This document shows positions 1 to 64,000 of a stretch of DNA of 64,000 bases, piece by piece. The notes beneath the pieces were generated by a model, which saw only the letters and a list, made by a program, of their open reading frames with translations, made no database searches and was not told the DNA's origin. Source of the DNA: Eledone cirrhosa (Eukaryota); NCBI GenBank assembly GCA_964016885.1, contig CAXHJY010000239.1:1-64000 (forward strand), written 5' to 3'. How positions within the stretch are numbered: position 1 is the first letter of the stretch; each line of letters opens with the position of its first letter. A program made the translations under genes and the position numbers.

Positions 1-30
1 ATATATAGTATATATATATATACTATATAT

Positions 31-2436
31 ATCATCATCATCATCATCAACGTTTAACGTCCGTGTTCCACGCTTGCATGGGTTTGGACGGGGGTAGTCC
101 CACTTGAGGCAGGAGTGATTGTCTTGCTCGCATAGGACTGTCTGGCAGGTTTTCTACAGTTGGATGCCCTTCCTAACACCAACCACATTTACAGTGTGGG
201 TCTGGGAGGTTTTTACCGTGTTGCCTACACGGCCACATTACAGCGTGGACTGTGTGTTTTTTGTCGTGACACCTACACGATCTCATTTGTTTCGGCCTCG
301 ATGGCGCGGCACCAACATAACTTTACATAGAACGGGGTGGTGTGGATCGGGTGGGGGTGGTGGTGGTGGGACGGGGTGTATTTTGTTAGAGATGCCTACT
401 GGCTGGAGTAGGTTTTACTATATATTTAGGTAAGGCGGGTCTTCTCTGTTACTGAGTACCGCCAAAGGTCTCGGTCCAGTGACATTGTCTTGGAGAGGTG
501 TAAGTGTGTGATGTCGGAGTTTATCAGCTCGTCCCAGGTTTTTCTAGGTCTGCCTATTCCGTGACTACCGTCTATCTTTATTGCCCTGCACTTTGTTATA
601 CAGCTATCGACTTTCATGCGCATCACGTGTCCATACCAACGTAGCCTTCTCTCGAGTAAACAACATCTGATCCCTCTTATCTCTAATTTTTTTCCTTAGT
701 TCGTTTATGCTTTGCCGTTCACGTATATTACTGTTACACATCCAGCGGAGCATGCAAGCTTCGTTCCTCTCTAGTCTGCGTATATCCTCTGCACACAATG
801 CCCAGGTCTCACTGCCATGCAGCATTGCTGTTCGTATGCAGGCATCGTACAACCTGCCTTTCATTTTTAGTGAGAACCCTTTAGCAGCTAATAGTGGTAT
901 AAGCTCTCTGAACTTTTTCCAACCAGTTCTGACTCTAGCTACAGTACTTTCAGAGCACCCTCCCCCACTGCTGATTTTATCGCCCAGGTAACGGAAGCTG
1001 TCCACTATTTCTATAGAACCCTCTGCGCAATTGAAAGAGCTAGTAGTTTGTGGGCACTTGCTGCTACTTATTGCACCAGAGCACCGGCCACATGTAAAAT
1101 CTATGTTCTTAGTTAGCTTACCTGTGATCCCACTACATCTTTTATGCACCCATACTTTGCATTTAGGACATAAAATGGAGTTTCTACCTACGCCTTTCCT
1201 ACACACCGAGCACGACCATTTCCCAGAAGGGACCGCCGCCTTGTTTTCTTTCCTACTAACTAGTACTTTGGTCTTAGCCAGGTTAATTTTAAGTCCTTTT
1301 GACTCTAGGCCGTGCTTCCATGTTTGGAATTTCTTCTCTAGCTCGGCCATTGATTCCGCTATGAGTGTCAGGTCGTCTGCGTATAGGAGTTCCCATGGGC
1401 AGCCTGTCTTGAACTCCTCTGTTATAGCCTGAAGGGCAATAATAAATAGTAGTGGGCTGAGAACAGAGCCCTGATGGACGCCAACTTTTACGCTAAACTC
1501 TTCACTATATTCGTTGTTAATTCTAACCTTGCTGACTGTTTCTTTATACATGGCTTGTATAGCCCTCACAAGCCATTCGTCAACGCCTAGTTTTCTAAGA
1601 GCCCACCAGATAATGGAGCGGGGGACTCTGTCGAAGGCTTTCTCCAAGTCGACAAAAGCTAAGTAGAGGGGTTTACCTTTAGCTAGGTACTTCTCCTGTA
1701 GTTGTCGTACTATGAAAAGAGCGTCTGTGGTACTTTTGCCTGACACAAACCCGAACTGCATTTCATCTAGGTCAATTCTCTCTCTGATTAGTTGCGCTAT
1801 TACTTTTTCCGTGACCTTCATGACCTGGTCGATTAATTTAATGCCTCTATAGTTACTCCTATCTAGGGCGTCTCCTTTACCCTTATAACAGTTAACGATG
1901 ATGCTGCTATGCCAGTCCTTCGGAACAACCCCATTCTGTACGACTTGGTTAACTATGCGGGTGACCATGGTGTGTCCCACCGTGCCAGATGCCTTCAGCA
2001 TCTCAGCAACTATTTCCGAAGGCCCAGCCGCCTTACCCGTCTTCATATCCTTGATTGCCTTACTTATTATACTCCCCTCGACTAACACTGCTGGTCCCTC
2101 TATTGGGTCGGTATGGGGGAGACTGCCTTTCTCCCAATTATTCTCCTCATTTAGTAGCCTTTCATAGTGACACTTCCAAGCTACCTTCTTATCAGAGTCG
2201 GTGATGGCAAGTGTGCCATCGTCGTTTAGTACACACTTCTCCCCGACAATATCACGGTTTTCCTTGACGCATTGCCTAGCAATCCTGAACACCTCACGTT
2301 TTTGGTCATCGCGTTGTAGAACATGCTTGAACTTTCTTTCCTCAGCTTCCCTTCTTGCTAAGTACACTTGTCTCCTAGCTTCCCTCCTGGCCACTTGATA
2401 GTCCTCTCTACTTCCCCCATCCCGCCATACTTTCCA
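31..2436 (-). mobile_element. RTE-clade LINE, 5'-truncated young copy with 3' UTR and (GAT)n tail, inserted in (TA)n
   Basis: Near-identical reverse complement of 32058-34465; RT motifs (NYRGIKL, QFGF, FVDLEKAFD, GVHQGS, YADD, RYLG); (ATC)n at 31-48 is the tail. Confidence 0.95.
426..2436 (-). pseudogene. Truncated, frameshifted RT ORF of the RTE copy
   Basis: ORFs 604..2394 and 426..626 join after a +1 frameshift: T7 at 687-693 versus A6 at 33801-33806 in the long copy. APE domain absent. Confidence 0.9.
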
Positions 2437-2736
2437 TATATATACTATATATATACATACTATATATATACTATATATATATAAATACTATATATATATA
2501 TATATACTATATATATATACTATATATATATACTATATATATATACTATATATATATATACTATATATATATATACTATATATATATATACTATATATAT
2601 ATATACTATATATATATATACTATATATATACATACTATATATATACTATATATATATATACTATATATATATATACTATATATATATATACTATATATA
2701 TATACTATATATATATACTATATATACTATATATAT
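2437..2736. repeat. Compound (TA)n microsatellite with periodic TAC interruptions
   Basis: Read directly from the sequence. Confidence 0.95.
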
Positions 2737-2948
2737 CAAGTAAGTATGTTTTGAAACAGTGAGCGAGTTTGAAATTAGAAAATATATAGCTTTCACCGTA
2801 TTTTTAACTAAAGGAATTTTAGCTTGATAATGGCCTTTGGAACCCCCAGAAAATGTACGTCAATACTCATCTTTTTCCATTTTTCTGAGGGTTCTAAACC
2901 CCATTATCAACCTAAAATTCCTTTAGTTAAAAATACGGTGAAAGCCAT

Positions 2949-2960
<12 letters not shown>
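2737..2960 (-). mobile_element. Non-coding fold-back element (inverted arms plus one-sided tail), family shared with 34486-34787
   Basis: 2774-2833 is nearly the reverse complement of 2901-2960; internal TGTAC(G/A)TCAATACTCATC motif and tail shared with the 34.5 kb copy. Confidence 0.7.
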
Positions 2961-2992
<32 letters not shown>

Positions 2993-2997
<5 letters not shown>

Positions 2998-3183
2998 AAC
3001 CAGTAAGACCCCGACAGCTGAGCTCAAGCCGTTTCGACGGCTAATTCTGAGAATTAGCCGTCGAAACGGCTTGAGCTCAGCTGTCGGGGTCTTACTGGTT
3101 CCTATTACCCACTCTACTACCTCAAGTATTGAGTACTTTGGTGCGTTATGGTCCACCTGGTTCCTTACCACATTTCCTTCGTT
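2993..3183 (+). mobile_element. Short Penelope-like/HHR-derived element: 113-bp perfect palindrome plus tail
   Basis: 56-bp perfect arms around G3049; contains GAAAC-GGCT...AGCT-GTC (3' half of an HHR); related copy at 21527-21595. Confidence 0.65.
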
Positions 3184-3236
3184 ATATATATATATATATA
3201 TATATATATACTATATATATATATATATACTATATA

Positions 3237-3690
3237 TATCTATCTATCTATCTAAGGCGGGTAAAATTCCCGAGATCCATGGACGCGTTCTCTCCAGCGG
3301 TCGCTGTCCCTCATTATCGCTGCCATGTCCTGCGTCTCCAACAGACCAGTGTCTGTCCTTAGGGCATCAACATACGTTAACCTTGGTCTTCCTCTTCTAG
3401 TGACTCTGTGCTTTAGTGGAGTCTGTGCTGCTGTACGGGTCTGAGACTTGGACACTGACCAAGAAACTCACTCAAATGGTGGATGGGTGCTACACGAGAA
3501 TGCTGAGGATGGCTCTGAACATTAATCAGTATACACTGAGGATGAAAAACTCAGAGCTGTATGGGAGCATCCCAAAAATCAACTCAAAAGTGACACAGAG
3601 GAGACTGAGGTTAGCTGGACATTCTCACCGACATCCAGAGTTGACATTGCACTCAGTGCTCCTGTGGGAGCCACTACATGGACACACTAG

Positions 3691-3692
<2 letters not shown>
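3237..3692 (-). mobile_element. 3' fragment of a second RTE-like LINE family with an inverted 5' segment
   Basis: Minus 3252-3402 encodes TRRGRPRLTYVDAL...WRERV with a (TAGA)n tail; plus 3403-3692 encodes the preceding VESVLLYGSETWTLT...RRLRLAGH...LLWEPLHGHTR. Confidence 0.9.
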
Positions 3693-3727
<35 letters not shown>

Positions 3728-4046
3728 ATTTATATATACTATATATATATATATTTATATATACTATATATATATATTTATATATACTATATATATATAT
3801 ATTTATATATACTATATATATATATTTATATATACTATATATATATATATTTATATATACTATATATATATATATTTATATATACTATATATATATATTT
3901 ATATATACTATATATATATATATTTATATATACTATATATATATATATTTATATATACTATATATATATATATATATATACTATATATATATATATATTT
4001 ATATATACTATATATATATATATACTATATATATATATATATATAT

Positions 4047-4107
<61 letters not shown>

Positions 4108-4594
4108 TATATATATATATTTATATATACTATATATATATATTTATATATACTATATATATGTACTATATATATATATATGTACTATATATATATATTT
4201 ATATATACTATATATATATATTTATTTATACTATATATATATATTTATATATACTATATATATATATTTATATATACTATATATATATATTTATATATAC
4301 TATATATATATATATATATGTACTATATATATATATTTATATATACTATATATATATATTTATATATACTATATACATATATATATATATGTACTATATA
4401 TATATATTTATATATACTATATATACATATATATATATATATGTACTATATATATATTTATATATACTATATATATATATATATATTTATATATACTATA
4501 TATATATATATATATTTATATATACTATATATATATATATATATTTATATATACTATATATATATATATATTTATATATACTATATATATATAT
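3693..4594. repeat. Long compound (TA)n tract, unit approximately TTTATATATAC(TA)n
   Basis: Read directly from the sequence. Confidence 0.95.
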
Positions 4595-5192
4595 ATCATC
4601 ATCATCATCATCATCATCACCGTTTTACGTCCGTTCTTCCACGCTAGCATGGGTTAGACGGGTTGTCCTGTTGTGGGCAGTGTCTGGTCGGCTGACCATG
4701 CCTTGCTCATACAGGAACTGATCTGGCTTGATTTCTACAGCTGGATGCCCTTCCTAACACCAACCTCATTTACAGTGAGTGCTGGGTGCTTTTTCGTGGC
4801 GCCTACACGTCCACTTTACAGTGTGGGCTGGGTGCTTTTTTGCCGTGGCACCTCCACGACCACCTTGCGGTGGGGGGGGGGGGGCATATTGTTTATATGC
4901 TTCAGCATGTACCCATGGGAGGTCGGGTACCCTGTATTACTGCGTGACGCCAGAAGTCACGGTCGTGTGTCATTGACTTTGAGAGGTGTAGTTGGGTAAG
5001 GTCGGCTTTTATCACCTCATCCCAAGTCATCTTGGGTCTCCCCACTCCGCGGTTTCCATCAACTTCTAGTGCTCTGCACCTTTTTATGCAGCTGTCATCC
5101 TTCATACGCATCACATGTCCATACCAGCGTAACCGCCTCTCCTGCACGCAGCATTTGATTCCTCTTATGCTCAGTCTCTCTCTCAATTCATT
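4595..5192 (-). mobile_element. 3' fragment of an RTE LINE, sister family of the young element
   Basis: ORF 4902..5186 encodes ERRLRWYGHVMRM...GRPKMTWDEVI...DRDFWR; 3' UTR homologous to 34068-34465; (GAT)n tail. Confidence 0.9.
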
Positions 5193-5690
5193 TATACTAT
5201 ATATATATATATATATTTATATATACTATATATATACATATTTATATATACTATATATATATATATATATTTATATATACTATATATATATATATATATT
5301 TATATATACTATATATATATATATATATTTATATATACTATATATATATATATATATTTATATATACTATATATATATATATATATTTATATATACTATA
5401 TATATATATATATATTTATATATACTATATATATATATATATATTTATATATACTATATATATATATATATATTTATATATACTATATATATATATATAT
5501 ATTTATATATACTATATATATATATATATTTATATATACTATATATATATATATATTTATATATACTATATATATATATATATATTTATATATACTATAT
5601 ATATATATATATATTTATATATACTATATATATATATATATTTATATATACTATATATATATATATATTTATATATACTATATATATATA
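5193..5690. repeat. Compound (TA)n tract
   Basis: Same unit as 3693-4594. Confidence 0.95.
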
Positions 5691-6233
5691 ATGTGTGTGT
5701 ATATATAATATTAAGCAAGAGAAAATGTATATTGATAGATATAGGTGACTGCATGTATATATGTATACTTATATTACTTGGATGCATTGAACTCTGAAGT
5801 AAGGTTTGTCATAGATATCATGTCTGCTGAAATCCAGTTTGCTCCAGGCTATGTTAGAGGGTTTTTTCGTGTGAATATTCGTACAGTACTCTCTTCGATT
5901 TTGCTAGTCTCACATTTTCACTGCCAACCTCAGTGTCTTTTCCCTGAGGCTATTCTTCTGTCCGTTTGATCTGATAGCATTACCATTCCACATCAGCTTT
6001 CTTCTTTCTTAACTCTTGGCAGCAGTTCATCAAAGAGGTCGATATGTCCTTCAATATTTGTTCTCTGATCTGTGCACAAAATTTATAAAGATCTTCCAAC
6101 AGTTCACCATTTACAGACACACACGTACACGTACATAGGCATGCATAATGTACGCATAATGTGCAAGTGTATATGAAACCAGTGAAAGTATATATGTATT
6201 CATACATGTTTTTATTGGTGTCACATGCACTTG

Positions 6234-6288
<55 letters not shown>

Positions 6289-6382
6289 GATATGATGTAT
6301 TATATATATATATATAATATGATATATTATATAATATATATACATATATTATATGATATTATATACTATATACATACATACA

Positions 6383-6710
6383 TATATTGAAAAGATAACA
6401 AGGACAATTGGTTACTCCTTCATTACATTTATTGGTAGGGACGCGCGTTTCGCCACTGATCAGCTCAAGGTTCGATCTGTATCGATCTTACCCGACTCTA
6501 TAATCGGCAGCTCAATGGGCCCTTTAAAATGATCAGTGTCGCAATGCGCGTCACCTACCAATAAATGTATTGAAGGAGTAACCAATCGTCCTTGTTATCT
6601 TTTCAATATAATACACTCTGTATAGCTCTACACCTCGACACAGAAGTGAACCTAAACATCGAGTGCTCACCCGGGTGAACCTACAGTAACTCCAAGTTAC
6701 ACTCCCTAGA
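6383..6710 (+). mobile_element. Short Penelope-like element with inverted arms and an HHR stem-III remnant
   Basis: 6383-6462 inverted against 6530-6610; minus strand reads CGAAAC-GCGC-GTC; tail to ~6710 runs into (TACA)n. Confidence 0.6.
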
Positions 6711-6759
6711 TACATACATACATACATATATATATATATATAGTCACGGAGCTCAAATA

Positions 6760-7230
6760 ATCGTTGGTGATAGGAACGGCTTTCAGCCATATTATGTACA
6801 TGACAGCCTCCCTTGTGTTGGTAATCTACATGATAAATGCACTCAGTATGCACTGTAAAGTTGTTGATGATAAGAAGGGCATCCAGCTATATAAAATTTG
6901 CCTGACCAAGGGTTGGGAGGACCCTTCAACCATGTCAAGGACATGACAATATCCTTAGTTTTGGTGATTTACATGATAAACACACCCAATTCATGCTGTA
7001 AAGTGGTTGGTGAAACGAAGGGCATCCAGCTGTAGAAAACTCACCAGACAACTGGTCGGGAGGACCCTTCAGTTGTGTCAAAGGAACGGCACCCTCCCCT
7101 GCGCACTTGATCAAACATGTGACCGTACATAAGAGACTCCTGGCCTGCCTGGGAGATCAGTGACTCTGCTTCAATACTGATTTGGTCTGTATGGATCCGT
7201 CCAGCAGTGAAAGCAGACATTGATGATGAT
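6760..7230 (+). mobile_element. Non-coding retroelement 3' region with tandem ~145-bp modules and (GAT)n tail
   Basis: GAAGGGCATCCAGCT module repeated; related copies near 43025-43300 and 49245-49530. Confidence 0.6.
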
Positions 7231-7231
7231 A

Positions 7232-7620
7232 TAATATAATAATGAAATTATTGTGTAAAGTGCTCAAGTGCACTACAACTCGTCAAAGGTGCATGTATAG
7301 TACATAGAATAATATACAAATGTCAGGGAAGTGAATAGTGTATGAGTCATGATATACATGTGTGTATATGTATGGAGGGGGAACATTAGCTGTAGTGTTG
7401 GCGAATCTCAGGAAGCATGGAGGTTTTAAAGGATGCAGTGTCTCGACAGCTAACAACTGATGCAGGTAGTTTGTTCCATGCTTCAGCAACTCTGAGCGTG
7501 AAAAAATGTTTCCAAAAGTCATGGGAACTGTGCTGTTTTCTGACTTTGTGGGCATGCCCACGTGTGTTAGACATATGGAAATCAAAATGGTACTCAGGCT
7601 TGTTGTTGGCAAGATGGTTA
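7232..7620 (-). mobile_element. CR1-group LINE 3' end
   Basis: TRGHAHKVRK...FFTLRVAEAWNKLPASVV...FK matches the typical CR1 ORF2 C-terminus. Confidence 0.85.
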
Positions 7621-7714
7621 TATATACAGTATATATATCTATTATCTAATATATATATATTATATGTAAAATATATATTTAATATATATCTAATATAATA
7701 TATATATAATAGAA

Positions 7715-8600
7715 ATAGACGTGATGCACGTAGAAGGTAACAGCTGCATAATGAAATGCAGAGAAACCTCAGTGGTTGGGATGCAATGGAAGAGGCAGAC
7801 CTAAAAAGACACAAGACGAGTTTAAAAAAACTAACCTTACTACAGAAATGACTAAAGTCCATGTGGACTGGTGCTATGTGGTGCTGAAGAAGACCCGACC
7901 TGCAGCATACAATGTGGTTTAACCTATCCCTGTGTCCCCCTACTTCCATTAGCACTCACTAACAGCTATTTTCAACATCTCTACACCATATTCACCCCCC
8001 CCCCCCAGCCTTCCTTAAAAGTCTCTAGTCTCCTACACTATCATACTCTTGAAGCTACTCACCTCACTCATATGCTCCCACCCTTGACTCCTCCATTAGC
8101 ACTCCCTATCAGCTATCCTCACCATCACTATACGCCCCCTCCTGTATTCATCCCTTAGCTGCATACAATATATATATATATGCAGCTAAGGGATGAATAT
8201 GGGCACCAGTGAAAATTACTCACTGCAATCCAAAGAAGTAGTTGATAGCTTCTGTTACCTAAGTGACCAAATTAACAGTGAATGAATGCTTAAAAGCATA
8301 GTAGCCAGAGTAATAACAGGCTGGATATCATTTAGCAAGCTACTATCTCTGCTGGTGTTAAAGAGATTACCTCCCTCAGTGAATGGAAGATTATATGATA
8401 CTGGGTACAAAGTGCAATGTGATATGGTAGTGAAACATGTTCATTGAATGCATTGGATACAGAAAGGTTAGAAAGAAGTCTAGCATACTCTGTTAGACGT
8501 GTAATGTTAGTGCAAATGATGCATGAGTTCAAGGAAACTTAGTGTGCAAGAGAGACATTTGCAATGGTATCGGCATGTGATGTGTATGGATGATGAAGAG
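7715..8600 (+). mobile_element. Two degraded RTE LINE remnants (about 7715-7905 and 8205-8600)
   Basis: Broken translations GRGRPKKT, VVDSFCYL and QERHLQWYRHVM are homologous to the young RTE C-terminus. Confidence 0.7.
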
Positions 8601-9685
8601 AGAAGAGTGGATATATGGGAGAGAGAAGATATAGAAAGATAAACGTCTATCTTCCTATTTCTTTTCTCTCCCAAACATTCTCTTTTCTCTTTAAATATAT
8701 ATTTAACAGTTCTATATGAGTAAAACATGGTCACCTGACTCCACTTGCCTCTAATGGGACAACCCGTCTAACCCATGCTAGCATGGAAAATGGATGTTAA
8801 ACGATGATGATATGTTACAGGCACAGGCCCTCGAAAAATGTAAAGTATATGAAGTTGGCGCTTAAAGGGATGTAGCAATATAGCAGATGGCGATTTGTCC
8901 AATGAAAAAACAATTCTGCCAGTCCCCTGCCCTTTAATACAACACACACAAACGTATATATGAGTGTGTATGTATGCATATATATATATAAACCCATGCT
9001 AGCATGGAAGATAGACGTTAAACAATATATATCATCATCATCATCATTATCGTTTAACGTCTATCTTCCACTGAAAATGTATCCTCTTTACGATAGTTCT
9101 TCGAAAAACACATTACATTTTTCCTCTCTCTTTTTGTTATTCAAACATTCACACATCTTTCGACTAAAATAATGGATCTCACACAAAATAAAATATAATT
9201 TTCTCTAATTTAACGGTTAACAAATAAAATTGGAGTTATCTTTCCTTTCTCAATTGTGCAAACATAAACCTATTATGTTTGATAATCTAATTAGCTTCGC
9301 TAAATTAACAATATTCTGAAAACATTTTCAATGTTGAACAAAATTTTTGAATCCAGAAATTATTCTACTCTCACAACTTGAACCACCTATTTTTAAGTAA
9401 AATACAAATTCAACATCCTTCATAACTCATATTTGATATATAAACAACTAATACATACGCAATTTATTAATATATATATAGATATTTATATACATATAAC
9501 CTATCGTAATGTAATAAGATAAAAATACTTACAACCATAATTCTGCATATAATCTAATTGATTATATGTACAATATTATAACTCATAATATAGGTAAATA
9601 AATCTTTTCCCCCAAATTAACGTAAATGCTTTCTTTCTCTTCTTTCCTATGCATACAATAACTTATCATAATTATTTAAATTTTC

Positions 9686-9962
9686 CATAGCCTCTAAAAT
9701 AACGTTTTTTACAGATTTTTTACTTAAACCTCATTTGCATACTCATCTTAATAATTTGAAATATCTGACTTTTCTTCTCTTTTCCTTTCACTATCCAAGG
9801 ATAACTTGAACCGCTAAGGTATATTCTCCTTGGTTATGTCAAAATTTATAAAACACACTTCATATTTTATCTGATGATAGCGTTCCAAAATTTTGGTACC
9901 TTTGAAATATATATAAAAGAATAAATATGGTTTTATAAATATAGTTTCCATTCATTTAATAT

Positions 9963-9969
<7 letters not shown>
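9686..9969 (+). mobile_element. Short repeat with HHR-like motif (9864-9919), ending in (TA)n
   Basis: Inverted homolog at 12378-12659; CTGATGA-hairpin-GAAA-TATATA. Confidence 0.6.
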
Positions 9970-10004
<35 letters not shown>

Positions 10005-10223
10005 CATCATTTCATTCCTTTCATTTTACGTCCGCTTTTCCCTGCTTGCAACATTTAGGTTTGTTGGTTCACCACTGGATAGAACTGGTCATTCCGTATA
10101 GTCAACCATGATGTAATATTAGGAAAAGCACTCGACGTAATGCAACTCACCCATCTTCGTTTATGTTGAATCTTGTTGGTGGTGCGAGAACGGAGTTAAT
10201 TATTATTGAGTAAAATGACAGGA

Positions 10224-10291
10224 GGCTGGACTGGTGAAATTCCTTAAAGATTTATTATAATAAATCTTTAAGGAATTTCACCAGTCCAGCC
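10224..10291. repeat. 68-bp perfect palindrome with no spacer
   Basis: GGCTGGACTGGTGAAATTCCTTAAAGATTTATTA followed by its exact reverse complement. Confidence 0.95.
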
Positions 10292-11469
10292 CCCCCCCCC
10301 TCTCTCTCTCTCTATATATATATAATATAGGTGTATACATTTATATATGTGTGTAAATGCATATATATATATAAGTTGACGGGACTAGGATGGGTTTCAC
10401 TGCTAGTACCGGTTGCATCTCAACGTTCTCAATAGGTAATGTTATGTAAAATCCCTGAGTAGACACATAGTTTTTTGCTTCAATACAACACACGTAAATC
10501 TATACCTATATTTGAACTTTGGCCGCAATTAATGGAGCAATAGAGTGCACAGCATCTACTGTCTACATATATTATGCAACAATGCACAATCTGCGCATGT
10601 GACTTCATCAGCGGGTTTCGCCTCATCAATAACCAATCAATTGACAGAATTCGATTCCAGTCCATGTCGGCTATGGCTATGACAGTGAATGTGATGGTCA
10701 ACACAGTAAAACATTAGCAACTGAAATCCCTACATGTTATCACAATGCCGTCAACCGATTGGTTACTGATTCAGAAATTTACGTGACAGTATGAGATGAA
10801 ATTCAAATATTTCCGCTCCCGCCATAAGCAACCAGCCAATGTATCTCAAACACAAATTAACAAGCGAGTGAAAAATCGGTTATTAGAGAAAATCAGTCTC
10901 CAATCACTGTACAATAGAATGGTAGCATTCGGCTCTAGTCTCCAAGTCCCATGGCGAGAAATAGTGCGACAGTCACATAGGTAGTACCTAAAACCTTTCC
11001 GGACATTAAATGCCAACAGGCAATTAGACAGCAATATAGAGTTAGCGCGCTGGTTAGAATTCAAATTCTAGATGTTTCGACCAACCACATGCGTAAACCG
11101 GTCAATTGCACAACTTGCACGATTCAATAGGTGAGTAAAAGAGGAAGATAGAACATATATTAGAGTACATATTAAACAAAACAATAAAAAATGTGGAAAA
11201 TTGTTCAACTTACTCTCATTGATATATATATATATATACGTATACATATATATATGTATACATTTATTTATATATATGTATGTATATATATATATATACA
11301 GTATATATATATATATATACATATAAATAAATGTATGCATATATACATACATATATATGTATACATATATGTATATATGCTTGTATATATGCATACATTT
11401 ATATATATATATTCAACATTTTAAGAAAGCAACTACACTATAACCTCATATATTATTATTATTACAAAC

Positions 11470-11561
<92 letters not shown>

Positions 11562-12100
11562 AGAGACGTTTATATATATTGTATTAGAATATGAAATCCT
11601 AGAGTTAAATTTCATTGGTCTAGACTAGAGTAAACAACACTTCTTATTTTTCAAAGCTAATGAAATAGTGTCTGTTATTGAAATCTAGTGGAGATAAACA
11701 AACTTGTTTACATTTCCTGATGAAGCAATCTAAGCCTGTATATTAGCATAAAATATGTGCAGTTATAATGATGTTTACTATTATGAACACTCTTACAGCA
11801 ATGAGCACTGTGTCATTAATTTACAAAATGAAACTAACAGCTGAATTTTACATAGGCTATGGTCTCTGCCGTCCCCTCCCTCAACAAACAGTAATTAATA
11901 AAGATTATTTTCATTGCTTTAATTAGTTAATTAACTTAAAACAAATTTCTTATTGAGCATTCCTAGTAAAAAATACCTGTTTTTAGATTAACTGAAACAT
12001 ATACTATGAAGCAGGTGTGTATTTGTTACCATCACACATACACACAAACACACACAAACACCTGTGTGTTTGTGGAAAAGGTCATGTATATATGTGTATG

Positions 12101-12167
<67 letters not shown>

Positions 12168-12377
12168 GAGTAGAGAAATTAATGTAAGCAAAATGGCAAC
12201 AATAATTCAGACATATAAGTGACTATACCATCAAGGTGAAAAAATGTTTAATGTAAGATGAGGGAAAAGTAATACAATCTTAATTTAAAACAAATCAAGA
12301 AGAAAAACTTTATCCTCAGACTTTGTGCAAGTTTGGGAAAAAGCAGTACAATCTTATATATATATATATATATATAT

Positions 12378-12659
12378 TTACAATGATATTTAATAAATGG
12401 AAACTATATTTATAAAACCATATTTATTCTATTATATATATTTCAAGGGTACCAAAACTTTGGTACACTTTCATCAGATAAACTACAAAGTTTGTTTCAT
12501 AAATTTTGACATATCCAAGAAAAGATACCTTAACGGTTCAAGTTTTTCTTGGATAGTGAAGGGAAAAGAGAAGAAAAGTTAGATATTTCAAATTATTAAG
12601 ATGAGTATGCAAATGAGGTTGAGTTATAGGGCTGAAAACATGTTATTTTAGACGCTATG
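12378..12659 (-). mobile_element. Second copy of the HHR-bearing repeat (motif at 12428-12483)
   Basis: Minus strand reads CTGATGA-AAGTGTACCAAAGTTTTGGTACCCTT-GAAA-TATATATA. Confidence 0.6.
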
Positions 12660-12789
12660 CATATAGTTATTTTAGACGCTATATATATATATATATATAT
12701 ATATATCAGCATGACCTTCTCCTAGAGAGATGTCTTAATGAAGACTAGGAGTCTCTCGCTTCATAAAAAAAAAAAAAAAAAAAACTTTA

Positions 12790-13055
12790 TTGAATGGCCG
12801 TTGACTCTCCTGAGTTTCTGCGACTTCATTTGCATCCAATGATGTAGACCAGTTCTTCTTTTTGGGCAAATGCATTTGATGTTCAGAGAGTGGGATTGGC
12901 GCTGTGCAAAGCCTTCATCACTTAACAAAGCTTGAAGCACAGGAATGGTATTGCTGGCCACAGGCAAGTCCTTAGCAGGACTAAAAAGCCATGTCCATGA
13001 TGCTCATGCTTAAGTATCAAACGATGGCATTACTTGAAATTGAGTTGCCACCATC
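12790..13055 (+). mobile_element. Degraded RTE LINE 3' end with C-terminal zinc-finger remnant
   Basis: Encodes LAGLKSH; terminus GAGTTG..CCACCAT is shared with 54545-54870. Confidence 0.5.
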
Positions 13056-14034
13056 ATATATATATATATATGTGTGTATGTATGTTTATATCTGTCTTTA
13101 TGTTAACATTAGTATAAAATGTTGTGCTATTCACGTTGCACATTTATAACTTATGACTTAGTGGTTCCACAAACAGAGATTGATAGAATAATTACCAGAC
13201 TAAAATTAGTACTGAGGCTGATGTGATCAACAAGACCCCTTGAAAGTAATGCTACAACATGGCTTCTGTCCAATGATTGAAACCAATGAAAAAATATATT
13301 TATATATATATTTAAGGTTGGTGTTAGGAAGGGTATCCAGCTGTAGAAATCAAGCCAGAATCAGTTCCCGTCCCACCCTTGCAAGCAGGGAAAAAGCGGA
13401 CGTAAAATGAAATGAAAAAATGAAATATCATCATCATTACCACCAATTGCATCATAGTACAAGTCACTCTAGACATTGAAAACAGACGTGGAGTGTTATG
13501 TTGCCATTTGCTCTGTATTTTTGTATATATGTGTATAAATTGGCATTAGAAAGGGCTTTCATCCATAGAAACTATGCCAAAATATGGAGCATATGAGCAA
13601 GATGTGGTCATATGACAATCCGACTAACCTATGCAAATAGACATAAAATCCGACTAACCCATGGGAAATAGACATAAAATGGTTATGATGATGATGCATA
13701 TAGATGTGTTTGTGTTATATTGAAAACATGACTGTGATCCAGTTTGATTGCCAATTTGATTCTGAAGATGAATCTGTGAAGACCTTGAAACTTTAATACC
13801 CTCTTGGGTTTAAGAATGCTGTTGTTCCAAACTAAGCATAAAGAACTAATAATGAAATACAAAATCATCTTAAATAAAAATGATGTTTGTAATATAATAT
13901 GTTTGAAAGAAAATCTGAGAGAAAAGTTGAGTTTAAGAGGAATTGAATGTATTGTGCAAGAGAGATTATTGTGCTGCCATTGACATGTGATGTGGGAGGA
14001 GAGCAAGAGAGTATGTCAAATATACTTGAGAGCA

Positions 14035-14232
14035 TGCTGTTTATGCTCGAATAGAAGCCAACCCCACTATTTCATGTCTGAGAAATGGGCAAAAATCCAA
14101 ACCTTATTTACATAGAATTTGAAGTTGGTGAAAATCGTCAAAATATTAGCCCCGAATATAAGCCAAAGCCCCACTTCTACAATCGGGTTTTTGGTCACAT
14201 ATTGCTTAGTTTAGATTTGAGTGTATATGGTA
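14035..14232. mobile_element. Tc1/mariner-pogo-type MITE, degraded
   Basis: Homologous to 20318-20524. Confidence 0.6.
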
Positions 14233-14775
14233 TATAACGTAATGAGCACTGAAAGTGGATGGAACTTGTGGATAAAGGAGACCAAGGAAGACATGAACTG
14301 AACATCACATAGTGGATGATACATGGTTAAGCTGAGTGGAGATATGCCATAATACAAAAGACAAGCCCACCAGTAACAAGAACTGCAACACTAAAAGTAA
14401 ACAATGAGAAACTGGAGGCTACAGTAATTGTGTTCAAAAGTAGACAATATTAGGTTTGAAAAAAACTCTCCAATTTGAACGAACATGTGACAACTTCTCT
14501 GGTGCTGATGTCACAATAAGATGTACCCAGTAAACGCTGGAAAATGTTAGTATATGTGCCAAGATAAAATGCACCCGGTCAACCCTGTAAAGTGCTGGAG
14601 TCATAAAGAATGCACTCAGTACAATTTGTAAGGTAGTTAGTGTTAAAAAGGGTATCCAGCTGTAGAAAGCAGGCCAAATATATAATGTAATGAGCAAGAT
14701 GAGTTTGCTCTGACCTATCTGATCTCAGACCATGACAACCTATCCAAACCATACCAGTATGTAAAATGATGATGA

Positions 14776-14841
<66 letters not shown>

Positions 14842-15067
14842 TTGTCATTGTCCATTTAAGATTTGTTTTCCCTGCAATCAATGGTATATATATTTATATA
14901 TATATATCATCATCATCATCATTGTTTAACGTCTATCTTCCAGGTCAGCATTGGTTAGACGGGAATTGTCCCACTTGAGACAAGATTGGTCGGGTGACCG
15001 TGTCTCGCTCGTATAGGACTATCTGGCAGATTTTCTATGGCTGGACGCCCTTTCTAACACCAATATA

Positions 15068-15952
15068 CGAGGTGTGTCAGAAAAGTTCCAGGACTGATGT
15101 CACAAAAGATTTATTTCAAACCCAAACTTCACACTAAGAGTTTTCTCCTTCAAAGTAATCCCCCTGGAGTATGTAACCTTAATCTTAGCTCTCTGCAGCG
15201 ATCAAACTTTTTTCTTCATAATTTTATATACATGTCCTCTGTTTCAGGTCGTCAAGCAATGAGCACAGGGCAACGAACAAACTTAAAGTTTCTGGTACGG
15301 TTAGGGAAAACTCCATCAGAAGCACTGGGATTTCTGCAGCAAGTGTATTGAGATGAGACGATGTCTTGCTCACGTGTTTTTGAGTGGTGCAAGATGACCC
15401 CAGGAGCGGAAGGCCCTCAACAACCAGGACTGAGGTCAACGTTGAGCGCGTCAGACAGATGGTGCATAGCGATCGTCGGCTGACTGTTCGACTGATGTCA
15501 AATGAGCTGAGCATGAATCAGGACAGTGTTTGGAAGATTCTCACTGAAGATTTGGACATGCGGAAAGTCTGCGTGAAGATGGTGCCAAAACTGCTAAACA
15601 ATGACCAGAAGGGTCGACGCATGCAAGTGTGCCAGGACATCCTCAAGCATCTTGAAACCGAACCAGACTTGCTAGGGACAGTCATCACTGGTGATGAGTC
15701 ATGGATCTTCGAGTACGACCCAGAGGGGACCCGTTTTGAAGACATGGATGACATCAAAAAGGCCGTGACGACGGAACTGTGGAGGATCCCGGAAGAATCC
15801 TTCCAGGAGTTCATGCAAGCGCGGCAGAAAAGGATGGAAAAGTGCATTAGACTCCAGGGGATTACTTTGAGGGAGAAAACTCTAAGTGTGAAGTTTGGGT
15901 TTGAAATAAATCTTTTGTGACATCAGTCCTGGAACTTTTCTGGCACACCTCA
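15068..15952 (+). mobile_element. Mariner transposon, internally deleted and non-autonomous, ~100-bp TIRs, TA target duplication
   Basis: DDPRSGRP, MVPKLL, ITGDESWIFEYDPE fused directly to GTRFED...KCIRLQG; TIR CGAGGTGTGTCAGAAAAGTTCC; premature stop and frameshifts. Confidence 0.92.
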
Positions 15953-16169
15953 TATATATATATATATGTGTGTGTATATATGTATGGTCCCTTAATTCTC
16001 AAGGGAGTTGTAGGGGCAATATATTGACATATAGTGTTCCTAGAGCATTTTTTTAAAACTTAGCAGAGCCCATCTCCTCTCCAGGTCTCTTCCAAAGAAG
16101 GATAGAAAGTGAGAGAACAGTATATATATATATATATAATCATCATTATCATTTAACACCTATTTCAAA

Positions 16170-16360
16170 GGCAGTGGATTGGCAGTATTGGTAGAGGGTT
16201 GGGCGCCATGCTTTGATGCATAGAGTTACAGCCCTTGCCATTCTGAGTTCAAATCCCGCCAAGGTTAACTTTGCCTTTCATCCTTACAGGGTCGATAAAA
16301 TAAAGTACCAGTAATACACTGAGTAATTGCTGGCCTTGTGCGAAAAGTAGAAACAATTAT
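16170..16360 (+). mobile_element. tRNA-derived SINE of the dominant family (more than 20 copies or fragments in the window)
   Basis: A-box TGGCAGTATTGG, B-box GAGTTCAAATCC, core GCCTTTCATCCTTACGGGGTCGATAAAATAAAGTACC, (ATT)n-type tail. Other copies at 17337-17492, 23541-23728, 43305-43493(-), 52073-52260(-). Confidence 0.9.
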
Positions 16361-16410
16361 CATTTAACATCTATTTTCCATGCTAGCATGGGTCTATATA
16401 TATATATGCT

Positions 16411-16453
<43 letters not shown>

Positions 16454-16753
16454 ACATAGTGTTAAGACAGAGTTACTTTACGTAATTGTTTTATTGCATA
16501 ATATATATTTCAATGTCATGGTGGTTAGTAATCATGCAATGGTTACATTTGTTACATCATTATATATATATATAATATGTGTGTGTGTGTGTATATATAT
16601 ATATGTGTGTGTATGTGTATATGTGTGTGTGTGTTTATGTGTATGTGTGTGTGTATATGTGTGTATGTGTGTATATATGTGTGTGTGTATGTATATATAT
16701 ATATGTATAAATGTGTGTATATATATATATGTATATATATGTGTGTACATGTG

Positions 16754-16843
<90 letters not shown>

Positions 16844-17522
16844 TTTAGACAATGAACTAATCAAACAAAGTTTCTGTGATCAAATATAATATATTATTAT
16901 TTCAAAGAAAATCAGCTTTCAAATTCTTTTGTTTATACTATGCCATGGTCCAACAACAACAACAATAAAACAACAGTGGAGAAATAAAGCCTGCTTGGTT
17001 GTTTTCCCTCCAAATCCTCAACACAATGTCATTACCAGTATAATGCTGTTGCTAGCTTATTGATTTATTTTTCTTCTTCTTCTTCATAAATTTATATCTG
17101 AAATATACTGGTTAGCTAAAGTAGAAAATCATTTGGCTGAAAGAACAAAGAGATTCAAAGTTTGACCACATATTGTATCTGTTTAGTCTGAGAGAATAAT
17201 CAACCATAATGATATGCCACATGTTTTTGTGTGTATATATAGATGCATACATACACACATATATACATATATATGTATGAGGTGTCCCCCCCAAAATGCA
17301 TTAAAATAAATTCTGTTTTATATGCATTATTTAAATTGTGGATTGGCAGTATCGGTAGAGAGTCGGACACCATGCTTTGAAGCATAGAGTTACGTCCCTT
17401 TATGATCTGAGTTCAAATCCCGCCGAGGTTAACTTTGCCTTTCATCCTTACGGGGTCGATAAAATAAAGTACCAGTAATGTACTGGGTAATTGCATACAT
17501 ACATACACACACATATATAAAA

Positions 17523-17835
17523 GCACATAGCTTAGTGATTAGAGTGTTAGGCTTGCAATTGTGAAGTTGTGAGTTCAATTACAGGACCACGTGATGCATT
17601 CTTTCCTTGAGCAAGACATTTCATTTCACATTGCTCCAGTTTACTCAGCTGTAGAAATGAGTTATGATGTCACTGGTGCCAAGCTGTATTGGATATTGTC
17701 TTCCCTTGGACAACATTAGTGGCATGGAAAGGAGAGTCTGGTCTTCCACAAACAACCTTGCCCAGACTTGTACCTCAAAGGTGAACTTTCAAGGTGCAAA
17801 TCCCATGGTCATTCGTGACTGAAGGGGATCTTTCA
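17523..17835 (+). mobile_element. Second tRNA-derived SINE family
   Basis: TAGCTTAGTGATTAG A-box, GAGTTCAATT B-box, TCCTTGAGCAAGACA body; degraded inverted copy near 43640-43830. Confidence 0.65.
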
Positions 17836-17861
17836 TATTATATATAAATATATATATATAT

Positions 17862-18232
17862 ATTATATACATTGGACGGATAGGTGTCCTCATCTTGTTT
17901 TGTTGTTGACACAACGTTTCGGCTGATGTACTCTCCAGCCTTCATCAGGTGTCCTAGTGATGTTATTATTAACATTTGTTCAGGTCACTGCCTAGAATTG
18001 TACTTGGAATCTTGAGGTTAGTAGCTCGCTTTTTAACCACTTTTTTTTTTTTTTAAATATTTAATTCCAGGCAGTGACCTGAACAAATGTTAATAATAAC
18101 ATCACTGGGACACCTGATGAAGGCTGGAGAGTACATCAGCCGAAACGTGTCAACAACAAAACAAGATGAAGACACCTATCCGTCCAATGTATATAATGTA
18201 AATAATTCCTCGTCTCAAAAATATAGAACAGT
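17862..18232. mobile_element. HHR-containing short retroelement in inverted arrangement, with tRNA-like head
   Basis: 17862-17999 inverted against 18063-18197; extra tail 18198-18232; (TA)n flanks. Confidence 0.75.
17908..17953 (-). ncRNA. Minimal type I hammerhead ribozyme motif
   Basis: GACAC-CUGAUGA-A-GGCUG(GAGAGUACAU)CAGCC-GAAAC-GUU-GUGUC: complete core, stems I and II pair, palindromic stem III (ACGU). Confidence 0.8.
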
Positions 18233-18370
18233 AATATATATATTGATAATCGCCACTGACGAACACAAGAAAGTTCTCGAGGAAGTTAACCGGGATTTTT
18301 AAGAAAAACTTCCCACCGAACTTAACAAAGAACTTACTAGATCTACATAGCAAAATTGTAAAATTGTAAT

Positions 18371-18545
18371 ACAGGTAAAATTTCGTTATAACGAATACCA
18401 TTATAACGAATTTTTCAGTATAACAACATTTTTCTCAATCCCCAGCCACACGCTCAATGTGTTGGGTCGATCTCATTATAAAGAATTTGTTACAACAAAT
18501 TTCTTTTTATATTCTGTGAATTTTGTTATAATGGAATTTTACTCT
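18371..18545. mobile_element. pogo/Tigger-type MITE
   Basis: Degenerate TIRs CAGGTAAAATTTCGTTATAAC / GTTATAATGGAATTTTACTC, TA flanks, internal TTATAACGAA repeats. Confidence 0.6.
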
Positions 18546-20317
18546 ATTATAAAATTAAATTGTTTAGAACACCAACTACAAGTGAAGTCATTCTTTTCCT
18601 TTTTTCAAATATATATATATATATATATATATCCATCTGCCATGTTCTTACAATAAGGAGTTCACTTTCCAATGACAATGTCCAGGGTTCTAATCAGACA
18701 TTGTCCAAAATTACTCATACATTTAATCCTCTATGTCTATTATACATATATGCTGAACATTTATGTAATTTCGTTTCTGAATTTAGTTAGCAAGATTCTT
18801 TATCTGAAAACGTATGTTGAAACCGATATTGTTATACTTTGGGAGGGTCATGTTGCCAATAAGAAACACACGCACCAGTTGCTTTCACTTCAATTTATTA
18901 TAATAAATTTATAAATTTAGGAATTTATAAATTTAGGAATTTATAAATTTCCGGTTGGTTGGTTAAAAATTTATGTAATTATAGCCTATAAATAAATCAT
19001 CAAAATATCATTTTTAATTTTAATCCCTTCCATGTATCAGCAATCAACATAAACTAGGGTTTCTCTTATGCAAACCATAAATTTATCAAAACGCAAATGT
19101 CCCAGTTTGTATAATTGTTCATATATCCAGTAATCCTGGTATATATGACTTATCAATCCTTGACTCCCCAAATTAAATAGATTCAATGCTATTGTTATTA
19201 TTGATGGCACAGAATGTGGTGGATTGGCAGAATTGTGAGGAGACAGTGTTTCGTAGTATTTCTCTTTACATTTTGTGTTCAAATCTTGCTGAGGTAACTC
19301 TTCCTTTCATCCTTTCGGTGTCGTCAATTAAATAAACTACAAGTGATGTATAGGGATTGATTTAATGAACTTTCTATTTCTCTCAAATATGTTGGCCTTT
19401 CTGGTATTTCTTTCAGTTCTTTACATTCTGAGTTCAAATCATGCCTAGGTCAACATTGTATTTCAACCTTCTGGGGTTGATAAAATAAAGTACCAGTGAA
19501 ATATTGGTGTTGTTTAAGAGCTTTGCCCTTTCCCAAAATTTGCTTTATTAGAAATCAGTATTGATGGTATTGGTCCATCCACTAGTATTTAGATAAAAGA
19601 TTAAGTAAACCCAAACTGAAAATAATGGTGGTGGTGATGGCAGTAGGTGGAGTGTGTGTGTGTGTGGGGGGGGGGCTGCTACAGCAGAAATTTTAATGAG
19701 AAGTTTGTGATTTTGCATAAGTTTGTATGCCATGATGCAGAAGAGGATTCTGACATTTTCTATTTGTCCCTTTGTGTGAAAGAGAGAGAAGTTTTTTTTT
19801 ACTACTGATAGAAGATAAAACTGGAAGCAATGGTTTCAGGTTGCATTGATATGATATGCCGTTGTTTTTTTGAGACAATAGAGTCAGCATTATAGAGTGG
19901 TTACATAATGATTATATTTATTCAGAAAGGGGACAATGAGAATATTGTTTCTTTCCTCATTCACAGAAATAAATATAGGGAGCTATTGAATCAGTTTCTA
20001 TAATGTTAAATAGATGAGACAACTTTTCTCTTGGATAGGAATACACTTAGCTCTTAACATCCTGTAATGATTTAACAGAAAATATTTAAAAACAAGGTTG
20101 TTAATTCAAATGATTGTAGTATCTTTACAAGTGGACAGATCTTTGTGAAAATTTGCAGTATCAATATATTTTAATGTGGTACAAAAGTTATAGTACTGTT
20201 TTATACTTTTCAAATAATGGCTTGCTAATGCAGTTTCAAGATGTTAAATGTTAAAGATGATGCTTCAGCATTGCTTTGGCTATGATAACTGAAACAAACT
20301 AATGCATGCTGATCTAC

Positions 20318-20524
20318 CGTATATGCTTGAATATAAGCCGACCCCACTGTTTTATGTCTGAGAAATGGGCAAAATTTCAAACCTTATTTACGTAGAATTT
20401 GAGGTTGGGGAAATTGTCCAAATATTGACTCCAAATACAAGCCCATTTCAAACCTTATTTACGTAGAATTTGAGGTTGGGCAAATTGGTCATATATTCCT
20501 CAGCTTATATTCGAGTATATATGG
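20318..20524. mobile_element. Tc1/mariner-pogo-type MITE
   Basis: TIRs CCGTATATGCTTGAATATAAGC / GCTTATATTCGAGTATATATGG with TA flanks; internal ~35-bp duplication. Confidence 0.75.
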
Positions 20525-21367
20525 TATGTCAGATTGCTTTTAGGGTGGTTGACTTAATATTGCATGTTTTAACACTACCACTTGACTTTTGGATGCTTTT
20601 AGAAGGACCAACTCTGATGGAGGCATTCTTACCAGATTGCTGTTGTGGTTTATTCCTTTCTTTTACTGGTGCTTTCTTTCTTTGATTAAGCCATTAAAAG
20701 AAGAAAAAAGACGTGATTGTTTTAGAAGGCTACAACAGTGTAAATATGACATTAAAAATTGAAAATAATGATAATAAATTTGTTGGAATGTTACTTTGGA
20801 GGTGTGTAACTAGTCCTTAATATTTTGTGAGAAAATCCCTTTGTCAAAAGAAGAGTTGTGGAAACTAAGCTTAGAACACATAACACATGATCTATTTACT
20901 ACATTCAGTATTGAAAAAACGCATCACTTTCAGGTTTAAAAATACCATCCCAATACAAGATATCCTGCTCTGACTTAGTTTCTCCAGATTCTCTTTGGGC
21001 AAAGGGATTATATCCCAAAATATTAAAGACTAATTAAACACCTCCAATGTAACATTCCACCAACTTTGCTATCATTATTTTTAACATTTAATGTTCTATT
21101 TGCATTGCTGCAGCCTTTGAAAAAAACCACTATTTTCTACATTCTATTTTCTATATTGTATATTATATATATATATATATTTATTGTGACTGGGGTTATA
21201 TGTTCAATCATATACAAAATGTTTATGTAAATAAACAGCCTTATAATCATACTATGAATTTTACCACTGGTTTCTGTCAACATGAATGGACCTATTATTT
21301 TTATCTAAAGACATTTTTTCCAATTCCAACCTGCCTGTCCCTTCAATCTATCTTATTCCTCATTTTT

Positions 21368-21403
21368 TCTTCTGATGAAGGACTAGCATCTGAAACGTTA
21401 AGA
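21368..21403 (+). ncRNA. Minimal hammerhead ribozyme motif
   Basis: UCUU-CUGAUGA-A-GGA(CUAGCA)UCU-GAAAC-GUU-AAGA; decayed homolog at 52821-52857(-). Confidence 0.65.
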
Positions 21404-21634
21404 TCCTCTTCCTGCTATATCAAGCATTAACCTAATATATCCCTTCCATATACTGTACCGATTGTGTTGTTATTTCTGTTTGCCTTTTATATATATATAT
21501 ATATATATATAATACTATATATAATACTGCTGGCTTAGTTCAGATCTAGCTGTCGAAACGGCCGGAGCTCAGCCGTCAGGGTCCTGACTCTTTTCATATG
21601 TATATATATTATATTATATACATATATATATATG

Positions 21635-21684
<50 letters not shown>

Positions 21685-21699
21685 TATTATTATTGTTAT

Positions 21700-22380
21700 T
21701 AGTATCATCAGATCATTTGCTGCATGTAGATATGTCTCTTCGCGTTCTGATTTCAAATCCTGCCAAGGTTAGCTTTGCCTTTCAACCTTACAGAATCAAT
21801 AAAATAAAATACCAGTAACACACTGGGCTCAATTTAATCGACTTTCCCACCTCCCAAATTGTTGGCTTTGTGCCTAAATCAAAAACCATTATTACTATAA
21901 TTATTTGAGTGTCGGACAAATGCATAACAATATTTGTTCCAGCTCTTTATGTTCCGAGTTCAAATTGCCCCAAGTTCTACTTTACCTTTTATCCTTCCAG
22001 GGTCAATAAAATAAAGTACCAGTTAAGTACTGGGGATTGATGTAATCAACTTTCTCCTTCCCCCAAATTGCTGGTCTTGTGCCAACAATAGAAAGAATAA
22101 TTATTAGGGTGTTTGATTGTCACAAACAACATCCGGCCACTTTAGATGCTTTAATTTGTTTAGTTCAATGCATCATTGTTTTCAATTAATGACTTTGAGT
22201 TCAAATCTCACTGATCTTAATTTCTCACTACTATGCCCCTGTGTCCCCTGCCTGCCCCCCCCCCCCCCCCCCACTGCCTGTGCTTACCCTGGCATTGATA
22301 AAGATAGGTTCTGTGGATCAATAAAACTGGCTGTCTGCCAATTACAACAGAGTTGGCCTTGTGCCTAAGAAAGAAATCAA
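21700..22380 (+). mobile_element. Three head-to-tail degraded SINE copies
   Basis: Repeated B-box, core and TTGGCCTTGTGCCTAA tail. Confidence 0.75.
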
Positions 22381-22410
22381 TAGTAATAATCATAGTAATA
22401 GTGGTAGTAA

Positions 22411-22442
<32 letters not shown>

Positions 22443-22659
22443 ACAGCATCAGTAGTAGTAGTTGTACTGGTAGTGGTAGTAGTAATGTTGGTGGTGGTAG
22501 AGTAGTTACTGATTAGCCTAGACCAGACTTCATCTAGCACAACTGTCTTATGCAATGTATTTATTTCCTGTTTTTAAGACAGCAAAGTGCAATTTGATCG
22601 GGATTTGGTTGCTATTTCTAGCAGGTTGAGTGATCACACAGAGGCTCCTTCATTCGAAA

Positions 22660-23015
22660 ATAGTAGTTGTAGTAGTAGTAGTGGTAGAAGTAGCAACAGC
22701 AGCAGTGGTAATACTGGTAGTAATAATGGCAGCAGTAACTGTAGTAGCAGCAATAGTAGTTGTAATAGTGGAAGCTGTAGTAGTAGCAGTTGTAGTAGTA
22801 GTAGCAGCAGTAGCATAGGCAGTAGTAGTAGCAGCAGCAGTAGTAGTAGCAACAATAGTAGTAGTAGTAGCAGCAGCAGTAGTAGTAGTAACAGCAGCAG
22901 CAGCAGTAGTAGTAGTAGTAACAGCAGCAGTAGTAGTAGTAACAGCAGCAGTAGTAGCAGCAGCAGCGGCAGCAACAGCAGTAGTAGTAGTAGTAGCAAC
23001 AGCACCACCAACAGC
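22660..23015. repeat. (AGT/AGC)n trinucleotide repeat
   Basis: Read directly from the sequence. Confidence 0.9.
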
Positions 23016-23426
23016 AACTGTTTATTCAAAACACTTTCCATGTGCTGCAAACAAAAATCAAGTTATAATTAATGTAATTGTTTACTGCAATATGCACACA
23101 ATACTAACTGCTGGTGCACATTATGCTGTATATATTGATGCATAATATGTTGCAGTTCAGGATGGCTGCAGATTACATGCACTCAGGAACTAGTGTCTGA
23201 ATACAAGTTACATAACACTGACTTTAATCATGCATGCATCATCATCACCACCACCATCACCATCATCATTATCACCACCATCACTTCATCATAACTATCA
23301 CCACCATCATTGATATCATCCTCAACATCAACTACACCACCACTCCATCATCATTACCACCACCACCACCTATGCCTGTGTCCCCTCCCTCTTCCACTAG
23401 CATTCCCTATCTCCCTCTCCCTCTCT

Positions 23427-23459
<33 letters not shown>

Positions 23460-24529
23460 GACAATTAAATATATTGGGACAATTAAATCTCTCCCAAGGT
23501 AACTCTTATCTCGTGTTATTATTTTTAGTTTTTTTATTTAGGGCAGTGGATTGGCAGTATCAGTAGTGTTGGATGCCATGCTTTCCAGCATAGTTACGTC
23601 CCTTTACGATCTGAGTTCAAATCCCGCCAAGGTTGACTTTGCCTTTCATTCTTACGGGGTCGATAAAATAAAGTACCAGTAATGCACTGGGTAATTGCTG
23701 GCCTTGTGCCTAAAGTAGAAACAATTATTTTTATTTTTTACGCTTTTTTCTACGTTCTTCTACACGCTATACATATCATTCTACATTCACTTACATCTCT
23801 CTCTTCACCACCGGATCTTGTTACCTGGAGAATTACCCATCTGCATTGTTGAGGCTTCCAAAACGACCTAAAGAAAATATATCTTATATATATATATATA
23901 TACATCCAGCCATAGAAAACCAGCCAGAAACACTCCTATATGAGCGAAATACGGTCACCCGACGCAACTTGCCTCTAAATGGGACAAACCCGTCTAACCC
24001 ATGTTAGTGTGGAAGATAAACGTTAATAGATGATGATGATAAAATCATCCTTATGATTTAATGGTCATTTCATTATAAATATGGTAATGAAAGTGTTAAG
24101 ATGATAGTGTGATTTAAAGGAGATTTAGCTACTATTTCTAACAAAATGAACGACCATCTAGAGGTCTCCTACTTTTTGGATCCTTTTAGCAGTATTTATT
24201 TTCAAAATTTTATTTACATAAATATTTTGTATAGGAAAAAAGAAAAAAAATTAAATAACAAAAATAAGGGGAATGGAGGTTCAGACAACACCGCAGAAAG
24301 CATTGCCTGCCACACCTGCCACATCGGCCACTCCAGTAATCAACTTTAAACTGATGACCATGTGGTTAGTTTGTGACTCAGACCATGACATGGTAAATTA
24401 ATTCAACAACTATCAATTAAATTATATAATGTTAACAATAAAAAAGAAAAAAGAATGAAAAAAGATTAAATAGCGAAAATAATGAGAAATGGTGTGGGAT
24501 TGGTAGACACTACACCCTAGTCAGGGTGG

Positions 24530-24935
24530 TAATCTCAGCTGCACTTTGCAGACAAAATGGTGAAGACATTACCATGGAGAATAGCCAGCAACACCTACTT
24601 CATCAACCACTCCACCTAATGGGGTTCCTTCATCAGACATGATGCACACCTCCCAATTTTGTGGAAGAAAACAGTAGTTTGGGGATCAAGGACACCAGAG
24701 GTCTCAATGGCAATTGGCATGAAAAGGAAGTGGTCAGTCAAGTCCAAGTATTTGGTTATTTTTCACTCATCAGTGTTATGGGCAGCACATGTAGCATTCC
24801 AAATTAGAGAGTTATCCTGTCTGGGTGCTTGCCATGACCATGGCGGATGCCAGCCAGCTCCATTTGGGATGGGAAACCAGCCACATCACTGTCAATCAAA
24901 TCTTCATTCTGCAATACTCTTCAAATGCCACCACC
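24530..24935 (-). mobile_element. Degraded CRE-like (restriction-like endonuclease) non-LTR retrotransposon C-terminus
   Basis: Broken frames give ELAGIRHGHGKHPDRITL, FMPIAIETSGVL and LAILHGN, resembling the EPxGL-DGKRPDG / F-P-A-ET-G / QRGN pattern. Confidence 0.6.
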
Positions 24936-26723
24936 ACCACCACAACTAGCAGCTAGCTACCATGCTGAGTTCAACATCTGTGTTCATCATCTGAACCAGT
25001 AAGCTGTAAACCACCCCCATCTCCACCCAAACACATTCACTGCTGCTGCTAACCTCTTCTTGTCATTCCCAGAGTTCACTCTCATAGACCCCCACCCCCA
25101 CCCTTCAACAGAAACTCCTTCTCTGCCACACATATTTTTCTCCCCCTTTACAAATATAGATATGCATAAATTCAAGTTGAACATTAGCTGCATTGATACC
25201 ATTAGTAAAGGAGAGTATGCAAGGGCCTGAAAAGCCATGCCACAGAACAGCATCTATATGATCACAGTCTGCTATAACTAACAATCAAATAACGATTTCT
25301 AATTTATGCACAAGACCTGCAATTTGGGGGAGTGGAAATCGATTATATTGACCTCAGTACCATACTGGTACATGATTTTGACATTGGAAGGATGAAAATC
25401 AAAGTGAACCTCAATGAGATTTAAACTCGGAACATAAAGGGCCATAACCAAATGCCGCAGAGTGTTTTGACTGATGATCTAACGATTCTGCTGAATGTAG
25501 TCCAACATACCTCTAAAAAGGTGTATTGGTTACAGCTGGAATGCCTTTTGTAATTCACCTGCTTAGTCTGGGTTGAACTGAGGCTTAACAACAACCACAA
25601 CACTGTTTTATCACTAAAGACTGGCCCTTTGGATTTACATGTGCCTACATTTCTGGATAAAACAATTTTTTCTTCCATTTTCTCTTAGTCAATGACATAG
25701 TTTCTATATAGTCACCTGATCTGCTAGAAATGATAGCTAAATCTCACTTAACAAAAGATTTTTGTTGAAAATATCTAAAAATGGGTTTGTCAATTCAAAT
25801 GATTATAGTATCTGTATTAGTGGACAGAATGTTTGTGAAAATTTACATTAGTTGAGTAAAAACTTAAATGTTTTAATGTGATGCTGTCATAGTACTGTTT
25901 TGTATTTTCCAAGAAATGTCTTGCATATGTAGTTTCATGTGGTACAGGATGTTAATTGTTAAATCCCAGCATTCTATTCAAAAAAGGAAATATAAATATT
26001 GCATAATGTAATCCTAGATACACTGCCTGAACAAAAAACAAGCAAACAAAAAACAACAACAGCATAATAAAACCGTCATTGCTTTGCTGGGCCAGGTCTG
26101 AACTAGAGCTAAATTAACAAACAACCATTTTTTTTTTTATCAGCCAGATTTTTCAGTTAAATGTGTTTACCACATTTCTGTCAGCTTCTTCATATTCTTT
26201 ATATTAGACTAGTGTTTCCTAAAATGGTTTCCATAAAAATATTTGGAAGGTTCTACAAGATAGGTGTCTTTTAATTCTTAACATCCTGTAATGATTTAGC
26301 AAAAAAATGTTAAAAACAGGCTTGTTAATTCATAATCACAGATATAGGGCCGGAGAAACAGACAGATACACATACATATATACATACAATGGGCTTGCCC
26401 AGTTTCTGTCTATCAAATTTCACTTACAAGGCATTGGTCAAACAGAGGCTTTGCTAGCAGACACTTCTTTCCTAAGGTGCCATAATATAGAACTAAACTA
26501 AACATCAAATCTTGTCATGTTGAAGTCAAAAAGACAAGACAAGACAAAGAGGAGCAAGAACCCAACAAAACCCAACAAAACTTAAGTACCTGTATATGTC
26601 ATTGTTGTAACTAATATATATATATATATATATCTATCTCTCTCTCTCTATATATATATATTTATATATATCATCATCATCATCATTTTACGTCTGCTTT
26701 TTTCCTGCTTGCAAGGGTTGGAC

Positions 26724-26794
<71 letters not shown>

Positions 26795-26889
26795 ACACAC
26801 GTGCACACACAAGCACACGCACACACACACACGCACGCACACACACATATATATATGCATGTGTGTGTTGAACAATGAAAATAAAACAA

Positions 26890-27570
26890 AATCGGAACTA
26901 AATTAGTTCATTGTTTTACAATCGTTGAATAGTTTCTTCAACAAGATTTTAGGATCAACTCTATCAAAGGCCTTGAAATCACGGTGTCTAACATCGGTGT
27001 TGATACTCTCTCACAAAACTTTTAGGATGTCATCAAAGTAATGCAGAACATGTTAGGCAGTCCCTGCCATCCTATAACCCATGCTAGTTGGAGTTCAGCA
27101 GATTGTTGCTTTCAAGTAAGTGAGTTATTTGTGATCTTACCACCCTCTCAAATACCTTAATGATATGAGAGGGGGGGGGGGGGGGTGAGACCAGACAATA
27201 ATTCACTGCAAGGGACTTCCCTTTTTGAAAACTGCAATGACACTCTTGAACAGAAAGTTTTCAGGTATCTAACCAGCATCCAGTGAGTTTCTTCACATAT
27301 TCACACCTTCGGGACAGTAGCAGAGAAGATATCAGGTCTACTGCTCAAATTGTATTTAATTTTGTTTATTGCCATTAAGATATCAGGGGCACCAAACGTT
27401 ATGTCAGATATAGTGTGTTGGGGATTAACATCACTGATATAGTCCAGATCAGCCATATCAGGATCATTGAAAATCGAGCAGTATTACTTCTGAAGTATCT
27501 CACCTATAGTTTTAACATCACCATGGAGAGTGTTATTTTCATCAATCAGAGGGTCTACAGTGAGACAGCA
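26890..27570 (-). mobile_element. Degraded CR1/Jockey-group RT fragment
   Basis: Remnants DFKAFDRVDPKILLKKL, HG...GRDCLT and FQKGK. Confidence 0.7.
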
Positions 27571-29245
27571 ATCTTGTGTTTTTTTACAAATCAAAAGAAC
27601 ACTTTGGGACTGAAAACATTTATATAATTATATCCTAGAAATAAATTATAAAATTATTCTTATCTTTAATCACATCCATATGTCATTCGTCAACATAAAC
27701 TATAGAGTTTCTTTTATACAAACAATTAATTAATCAAAACCCAAATTTCATTGTCTGTATGATTATTCATAAACCCAGTAATCATGGTATTAAAATTAAA
27801 TATGTTCAATGCTATTGCCATCATTATTAATGGCACTGGTCTACTGGTATATAAAATTTGCTAAATATGCGATTAAAGGGTTGACAAAAGCTCAAAATAT
27901 CACTGAATAGTTTGACATATACAAATGTTTGGCCACTCCAGGCACCTCTCCTTATCTCCTTGTTGTACTTAACAAATGAAAAACCTAAACTTAAATGCCA
28001 GTTTGAATGTTAATTATTTTATAAGTAGGGTAATTGCTGGATAATTGGTTTATTTCCACCAGACATATCACATCCACACACTTATATACTAGTTATCAGT
28101 TTTGTGTTGACCACATACATTATTGACGTGTTATATTTTACCTTTGAAATAAGGAAACCTTTATGTAACAGGAATATTCATTTCTTTATAGAACTGAGGC
28201 AGCGATTTGGCAGAGTCTTTATGGATTTAAAATATTTTGACATTCATTGCAGCTCATTGCCCTCTGAGGTCAACTTTGCTTTCCATCCTTTCAAGGTCGA
28301 TAACTAAAGTATCAGTTCAGTACTGGGGCTGGTTCAATCACTTTATCACTCTCTCTCTCTCTCTCTCCGTCTACACTTTCTCTCCCTCCCTCTTTCTCTC
28401 TTTTCCTTTCTTTCCCTGAAAGAAATCCACTGTTTCAACCTGGTGAGGGATAGGTTCTGCCAGGTTTAAAATTCCCAAGAGATACCTTGTGTCAGAAGAG
28501 TGCCTCTTATGACTCTATCAGGAGTTAAAGGCCCTTTACCTTTTATCTTTATATAGAACTATATAAATTACTGCATGTATTTCCCGTGTTTTCCCAAGAA
28601 TTGTTAGAAATACTATGCTGAATCCAAGAGTGTTAAAAGTTCTGTTGTACTCAAATTTACCATAAGTGTCATTTCCAAAGATAGGAATCGAGTGAACCCT
28701 TCAATCTGAATGAATGAATATGTAAGAACCTCTTTAGTGCTGGTGCCACAATAAAATAATCCTGGTAAAACCTGTAAAGTGCCATGAAAAATACACACAG
28801 TACACTTTATAAACGTAAAATGATAGTGACGATGATGTCACCAGTCTTGAAATTAATTTTATTGTGGGAAATTAATTTCATTGATGTCTAATTAGCAAAA
28901 CTGTTAGTCTCCATATTTGTTCTGTCTCTCTGTACTTCCTGCTGACGTTAACTTTGTCTTTTATCTTCTCAGAACTGGTAAATAAAGTACCAGTCTAGGA
29001 GCTGTGGATTGGGAGAATTGTTAAAAAGTCAGACTGGATGCTTTGTAGTATCCAATCTAGCTCTGTGCATTCTCATTTCAAATCCCATCTTCTTTTGCCA
29101 GGAGTTGCAATTGGCAGATAGTATCAGCTATGGAAAGACCAATGGAAACATTGTTTCCTATGACAGATCTGATGATTGGCTCCTTTCATTCTTTTTTAAT
29201 GCGGTACCAAAATTTTAGCATTTAAATGAATTCTACAGTGCTTAA

Positions 29246-29685
29246 CCCTTTAGCATACTGCAAAGTGGACGTGTAGGCACCACGGAAAAAAGCACCCAGC
29301 ACTCACTGTAAATGAGGTTGGTGTTAGGAAGGGCATCTAGCTGTAGAAATCAAGCCAGAATCAGTTCCTGTAGGAGCAAGACAAGGTCAGCCGACCGGAC
29401 ACTGCCTACAACAGGACAACCCGTCTAACCCATGCTAGCGTGGAAGAACGGACGTAAAACGGTGATGATGATGATGATGATGATTACTCTATATTTACTA
29501 TTGTATTTTCATGGTAAAGGCTTTACCTCACATAATTATCTCACATAATATCGAACCTATGAGATTTTGATATTTATTTTGAGAACAATACCTTAGCATA
29601 AGTGTGATTGGCCAGTTATAGTCGGTTTTAACAGAAAGTGGTGAGAGAATTCTGGCCAAGTATTGCCGGTTTAAATGCTAAAGTG
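29246..29685. mobile_element. piggyBac-type MITE interrupted by an RTE 3'-end insertion (29257-29484)
   Basis: TTAA flanks, TIR CCCTTTAGCAT; the insert matches 4595-4820 in reverse. Confidence 0.85.
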
Positions 29686-30920
29686 TTAAACCTGATACTC
29701 AGTTGTTCTCTGCTATAGGCAAAGCAGTAGTCTATCATACTCCATTTTCTTGGCAGAAGTACAGTTAAATATAAGGTAAGAGAGGATTGTATGTATGAAC
29801 TCATGACTTCCAATGGGGTGGAGTTGTAGGGGTGCCATAGTAGCATACAGCATGTCTTGGGGCATTTAAAACTTGATGGAGCCCATCCCTATCCAGGTTT
29901 TAACATGGTCTATTTCTTCCAGAGAAGGAGAGAGAGAATTGACCCAGTACTGGACTGGTACTTTTTATTGACCCCGAAAGGATGACAGGCAAAGTTAATT
30001 TGGAGTGTAGAGAGTTAGAATGAATATCACAAAACATTGTGATATAGGATTATCATATTTTATTTTAAAGTATTTAATTGTCCCGTGACTCCTGATAGAG
30101 TCGTAGGGGCGCCGTATTGACACACAGCATTTCTTAGGCATCTTAAGCCTGGCGGAGCCCATCCTTCTCCAGGCCTGAGTACAGCAGATTTCTTCCAGAG
30201 AAAGATAGAAAGCGGGAGAGAGGAAATAAGAGAGCAATATAGCGGAAGAATCAACCCCAGTACTAGACTGGTATTTCTTTTATCAACCTCGAAAGGATGA
30301 AAGGCTAAGTTGACCTCTGCAGGATTTAAACTCAGAGAGCAGAGAGTCAGAATGAATACCATAAAGCATTCTATCTGACATTTTAATGACTCTGCCAATT
30401 TGCCGCCTGTTTTATATATCAGTACTCTTGACACATTCTATTCTCTACTAAATACAATGAATCAGTCAACAATGTTAAAATTAGTTCTCTGCTGAAAAGA
30501 TAATTCATATCTATGAATTTTTTTTTTTCCTCGGCAGAAAACCACTTGTAATAATGTGACTAAAAGAACTATAGTTGATTACTTCCACCATATTATATTA
30601 CTGGTATTACAATATTCATAAAAGGATGAAAGGCAAATTCTTCTCTTAAACAGGATTTGAATAAAGATATGAGGCATGTGAATAGAGTCTCAGAACATCT
30701 GTTACCCTCTCTCTTTCCCTCATACACATTATATCTTATATTTCCCTCTCTCTCTTCTTCTCTCACTCACCCCCTCTATCTCTCTCTCTCTCTATATATA
30801 TATATGTGTGTGTGTGTGTGTATCTGTTTATGTTCTGTAACTTAGTGGCTCAACAAAATCGAGATCAATAAAATAAGTCCTAGACTTAAAATCAGTAAAA
30901 GAAAAAAATATATATATATA

Positions 30921-33900
30921 TCTCTTGGACGAGAATGCGAGCACTCCTCATTGTTTCGACCGCGGACGGCTAACATAACCCCATCGCCCCGCGCCCCCCA
31001 CCGCCCCCAACCCCCAAACGCAATCCAAAACTTCAGAGTTGGTACCATAAATGTAGGCACCCTAAAGGGTCGCGCTAACGAGGTTGTAGAAATGCTTGAA
31101 CGTAAGGAAATCGATGTTTGTTGTATTCAAGAGACCAGGTGGAGGGGTGGGTCTGCTAGGTTCATTGAGGGTAAAAAACGATGTTATAAGCTTTTCGGGG
31201 TGGGAAACGACGATGGGCTGGGTGGAGTAGGAATCATGGTAGCAGAAAAGTGGGCAGATAAGATAATAGACGTAAATAGAGTGAACGACAGAATAATTAA
31301 AATACGACTTGTCCTCAATAGAACTACGGTGACAGTAATATCTGCGTACGCACCCCAATCCGGACTGCCCGGCACTATAAAAGACAGATTCTATGAGACA
31401 CTGATGCTAACTACCTCCCAAATATCCGACAGTGACTATATAATTATCGCAGGCGACCTAAATGGTCACGTTGGACAACATTGTGACGGCTACGACGAAA
31501 CCCATGGAGGCTATGGGTTTGGTACGAGAAATGAGGAAGGCTCCAGAATCCTGGAATTCTGTGATGCAAATAACCTAACTATCTGTAACACTAACTTCAA
31601 AAAACGTGACAATCACCTGATCACCTATAGATCCGGGGAACATACAAGCCAGGTAGATTATATCCTTACCAGAAGACGTGACAGAGTGTCTGTTGTAAAC
31701 ACTAAATCCCTCCCCCATGAAGAATGCACCTCCCAACATAGACTGATAATTAGCGACCTCATAGTCAGGACGAGACGTACTCGACAGCAGAAGAGGACTA
31801 TCCTCAGGAGAAAAATATGGAAGCTAAAGGACCCCACAGCCAGGAATAAATTTCAAAGCATATTACTTGATGCTTTCGACAGTAAGGAAGAACATTTAGA
31901 GTCGGACAATATAGAGGGAGAGTGGGAATTTCTGAAAGCAAACCTGCTGTTGGCGACAGACGAAGTCTGTGGCCGGAGCAGGCCTGTAGGCAGGAGGAGA
32001 GTAACATGGTGGTGGAACAGTAAAGTGGAGGGGTCAATTAAGGCCAAAAAGCAGGCTTGGAAAGTATGGCGGGATGGGGGAAGTAGAGAAGACTATCAAG
32101 TGGCCAGGAGGGAAGCTAGGAGACAAGTGTACTTAGCAAGAAGGGAAGCTGAGGAAAGAAAGTTCAAGCATGTTCTACAACGCGATGACCAAAAACGTGA
32201 GGTGTTCAGGATTGCTAGGCAATGCGTCAAGGAAAACCGTGATATTGTCGGGGAGAAGTGTGTACTAAACGACGATGGCACACTTGCCATCACCGACGCT
32301 GATAAGAAGGTAGCTTGGAAGTGTCACTATGAAAGGCTACTAAATGAGGAGAATAAATGGGAGAAAGACAGTCTCCCCCATATCGACCCAATAGAGGGAC
32401 CAGCAGTGTTAGTCGAGGGGAGTATAATAAGTAAGGCAATCAAGGATATGAAGACGGGTAAGGCGGCTGGGCCTTCGGAAATAGTTGCTGAGATGCTGAA
32501 GGCATCTGGCACGGTGGGACACACCATGGTCACCCGCATAGTTAACCAAGTCGTACAGAATGGGGTTGTTCCGAAGGACTGGCATAGCAGCATCATCGTT
32601 AACTGTTATAAGGGTAAAGGAGACGCCCTAGATAGGAGTAACTATAGAGGCATTAAATTAATCGACCAGGTCATGAAGGTCACGGAAAAAGTAATAGCGC
32701 AACTAATCAGAGAGAGAATTGACCTAGATGAAATGCAGTTCGGGTTTGTGTCAGGCAAAAGTACCACAGACGCTCTTTTCATAGTACGACAACTACAGGA
32801 GAAGTACCTAGCTAAAGGTAAACCCCTCTACTTATCTTTTGTCGACTTGGAGAAAGCCTTCGACAGAGTCCCCCGCTCCATTATCTGGTGGGCTCTTAGA
32901 AAACTAGGCGTTGACGAATGGCTTGTGAGGGCTATACAAGCCATGTATAAAGAAACAGTCAGCAAGGTTAGAATTAACAACGAATATAGTGAAGAGTTTA
33001 GCGTAAAAGTTGCCGTCCATCAGGGCTCTGTTCTCAGCCCCCTACTATTTATTATTGCCCTTCAGGCTATAACAGAGGAGTTCAAGACAGGCTGCCCATG
33101 GGAACTCCTATACGCAGACGACCTGACACTCATAGCGGAATCAATGGCCGAGCTAGAGAAGAAATTCCAAACATGGAAGCACGGCCTAGAGTCAAAAGGA
33201 CTTAAAATTAACCTGGCTAAGACCAAAGTACTAGTTTGTAGGAAAGAAAACAAGGCGGCGGTCCCTTCTGGGAAATGGTCGTGCTCGGTGTGTAGGAAAG
33301 GCGTAGGTAGAAACTCCATTTTATGTCCTAAATGCAAAGTATGGGTGCATAAAAGATGTAGTGGGATCACAGGTAAGCTAACTAAGAACATAGATTTTAC
33401 ATGTGGCCGGTGTTCTGGTGCAATAAGTAGCAGCAAGTGCCCACAAAATACTAGCTCTTTCAATTGCGCAGAGGGTTCTATAGAAATAGTGGACAGCTTC
33501 CGTTACCTGGGCGATAAAATCAGCAGTGGGGGAGGGTGTTCTGAAAGTACTGTAGCTAGAGTCAGAACTGGTTGGAAAAAGTTCAGAGAGCTTATACCAC
33601 TATTAGCTGCTAAAGGGTTCTCCCTAAAAATGAAAGGCAGGTTGTACGATGCCTGCATACGAACAGCAATGCTGCATGGCAGTGAGACCTGGGCATTGTG
33701 TGCAGAGGATATACGCAGACTAGAGAGGAATGAAGCTTGCATGCTCCGCTGGATGTGTAACAGTAATATACGTGAACGGCAAAGCATAAACGAACTAAGG
33801 AAAAAATTAGAGATAAGAGGGATCAGATGTTGTTTACTCGAGAGAAGGCTACGTTGGTATGGACACGTGATACGCATGAAAGTCGATAGCTGTATAACAA

Positions 33901-34465
33901 AGTGCAGGGCAATAAAGATAGACGGTAGTCACGGAATAGGCAGACCTAGAAAAACCTGGGACGAGCTGATAAACTCCGACATCACACACTTACACCTCTC
34001 CAAGACAATGTCACTGGACCGAGACCTTTGGCGGTACTCAGTAACAGAGAAGACCCGCCTTACCTAAATATATAGTAAAACCTACTCCAGCCAGTAGGCA
34101 TCTCTAACAAAATACACCCCCCGTCCCACCACCACCACCCCCACCCCATCCACACCACCCCGTTCTATGTAAAGTTATGTTGGTGCCGCGCCATCGAGGC
34201 CGAAACAAATGAGATCGTGTAGGTGTCACGACAAAAAAACACACAGTCCACGCTGTAATGTGGCCGTGTAGGCAACACGGTAAAAACCTCCCAGACCCAC
34301 ACTGTAAATGTGGTTGGTGTTAGGAAGGGCATCCAACTGTAGAAAACCTGCCAGACAGTCCTATGCGAGCAAGACAATCACTCTTGCCTCAAGTGGGACT
34401 ACCCCCGTCCAAACCCATGCAAGCGTGGAACACGGACGTTAAACGTTGATGATGATGATGATGAT
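30921..34465 (+). mobile_element. Near-full-length young RTE-clade LINE in (TA)n
   Basis: Single long ORF, ~400-bp 3' UTR, (GAT)n tail, TA tracts on both sides. Confidence 0.97.
30951..34067 (+). CDS. RTE ORF: APE endonuclease, reverse transcriptase and internal PHD-type zinc finger
   Basis: APE motifs TINVGTL, CIQETRW, SAYAPQ, GDLNGHVG, QVDYIL, SQHR; RT motifs including YADD at 33111; C4HC3 at 33282-33413. Start codon uncertain (no ATG before the APE domain). Confidence 0.93.
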   Translation: MFRPRTANITPSPRAPHRPQPPNAIQNFRVGTINVGTLKGRANEVVEMLERKEIDVCCIQETRWRGGSARFIEGKKRCYKLFGVGNDDGLGGVGIMVAEKWADKIIDVNRVNDRIIKIRLVLNRTTVTVISAYAPQSGLPGTIKDRFYETLMLTTSQISDSDYIIIAGDLNGHVGQHCDGYDETHGGYGFGTRNEEGSRILEFCDANNLTICNTNFKKRDNHLITYRSGEHTSQVDYILTRRRDRVSVVNTKSLPHEECTSQHRLIISDLIVRTRRTRQQKRTILRRKIWKLKDPTARNKFQSILLDAFDSKEEHLESDNIEGEWEFLKANLLLATDEVCGRSRPVGRRRVTWWWNSKVEGSIKAKKQAWKVWRDGGSREDYQVARREARRQVYLARREAEERKFKHVLQRDDQKREVFRIARQCVKENRDIVGEKCVLNDDGTLAITDADKKVAWKCHYERLLNEENKWEKDSLPHIDPIEGPAVLVEGSIISKAIKDMKTGKAAGPSEIVAEMLKASGTVGHTMVTRIVNQVVQNGVVPKDWHSSIIVNCYKGKGDALDRSNYRGIKLIDQVMKVTEKVIAQLIRERIDLDEMQFGFVSGKSTTDALFIVRQLQEKYLAKGKPLYLSFVDLEKAFDRVPRSIIWWALRKLGVDEWLVRAIQAMYKETVSKVRINNEYSEEFSVKVAVHQGSVLSPLLFIIALQAITEEFKTGCPWELLYADDLTLIAESMAELEKKFQTWKHGLESKGLKINLAKTKVLVCRKENKAAVPSGKWSCSVCRKGVGRNSILCPKCKVWVHKRCSGITGKLTKNIDFTCGRCSGAISSSKCPQNTSSFNCAEGSIEIVDSFRYLGDKISSGGGCSESTVARVRTGWKKFRELIPLLAAKGFSLKMKGRLYDACIRTAMLHGSETWALCAEDIRRLERNEACMLRWMCNSNIRERQSINELRKKLEIRGIRCCLLERRLRWYGHVIRMKVDSCITKCRAIKIDGSHGIGRPRKTWDELINSDITHLHLSKTMSLDRDLWRYSVTEKTRLT

Positions 34466-34485
34466 ATTTATATATATTAGATAGT

Positions 34486-34787
34486 GAAATAGAGCTTCTG
34501 CTGTATTTTTGACTAAGTAAATTGGAGCTATAAAAACCCACAGAATGGAAAAAGATGAGCGTTGACATCACCCACCATGGTGGGTGACTTATTGGTGTCA
34601 TGGTAGCCAAAGATATGCGTTCATGTCCCATGTACATCAATACTCATCCTTTTTCCATTATCTGGGTTTTTATAATTCCAATTATTAGACTAATTTACTT
34701 AGTCAAAAATACGGCAGAATCTCTATTTCACTCTCTAATTTCAAATTCTCCGCTGTTTGTAAACAAAAGCTTAAGCTTTGTACCTTA
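34486..34787 (+). mobile_element. Fold-back element, same family as 2737-2960
   Basis: 34486-34568 imperfectly inverted against ~34636-34739; tail TTCAAATTCTCCGCTGTTT runs to (TA)n. Confidence 0.7.
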
Positions 34788-35544
34788 TATATATATATAG
34801 TGAAAAGTTAGTGCCTGATGGCTGAGCTGATGCTGTTTCAGTGGTGAGTGGATAACTGAATTAAATGTTTATTTCCAGCTATTCCTATTTGTATTTCATA
34901 CAGTGTTTATATTTGTCTATAATTTCCTGTAAGAGTCTCTGAAGTTATGTTTCAAACACCAGCTTAATAGTGAGAAAGTTAGTTATATTACAAAATCACT
35001 CCAATTTTTTAGTATTTTCAAAATTATTTGAAAACCACAGGCATTGTCTTTTATTAGAGAAATGGTAATGAAAGGGTTAAAAAAAAAGACAGAAATATTT
35101 AATATTTATTTCTACTTTCATGTATTAAATTTTCATATATAATAGTTTTTTATGGACTGTTTTTGATGTGTATGAAAATGGTGTATAATTTAATATATTT
35201 TTTTCTACTGAAGAATATGTGCCATTCTTTATTGTGTTTAAGGAAGAAATCTTATTTCAATTTAGTTAGATCTAGAATGTATGTCATTGTGATATTATTT
35301 AATTCTCCACCAGGTTTCTATGTCATAAGGCAACTTTCTAAACTGCATACAAACAGTATATTACTTTATTGCTATTAATTTTAATTTTTTCCACCAACCA
35401 CCACCACCACCGCTTCAACTACAATCACCCCACTACAACCACCACCACCACTACAACCACCACCACCACCACCACCATAACCACTAAGATTGTGTGTTGT
35501 CATATATTACAAAGACAAAAATTTATGATTACTAAAAATCAGTA

Positions 35545-36040
35545 GGTGTAAAAGCCAAACTTGTTGTCTTCAATTCGGCTTTTGTGCCAATCCTTACCTA
35601 TGTTCATGAATCTTGGGTAATAACTGAAAGAATAGGATCACAAATACAAGCAGCCGAAGTGGGGTTCCTCCGAAGGGTCTTTGGAGTAATGTTACATGAT
35701 AAAGTGTGTAGCTCGGAGATCAGAGAGTCACTCCAAGTAGAGTCGCTCTTCTCCGAATTGAGAGATCACAGCTTTGATACTTTAGGCATGTGGTTAGAAT
35801 GTCCCAGGAAAGAATTGCTGGACAGATTTTACAGGCAAAACCAACTGGTAGGAAGCCCAGAGGTAGATCCCCAAGCAAGATGGTTGGATAACATCCATGA
35901 GCTTGGCTTGTCTCACTTGGGGATCCAGCAGGATCAGTTGGAGATGGTTGCCTCTGACAGGACTCGCTGGAAGGAGTATTTGAGGTCTCTGCCCCCACAA
36001 CCCTCTCAGGAATAAGTGGGTGAAGAAGAAAAAGATGAAA
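35545..36040 (+). mobile_element. RTE LINE (Rex3/Expander-like) 3' fragment, frameshifted
   Basis: VPILTYVHESWVITERIGSQIQAAEVGFLRRV...IRESLQVE...LPPQP. Confidence 0.85.
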
Positions 36041-36154
36041 ATTTATGAAATATGTGGGCAGTAACTGTTAGGACTATCTTTTGGATTTCATAGATGCTAG
36101 GTTTACCAGGCATGTTTTCTGGAAACCTTTGAACACCTTTCTTTATGACACACT

Positions 36155-37550
36155 AAGTTCAAATCCCACTGAGGTTAGCTTTGCCTTTCATCCTTACAGG
36201 GTCGATAAAATAAAGTACTAGTCACGTACTGGGGTCAATTTAATCGACCCCCCCCCCCCCCAAAAAAAAAAATTGCTGGTTTTGTGCCTATATAAGAAAC
36301 CATTATTATTATTATTAATGAGGGCGGTGGATTGGCAGTATCGGTAGAGGATTGGATGCGATGCTTTGCAGCATAGAGTTACGGACCTTTATGATCTGAG
36401 TTTCAAATCCCGCCTTATGGGGTTGATAATATAAAGTACGTCATGCACTGGGGTCGGTTTAAGCGACCTCCCCCTACCCAAAATTGCTGGCCTTGTGCTT
36501 ATATAAGAAACCATTATTATTATTATTATCGGTAGAGGGTCGGACATGCTTTCCAGCATAGTTACGTCCCTTTACAATCTGAGTTCAAATCCCGCCGAGG
36601 TTAATTTTACCTTTCATCCTTACGAGGTTGATAAAATAAAGTACCAGTAATGTACTGGGTAATTGCTGGCCTTGTGCCAAATGTAGCAACAATTATTATT
36701 ATTGGAGTGGTGGTTTGGCAGAGTTGTTAGAGCATCGGACAAAATGCTTTGCAGCATTTAGTTAGGACTTTCCACATTCTGAGTTCAAACCCTGCCGAGG
36801 TTAGCTTAGTCTTTCATCCTGATGGGGTCAATAAAATAAAGTACCTGTAATGCATTGAGGTCGATTTAATCGACTTTCCCCTCCCTCAAAAAATTTTAGC
36901 CTTGTCCCTAAATCAGAAACCATTATTATTAATAGGGTGGTGGATTGGCAGTATAGGTAGAGAGTCGGACGCCATGCTTTGCAGCAAAGAGTTACGGCCC
37001 TTTATGATCTGAGTTTAAATCCCGTCGAGGTTAACTTTGCCTTTCATCCTTACGGGAGTCGATAAAATAAAGTACCAGTAATACACTTGGTAATTGCTGG
37101 CCTTGTGCCAAAAGTAGAAACAATTGTTATTAATAGTAGTAAAGGGCGGTGGATTGGCAGTCGGACACCATGCTTTGCAGCATAGAGTTACGGCCCTTTA
37201 CGGTCCGATTTCAAATCCCGCCGAGGGTAGCTTTGCCGTTCATCCTTACGAGGTCGATAAATAAAGCACCAGTAATGCACTGGGGTCGATTTAATCGACT
37301 TTCTCCGCCCCTTCAAATTACTGGCCTTGTGCCTATACTAGAAATCATTATTATTAACGGTGGATTGGCAATATCTGTAGAGAGTCGGACACCATGCTTT
37401 GACGCATAGAGTTACGGCCCTTGCCAATCTGAGTTCAAATCCCGCCAAGGTTAACTTTGCCTTTCATCCTTACGGGGTCGGTAAAATAAAGTACCAGTAA
37501 TGTACTGGTTAATTGCGGCCTTGTGCCTAAAACAGAAACAATTATTATTA
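36155..37550 (+). mobile_element. Head-to-tail array of about seven SINE copies
   Basis: Units of ~170-230 bp separated by (ATT)n tails. Confidence 0.9.
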
Positions 37551-37551
37551 A

Positions 37552-37583
<32 letters not shown>

Positions 37584-38384
37584 ATATAGGAGTGTGGCAT
37601 TAATGTAGCTTTGCTCTATGTTCTAGTTAAGATTATATCTTATGTTATCTTCAGTGTTTCAAAAGAAGTCATCTTTTAAACTGTCTGTAGTTGTTTTTTT
37701 GTTTTTTTCCTGTAGTAGATGTCCTTCAGCTAACAAACATCTGATACCTATTAATATAGTAGTTAGTGCCATACAATCTCTTCAATTGCTAAGTGCCAAT
37801 TAATCTTATAATCTTACTTTGGTCTTTTTTTACTTAGTTTGAAGAAGAATCTTATATTATTAAAAATAAAAACAAAATCAAAACAAAAAAAAATAAAAAA
37901 GGAGAATTCTAGTTTTAATTGAACTGTACAAGACACACTGGTGGTGTCTCTTAAGCACTGTAATAGTTCTAATGACCGGATAAAACATGGTGATGGCTGC
38001 AAATAGTGTGGTGGGGGTGGCAGTAGGGGTGGTGGTGTTCATGTTGGTAGTAGTGGTGGTGGTGACAGTAGCAGTAGTTTCTTTTTGGGGGTTGGAGTAA
38101 TTATGATGGTAGTGGTGATGGTGGTGGGAGTGGAGGTAGTTTTGGTAATCGGGACTAAAATTTTCAAACCCTTTAAAAAAAAAAAAGAATTTAGAGAGTT
38201 TGGAACATAACTTAATAAAGGTTCTTACATAAAATTATAGTAGAAGATTTTTAGATAACCAGGTTTGACATTGACCAATATCTTCTAGAGTAGATGAAAG
38301 AGAGAGAAAGAGATGGGAAGAAAGAGAACCATAGTTTTTTTTTTCTTTTTTTTTTCTAATTAAACCTGACGGGTTGAAGGGCAA

Positions 38385-39135
38385 AAATTAATTAAATCAA
38401 CCCCAGAACTTTACAGGTACTTTATTTTATAACCTCCAGAAAAATGAAAGGCAAAATTGACTTTAGCAGTATTAGAATTCAGATTGCAGTTGGTTGGAAC
38501 AAATATTGATTTCAAATTTAGGTAGAAAGGTAAAGTTGAATATATAGACCCCAGTACTTGACTGATACTTTATTTTATTGAACCCAAAGGGATGAAAGGC
38601 AAAGCTGACCTTGGCTGTCTTTGAACTCATAGTGCAAAAGGCTGGAACAACTATTACCAGGTATTTCATCTGATACTCTAATGCTTGCTAATTCATAAGG
38701 GGCATAAACATAGCCACCTAAGAAATAATTATTTTTGAATTTAGGACAAGGCCAACAATTTGGGGGAAGGGGAAAATCGTTGATTATATTGACTTCAATA
38801 CTTTTCTAGTACTTTATTTTATTAACCCAGGATATCAAAAAGCAAAGTTAAGCACAACAGGATTTGAAATCAGATTGTAAAGGGCCATAACTAAATGCTA
38901 CATAGCATTTTGTCCAATGCTCTAATGATTCTGCCAATCTACCACCTCTAAGAAATGATGGTTTTTGATTTAGGCACAAAGCCAACAATTTTGGAAGAGA
39001 GGAAAGTCGATTAAATTGGCCCCAGAATGTTACTGGTACTTTAGTTTGTAGACCCCTTAAGGATGAAAGGAAAAGCTAACCTCAGTGAGATTTGAACTCA
39101 GAACATAAAGGGCCATAACAATATGCTGAAAAGCA
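38385..39135 (-). mobile_element. Cluster of three to four older SINE copies
   Basis: Repeated GTACTTTATTTTAT...GGATGAAAGGCAAAG...TTTGAACTC. Confidence 0.75.
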
Positions 39136-40537
39136 TATTATCTTAGAAATAATAAAAGCAGCAGCTGACTAGATATTCTATAATCCCAGTTAGAGATCCT
39201 CTCTACTTGTTGAGCAAGAATAGGCAGAAAGAGCAACCGATTCCTGAGAATGGGTATTGAAACTTGGTTTAGTTACAGTTTGTTGCTGCTGCTGCTGTTG
39301 TTGTTGTTGTTGTTCATCTTCTTCATCACCATCACCCCCCCCCCCCCCCCCCTCCATTCTCTCACTCCTCATTCTTCCCTCCCTCATCCTCCTAGCTAAA
39401 GTAAAATTACGAGAAGGTTTGATTCTGAGAAATATTTACATGAAACCCATTTTTGAGTTATGAGGAATAAACAAACAGATTTCAATTTTTGCTGTCCGGT
39501 TTATTAATTCTTTAGCCTTCATTTTGATTCATAAAAAAAAAAAAAACTGTCTCTTTGCAATTGTGTGTGTGTGTGTGTTTGTGTGAGAGAGAGTGATGTA
39601 GAGAATGTGTGTGAGTGGGTAAAGTGTGTTTGTGTACACTCATATAGACATATATAAACATACACATATACATGCGTCCATCTGCATGTATTTGTGTATA
39701 TCTAGGTGTCTTTGTGTGTATTCTCTGTGTTATGTGTGTGTATATGTGTTTATATGTATGCGTATGTGTGGTGTATACATGTGTCTATATATTTGCACAC
39801 AGCTGCATGTATTTATAAACATACACAAAAAGCTACATTCACATGTCTTTATGCGAATCTATTTATCTGTGTGTATGTACATATGTAAATGTGGATATAT
39901 ATACACACACATATATATATATATATATGAGTGTATGCATATTATTGTATGTTTGCATATGAATATATATGATAAGCTTATGTATGTGTACATGTATGAA
40001 TATATGTCTAATTCTTTTCTTCCCATATTGCTTCAGGCCCCAAAATAAATGTCTTTTTTAAAACACCTTAGTATTTGTTATATTTCCTACAGAGAGGCTT
40101 AAAATGTCTAAATAACCCTCCCCTCATAACCTACACCACCTCCAGCTCATGAAATACTTAAGAAGATATTCATGAGATTATCTCCTTAACTTCTTTAAAT
40201 CCACTTTAATCTCCGAATATGTTTAATTACTGCTGTTGGTAGATCAACATCAATATGAACAACTGCAACAACAACAACAACACTAATAAAGAAAAAGATT
40301 CAGTTTCATTTTCCCATGAGCAGCTGAAGTAACTAAGCAATCCACATATATTGTTGTTTAACCCTTTCATTACTATATTTCTATATGAAAGACACTGTCT
40401 ATATATTTCAATTAATTTTGAAAATAATCAGGAATTTGGAAGGATTTAGTAAAACAACTAACTTTTTGTTATCGTGATGATGTTTGGAGCATAATTTAAG
40501 AAAAAGTTCTCACATAAAATTATGATGAAATGCTTAA

Positions 40538-40745
40538 CCCTTTAGCATTTAAACCAGCCGTATCTGGTCAGAGTTCTCTCATCTCTTTCTGTTCAAACCT
40601 GCCCCTAATACTAATGTTAAGGTATTGTTCTCAAAATAAATATCAAAATCTCAGAGATTCGATATTATGTGAGATAATTATGTGAGATAAAGCCTTTACT
40701 ATGAAAATACAATAGTAAATATAGAGTAAAGTAAATGCTAAAGGG
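40538..40745. mobile_element. piggyBac-type MITE (other copies 45058-45272 and 50416-50623)
   Basis: TTAA target sites, TIR CCCTTTAGCATTTA. Confidence 0.85.
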
Positions 40746-42258
40746 TTAAATATATGTATGAACACTTTAAAAGAAGCAATTTTGTATCGTAGAACCAGGG
40801 ACAGTTTCAGGCAGGTTGGTATCATAAGGGTTACATTCTTACTAAGATAAAATTCCGCAATAATGTTTGCTCCTATAGAATAAAAAGACCCTTGTAGTGT
40901 TTACCTCCATATCACCTCTCAGAACAGACAATCTAGAGTACCTTGAATAATAGTGAATAACCACCAAAATGAGTCATTCATTTTTGGTGCTTTTTTTTTA
41001 GTTTTATCATAGGAAGAAGTGTACAAGGGTTAGCTGAAAAGTTCATAGGCTGATTATGAAGGAATAATGCTAGAGCTGTGAAAAATTGCATAAAATAAAG
41101 TACCAGTAATGCACTGGGATAATTGCTGGCCTTATGCCCAAAGTAGAAACAATTAATTTTATGTCTTTTTATTAACAACTGTATTGTTTCTTTTGAGGGA
41201 CTATATTGAAGAAATAAACCTCATTTGATCAATCTGTGATAGTATATTGGTGAACCTATGAACTTCTCATGACCTTTGAAACTGGTAGGAGAAAGAGAAG
41301 TTATCTTTAGACCTAGCTCAAATGTTTGTGACAGTAAATTCTGCTTAAGACATACAAGAGCAAGTTGGTGACAGATTAAATCTACCACCTAAAAACAGTT
41401 ACGTCCCTCCCACCAGCTTCCACATAACTTCCATCTATGAAAGTGTGTCAATAACTGTGAATAAACTAATCATTGGAAAGATGCACAGGGGATAGTACAA
41501 CAATTTGACTACAAAACATATGAAAAATACACATAGAAAGGTTTTATGATTTAGGCAAACAACATAATTATGAGTGAACATACAAATAAAGTCCTATGAC
41601 TGGGACAAAACATGAACCCTGGTCATATGATCTATCTATATGTATGTTTATTTTGCTTTGACCTTATTTTCTTGTATCATTCTCAGATAAAAGTCTAAAA
41701 TAACTTCTTTCTTTTTACTCCTATGCACAACTTTTCCTGATTCTGCTATTGTGTTTTGTCTCACTAGTAAGACATTCACTTGTAACTTCATTGCTAACTG
41801 CATCGTTTGTCCAAGTCATTAGACCTTTCTATATGAAAACGTTTTGTCCTAATTGGAAGTCTTTTTTCTTATATTCACTCATAATCCTGATGTTCATTGT
41901 GTTGTTTATTCAGGTTGTAAGACCTTTCTAGATGTATTTTCCATATGTTTTGTGGTAATTTTATTGTTGTACTGTCTCCTATGCATCTTTCCTAGCAGCT
42001 GGTTTATTCATAGCTATTGATACCCAGAGACAGAGTAGTGATTCTCCCTTAGTGTACAAAATCACAATTATCCACTTCCAGAGATGGCTAATGAGGAAGT
42101 ATCAATGTTTTTTGTCTAATTAATTTATTATCCTTAGTATTAGTTTTTCTTTTCTTATGTTCATTTGTGAAAATGTTTACATATGTAAATAACACCATGC
42201 AGAATTCATATAGACACATGTGCACACACACACACAAACACACACACTCACATATATA

Positions 42259-42448
42259 CAAGGGTCCGCAGAAAAGTTCATAAGCTGACCAACATACTCT
42301 CTTGACCAAATAAGGTTTATTTTTCAACATAGTCCCTGGAAAGAAACAATGCAGTTGTTAATAAAAAGAGTTGACATTAATGCATGTAAGACACAACTCT
42401 AGTAGCACTCCTTCATATACAGCCTATCAACTTTTCAGCCTACCGTCA
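42259..42448 (-). mobile_element. Mariner-derived MITE (other copies ~41024-41277 and ~46942-47120)
   Basis: Mariner-like TIR with AAAAGTTCATA(A/G)GCTGA; retains GGGACTATGTTGAAAAATAA (GDYVEK*) from the transposase end. Confidence 0.7.
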
Positions 42449-42589
42449 TATATATACATATATACATAAATACACACACCACACATATTGTTGATCTCAA
42501 GATATACAATATTCAATATCACAGTCTAAATTAGTTTACATTCTATACAGCTTCTGAAAAGTTCTTGCTTCGATTTATATTTTGCTTAA

Positions 42590-42796
42590 CTTTTAACATC
42601 CTGTAAGAGTGAGAAAATATCTAAAAACAGGTTTGTTAATTCAAATGTTTACTATATCTTTGCTAGTGGATAGACTAATGTGAAAAATTGCACAATTATA
42701 ATAAAGACTTTCATTTTTAATGCAATGCCATCATAGTTCTGTTTTGCACTTTTAAGTTGTGTTAATGTGGTTTCATGCAGTACAGGACATTAAGAG
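42590..42796. mobile_element. Second TTAA-flanked MITE family (fragments near 20050, 25745, 26270, 43940, 44052)
   Basis: TIR CT(C/T)TTAACATCCTGTA / TACAGGACATTAAGAG with TTAA flanks. Confidence 0.7.
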
Positions 42797-45700
42797 TTAA
42801 ATTTTTAACTGGATAAGGTATTGGACTTAACTGAAAATGATGTATGGTATATGTCACTTAATCCAATAGGTCACTACATCAAGAACAAGTTAGTCTAGCC
42901 AAACCTGTCCCATTTCAAGCTGTTGTCTATTTCTCAAATTACAAGTAAACAAGTCAACAAAGTAACTACTATATGATCACTCAACTTGCTAGAAAGAGCA
43001 GTAAAATATCTCCCTGTTATCTTACAATGTAAATTGGTTGGTGATAGGAAGAACATTCAGCTGTAGAAAACTTGTAAAACAAAGAGTCAAGAAGACTGAT
43101 CAGTTGTCAAAGACATGATGAACTCCTTAGTGCTGGTGGTATGATTGCATGGCATCTCAGTAGAATGTGGGAACATATATAAATGAGATGGGTCCTGGCT
43201 CATCTGAAGGAGCAGTGACTCTAATTAAGTACTGACTTGGTTTGTGACAACTTATCCAACACTTGCTAGCAGGGAAAATAGACATTGAATCATAATGATA
43301 ATAATAATTGTTTCTACTTTAGGCACAAGGCCAGCAATTACCCAGTGCATTACTGGTACTTTATTTTATCGACCCCGTAAGGATGAAAGGCAAAGTTAAC
43401 CTCGGAGGGATTTGAATTCAGATTGTAAAAGGACGTAACTATGCTGGAAAGCATGGCGTCCGACCCTCTACCGATACTGCCAATCCACCGCCCATAATGA
43501 TAATAATAATGATGATGATTGTGGTGGTAGTGATGAAGAATGTAATGGTTATGTTTATTTGCTCAATCACAGTAAAATTGGGAAGAGAAACCACAAACAT
43601 GAGACATAAACTAAATTTAATTACTGTCATTGGAAGAACATTATACAAGTGGCTGAGCACACCACATATATATGCACCCTTAATGTAGTTCTCGGAGAGA
43701 TTTAATGTGTTATGGCTGGCCCTTTGAATTATAGGTGCATCTCATTTTTGTCAGCTGAACAGACTAGAGCAATGTAAAATAAAGTGCCTTGTTCAAGAGT
43801 ACAATGTACCCCAAACCCTAATCATTAAGCCCTGTAACTTCACTCCATTTAGTATTGGTCTACTATTTCAGAGCCATAAGTTCTCATCTACCCTACATAA
43901 TGTTTAGTTTGTGAGAAATATTATTGATAACATTATTTAAACTCTTAACATCTTGTAATGATTCAGCAGAAATCTAAAACAAGGTTTGTTAATTCAAACG
44001 TTTATAGTAGCTTTACTAGTGGGTAGATTGCTGGGAAAATTTGTAGTATTTTCTCTTAACATTCTGTAATGATTTAGCAGAAAATATCTAAAACCTGGTT
44101 TATTAATTCAAAAGTTTATAATATCATTACTAGTGGACAGATCACTGTTAAAATTTGCAATAAACTAAAATAAAAACTTTAATGTGATGCAATCATAGTG
44201 CGGTTCTGTACTTTTCGAGAATGTCTTGGTAATGCAGTTTTGTTGAGAGTTAATTTCAAAAGAATCAGTTAAAAGATTACTTTTGTCTCAGTTCATCTAG
44301 GTGGAAATAGGTATTCTGTCTGAGAATGTTACCTGTAATACACTTATTTCTTATCCAGGAGGAAAGTTATCACTTATCACATCAAGTATCTCAGAATCTT
44401 GAACTAACATAGTTTCCATTCTTTTTATTTAACAGCTTCTTTTAACAATTATTTTTTTCAGAATATATATAAACATTTTTTTTTTTAGATGTTGACAAGG
44501 TTTTGACAGGCCACATTGTAAAGTGGTAGTGCTGGTGCCACTATACACTGCTCCCAGTGCACACTCTAAAGTGATCGTGCTGGTGCCATAATAAAATGCA
44601 CCTAGCCTATTGTGTAAATTGATAGTGTTAGTACCATGAAAAATGCATGCAATCCATTCAGTCAGATAGTAGTGGTGGTAATGTCATAAGAAAACAAACT
44701 TGTGAATTGGTTGGCATTAGGAAGGGCGTCCAGCCATAGAAACCATACCAAACTGGAATGTATGAGCAAGACATAATTGTCTGACCTACCTCACTTGTCT
44801 CTTAACATGACAACCTGTGTAATCCATGAAAGCATGAAAAATAGACACAAAGTGTTGATGATGATGATGTTGACAAACTAATATGTAAAATTTTACAGGA
44901 TAAATATTTTATATTAACTTATAACAGAACACAGAACTACTGTTTGATTGAAGAAAAGTGACTTTTACACATTCTGGCATTAAAGAAAATAGACCATTGA
45001 AAAAAAAAAAAAAATCAGCCACACTATCACCTAGCTAATTGAGCATTGGTTGCACATCCCTTTAGCATTTAAACTGGCCATATCTGGTCAGAATTCTCTC
45101 ACCCCTTTCTGTTCAAACCAGCTGTAACCAGCCACTCATACCAACGTTAAGGTATTGTTTTATCAAAGTAAGTAATATCAAAATCATAGATTCGATTTTA
45201 AATGAGATAATTATATGAGGCTTTTACTACGAAAATACAATAGTAAATATAGGGTAATGTAAATGCTAAGGGATATTCTAGCCACATCCATTGGCTAATT
45301 CAGCCAATGAGGGTGTCTGTATGTGCTCACTTAAACTATAAGAAATAGCAATCAAATCTCCTTCAATCATATCTTAGAAAAAACGGAAGAAAACAGTATG
45401 ATTTAATCATAGATAGTCTTTATATGAAAAAGATGTGATGGTCATAGTTAGAATACTTTTGATAATAAGTTTGCTTGATCAGAGCTGACCTGGGGTTAAA
45501 CAATACTAACAACATCAACAGCTGACTCCTAGTAGATTATAACCTATTGTTTGATCAGCCAGGATAGAATAGAATAATATTTGGTCTATGTGAAATACTG
45601 ATCTTCCAATCAAATCTATTGACCAAAATCTTCTATGTGTTTTGTGCTAGATCATTTATTGCAGTATTTCACTATGATATTGCATGTATTGCAATTTTAC

Positions 45701-47179
45701 ACTTCAATATTGCATGTGCTGCACTAAAATCAATGGGATGTTACAGGCCTGCAATGCAATGAAAGGCCTGGAAGGGAATTAATTATTGCCTGGAATGTGA
45801 TACTAGTGAATTCCAAAACCTTATCTTCAGCAACATGCCAGGGGTAAAAATAATATTTAAAAAAATTTCTTTTAGATGTAGTATGATATGAAGTTATTGT
45901 GCAGAAGATTAGAATTAGATCTGGAATGGTTTATTTTATATCGTCAATAGCTGTGCCCCTTATAATGAATTCATTTAGTTACCAGCTATAATAATCCTTT
46001 CTAACATTGGCACAAGGCCAGTAACTTAGGGGAAGGAAAAAGTTGATTAAATTGCCCCAGTACTTAACTGGTACTTTATTTTATAGAACTTGGAAGGATG
46101 AAAGACAATGTTGACCTCAGTGCTATTTGAACTTAGAACATAAAGAGCCAGAACAAATACTGGTGATCTGACAACTCTGCCAATCCACTACCTTGATATC
46201 AACAATAACAATAATAATAATAACAAAATCTTTGTGCACTTAGATATAGGTTTGTTAGTTTTCAGAAATATTAATGTAAGTTTTCTCTTATTGTGAAAAC
46301 ATTCTTGTATTCTTGTGAATAAAATAAGATAGAAAATTAAACTAGGAAAATAAATTAATACATCTAGCTGTAAAAATCAAATGAATGTTCAGATAAAATA
46401 TTATGTATAGATTCCAATGAGATGCAAGTCACATTACAAGCTCTCGAGGGAGGGCAGTAACTTTGAATATGAACTGATACAGGGTAAAAACCATACTAAC
46501 AATAGAATATGTGAGACATGGACTCTTGTAACTGCATCATAGGCTACCTGTCTTTGAGGGTTGTAACTCTAAATAAAAGCTGATACAGGGTAGAGGAGAA
46601 TTTTAACCTTTTGGATACCAACTGGCCCCAAACATCCTGTTTCTATGAAACAAAACCACCCATTTTAAAGGGTTCCTATTTAAGTTAAAACATTCCAACA
46701 TAATTTTATATAAGAACATTTTGCTATGTTATAAATTCCTCCTTAATGAAATTATAATTTTAGTAAATCCTTCCCCAATTCTTCATTCATTAATTAAAAT
46801 ACAAAGTATTTCATTAGAAATACAGTAATAAAATGATCACATCCTCTTGCAGGGTACAACTTCTTTAGTGCCAGAAGCACAACAAAATATATCCAATCCA
46901 TACACAACAACAAAGTTGGCTGCGTTTCTTTTTTGTAGTATCAGGGTAGGCAGCAAAGTTCATAGGCTGACTATGAAGGAGTGATGCTAGAGCTGTGAAA
47001 TCTTGTATGCATTAATTTAAACTCTTCTAGTTAATAACTGCATTGTTTCTTTCTAGGGACTATGTTGAAAAATACACCTCATTTGGTCATTCCATGAGAG
47101 TATCTTGATCAGCCTATTATCATATAAGTGACTATAGAGAACCTGACTGAATCAATTGGCTCTAAATATGGACGTAGCT

Positions 47180-47445
47180 AAAGTAAACAGCCATTGCTGA
47201 ATCAGCCAGGTGGCAGTGTTGCTGTTTTTTTAATGGGTATATCTACTTTAACACTTTCATAACTGTCACTAGATGCAAAGTGCCGAGTAGGATGTCCAAA
47301 TATAACCACCAGGACTCTGTTGGCAAGGAATGCTAGCCTCACTGAACAGGATCTTCTTGCTGCGATGAGGTTGGGAAGTCTGGAACAAGAACTGTGTGCA
47401 TGTTTCACCTTCGATAGAGGAATGACTCAAGAAGAAGTTATATTG
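47180..47445 (+). mobile_element. Degraded RTE-like LINE 3' end
   Basis: KCRVGCPNITTRTLLARNASLTEQDLLAAM resembles the RRGRP...QDM C-terminus at 3252-3402. Confidence 0.45.
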
Positions 47446-48606
47446 TAGGGTGGCAAATTGGCAGAGTCATTAGAATGTCAGATAGAATGCTTTGTAGTAT
47501 TTCTTCCCATTAGAATGTCAGATAGAATGCTTTGTAGTATTTCTTCCCATTAGAATGTCAGATAGAATGCTTTGTAGTATTTCTTCCAGCTGTCTGCACT
47601 CTGTGTTCAAAACCCATCAAGGTAAACTTTACCTTTCATCCTTTTGAGGTTGATAAAAAAAAGTATCAGTCTAGTACTGGGGTTCAATTCTTCTATACTT
47701 TTTTCTCATTTCCTCTCTATCCTTCATTGGCAGAAATCAGCTGTGTTGAGAACGGAAGAGGAAATGAGCTCTGCCAGGTTTTAAAATGCTCAGGTAACAC
47801 TGTATGTCATGATGATGCCTATATGATGCTGCAGGTCTGTACCAGTTGTATTGTAAATATTTATTGCAGCCACTACTATTGTAATTTAATGATTAGTATA
47901 TTTGACTTCATCAGAAAATAGGAGCATCTTGTAAACATCCTGACAGTTTATAAAGGAATTTGGGATGAGGGTGGATAGTAGTTCAACTTTGCTACTATAA
48001 GGAGGATACCAATATATAAATTACAACTAATGGTAGTGGATTGGCAGAATTGGTAGAGTGTCAGAGATAAAATGCCATTGTGAGATTTGTTCTGGCTCTT
48101 TAGATTTAGAATTTAAATCCTACCGAGGTCAACTTGGCCTTTTATCCTTCCAGGATTGATAAAACAAAGTATCAGTGAAGTACTGGGTGGATCTAAGCAA
48201 CTTTGCCCCTCTCCCAATATACAAAGTACAGTAGAGTGCTAGATACATTAACTCTTGTCTGGCATCTAAGAGATTGAGTTTTACTGAGGTAAAAGCAATA
48301 TCAACATCTCTCTTGATTTATATAATAGTATTTGTATTGATTTATTTATATATAATCAATTGTGAAAATGTTTGATGTTAAAGTGGATAATTTTTTTTTT
48401 TTTAAATTTTAAATATAATATTGGATGCAAGAAATGTATACAGATCAATTTAACAGTGGTAGCAGCAGCAGCAATCACAGATCAACAATCAAAGCTATTT
48501 ATGGAAATATACATGAAACTTTCCCACAATTATTCAAGCTCTATTGTTATAACATTTTACACCTTGTCGGTAAAAGTGACCAAACATTAGTCAATATAAT
48601 ACTGGT

Positions 48607-48642
<36 letters not shown>

Positions 48643-48943
48643 GGGGGGGGGGGGGTAATCATCATCATTATTATCATCATCACCATTTTATATCTGCTTT
48701 TCTATGTTTGCATATATATACAAACACACATGTATGTGTGTGTATATGTGTTTTTGTATACGTTGCACCTTTCTCCATAAGAATATGAAATACAACACCA
48801 GCATGTGATTTATCCTTAGGACTTACAAAATCTCAATTCAAAATATATGATACATTTTAAATGTTGAATGCAAAATGGAGGTTTGACTTAACTACTGGAG
48901 GTACTTATACACAAGTGTATATATATATATATATGTATATACA

Positions 48944-48988
<45 letters not shown>

Positions 48989-51685
48989 ATATGTGTGTGA
49001 GTGTTACAGTTTGGTTATTAATTTTTATAACTTAGTTATTCTGATTCCAGTTCACAGACTTTGTTCATAATTCAATAATTGTGTTATATCAGACAGCATC
49101 TGGACACTGAGAACTGGAACATTTTAATTGCTACACGCATAATTGTACAAATTGACCTGATTGAGAGGATAATGTTTTTGTGAGCAGCTCAGTGCACTAC
49201 CTAAGACAGAAAAAAAAAGAGGGTTTTAAAAAAGATTGTACAGTACTTGGTGATAGGAAAGGCACTTTACCAAAGAAAGGGCCAAGAAGACTCTTCAGTT
49301 GCATCAAAAACATAACTTCCCTAATACTGGCTATGCAATAAAACTCAGCCAGTACACTCTGTAGAGTAGGTGCAACATATGTGAGATTTACCCACTGGCT
49401 TGTCTGTGAGGTCAGTAGCCCAGCTAAGTACTGACTTCGTCTTTGGTGGCCTGTCCAACCCTTGCTTGCTAGCAGGGAAAAATGGACATTACATGAAGAT
49501 GATGGGGATGATTAGGATGATCATGATAATAATGATGATAATGATGTGATCTCATGTACTATTGGAGATAAAGAGGATTAGTTTTCTATTATAATTCTAT
49601 TCATATCTAGGATGCTTTACAGGAATATTAAATTGACATCAGTACTTGACTATTGCTTTATTTTATCAACTGAATAAGGATGAAAGGTAAAGTTGACCTC
49701 AGTAGGTTTTGAACTCAGATTATAAAGGGCGATAACTAAAATACCAAAGACATTTTATTTGATGCTCTACCAAAGATTCTGCCACATAAACTCACACCGA
49801 AATAGCTTACTGAAATTAATGTTCATATTACTGTTGGTTAATATTGAACATAGTAGAACTGAGTGGTGGATTGGCAGAATTGGTAAACATTGCCATTGTT
49901 ATATTTGTTCTGGGTCTATACATTCTGAGTTCAAATCCTGACAAGGTCAACTTTAACTTTCATCTTCTGGGGTTGATAAAATAAACAACCAATTAAGTAC
50001 TGGGGTTGATTTAATCAACCTTGCCCTTTCCCCAAAATTGCTGGCCTTGTGCTTAAATTAGAAATAAATATTAAATGTATCCAACCCATGCAAGCATGGA
50101 AAAACAGACAACAAGGATGATGATGATGATGATTATAACCTCTCCATTGTGTGAGCATCATAGGGTGCTGGTAAGATACAGATGAAGCTGAGATATTAGA
50201 CTACACTGTGGCTTTACTTTCTGGTTATAACACTTAATGAAGATGAAACCCTTGTTATCTAAGGACTGGTTAAAATGTATGATGTGTTTTCATACCAATA
50301 TGTTTTTTCTTTTGATTTAGACTTAAACATTTCTGTACTGTCTGATATTATAAGATCTTTCTCTAGCTGAGAGGCTCAACAGGCTAGAGCTTATCTTGGT
50401 TTCATATGACTTTAACCCTTTAGCATTTACATTACTCTATATTTACTATTGTATTTTCACAGTACAGGCTTTATCTCACATAATATTGAAGCTATGAGAT
50501 TTTGATGTTATTTATTTTGAGAACAATACCTTATCATTGGTATGAGTGGCCAGTTACAGCCGGTTTGAACAGAAAGAGGTGAGAGAGTTCTGGCCAGATA
50601 TGGTTGTTTTAAATGCTAAAGGATTAAGTAATTGAAAAAAAAGATTTTAATTTAAATAGGAATCTTTTAAAATGGGTGGTTTTGTTTTTATAGAGTCAGA
50701 GGCAGTTTTGGGCAGATTGGTATCTAAAAGGTTAATTATGGTTTTAGATGTTATTTGGCTGAAAGTAAACTAAATACATTATTGTGTTTAGTTTCAACTG
50801 TAGGTTGTATAAATCTTGCTGGCAGCATAATTACAGTTTATATAATTGAAAAGTAGGTTATACATGTAAGTAAGGAGATCCGTGATGTCTGAAGTAGAAA
50901 TATATATACAATGGGCTTCTGCACAGTTTCATTCTACCAAATTCCGCTCAGAAGGTATTGATCAGCAAGGGGCTATGATAGAAGGCATTTGCCCAAGGTT
51001 CAGGAGAGTGCGACTTTGCCAGGAAGCATATAATAGAACTTTTAAACCACACAACCATGCCTGCATCTCTCATCATAGGTTTACCTGATTGTGGCTGACC
51101 TGGGGCTAAACAACAACGACTGTATGTGGAGATTTTTACTGGAAAAGAAATCTACAGTAAAAAATACTACTGATGATGATGATAATGACGATGATGGTGC
51201 TGGCGGTGGACTGGTGGGTTTGGGGTGATGGTGGTGATGGTGGTGGTTGTGGTGGTGGTGGTGCTGGACATGGGGGGGGGGGGTTAATGGTGGGTTTGGT
51301 GTGGTGGTGAGGTATTGGTGGTGGGTTTGGGTGGTGGTGGTGGTGCATCTGTGTTATTGTTTGTATATCTTCAAAACAATCTAATGCAATCAGACTATAT
51401 GAGTGTTGCTACAATAAAACTTCTCTATCTATCATCTGTGGTGTTTTTTTTTTTGTAGTGGATTGGGGGTGGGGACCTGCTATCATTTTATCCGAGACAA
51501 AAAACACAAACATATATTCATGCATGTACATACACATACACACATACTCACATACACACATACACACATTCTGACACATTGAGAATATTCATATACAAAT
51601 CTGAAATCATATATTCACACTATACACGCATTCATGCGTTTTGAAACAGAAAATTATTGAATACATATATAAATATATTATAATA

Positions 51686-51764
<79 letters not shown>

Positions 51765-51967
51765 TTGAAACACATTTACAAACATATATACACACCTGCA
51801 ACCACACAAACAAAAATATTTGATCCACATATGTACATGCACCTGTATGTATGCACATTTATATATACATATATACACCCTATAGTACAGTACAGTATCT
51901 ACACATTAACTCTCAAACACATATACACACACAGATTTCAAGCATATGTCTTTAGAAATCAGCATCG

Positions 51968-52022
<55 letters not shown>

Positions 52023-53261
52023 CTTTCTCTCTCTCTCTATATATATATATATATGTATATATATAATGATGATAATTGTTTCTACGTTTGGCACAAGGCC
52101 AGCAATTACCCAGTACATTACTGGTTCTTTATTTTATTGACTCCATAAGGATGAAAGGCAAAGTTAACCTTGGCGGGATTTGAACTCAGAATGGCAAGGG
52201 CCGTAACTCTATACATCAAAGCATAGCGTCCGACCCTCTACCGATACTGCCAATCCACCATAATGATATATATATGTATATATATATATAAAGTATTTAC
52301 ACACAAATATAAAAGTACACGTGCACATACATACGTTCAAACATCTGCAATGTACACATATGTACTGACAAACACATACATTCTCAGATAAATACATGCA
52401 TATACAAGTTAAATAGGAAGCCCTTGCATAGACACTTGGCTTGCTAGAAATAGCAGCCCAAAATCCTTTAAATCTCACTCCCCATACCATCTTAGGAAAT
52501 GAAGGAGACATTAGAGAATGTAGTCCTAGGTACATTATGCCTAAATAAAAGACAGGAAAGACATAGCTGATGTGCTTCTGATCATAGGTCTACTAAATCA
52601 GAAATGTCCTGAGCTAAACGTCTTCCTATATACATATACTAAAAAATAGACAAACATACCATTATGCAAACACATTTATGTGTGTTTGCATAATGGTATA
52701 TAAATCATCATCATCATCATTTAATGTCTATTTTCCATAAACAAAAAACAATACAGGGAAATGATACAAAACAATGAAGATATATATATATTAGTTTAAC
52801 GTTTGGTATAGTAGGAAAAGTTATAAAGTTTTGGACGTTGGTCCTTCATCATATGTTAAAATAAAAGATAAAAGAAAGAAATAGAAAGATAGACAAGAGT
52901 AAGAAGAGCAAAGAAAAAACGTTTCTGGAGGTAAAGCACATATCATCATCATCGTTGGCATCATCATTATATGTCTGTTTTCCACACTGGCTTCAGTTGA
53001 AGGAGTTGTCATGGTTGGAACAACCCCATCTTGCTCATACATTCCCTCTTTGATATGCCTACATATCTGTATACTCAATGTTGATATTTATATGTATATT
53101 TCCATAGTCTCAGTTAATACTTTGTACTGTATATGTACAGTTACATATTTAACAAATAGTTTGGCAGTTTAGTATAAAATTATACATACATACACATACA
53201 CATACATGCATGCATGCATGCATACATACATACATACACATATATACATGCATATATACAT

Positions 53262-53947
53262 ACCATCCATATTACACTTTGTTTACAGTAACCACACAGT
53301 CCGCTTCGTTTCTTGTAATTTGTATTTACCGCGGTGACCCCCCCCCCTCCTCTACCTGTTTTGCTCAATTTGTTGTCCCACCACGCTTTCATATCGACTC
53401 TCTCCTTCTCTCTCTTCCTTTTCTCTCTCTCTTTCTCTCCCCCTCTCTCTCTATTCATCTGCTCGTTTTCCACCTGGTTTCACACATGTCGTAAACCCCT
53501 TTTGGATTATCTCCCTTCTCCGTCTGTCTCTCCTTCTCTCTGCACTCACTTTGCTGAGATCGCACAGAAAAACCTCGCTCTGCAGTTATATTGACCACAG
53601 GACTTAAGTCCAATCGGTTCATTGTAACTTATTCTATTTTCTCCTCAGTTACTCACCTGCATGTGCCATTGTCCTGTGTCCCCCTCCATTCAGTTAGTTT
53701 ACTTCGTTTTTTCCTCTTTCCTTTTTTCTCTTTCTTCCTCTCTCTTCACTATCTTTTCTTTCCCTCAAGGCCTTTTGATTGATAAAAGGCCTTGGGCGCG
53801 CTGCTGATTGATTTCGATGTCTAGTTTTAAGTGCTGAAACATCTATAGTGCTGCAGTTAACAGCTGATGAAGGGTTTCTTCTCTTGTTTCGTCCATATTA
53901 CCATCTTACACTTTACAGTAACCACACAGCCTGCTTCGTTTCTTGTA
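53262..53947 (+). mobile_element. Unclassified ~690-bp element bounded by ~50-bp direct repeats, within (TACA)n
   Basis: TTTACAGTAACCACACAG..GCTTCGTTTCTTGTA at both ends. Confidence 0.5.
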
Positions 53948-54544
53948 CATATTTGTACATATATATATACATATATACATACATGCATACACATATATAC
54001 GTGCATATACATATATGTTTACATGCTCACATACATACATATACATATATGTGCATATACATACACGCATACATACACATATATATGTGCATATGCATAC
54101 ATATATACTCATACACACAGACATACATGTAGGTGGTGAATAGACTTTCATTTGAATATCAGTTAGGATGCCTTGAGGTATATGTTTCGGATCTCAGCTC
54201 TCTGAGTTTAAATCTTACCACGGTCAACTTTGTCTTTTATCCATTTAAAACCGATAAATGAAGTACAAGGGATCAATTCTCTTTCTCTCTCTCTATCTCT
54301 CTTTTTTTCTCGTCTTTCCCTCCCTCTCCCCCTCTCTCTCTTTTTCTGAGAAGAAGAAGAGATTGGGGTTATCTCTGCACAAAAATAGGTTTCACCAGGG
54401 TTTTTTAAAGATGCACCAGACATGCTGTATGTCATGGCAGCAGGCTTATGATAGATGGATGGATACACACACACATATATAAATTCATTCAAGTATACAT
54501 ACATACATACACATATGTATGCATGCATACATACATACATATAT

Positions 54545-54870
54545 GGTGGCTGCCAACTCATTTCCGAGTACGGCCACTACTTTATATCCATGTAGGAGAA
54601 CCCCTACCGATATGCTGAACGAGTGTGACTTTTTAGTCCAGCCAGCGACTTGAAAACTCTGGTACAAACACTACACTTGTGACAATTATTGACACATAGT
54701 GCTGGGCCCATGGTACCATGTGACGACAAGTGCAGAGAGATCTCCAGATATAAAGCAATGCCTGTGTCGTGAAGCTTTTATAGTGAGCAAAGGCACTGCA
54801 CAAAGCCAGTCCCACTCTCTTAACCGAGATGATATTTACCAAAGAGAAGAACAAGTCAACATCATTGGAT
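54545..54870 (-). mobile_element. RTE LINE 3' end with C-terminal C2H2-like finger
   Basis: Minus frame encodes CSVCTRVFKSLAGLKSHTR. Confidence 0.65.
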
Positions 54871-55990
54871 AATATATACATATATACATACATATATATA
54901 CATACATACATAAATGCATACTTATATACATACATATACATATGCATACATACATGCATGCATGCATACATACATACATGCATGCATGTATACATACATA
55001 CTTACTTACATACATATATACGTACATATATACATGCATACATACACATGCATCCATGCACATATACATACATACTTTGACCTACATACGTCCACATACT
55101 GGCATACACATACCACAATGTAAGCACACAGATACACACACATTATGCAAACACAAACGCACATAGCATTACAAAGCATATACACACATTGACAAAGGCA
55201 TACATATACACATGCATGTGGGTGCATCAGAAGCTGTTACAGTTTGTTTTCTCATTTTTTTTCTCTGTCAGAGTGATCCACTGTCTCTTCTTCAACGAAT
55301 AACAAACAGCTGTTAACACATATATACACATCTACATACACACACACACACATATACACACATACACACACGCATAAACATACACACACATCAGGCGTAC
55401 ACATACACACACACATTCACACATATACACACACTTGCACATGTACATACACGCACATGCATACACATACACATACATCTGCATGCATACACACACATTC
55501 ACTAACACACACGCACACACACACACATACCCATACACACATACACACACACACACATGCACATACACATACACATACACATACACACATTCACACATAC
55601 ACAAGCACACAAACATACATATGTATATACGCATCCATACACATGCACACACACACACACACACAGATACGCAAAAAACACACATGAATACACATACATA
55701 CACATACACTACACACATACATGAGCACACACACACATGAGCACACACACACACATGCACAAATATATGTCCCTAGATGTTCACATACACAACTTTACAT
55801 GTTCATATGCAAATATACATGTGTAGGTTCTCACATGCTCACACATATCCTTACGTATACATATATGCACACATGCAGACAACACACACACCGTCCCCAG
55901 ATGTACACATACACATCTCCACATATTCATACATACATACACATGCATGAGCCCTCACAACCACACATACATCCACACACACATACACAC
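54871..55990. repeat. Degenerate (CA/TA/TACA)n low-complexity region
   Basis: Read directly from the sequence. Confidence 0.85.
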
Positions 55991-56178
55991 ATAAAAGCAT
56001 TCAGAACCAGAACAAAATAAATTTCTGCATGTGTTTTCAATTTAAAGAAATTATCAGGGAGATCTAAGTTTTTATCCATTCTAATATTTTCCAAGGTTCA
56101 GATGGTTCCGGAATATATTTATTTTATTTCACATAATTACCATCATTATTGTTATTTTTATTGTTGTTGTTGTTGTTG

Positions 56179-56221
<43 letters not shown>

Positions 56222-56265
56222 TAGCAGGGAAAGCGGACATTAAAATGAGAATGATGATGATGATG

Positions 56266-56299
<34 letters not shown>

Positions 56300-57987
56300 A
56301 TGTGTGTAAATGTATCTATGTATATAAGTATATATTATATATATGTATATATACACACACACACAAATATTTATATAGTAGATATATATATTTCTAGAGA
56401 GGCATATGGAAAGAACAGCTATACACGTGTGAGCTTGTACACACACACACACACACACATGTATATATATATATAGTCCAATCCATGCCAGCATGGATAA
56501 ATTATGTTAAATTATGATGATGGTGATAATATATATGTATAAATTAAGAGAGAGAGAGAGAGATAATTATGTAGATATATAGATATGCACATGTATGTAT
56601 GTATGTAGTGTGTGTGTGTCTATGAGGATTTCCCCACCACCCCTTATTACTCTAACTTACCTTAATGATGATGATCTTGAAAGGTATGAAAATATAGAGA
56701 TTTCATCTATTTTTCAGATCTCTTATCTATATCTCCTCTGTGCTCCCCTTTCGCTACTTAAAAGACATTGCACCAAAGCAGTCAGCCCTCTTTATACACA
56801 TTTCATTATGGAATTAGTTGAACAAAGACACCATAATTTAAAACAGAAATCTGTTATTGTCTTCATTTCAGTTTATTCTGTTTATGTTATCTTAAGAGAT
56901 ACTTTATAAAATAATGTTAGCTTTACTCTGAAAACATTTCTTTTCTTTGTTTATTTCTTTTGTCTTTTTTTCTTTATAAAATGTTAGCGTTAGCCAGGCC
57001 AAGTTCCTCTGATGTGGGGCCTATAACTTTCATCTTAACCAAGCCATAGGATAAACTTATGGTATATAAAAAAAGTAAATGGATCTCTGTCAGTCTCAAT
57101 GATGAATATTGTAGCTCCATCAACTGAACTACCTATTTATTGTATTAACATCCAAGTGGTTGAGTATTCCAAGACACGTATACCCATAACGTAATTCTCA
57201 AGTAGGAATTATTGCGGGACAAGATTGGAATTTGAATTAGATGCCAATTATGCAATGTAGTAGTAGTCACTGCAGAGTAATATAGAAACTGTGTGTTGTG
57301 ATAGCTACAGCCTGACAATGTCCTTCTCCTTCATACCAGTAATTGGAGCAGGTTGATTTTTGTTTAACTGAGAAGGCCAAGGTAGGCTTTTAAAGGACGT
57401 GTTTGATTTTAATTTGTAGCTGGTGTGGTATGGTATGATGGGTAGGGTTCATTGTAGGATTATGATTTGTGTTTACTTGAGTTCATGGAGAGCATGGGTT
57501 TGGTTTAGATTTGTTTATGTTCTAGTTAAGGTATATATGGTTTTAGTTTTATATATGTGTATAATGTATCTGCACAGTTTCCATATATCCAATTTTATCC
57601 ACAATGTTTGGATCAACTTAAGACTATGGTAGAAGACACTTGCCTATGTCATCATGAAATGAAATTAATGTGAGACTTCATGAGTGCTGCAGCTACATTT
57701 TGTGAAGTTAGTGATTTAGTGAGGCAATTAACTCAAACTAATTATCTTCAGACACGGATTGAAAGAAAGGAGACAGATTTGTCTGCAACACATATATTAA
57801 TAAGGATTTCAAATTTATGCACGAAACAAGAAAATAGGGAAAGGGCAATGTTGATTAAATTAAGCCCAGTACTTGATTAATACTTTATTTTATTGACCCC
57901 CAGAAGGATGAAAAGCAAAAGTAACCTTTGGCAAGATTCAAACTCAGTATGTAAAGAGCCAGATCAAATACTGATTAAGCATTGGAC

Positions 57988-58194
57988 CAGTGGTTCTCAA
58001 CGTTTTTTGCCAATGGCACACCTTGGAACACATCAAAAGATAGCGACACACCTGGCTAAATATATATGAAAAATAATATTTTTCATATATATTTATTAAC
58101 TGTTTCATATATAATATTTTTGTTCTTAGTGTGCCGTTCAAAATTTTGCGGCACACCTAGGAAGATCTCGCGGCACACTGGTTGAGAATCACTG
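57988..58194. mobile_element. hAT (Charlie-like) MITE
   Basis: TIR CAGTGGTTCTCAAC / GTTGAGAATCACTG; 8-bp TSD CATTGGAC / CAATGGAC with one mismatch; adjoins a SINE. Confidence 0.88.
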
Positions 58195-58437
58195 CAATGG
58201 ACAAATGCATGAATAGAAAGAACTCATGAAAATGTAGGAAAATATTACACAACAGGATGAAATACCATAACTCAGATTACATTACTGCTGATTAACTACA
58301 ACCTTCCCTCACAATTGAGTAGAACTTGGTAGTATCTAACATGCATTCGATAAAGATTGTAAGTACCCATGAGTTGCAAGAAGACATAGATGCCATCTCG
58401 TCTCACCAAATATTGATCTTGTAGAACATCCAGGATG

Positions 58438-61400
58438 TGATATTGTTGATACAATATTGTTATGACATTGTTGGTATGACATAGTTACTGTGACATTTTT
58501 ATGACATTGTTGGTATGACATTGTTGATATGACATTGTTGGTATGACATTGTTACTGTGACATTGTTGTTATGACATTGTTGGTATGACATTGTTGAGAT
58601 GACATTGTTGGTATGGCATTGTTGTTATGACATTGTTGGTATGACATTGTTCATATGACATTGTTGGTATGACATTGTTGGTATCACATTTGTTGTATGA
58701 CATTGTTGGTATGACATTGTTACTGTGACATTGTTATGACATTGTTGGTATGACATTGTTGAGATGACATTATGGTATGGCATTGTTATGACATTGTTGG
58801 TATGACATTGTTGGTATGACATTGTTGAGATGACATTGTTGGTATGACATTGTTGAGATGACATTGTTGGTATGACATTGTTGAGATGACATTGTTAATG
58901 TGACATTGTTGGTATGACACTGTTAGTATGACATTGTTGGCATGACATTGTTGGTATGACATTGTTGGTATGACATTGTTGGTATGACATTGTTGGTATG
59001 ACATTGTTGGTATGACATTGTTGTTATGACATTGTTGGTATGACATTGTTGAGATGACATTGTTGGTATGACATTGTTGAGATGACATTGTTAATGTGAC
59101 ATTGTTGGTATGACACTGTTAGTATGACATTGTTGGCATGACATTGTTGGTATGACATTGTTGGTATGACATTGTTGTTATGACATTGTTGGTATGACAT
59201 TGTTGGTATGACATTGTTGGTATGACATTGTTGGTATGACATTGTTGGTATGACATTGTTGGTATGACATTGTTAATGTGACATTGTTGGTATGACACTG
59301 TTAGTATGACATTGTTGGCATGACATTGTTGGCATGACATTGTTGGTATGACATTGTTGGTATGACATTGTTGGTATGACATTGTTGGTATGACATTGTT
59401 GGTATGACATTGTTGAGATGACATTGTTGGTATGACATTGTTGAGATGACATTGTTAATGTGACATTGTTGGTATGACACTGTTAGTATGACATTGTTGG
59501 CATGACATTGTTGGCATGACATTGTTGGTATGACATTGTTGGTATGACATTGTTGGTATGACATTGTTGTTATGACATTGTTGAGATGACATTGTTGAGA
59601 TGACATTGTTGAGATGACATTGTTGGTATGACATTGTTGGTATGACATTGTTGTTATGACATTGTTGGTATGACATTGTTGTATGACATTCTTGTATGAC
59701 ATTGTTGGTATGACATTGTTCATATGACATTGTTTATATGACATTGTTGGTATGACATTGTTCATATGACATTGTTTATATGACATTGTTGGTATGACAT
59801 TGTTGGTATGACATTGTTGAGATGACATTGTTGAGATGACATTGTTGAGATGACATTGTTAATGTGACATTGTTGGTATGACACTGTTAGTATGACATCG
59901 TTGGCATGACATTGTTGGTATGACATTGTTGGTATGACATTGTTGGTATGACATTGTTGGTATGACATTGTTGTATGACATTCTTGTATGACATTGTTGG
60001 TATGACATTGTTCATATGACATTGTTTATATGACATTGTTGGTATGACATTGTTCATATGACATTGTTTATATGACATTGTTGGTATGACATTGTTGGTA
60101 TGACATTGTTGGTATGACACTGTTATGACACTGTTGTTATGATATTGTTAGTATGATATTGTTGATATGGCATTGTTGATATGACATTGTTTGTATGACA
60201 TTGTTACTGTGACATTGTTGGTATGACATTGTTGGTATGACATTGTTACTGTGACATTGTTGAGATGACATTGTTGATATGACATTGTTGGTATGACATT
60301 GTTGGTATGACATTGTTGGTATGACCTTGTTCTTATGACATTGCTAGTATGACATTGTTGGTATGACATTGTTGGCATGACATTGTTGGTATGACATTGT
60401 TGGTATGACATTGTTGGTATGACACTGTTAGTATGACATTGTTGGCATGACATTGTTGGCATGACATTGTTGGTATGACATTGTTGGTATGACATTGTTG
60501 GTATGACATTGTTGGTATGACATTGTTGGCATGACATTGTTGGTATGACATTGTTGGTATGACATTGTTGGTATGACCTTGTTCTTATGACATTGCTAGT
60601 ATGACATTGTTGGTATGACATTGTTGGCATGACATTGTTGGTATGACATTGTTGGTATGACATTGTTGGTATGACATTGTTGATATGACATTGTTGTTAT
60701 GACATTGTTGGTATGACATTGTTGGTATGACATTGTTGTTATGACATTGTTGGGATGACATTGTTGGTATGACATTGTTGGTATGACATTGTTGGTATGA
60801 CATTGTTGGTATGACATTGTTGGTATGACATTGTTGGTATGACATTGTTGATATGACATTGTTGGTATGACATTGTTGGTATGACATTGTTGGCATGACA
60901 TTGTTGGTATGACATTGTTGGTATGACATTGTTGTTATGACATTGTTGGTATGACATTGTTGGTATGACATTGTTGATATGACATTGTTGATATGACATT
61001 GTTGGTATGACATTGTTGATATGACATTGTTGGTATGACATTGTTGGTATGACATTGTTGTTATGACATTGTTGGTATGACATTGTTGGTATGACATTGT
61101 TGGCATGACATTGTTGGCATGACATTGTTGGCATGACATTGTTGGTATGACATTGTTGGTATGACATTGTTGGTATGACATTGTTGGTATGACATTGTTG
61201 ATATGACATTGTTGATATGACATTGTTGGTATGACATTGTTGGTATGACATTGTTGGTATGACATTGTTGGCATGACATTGTTGGCATGACATTGTTGGT
61301 ATGACATTGTTGGTATGACATTGTTGGTATGACCTTGTTCTTATGACATTGCTAGTATGACATTGTTGGTATGACATTGTTGGCATGACATTGTTGGTAT

Positions 61401-63477
61401 GGCATTGTTGATATGACATTGTTGGTATGACATTGTTGGTATGACATTGTTGGTATGACATTATTGGTATGACATTGTTGGTATGACATTGTTGATATGA
61501 CATTGTTGATATGACATTGTTGGTGTGACATTGTTACTGTGACATTGTTGTTATGACATTGTTGGTATGACATTGTTGGTATGACATTGTTACTGCGACA
61601 TTGTTACAGTGACATTGTTGTTATGACATTGTTGGTATGACATTGTTGGTATGACATTGTTGGTATGACATTGTTGGTTTGACATTGTTGGTATGAGAAG
61701 GTTGGTATGACATTGTTGGTATGACAATGTTACTGTGACATTGTTGGTATGACATTGTTAGTATGACACTGTTCATATGACATTATTCATATGACATTAT
61801 TGGTATGACATTGTTGGTATGATATTATGACATTGTTGTTATGACATTCTTGTTATGACATTGTTGTTATGACATTGTTAATGTGACATTGTTGGTATGA
61901 CATTGGTGGTATGACATTGTTATGACATTGTTGGTATGACATTGTTGGTATGACATTGTTGGTATGACATTGTTGATATGACATTGTTGATATGACATTG
62001 TTGGTATGACATTGTTGGTATGACATTGTTGGCATGACATTGTTGGCATGACATTGTTGGCATGACATTGTTGGTATGACATTGTTGGTATGACCTTGTT
62101 CTTATGACATTGCTAGTATGACATTGTTGGTATGACATTGTTGGCATGACATTGTTGGTATGACATTGTTGATATGACATTGTTGGTATGACATTGTTGG
62201 TATGACATTATTGGTATGACATTGTTGATATGACATTGTTGATATGACATTGTTGGTATGACATTGTTACTGTGACATTGTTGTTATGACATTGTTGGTA
62301 TGACATTGTTGGTATGACATTGTTGATATGACATTGTTGGTATGACATTGTTACTGTGACATTGTTACTGTGACATTGTTGTTATGACATTGTTGGTATG
62401 ACATTGTTGGTATGACATTGTTACTGTGACATTGTTATGACATTGTTGGTATGACATTGTTGGTATGACATTGTTGGTTTGACATTGTTGATTTGACATT
62501 GTTGGTATGAGAAGGTTGGTATGACATTGTTGGTATGACATTGTTACTGTGACATTGTTGGTATGACATTGTTAGTATGACACTGTTCATATGACATTAT
62601 TCATATGACATTATTGGTATGACATTGTTGGTATGACATTGTTGGTATGACATTGTTGGTATGACATTGTTGGTATGATATTATGACATTGTTGTTATGA
62701 CATTGTTGTTATGACATTGTTATGACATTGTTGTTATGACATTGTTGTTATGACATTGTTAATGTGACATTGTTGGTATGACATTGGTGGTATGACATTG
62801 TTATGACATTGTTGGTATCACATTGTTAGTATGACATTGTTAGTATGACATTGTTGGTATGACATTGTTAATGTGACATTGTTGGTATGACATTGTTGGT
62901 ATGACATTGTTGGTATGACATTGTTGGTATGACATTGGTAGTATGACATTGTTCGTATGACATTGTTGGTATGACATTGTTGGTATGACCTTGTTCTTAT
63001 GACATTGCTAGTATGACATTGTTGGTATGACATTGTTGGTATGACATTATTAATGTGATATTGTTGGTATGACATTGTTGGTATGACATTGTTCTTATGA
63101 CATTGGTAGTATGACATTGTTCGTATGACATTGTTGGTATGACATTGTTGGTATAACCTTGTTCTTATGACATTGCTAGTATGACATTGTTAGTATGACA
63201 TTGTTGGTATGACATTGTTGGTATAACATTATTAATGTGACATTGTTGGTATGACATTGTTCTTATGACATTGTTGGTATGACATTGTTGGTATAACCTT
63301 GTTCTTATGACATTGCTAGTATGACATTGTTGGTATGACATTGTTGGTATGACATTGTTGGTATAACATTATTAATGTGACATTGTTGGTATGACATTGT
63401 TCTTATGACATTGCTAGTATGGCATTGTTGGTATGACATTGTTGATATGATATTGTTGGTATGATATTGTTGGTGTG
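58438..63477. repeat. ~5-kb tandem array of the 14-bp unit ATGACATTGTTGGT (about 360 units by length)
   Basis: Read directly; the 14-aa periodic translations equal three units. Confidence 0.98.
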
Positions 63478-64000
63478 AAGTATTAGCAATATGGTGCCTA
63501 GTCTCATCGTGTCATCTTTTTTTATGATCTGATGTTTGTTAACTTGAACTCAGACCTGCTGGGCTAGAACAGATACCACAAGGTATACTGTCTGTTGCTT
63601 TAACAATTGTTCGAAGTTACCCCTCTGGACAATCTTAATGGCCTCTGAAAGGTACTTTGGTGGGATTTGTATTTAGAATGAAAAGTACTGGAATAAATAT
63701 TGGAAGGTATTTAATCTGTTGCTCTAATGACTCTGAAACTTTGCTTTTAGTTATTGTTGCTATTGTTTAGTCTTAGGTCAACCTTAATTAAGCAAATGAA
63801 TGACCAAAAGCTTTGCAGCAATGACCATTCCATCTTTTTAGGGAACTACATTAAATAATTTCCTAGTTTAAGAAGGCTAGGGTTTGATTTGAGTAGGATT
63901 TGACTGCTACTTCTAGCAGGTTGTGCAAGTATATAAATGTTCCCTTCTTGGTTTGCAGACTGTTTAGTTGTAATAGATGCTTACAAAGTCTATAAAACTA

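Follow-up and report, generated by a model that had tools for sequence, protein, structure and literature searches.

A hammerhead-bearing palindrome of Eledone cirrhosa as a highly probable inverted insertion of a Penelope-type retrotransposon with a tRNA-like stretch in its end repeat

The window, which is the whole stretch of 64,000 nucleotides from Eledone cirrhosa analysed here, contains at 17862-18231 a palindrome of about 370 bp, in which two arms are joined head to head and which is set in a (TA)n tract. Its parts are listed in Table 1. Arm 1 is 93% identical to the end repeat (pLTR) of a near-full-length copy of a Penelope-type element (PLE), designated L031. Arm 2 aligns with arm 1 along about 140 nt, apart from a 3-nt gap where the cut triplet of the hammerhead (HHR) lies, and continues into a further tail of about 34 nt; the variants C68T and T134C are common to both arms. 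On the minus arm, an AAT-rich spacer lies between the tRNA-like head and the HHR.

Table 1. Parts of the mirrored insertion and its flanks (positions in the window)
Feature	Position	Strand	Remarks
Arm 1, 5'-truncated PLE pLTR copy	17862..18041	-	3' UTR and first ORF codons; runs to the "short" 3' site, within (TA)n
tRNA/SINE-head-like stretch, probable relic	17991..18041	-	D-loop end, anticodon-loop-like CT-ACT-AA, variable region, T arm
B-box-like 9-mer, A replacing T55	17995..18003	-	Read against the general B-box consensus
Minimal type I hammerhead (HHR)	17908..17953	-	Predicted cut 17913/17912
Inversion junction	18041..18062	no strand	14-nt A run of the PLE 3' UTR (minus) and 8 filler bases
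Arm 2, pLTR copy, more strongly 5'-truncated, "long" 3' site	18063..18231	+	
Arm 2 hammerhead without the 3-nt cleavage triplet	18109..18151	+	In-frame loss of one codon; predicted inactive
PLE "tail", about 34 nt, between both 3' end sites	18198..18231	+	Codes for conserved N-terminal ORF residues
(TA)n target microsatellite, left flank	17836..17861	no strand	Read from the sequence
Shorter TA tract, right flank	18232-18244	no strand	Read from the sequence

An earlier note on this DNA had described the insertion as a tRNA-headed element with an HHR in each arm. The complete minimal HHR that it placed on the minus strand, with an extra A after CUGAUGA and a loop-less ACGU, is present in all its parts, and so is the mirror arm, in which 3 nt of the HHR are missing where the cut is predicted and the extra tail follows. 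The proposed layout therefore stands for these features, but not for the head: it is not carried by both arms, since the plus arm begins only within the T arm, and it does not mark the boundary of the element, since other copies extend upstream of it.

Elsewhere in the window, a LINE-like element at 30846-34064 (+) has an open frame of 1,073 aa, and a 99% identical, inverted and 5'-truncated copy is found at 24-2487 (-), 30 kb away; this activity is very recent. An open frame at 15384-15917 (+) resembles a transposase fragment, presumably of the mariner type, and a long minisatellite with a 14-nt period and stop-poor minus-strand frames occupies about 58350-64000.

The minus-strand HHR is composed of a 5-bp stem I, CUGAUGA (17948-17942), the extra A, a stem II of 5-6 bp, GAAA, the loop-less ACGU and the GUU triplet. 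A relaxed HHR descriptor gave this single match in the 64-kb window and none in all 20 of the block-shuffled windows. With Rfam, neither a hammerhead nor a tRNA match was obtained at E<=10 on 17800-18300 or at E<=1 across the window. The HHR core has 64 exact matches genome-wide, and in L031 the AUG within CUGAUGA (17945-17943 in the window) shares the reading frame of the PLE ORF. The earlier note had seen in the insertion its best candidate for an undescribed system; this did not hold: minimal HHRs with an extra nucleotide before stem II, arranged in opposite-strand pairs 100-700 bp apart, are already published for PLEs in the accessible part of PMC4209133, where minimal HHRs are also described as cleaving poorly in vitro. 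For PAc of Anolis, the accessible part of PMC11167929 describes an ORF that starts at its HHR, a cleavage that depends on protein and no RNA-seq reads ending at the cut. We take the present HHR as the standard minimal motif of its family, and its cutting is predicted to require dimerisation or the PLE protein; in the energy model, the double-hammerhead fold is not favoured (-23.9 versus 2 x -14.8 kcal/mol). Hammerhead-like motifs unrelated to the family were also seen at L004, L006, L042, L049, L056, L096 and L119, one of which recurs at three loci.

A genome search with the minus arm gave at least 45 matches (from 40 scored of 165 candidates), of which the near-full-length ones have 94-97% identity and many are divergent pairs. 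In most of the 30 loci examined, an A-rich linker lies upstream of the head and is preceded by the end of an endonuclease ORF. L031 is composed of an inverted pLTR and a pLTR-ORF-pLTR unit, with 2,546 nt from head to head (a unit of about 2.55 kb). Its broken ORF covers residues 14-803 of an 806-aa homologue (P0023) in four pieces with 62-88% identity, the first of which starts within the stretch that forms the extra tail in the window. The Pfam model RVT_1 was matched by P0001 (45.2 bits) and by a piece from L033 (31.2 bits, cut-off 29.6), and the piece from L031 reached 26.7 bits, which is under the cut-off. A PDB search gave weak group II intron-like RT matches only. The endonuclease is assigned to the GIY-YIG type by motif and homology, as Pfam gave no GIY-YIG match on the endonuclease pieces; in the alignment, two cysteines (CxC) stand between the GIY and YIG equivalents, a His pair follows later, giving a CCHH motif, and the CX2-5CxxC linker zinc finger is absent. 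With these features the element would fit the Penelope/Poseidon clade, a placement made by motif only with the criteria given in the accessible text of PMC8557442.

The family is small, with at least 126 arms and with 64, 66 and 58 exact matches to three patterns, and it may already be catalogued in Dfam or Repbase. Among the best genome matches, no copy with an intact ORF was found, and the longest open frame in the family has 459 aa. Contigs from four sequencing runs (guessed to be RNA) cover 24-29 of 30 bins of L031, which indicates the presence of relatives and not transcription, strand or ends; flanks of relatives in metagenome contigs could not be confirmed. Other PLE families of the same genome have 30-35% identity to P0001, and some have the linker finger. 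Such families were seen at L149-L153 and in further matches, with open frames of up to 1,096 aa from stop to stop and a linker zinc finger, and a simple pattern for the HHR core found none near the ends of the linker-finger families.

Two expectations of the earlier note were thus confirmed: an autonomous PLE with the same end sequence is found in the pLTR-ORF-pLTR arrangement of L031 and its homology to P0023, and the linkage of the repeat to an RT and GIY-YIG ORF supports Penelope-type machinery as the maker of the insertion. Since the same repeat flanks this ORF in other copies, the stretch in the window is not a separate SINE or retrozyme. The Pol III-transcribed, self-cleaving and non-autonomous element that had been proposed was not borne out, and the stretch corresponds to the 3' UTR/pLTR and ORF start of an autonomous PLE.

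The ends of the family were surveyed in 126 distinct HHR-spanning arms at the loci examined, with the tandem units of L084 and L096 left out. The 5' starts lie inside the head or HHR in 50 arms, at the A run or shortly before it in 21 (of which a few include linker bases), in the linker in 11 and in the ORF in 44; the corresponding numbers for the 83 arms found by exact patterns are 41, 12, 7 and 23, respectively. The 3' ends are short in 64 arms, long in 57 and of another kind in five, and one short end is combined with one long end in 33 of the 41 mirror pairs (p=6.5e-6 for the 39 pairs in which neither end is "other"). Most family ends adjoin TA tracts. When 15 further loci were drawn from the 64 HHR-core matches, all aligned to the pLTR of the known family. 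At L177 and L186, the two arms of the mirror pair meet at the palindromic stem III of the HHR or next to it, which is where pairing in a dimer would be expected.

With high confidence, we interpret the palindrome as two truncated end-repeat copies of a protein-coding Penelope/Poseidon-type retrotransposon, which stand head to head within a (TA)n tract and were likely placed there in one insertion. The linkage to the RT-EN ORF, the TA targets, the two 3' sites with one on each arm, and the private variants shared by both arms are all observed. An inverted, 5'-truncated PLE insertion is an already published structure: in the accessible text of PMC8557442, an inverted 5'-truncated copy with a tail of 30-40 bp at one end belongs to the PLE architecture, and in that of PMC11167929, PAc has two RT start sites inside the ORF start and a tail. 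By analogy with PAc, the protein of the element itself would nick both strands of AT-rich target DNA, reverse transcription would be primed at two internal sites about 35 nt apart just inside the ORF, both cDNAs would stop early, at lengths of about 180 and 170 nt, and they would be joined at the A run with filler. The palindrome might instead have arisen after insertion by a DNA-level fold-back duplication of one arm, to which the near identity of the arms and their shared private variants would correspond. However, the arms end at different family-wide 3' sites, the tail is on arm 2 and not on arm 1, and the pairing of a long with a short end recurs in most mirror pairs, so that a fold-back origin is scarcely credible. 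The reading as a PLE insertion has its own qualifications. The 21 arms starting at or just before the A run by the head are above what a flat truncation curve might give; moreover, the GIY-YIG assignment came without a Pfam match, the best genome matches hold no intact ORF, and the suggested clade depends on motifs.

The tRNA-like head was compared with 16 tRNA-model matches from the genome, and the best partners were three SINE heads (L048-L050). The head of the window copy is colinear with the head of a tRNA-derived SINE of the same genome, with 33 of 51 identities, and an equal score was obtained in 2 of 500 dinucleotide shuffles; the head of L002 has 35 of 51 identities with the same SINE, and none of 500 shuffles was as good. 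The score of the window copy (36.5) was reached by none of the 1,024 control windows taken from three PLE sequences, the best being 34-35.5. When 13 tRNA-gene-like sequences alone were used, 32 of 500 shuffles were as good as the window head. Where PLE heads, SINE heads and tRNAs share invariant positions, the spacing of these is that of tRNAs. Since the match with the SINE head beats the shuffles but the match with tRNA genes alone is weak and the controls come close, the resemblance to tRNA is probably real, if modest, and derived via a SINE.

The likeness claimed by the earlier note was thus upheld, and a working A/B promoter was not. The 5' half of the A box and the acceptor stem are absent from the window head. 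Among the 69 heads checked genome-wide, a full A box was found in none by the pattern used, and position 55 of the B box is A in 61 and T in 2, leaving the B box mismatched in 67; both boxes were read against their general consensus. ARAGORN, applied to four heads, gave no tRNA at thresholds of 95-80% and only opposite-strand calls at 70-60%. We consider it probable that the head is the relic of a captured SINE, likely a passenger and not a promoter; a template switch would have brought a piece of SINE into the 3' UTR on a single occasion, with the piece carried along thereafter. Such captures do happen, because at L010:1295-1322 on the minus strand, the 5' piece (A-box region) of the head of another SINE is fused to a family arm at an inversion junction, at the matching tRNA position; this chimera has one match genome-wide. 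The head was also considered as the final ORF codons; this was rejected, since the ORF stops upstream of the A-rich linker. Copies of two different tRNA-derived SINEs were seen just left of the palindrome (17520-17832 and 17335-17494), the first of which is of the kind resembling the PLE relic.

An independent, Pol III-transcribed SINE or retrozyme with a tRNA head and an HHR, mobilised by a PLE, would explain why tRNA-conserved positions are kept in register and why a group of arms starts near the A run beside the head, and a Pol III promoter is joined to an HHR in Schistosoma elements too, according to the accessible text of a review (PMC6765202). This origin is nevertheless highly improbable. 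The sequence is the pLTR of the autonomous element itself, the 5' ends are scattered, with more arms running into the ORF or starting inside the head or HHR than starting at the A run, half of the A box is missing in all 69 heads in addition to the mismatched B boxes, and the chimera with a SINE A box at L010 is single-copy. The lack of TTTT from head to tail, with a single TTTT in the 2.7-kb sense strand, might also be counted in its favour; as a sign of Pol III, however, T4 depletion was rejected, since one seen against 2.9 expected is not significant (22% of shuffles are as low) and T4 is low in other PLE families of the genome too.

The autonomous PLE might instead use the relic, as a domesticated piece of SINE, in the form of a TFIIIC-bound B box, an internal pLTR promoter or a tRNA-like processing signal. 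The T stem keeps four of five pairs, with bases differing from those of the SINE copies seen. In contigs of other organisms, moreover, a family with the same HHR and tail but a different upstream stretch has a B-box-like word directly before the HHR (30-letter loose ends at L031:6918-6924 and 4391-4398). Against such use, acceptor and D stems are missing, ARAGORN found no tRNA down to the 80% threshold, substitutions per position in the head look, by eye, no lower than in the rest of the pLTR, and the second HHR family was not found in this genome with three patterns. We therefore regard a function of the relic as unlikely.

An exact search found a deletion at the HHR cut site in three arms, versus 66 intact arms. 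For an unbiased count, 58 arms were collected by a pattern downstream of the cut site, and 56 were aligned after the window arm and one tandem array had been dropped. Deletions abutting the cut were present in nine of these, five with loss of the triplet, two with loss of 2 nt and two with loss of 5 nt, and three of the nine were judged by eye (L171 and L174, each as a deletion with CpG decay; L170, split in two). Compared with three events at 17 other sites with 2-3-nt microhomology, the nine events correspond to a 12.6-fold excess (p=4.5e-5). In seven pairs with a cut-site deletion the partner arm is intact, and in most pairs the two arms have private variants in common; one pair has a different cut-site deletion in each arm, and one arm has a 3-nt duplication at the cut site. 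Because the partners are intact, the deletions differ and one duplication exists, the deletions are recurrent and not inherited.

Both the excess over sites of like microhomology and this recurrence would be explained if the deletions were scars of hammerhead cleavage in vivo, where the RT, on arriving at the cut RNA end, jumps to the upstream fragment via 2-3-nt microhomology. We put this forward tentatively, as a possibility that on balance is doubtful. The site is a short GT-rich quasi-palindrome, and for nearby tandem triplets the per-site frequency of unit loss is about as high (TAA in four and AAC in five cases in the same 56 arms), so that the deletions possibly reflect a slippage hotspot. 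Cleavage scars are also disfavoured by the three events read by eye, by the lack of a pile-up of 5' ends at the cut (one of the 20 short arms listed), by the unfavoured double-hammerhead fold and by the PAc reads mentioned above, none of which ends at the cut in the accessible text of PMC11167929. If the deletions are scars, the PLE RT copied cut RNA and jumped the nick in about one arm in six. They would then provide a sequence-only readout of cutting by minimal HHRs during retrotransposition, applicable to any genome with a young PLE family, and the SINE head captured in that pLTR would be another outcome of this jumping habit.

Tandem HHR units were seen at two loci of the family. At L084:2910-3570 (C23, about 19253800-19254600), nine head-to-tail units of 65 nt, each with a whole HHR, are joined via an 8-nt pLTR repeat; this is a retrozyme-like micro-array within one arm of a family insertion. 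At L096:2880-3420 (C6, about 84802600-84803100), five HHR units of 73 nt have a variant alternating per unit, giving a higher-order period of 146 nt. Tandem copies, which the earlier note had proposed to look for, were found at these two loci only, and the window copy is an inverted pair. Although the element in the window is itself an ordinary PLE copy, the family bears on whether minimal hammerheads cut in vivo, for which cut-site scars, if true, would be an independent readout. It also bears on the origin of non-autonomous HHR elements, since it shows a probable relic of a SINE head, one fresh fusion with a SINE head and two tandem HHR micro-arrays. These represent raw steps on the way to retrozyme- or Sm-alpha-like elements, and none of them has spread.

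Comparison with known systems relies on the accessible parts of the papers cited. Schistosoma Sm-alpha (PMC6765202) likewise has a hammerhead with a tRNA-like, Pol III-type stretch upstream of it; in contrast, the stretch here is inside an autonomous element, its promoter boxes are broken, and the copies are not tandems of promoter and HHR. Animal non-LTR retrozymes (PMC7229834; bioRxiv 10.64898/2026.07.22.740005) share the type I HHR, the proposed mobilisation by PLEs and the proposed pLTR origin, and the two small tandem arrays are a further likeness to the family. The window copy differs from them in being an inverted pair and not a tandem of monomers of about 300 bp, and in having a minimal and not a canonical HHR; tandem non-coding HHR monomers, by which retrozymes are recognised, are not found in it. 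Nor does it have the characters of a tRNA-derived SINE, because A and B boxes are not intact and no 5' end is defined at the head independently of the ORF-bearing parent.

The accessible text of the bioRxiv paper contains no mention of tRNA or Pol III, and neither a tRNA-like stretch in a PLE pLTR nor cut-site deletions are described there or in that of PMC13282606, PMC6765202 and PMC7229834. In the open literature searched, no description of either was found. The tRNA/SINE-head-like stretch within the 3' UTR as well as the recurrent HHR cut-site deletions are the features by which the family would differ from canonical EN+ PLEs (PAc of Anolis, PMC11167929; PMC8557442). With these elements the family shares a single ORF for RT and for a GIY-YIG domain at the C terminus, pLTRs, an inverted 5'-truncated copy, a tail of 30-40 nt, two 3' sites in the ORF start, a start codon at the HHR, AT-rich targets and the absence of a linker zinc finger. 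Minimal HHRs of metazoan PLEs (PMC4209133) have the same palindromic stem III without a loop 3, the same short stem I and an additional nucleotide before stem II, and likewise occur in pairs on opposite strands 100-700 bp apart; by sequence nothing essential differs. The characters by which EN+ PLEs are recognised are thus all found in this family, namely, the linked RT-GIY-YIG ORF, the flanking pLTRs with an inverted copy (41 mirror pairs), the tail with two 3' sites and the minimal HHR.
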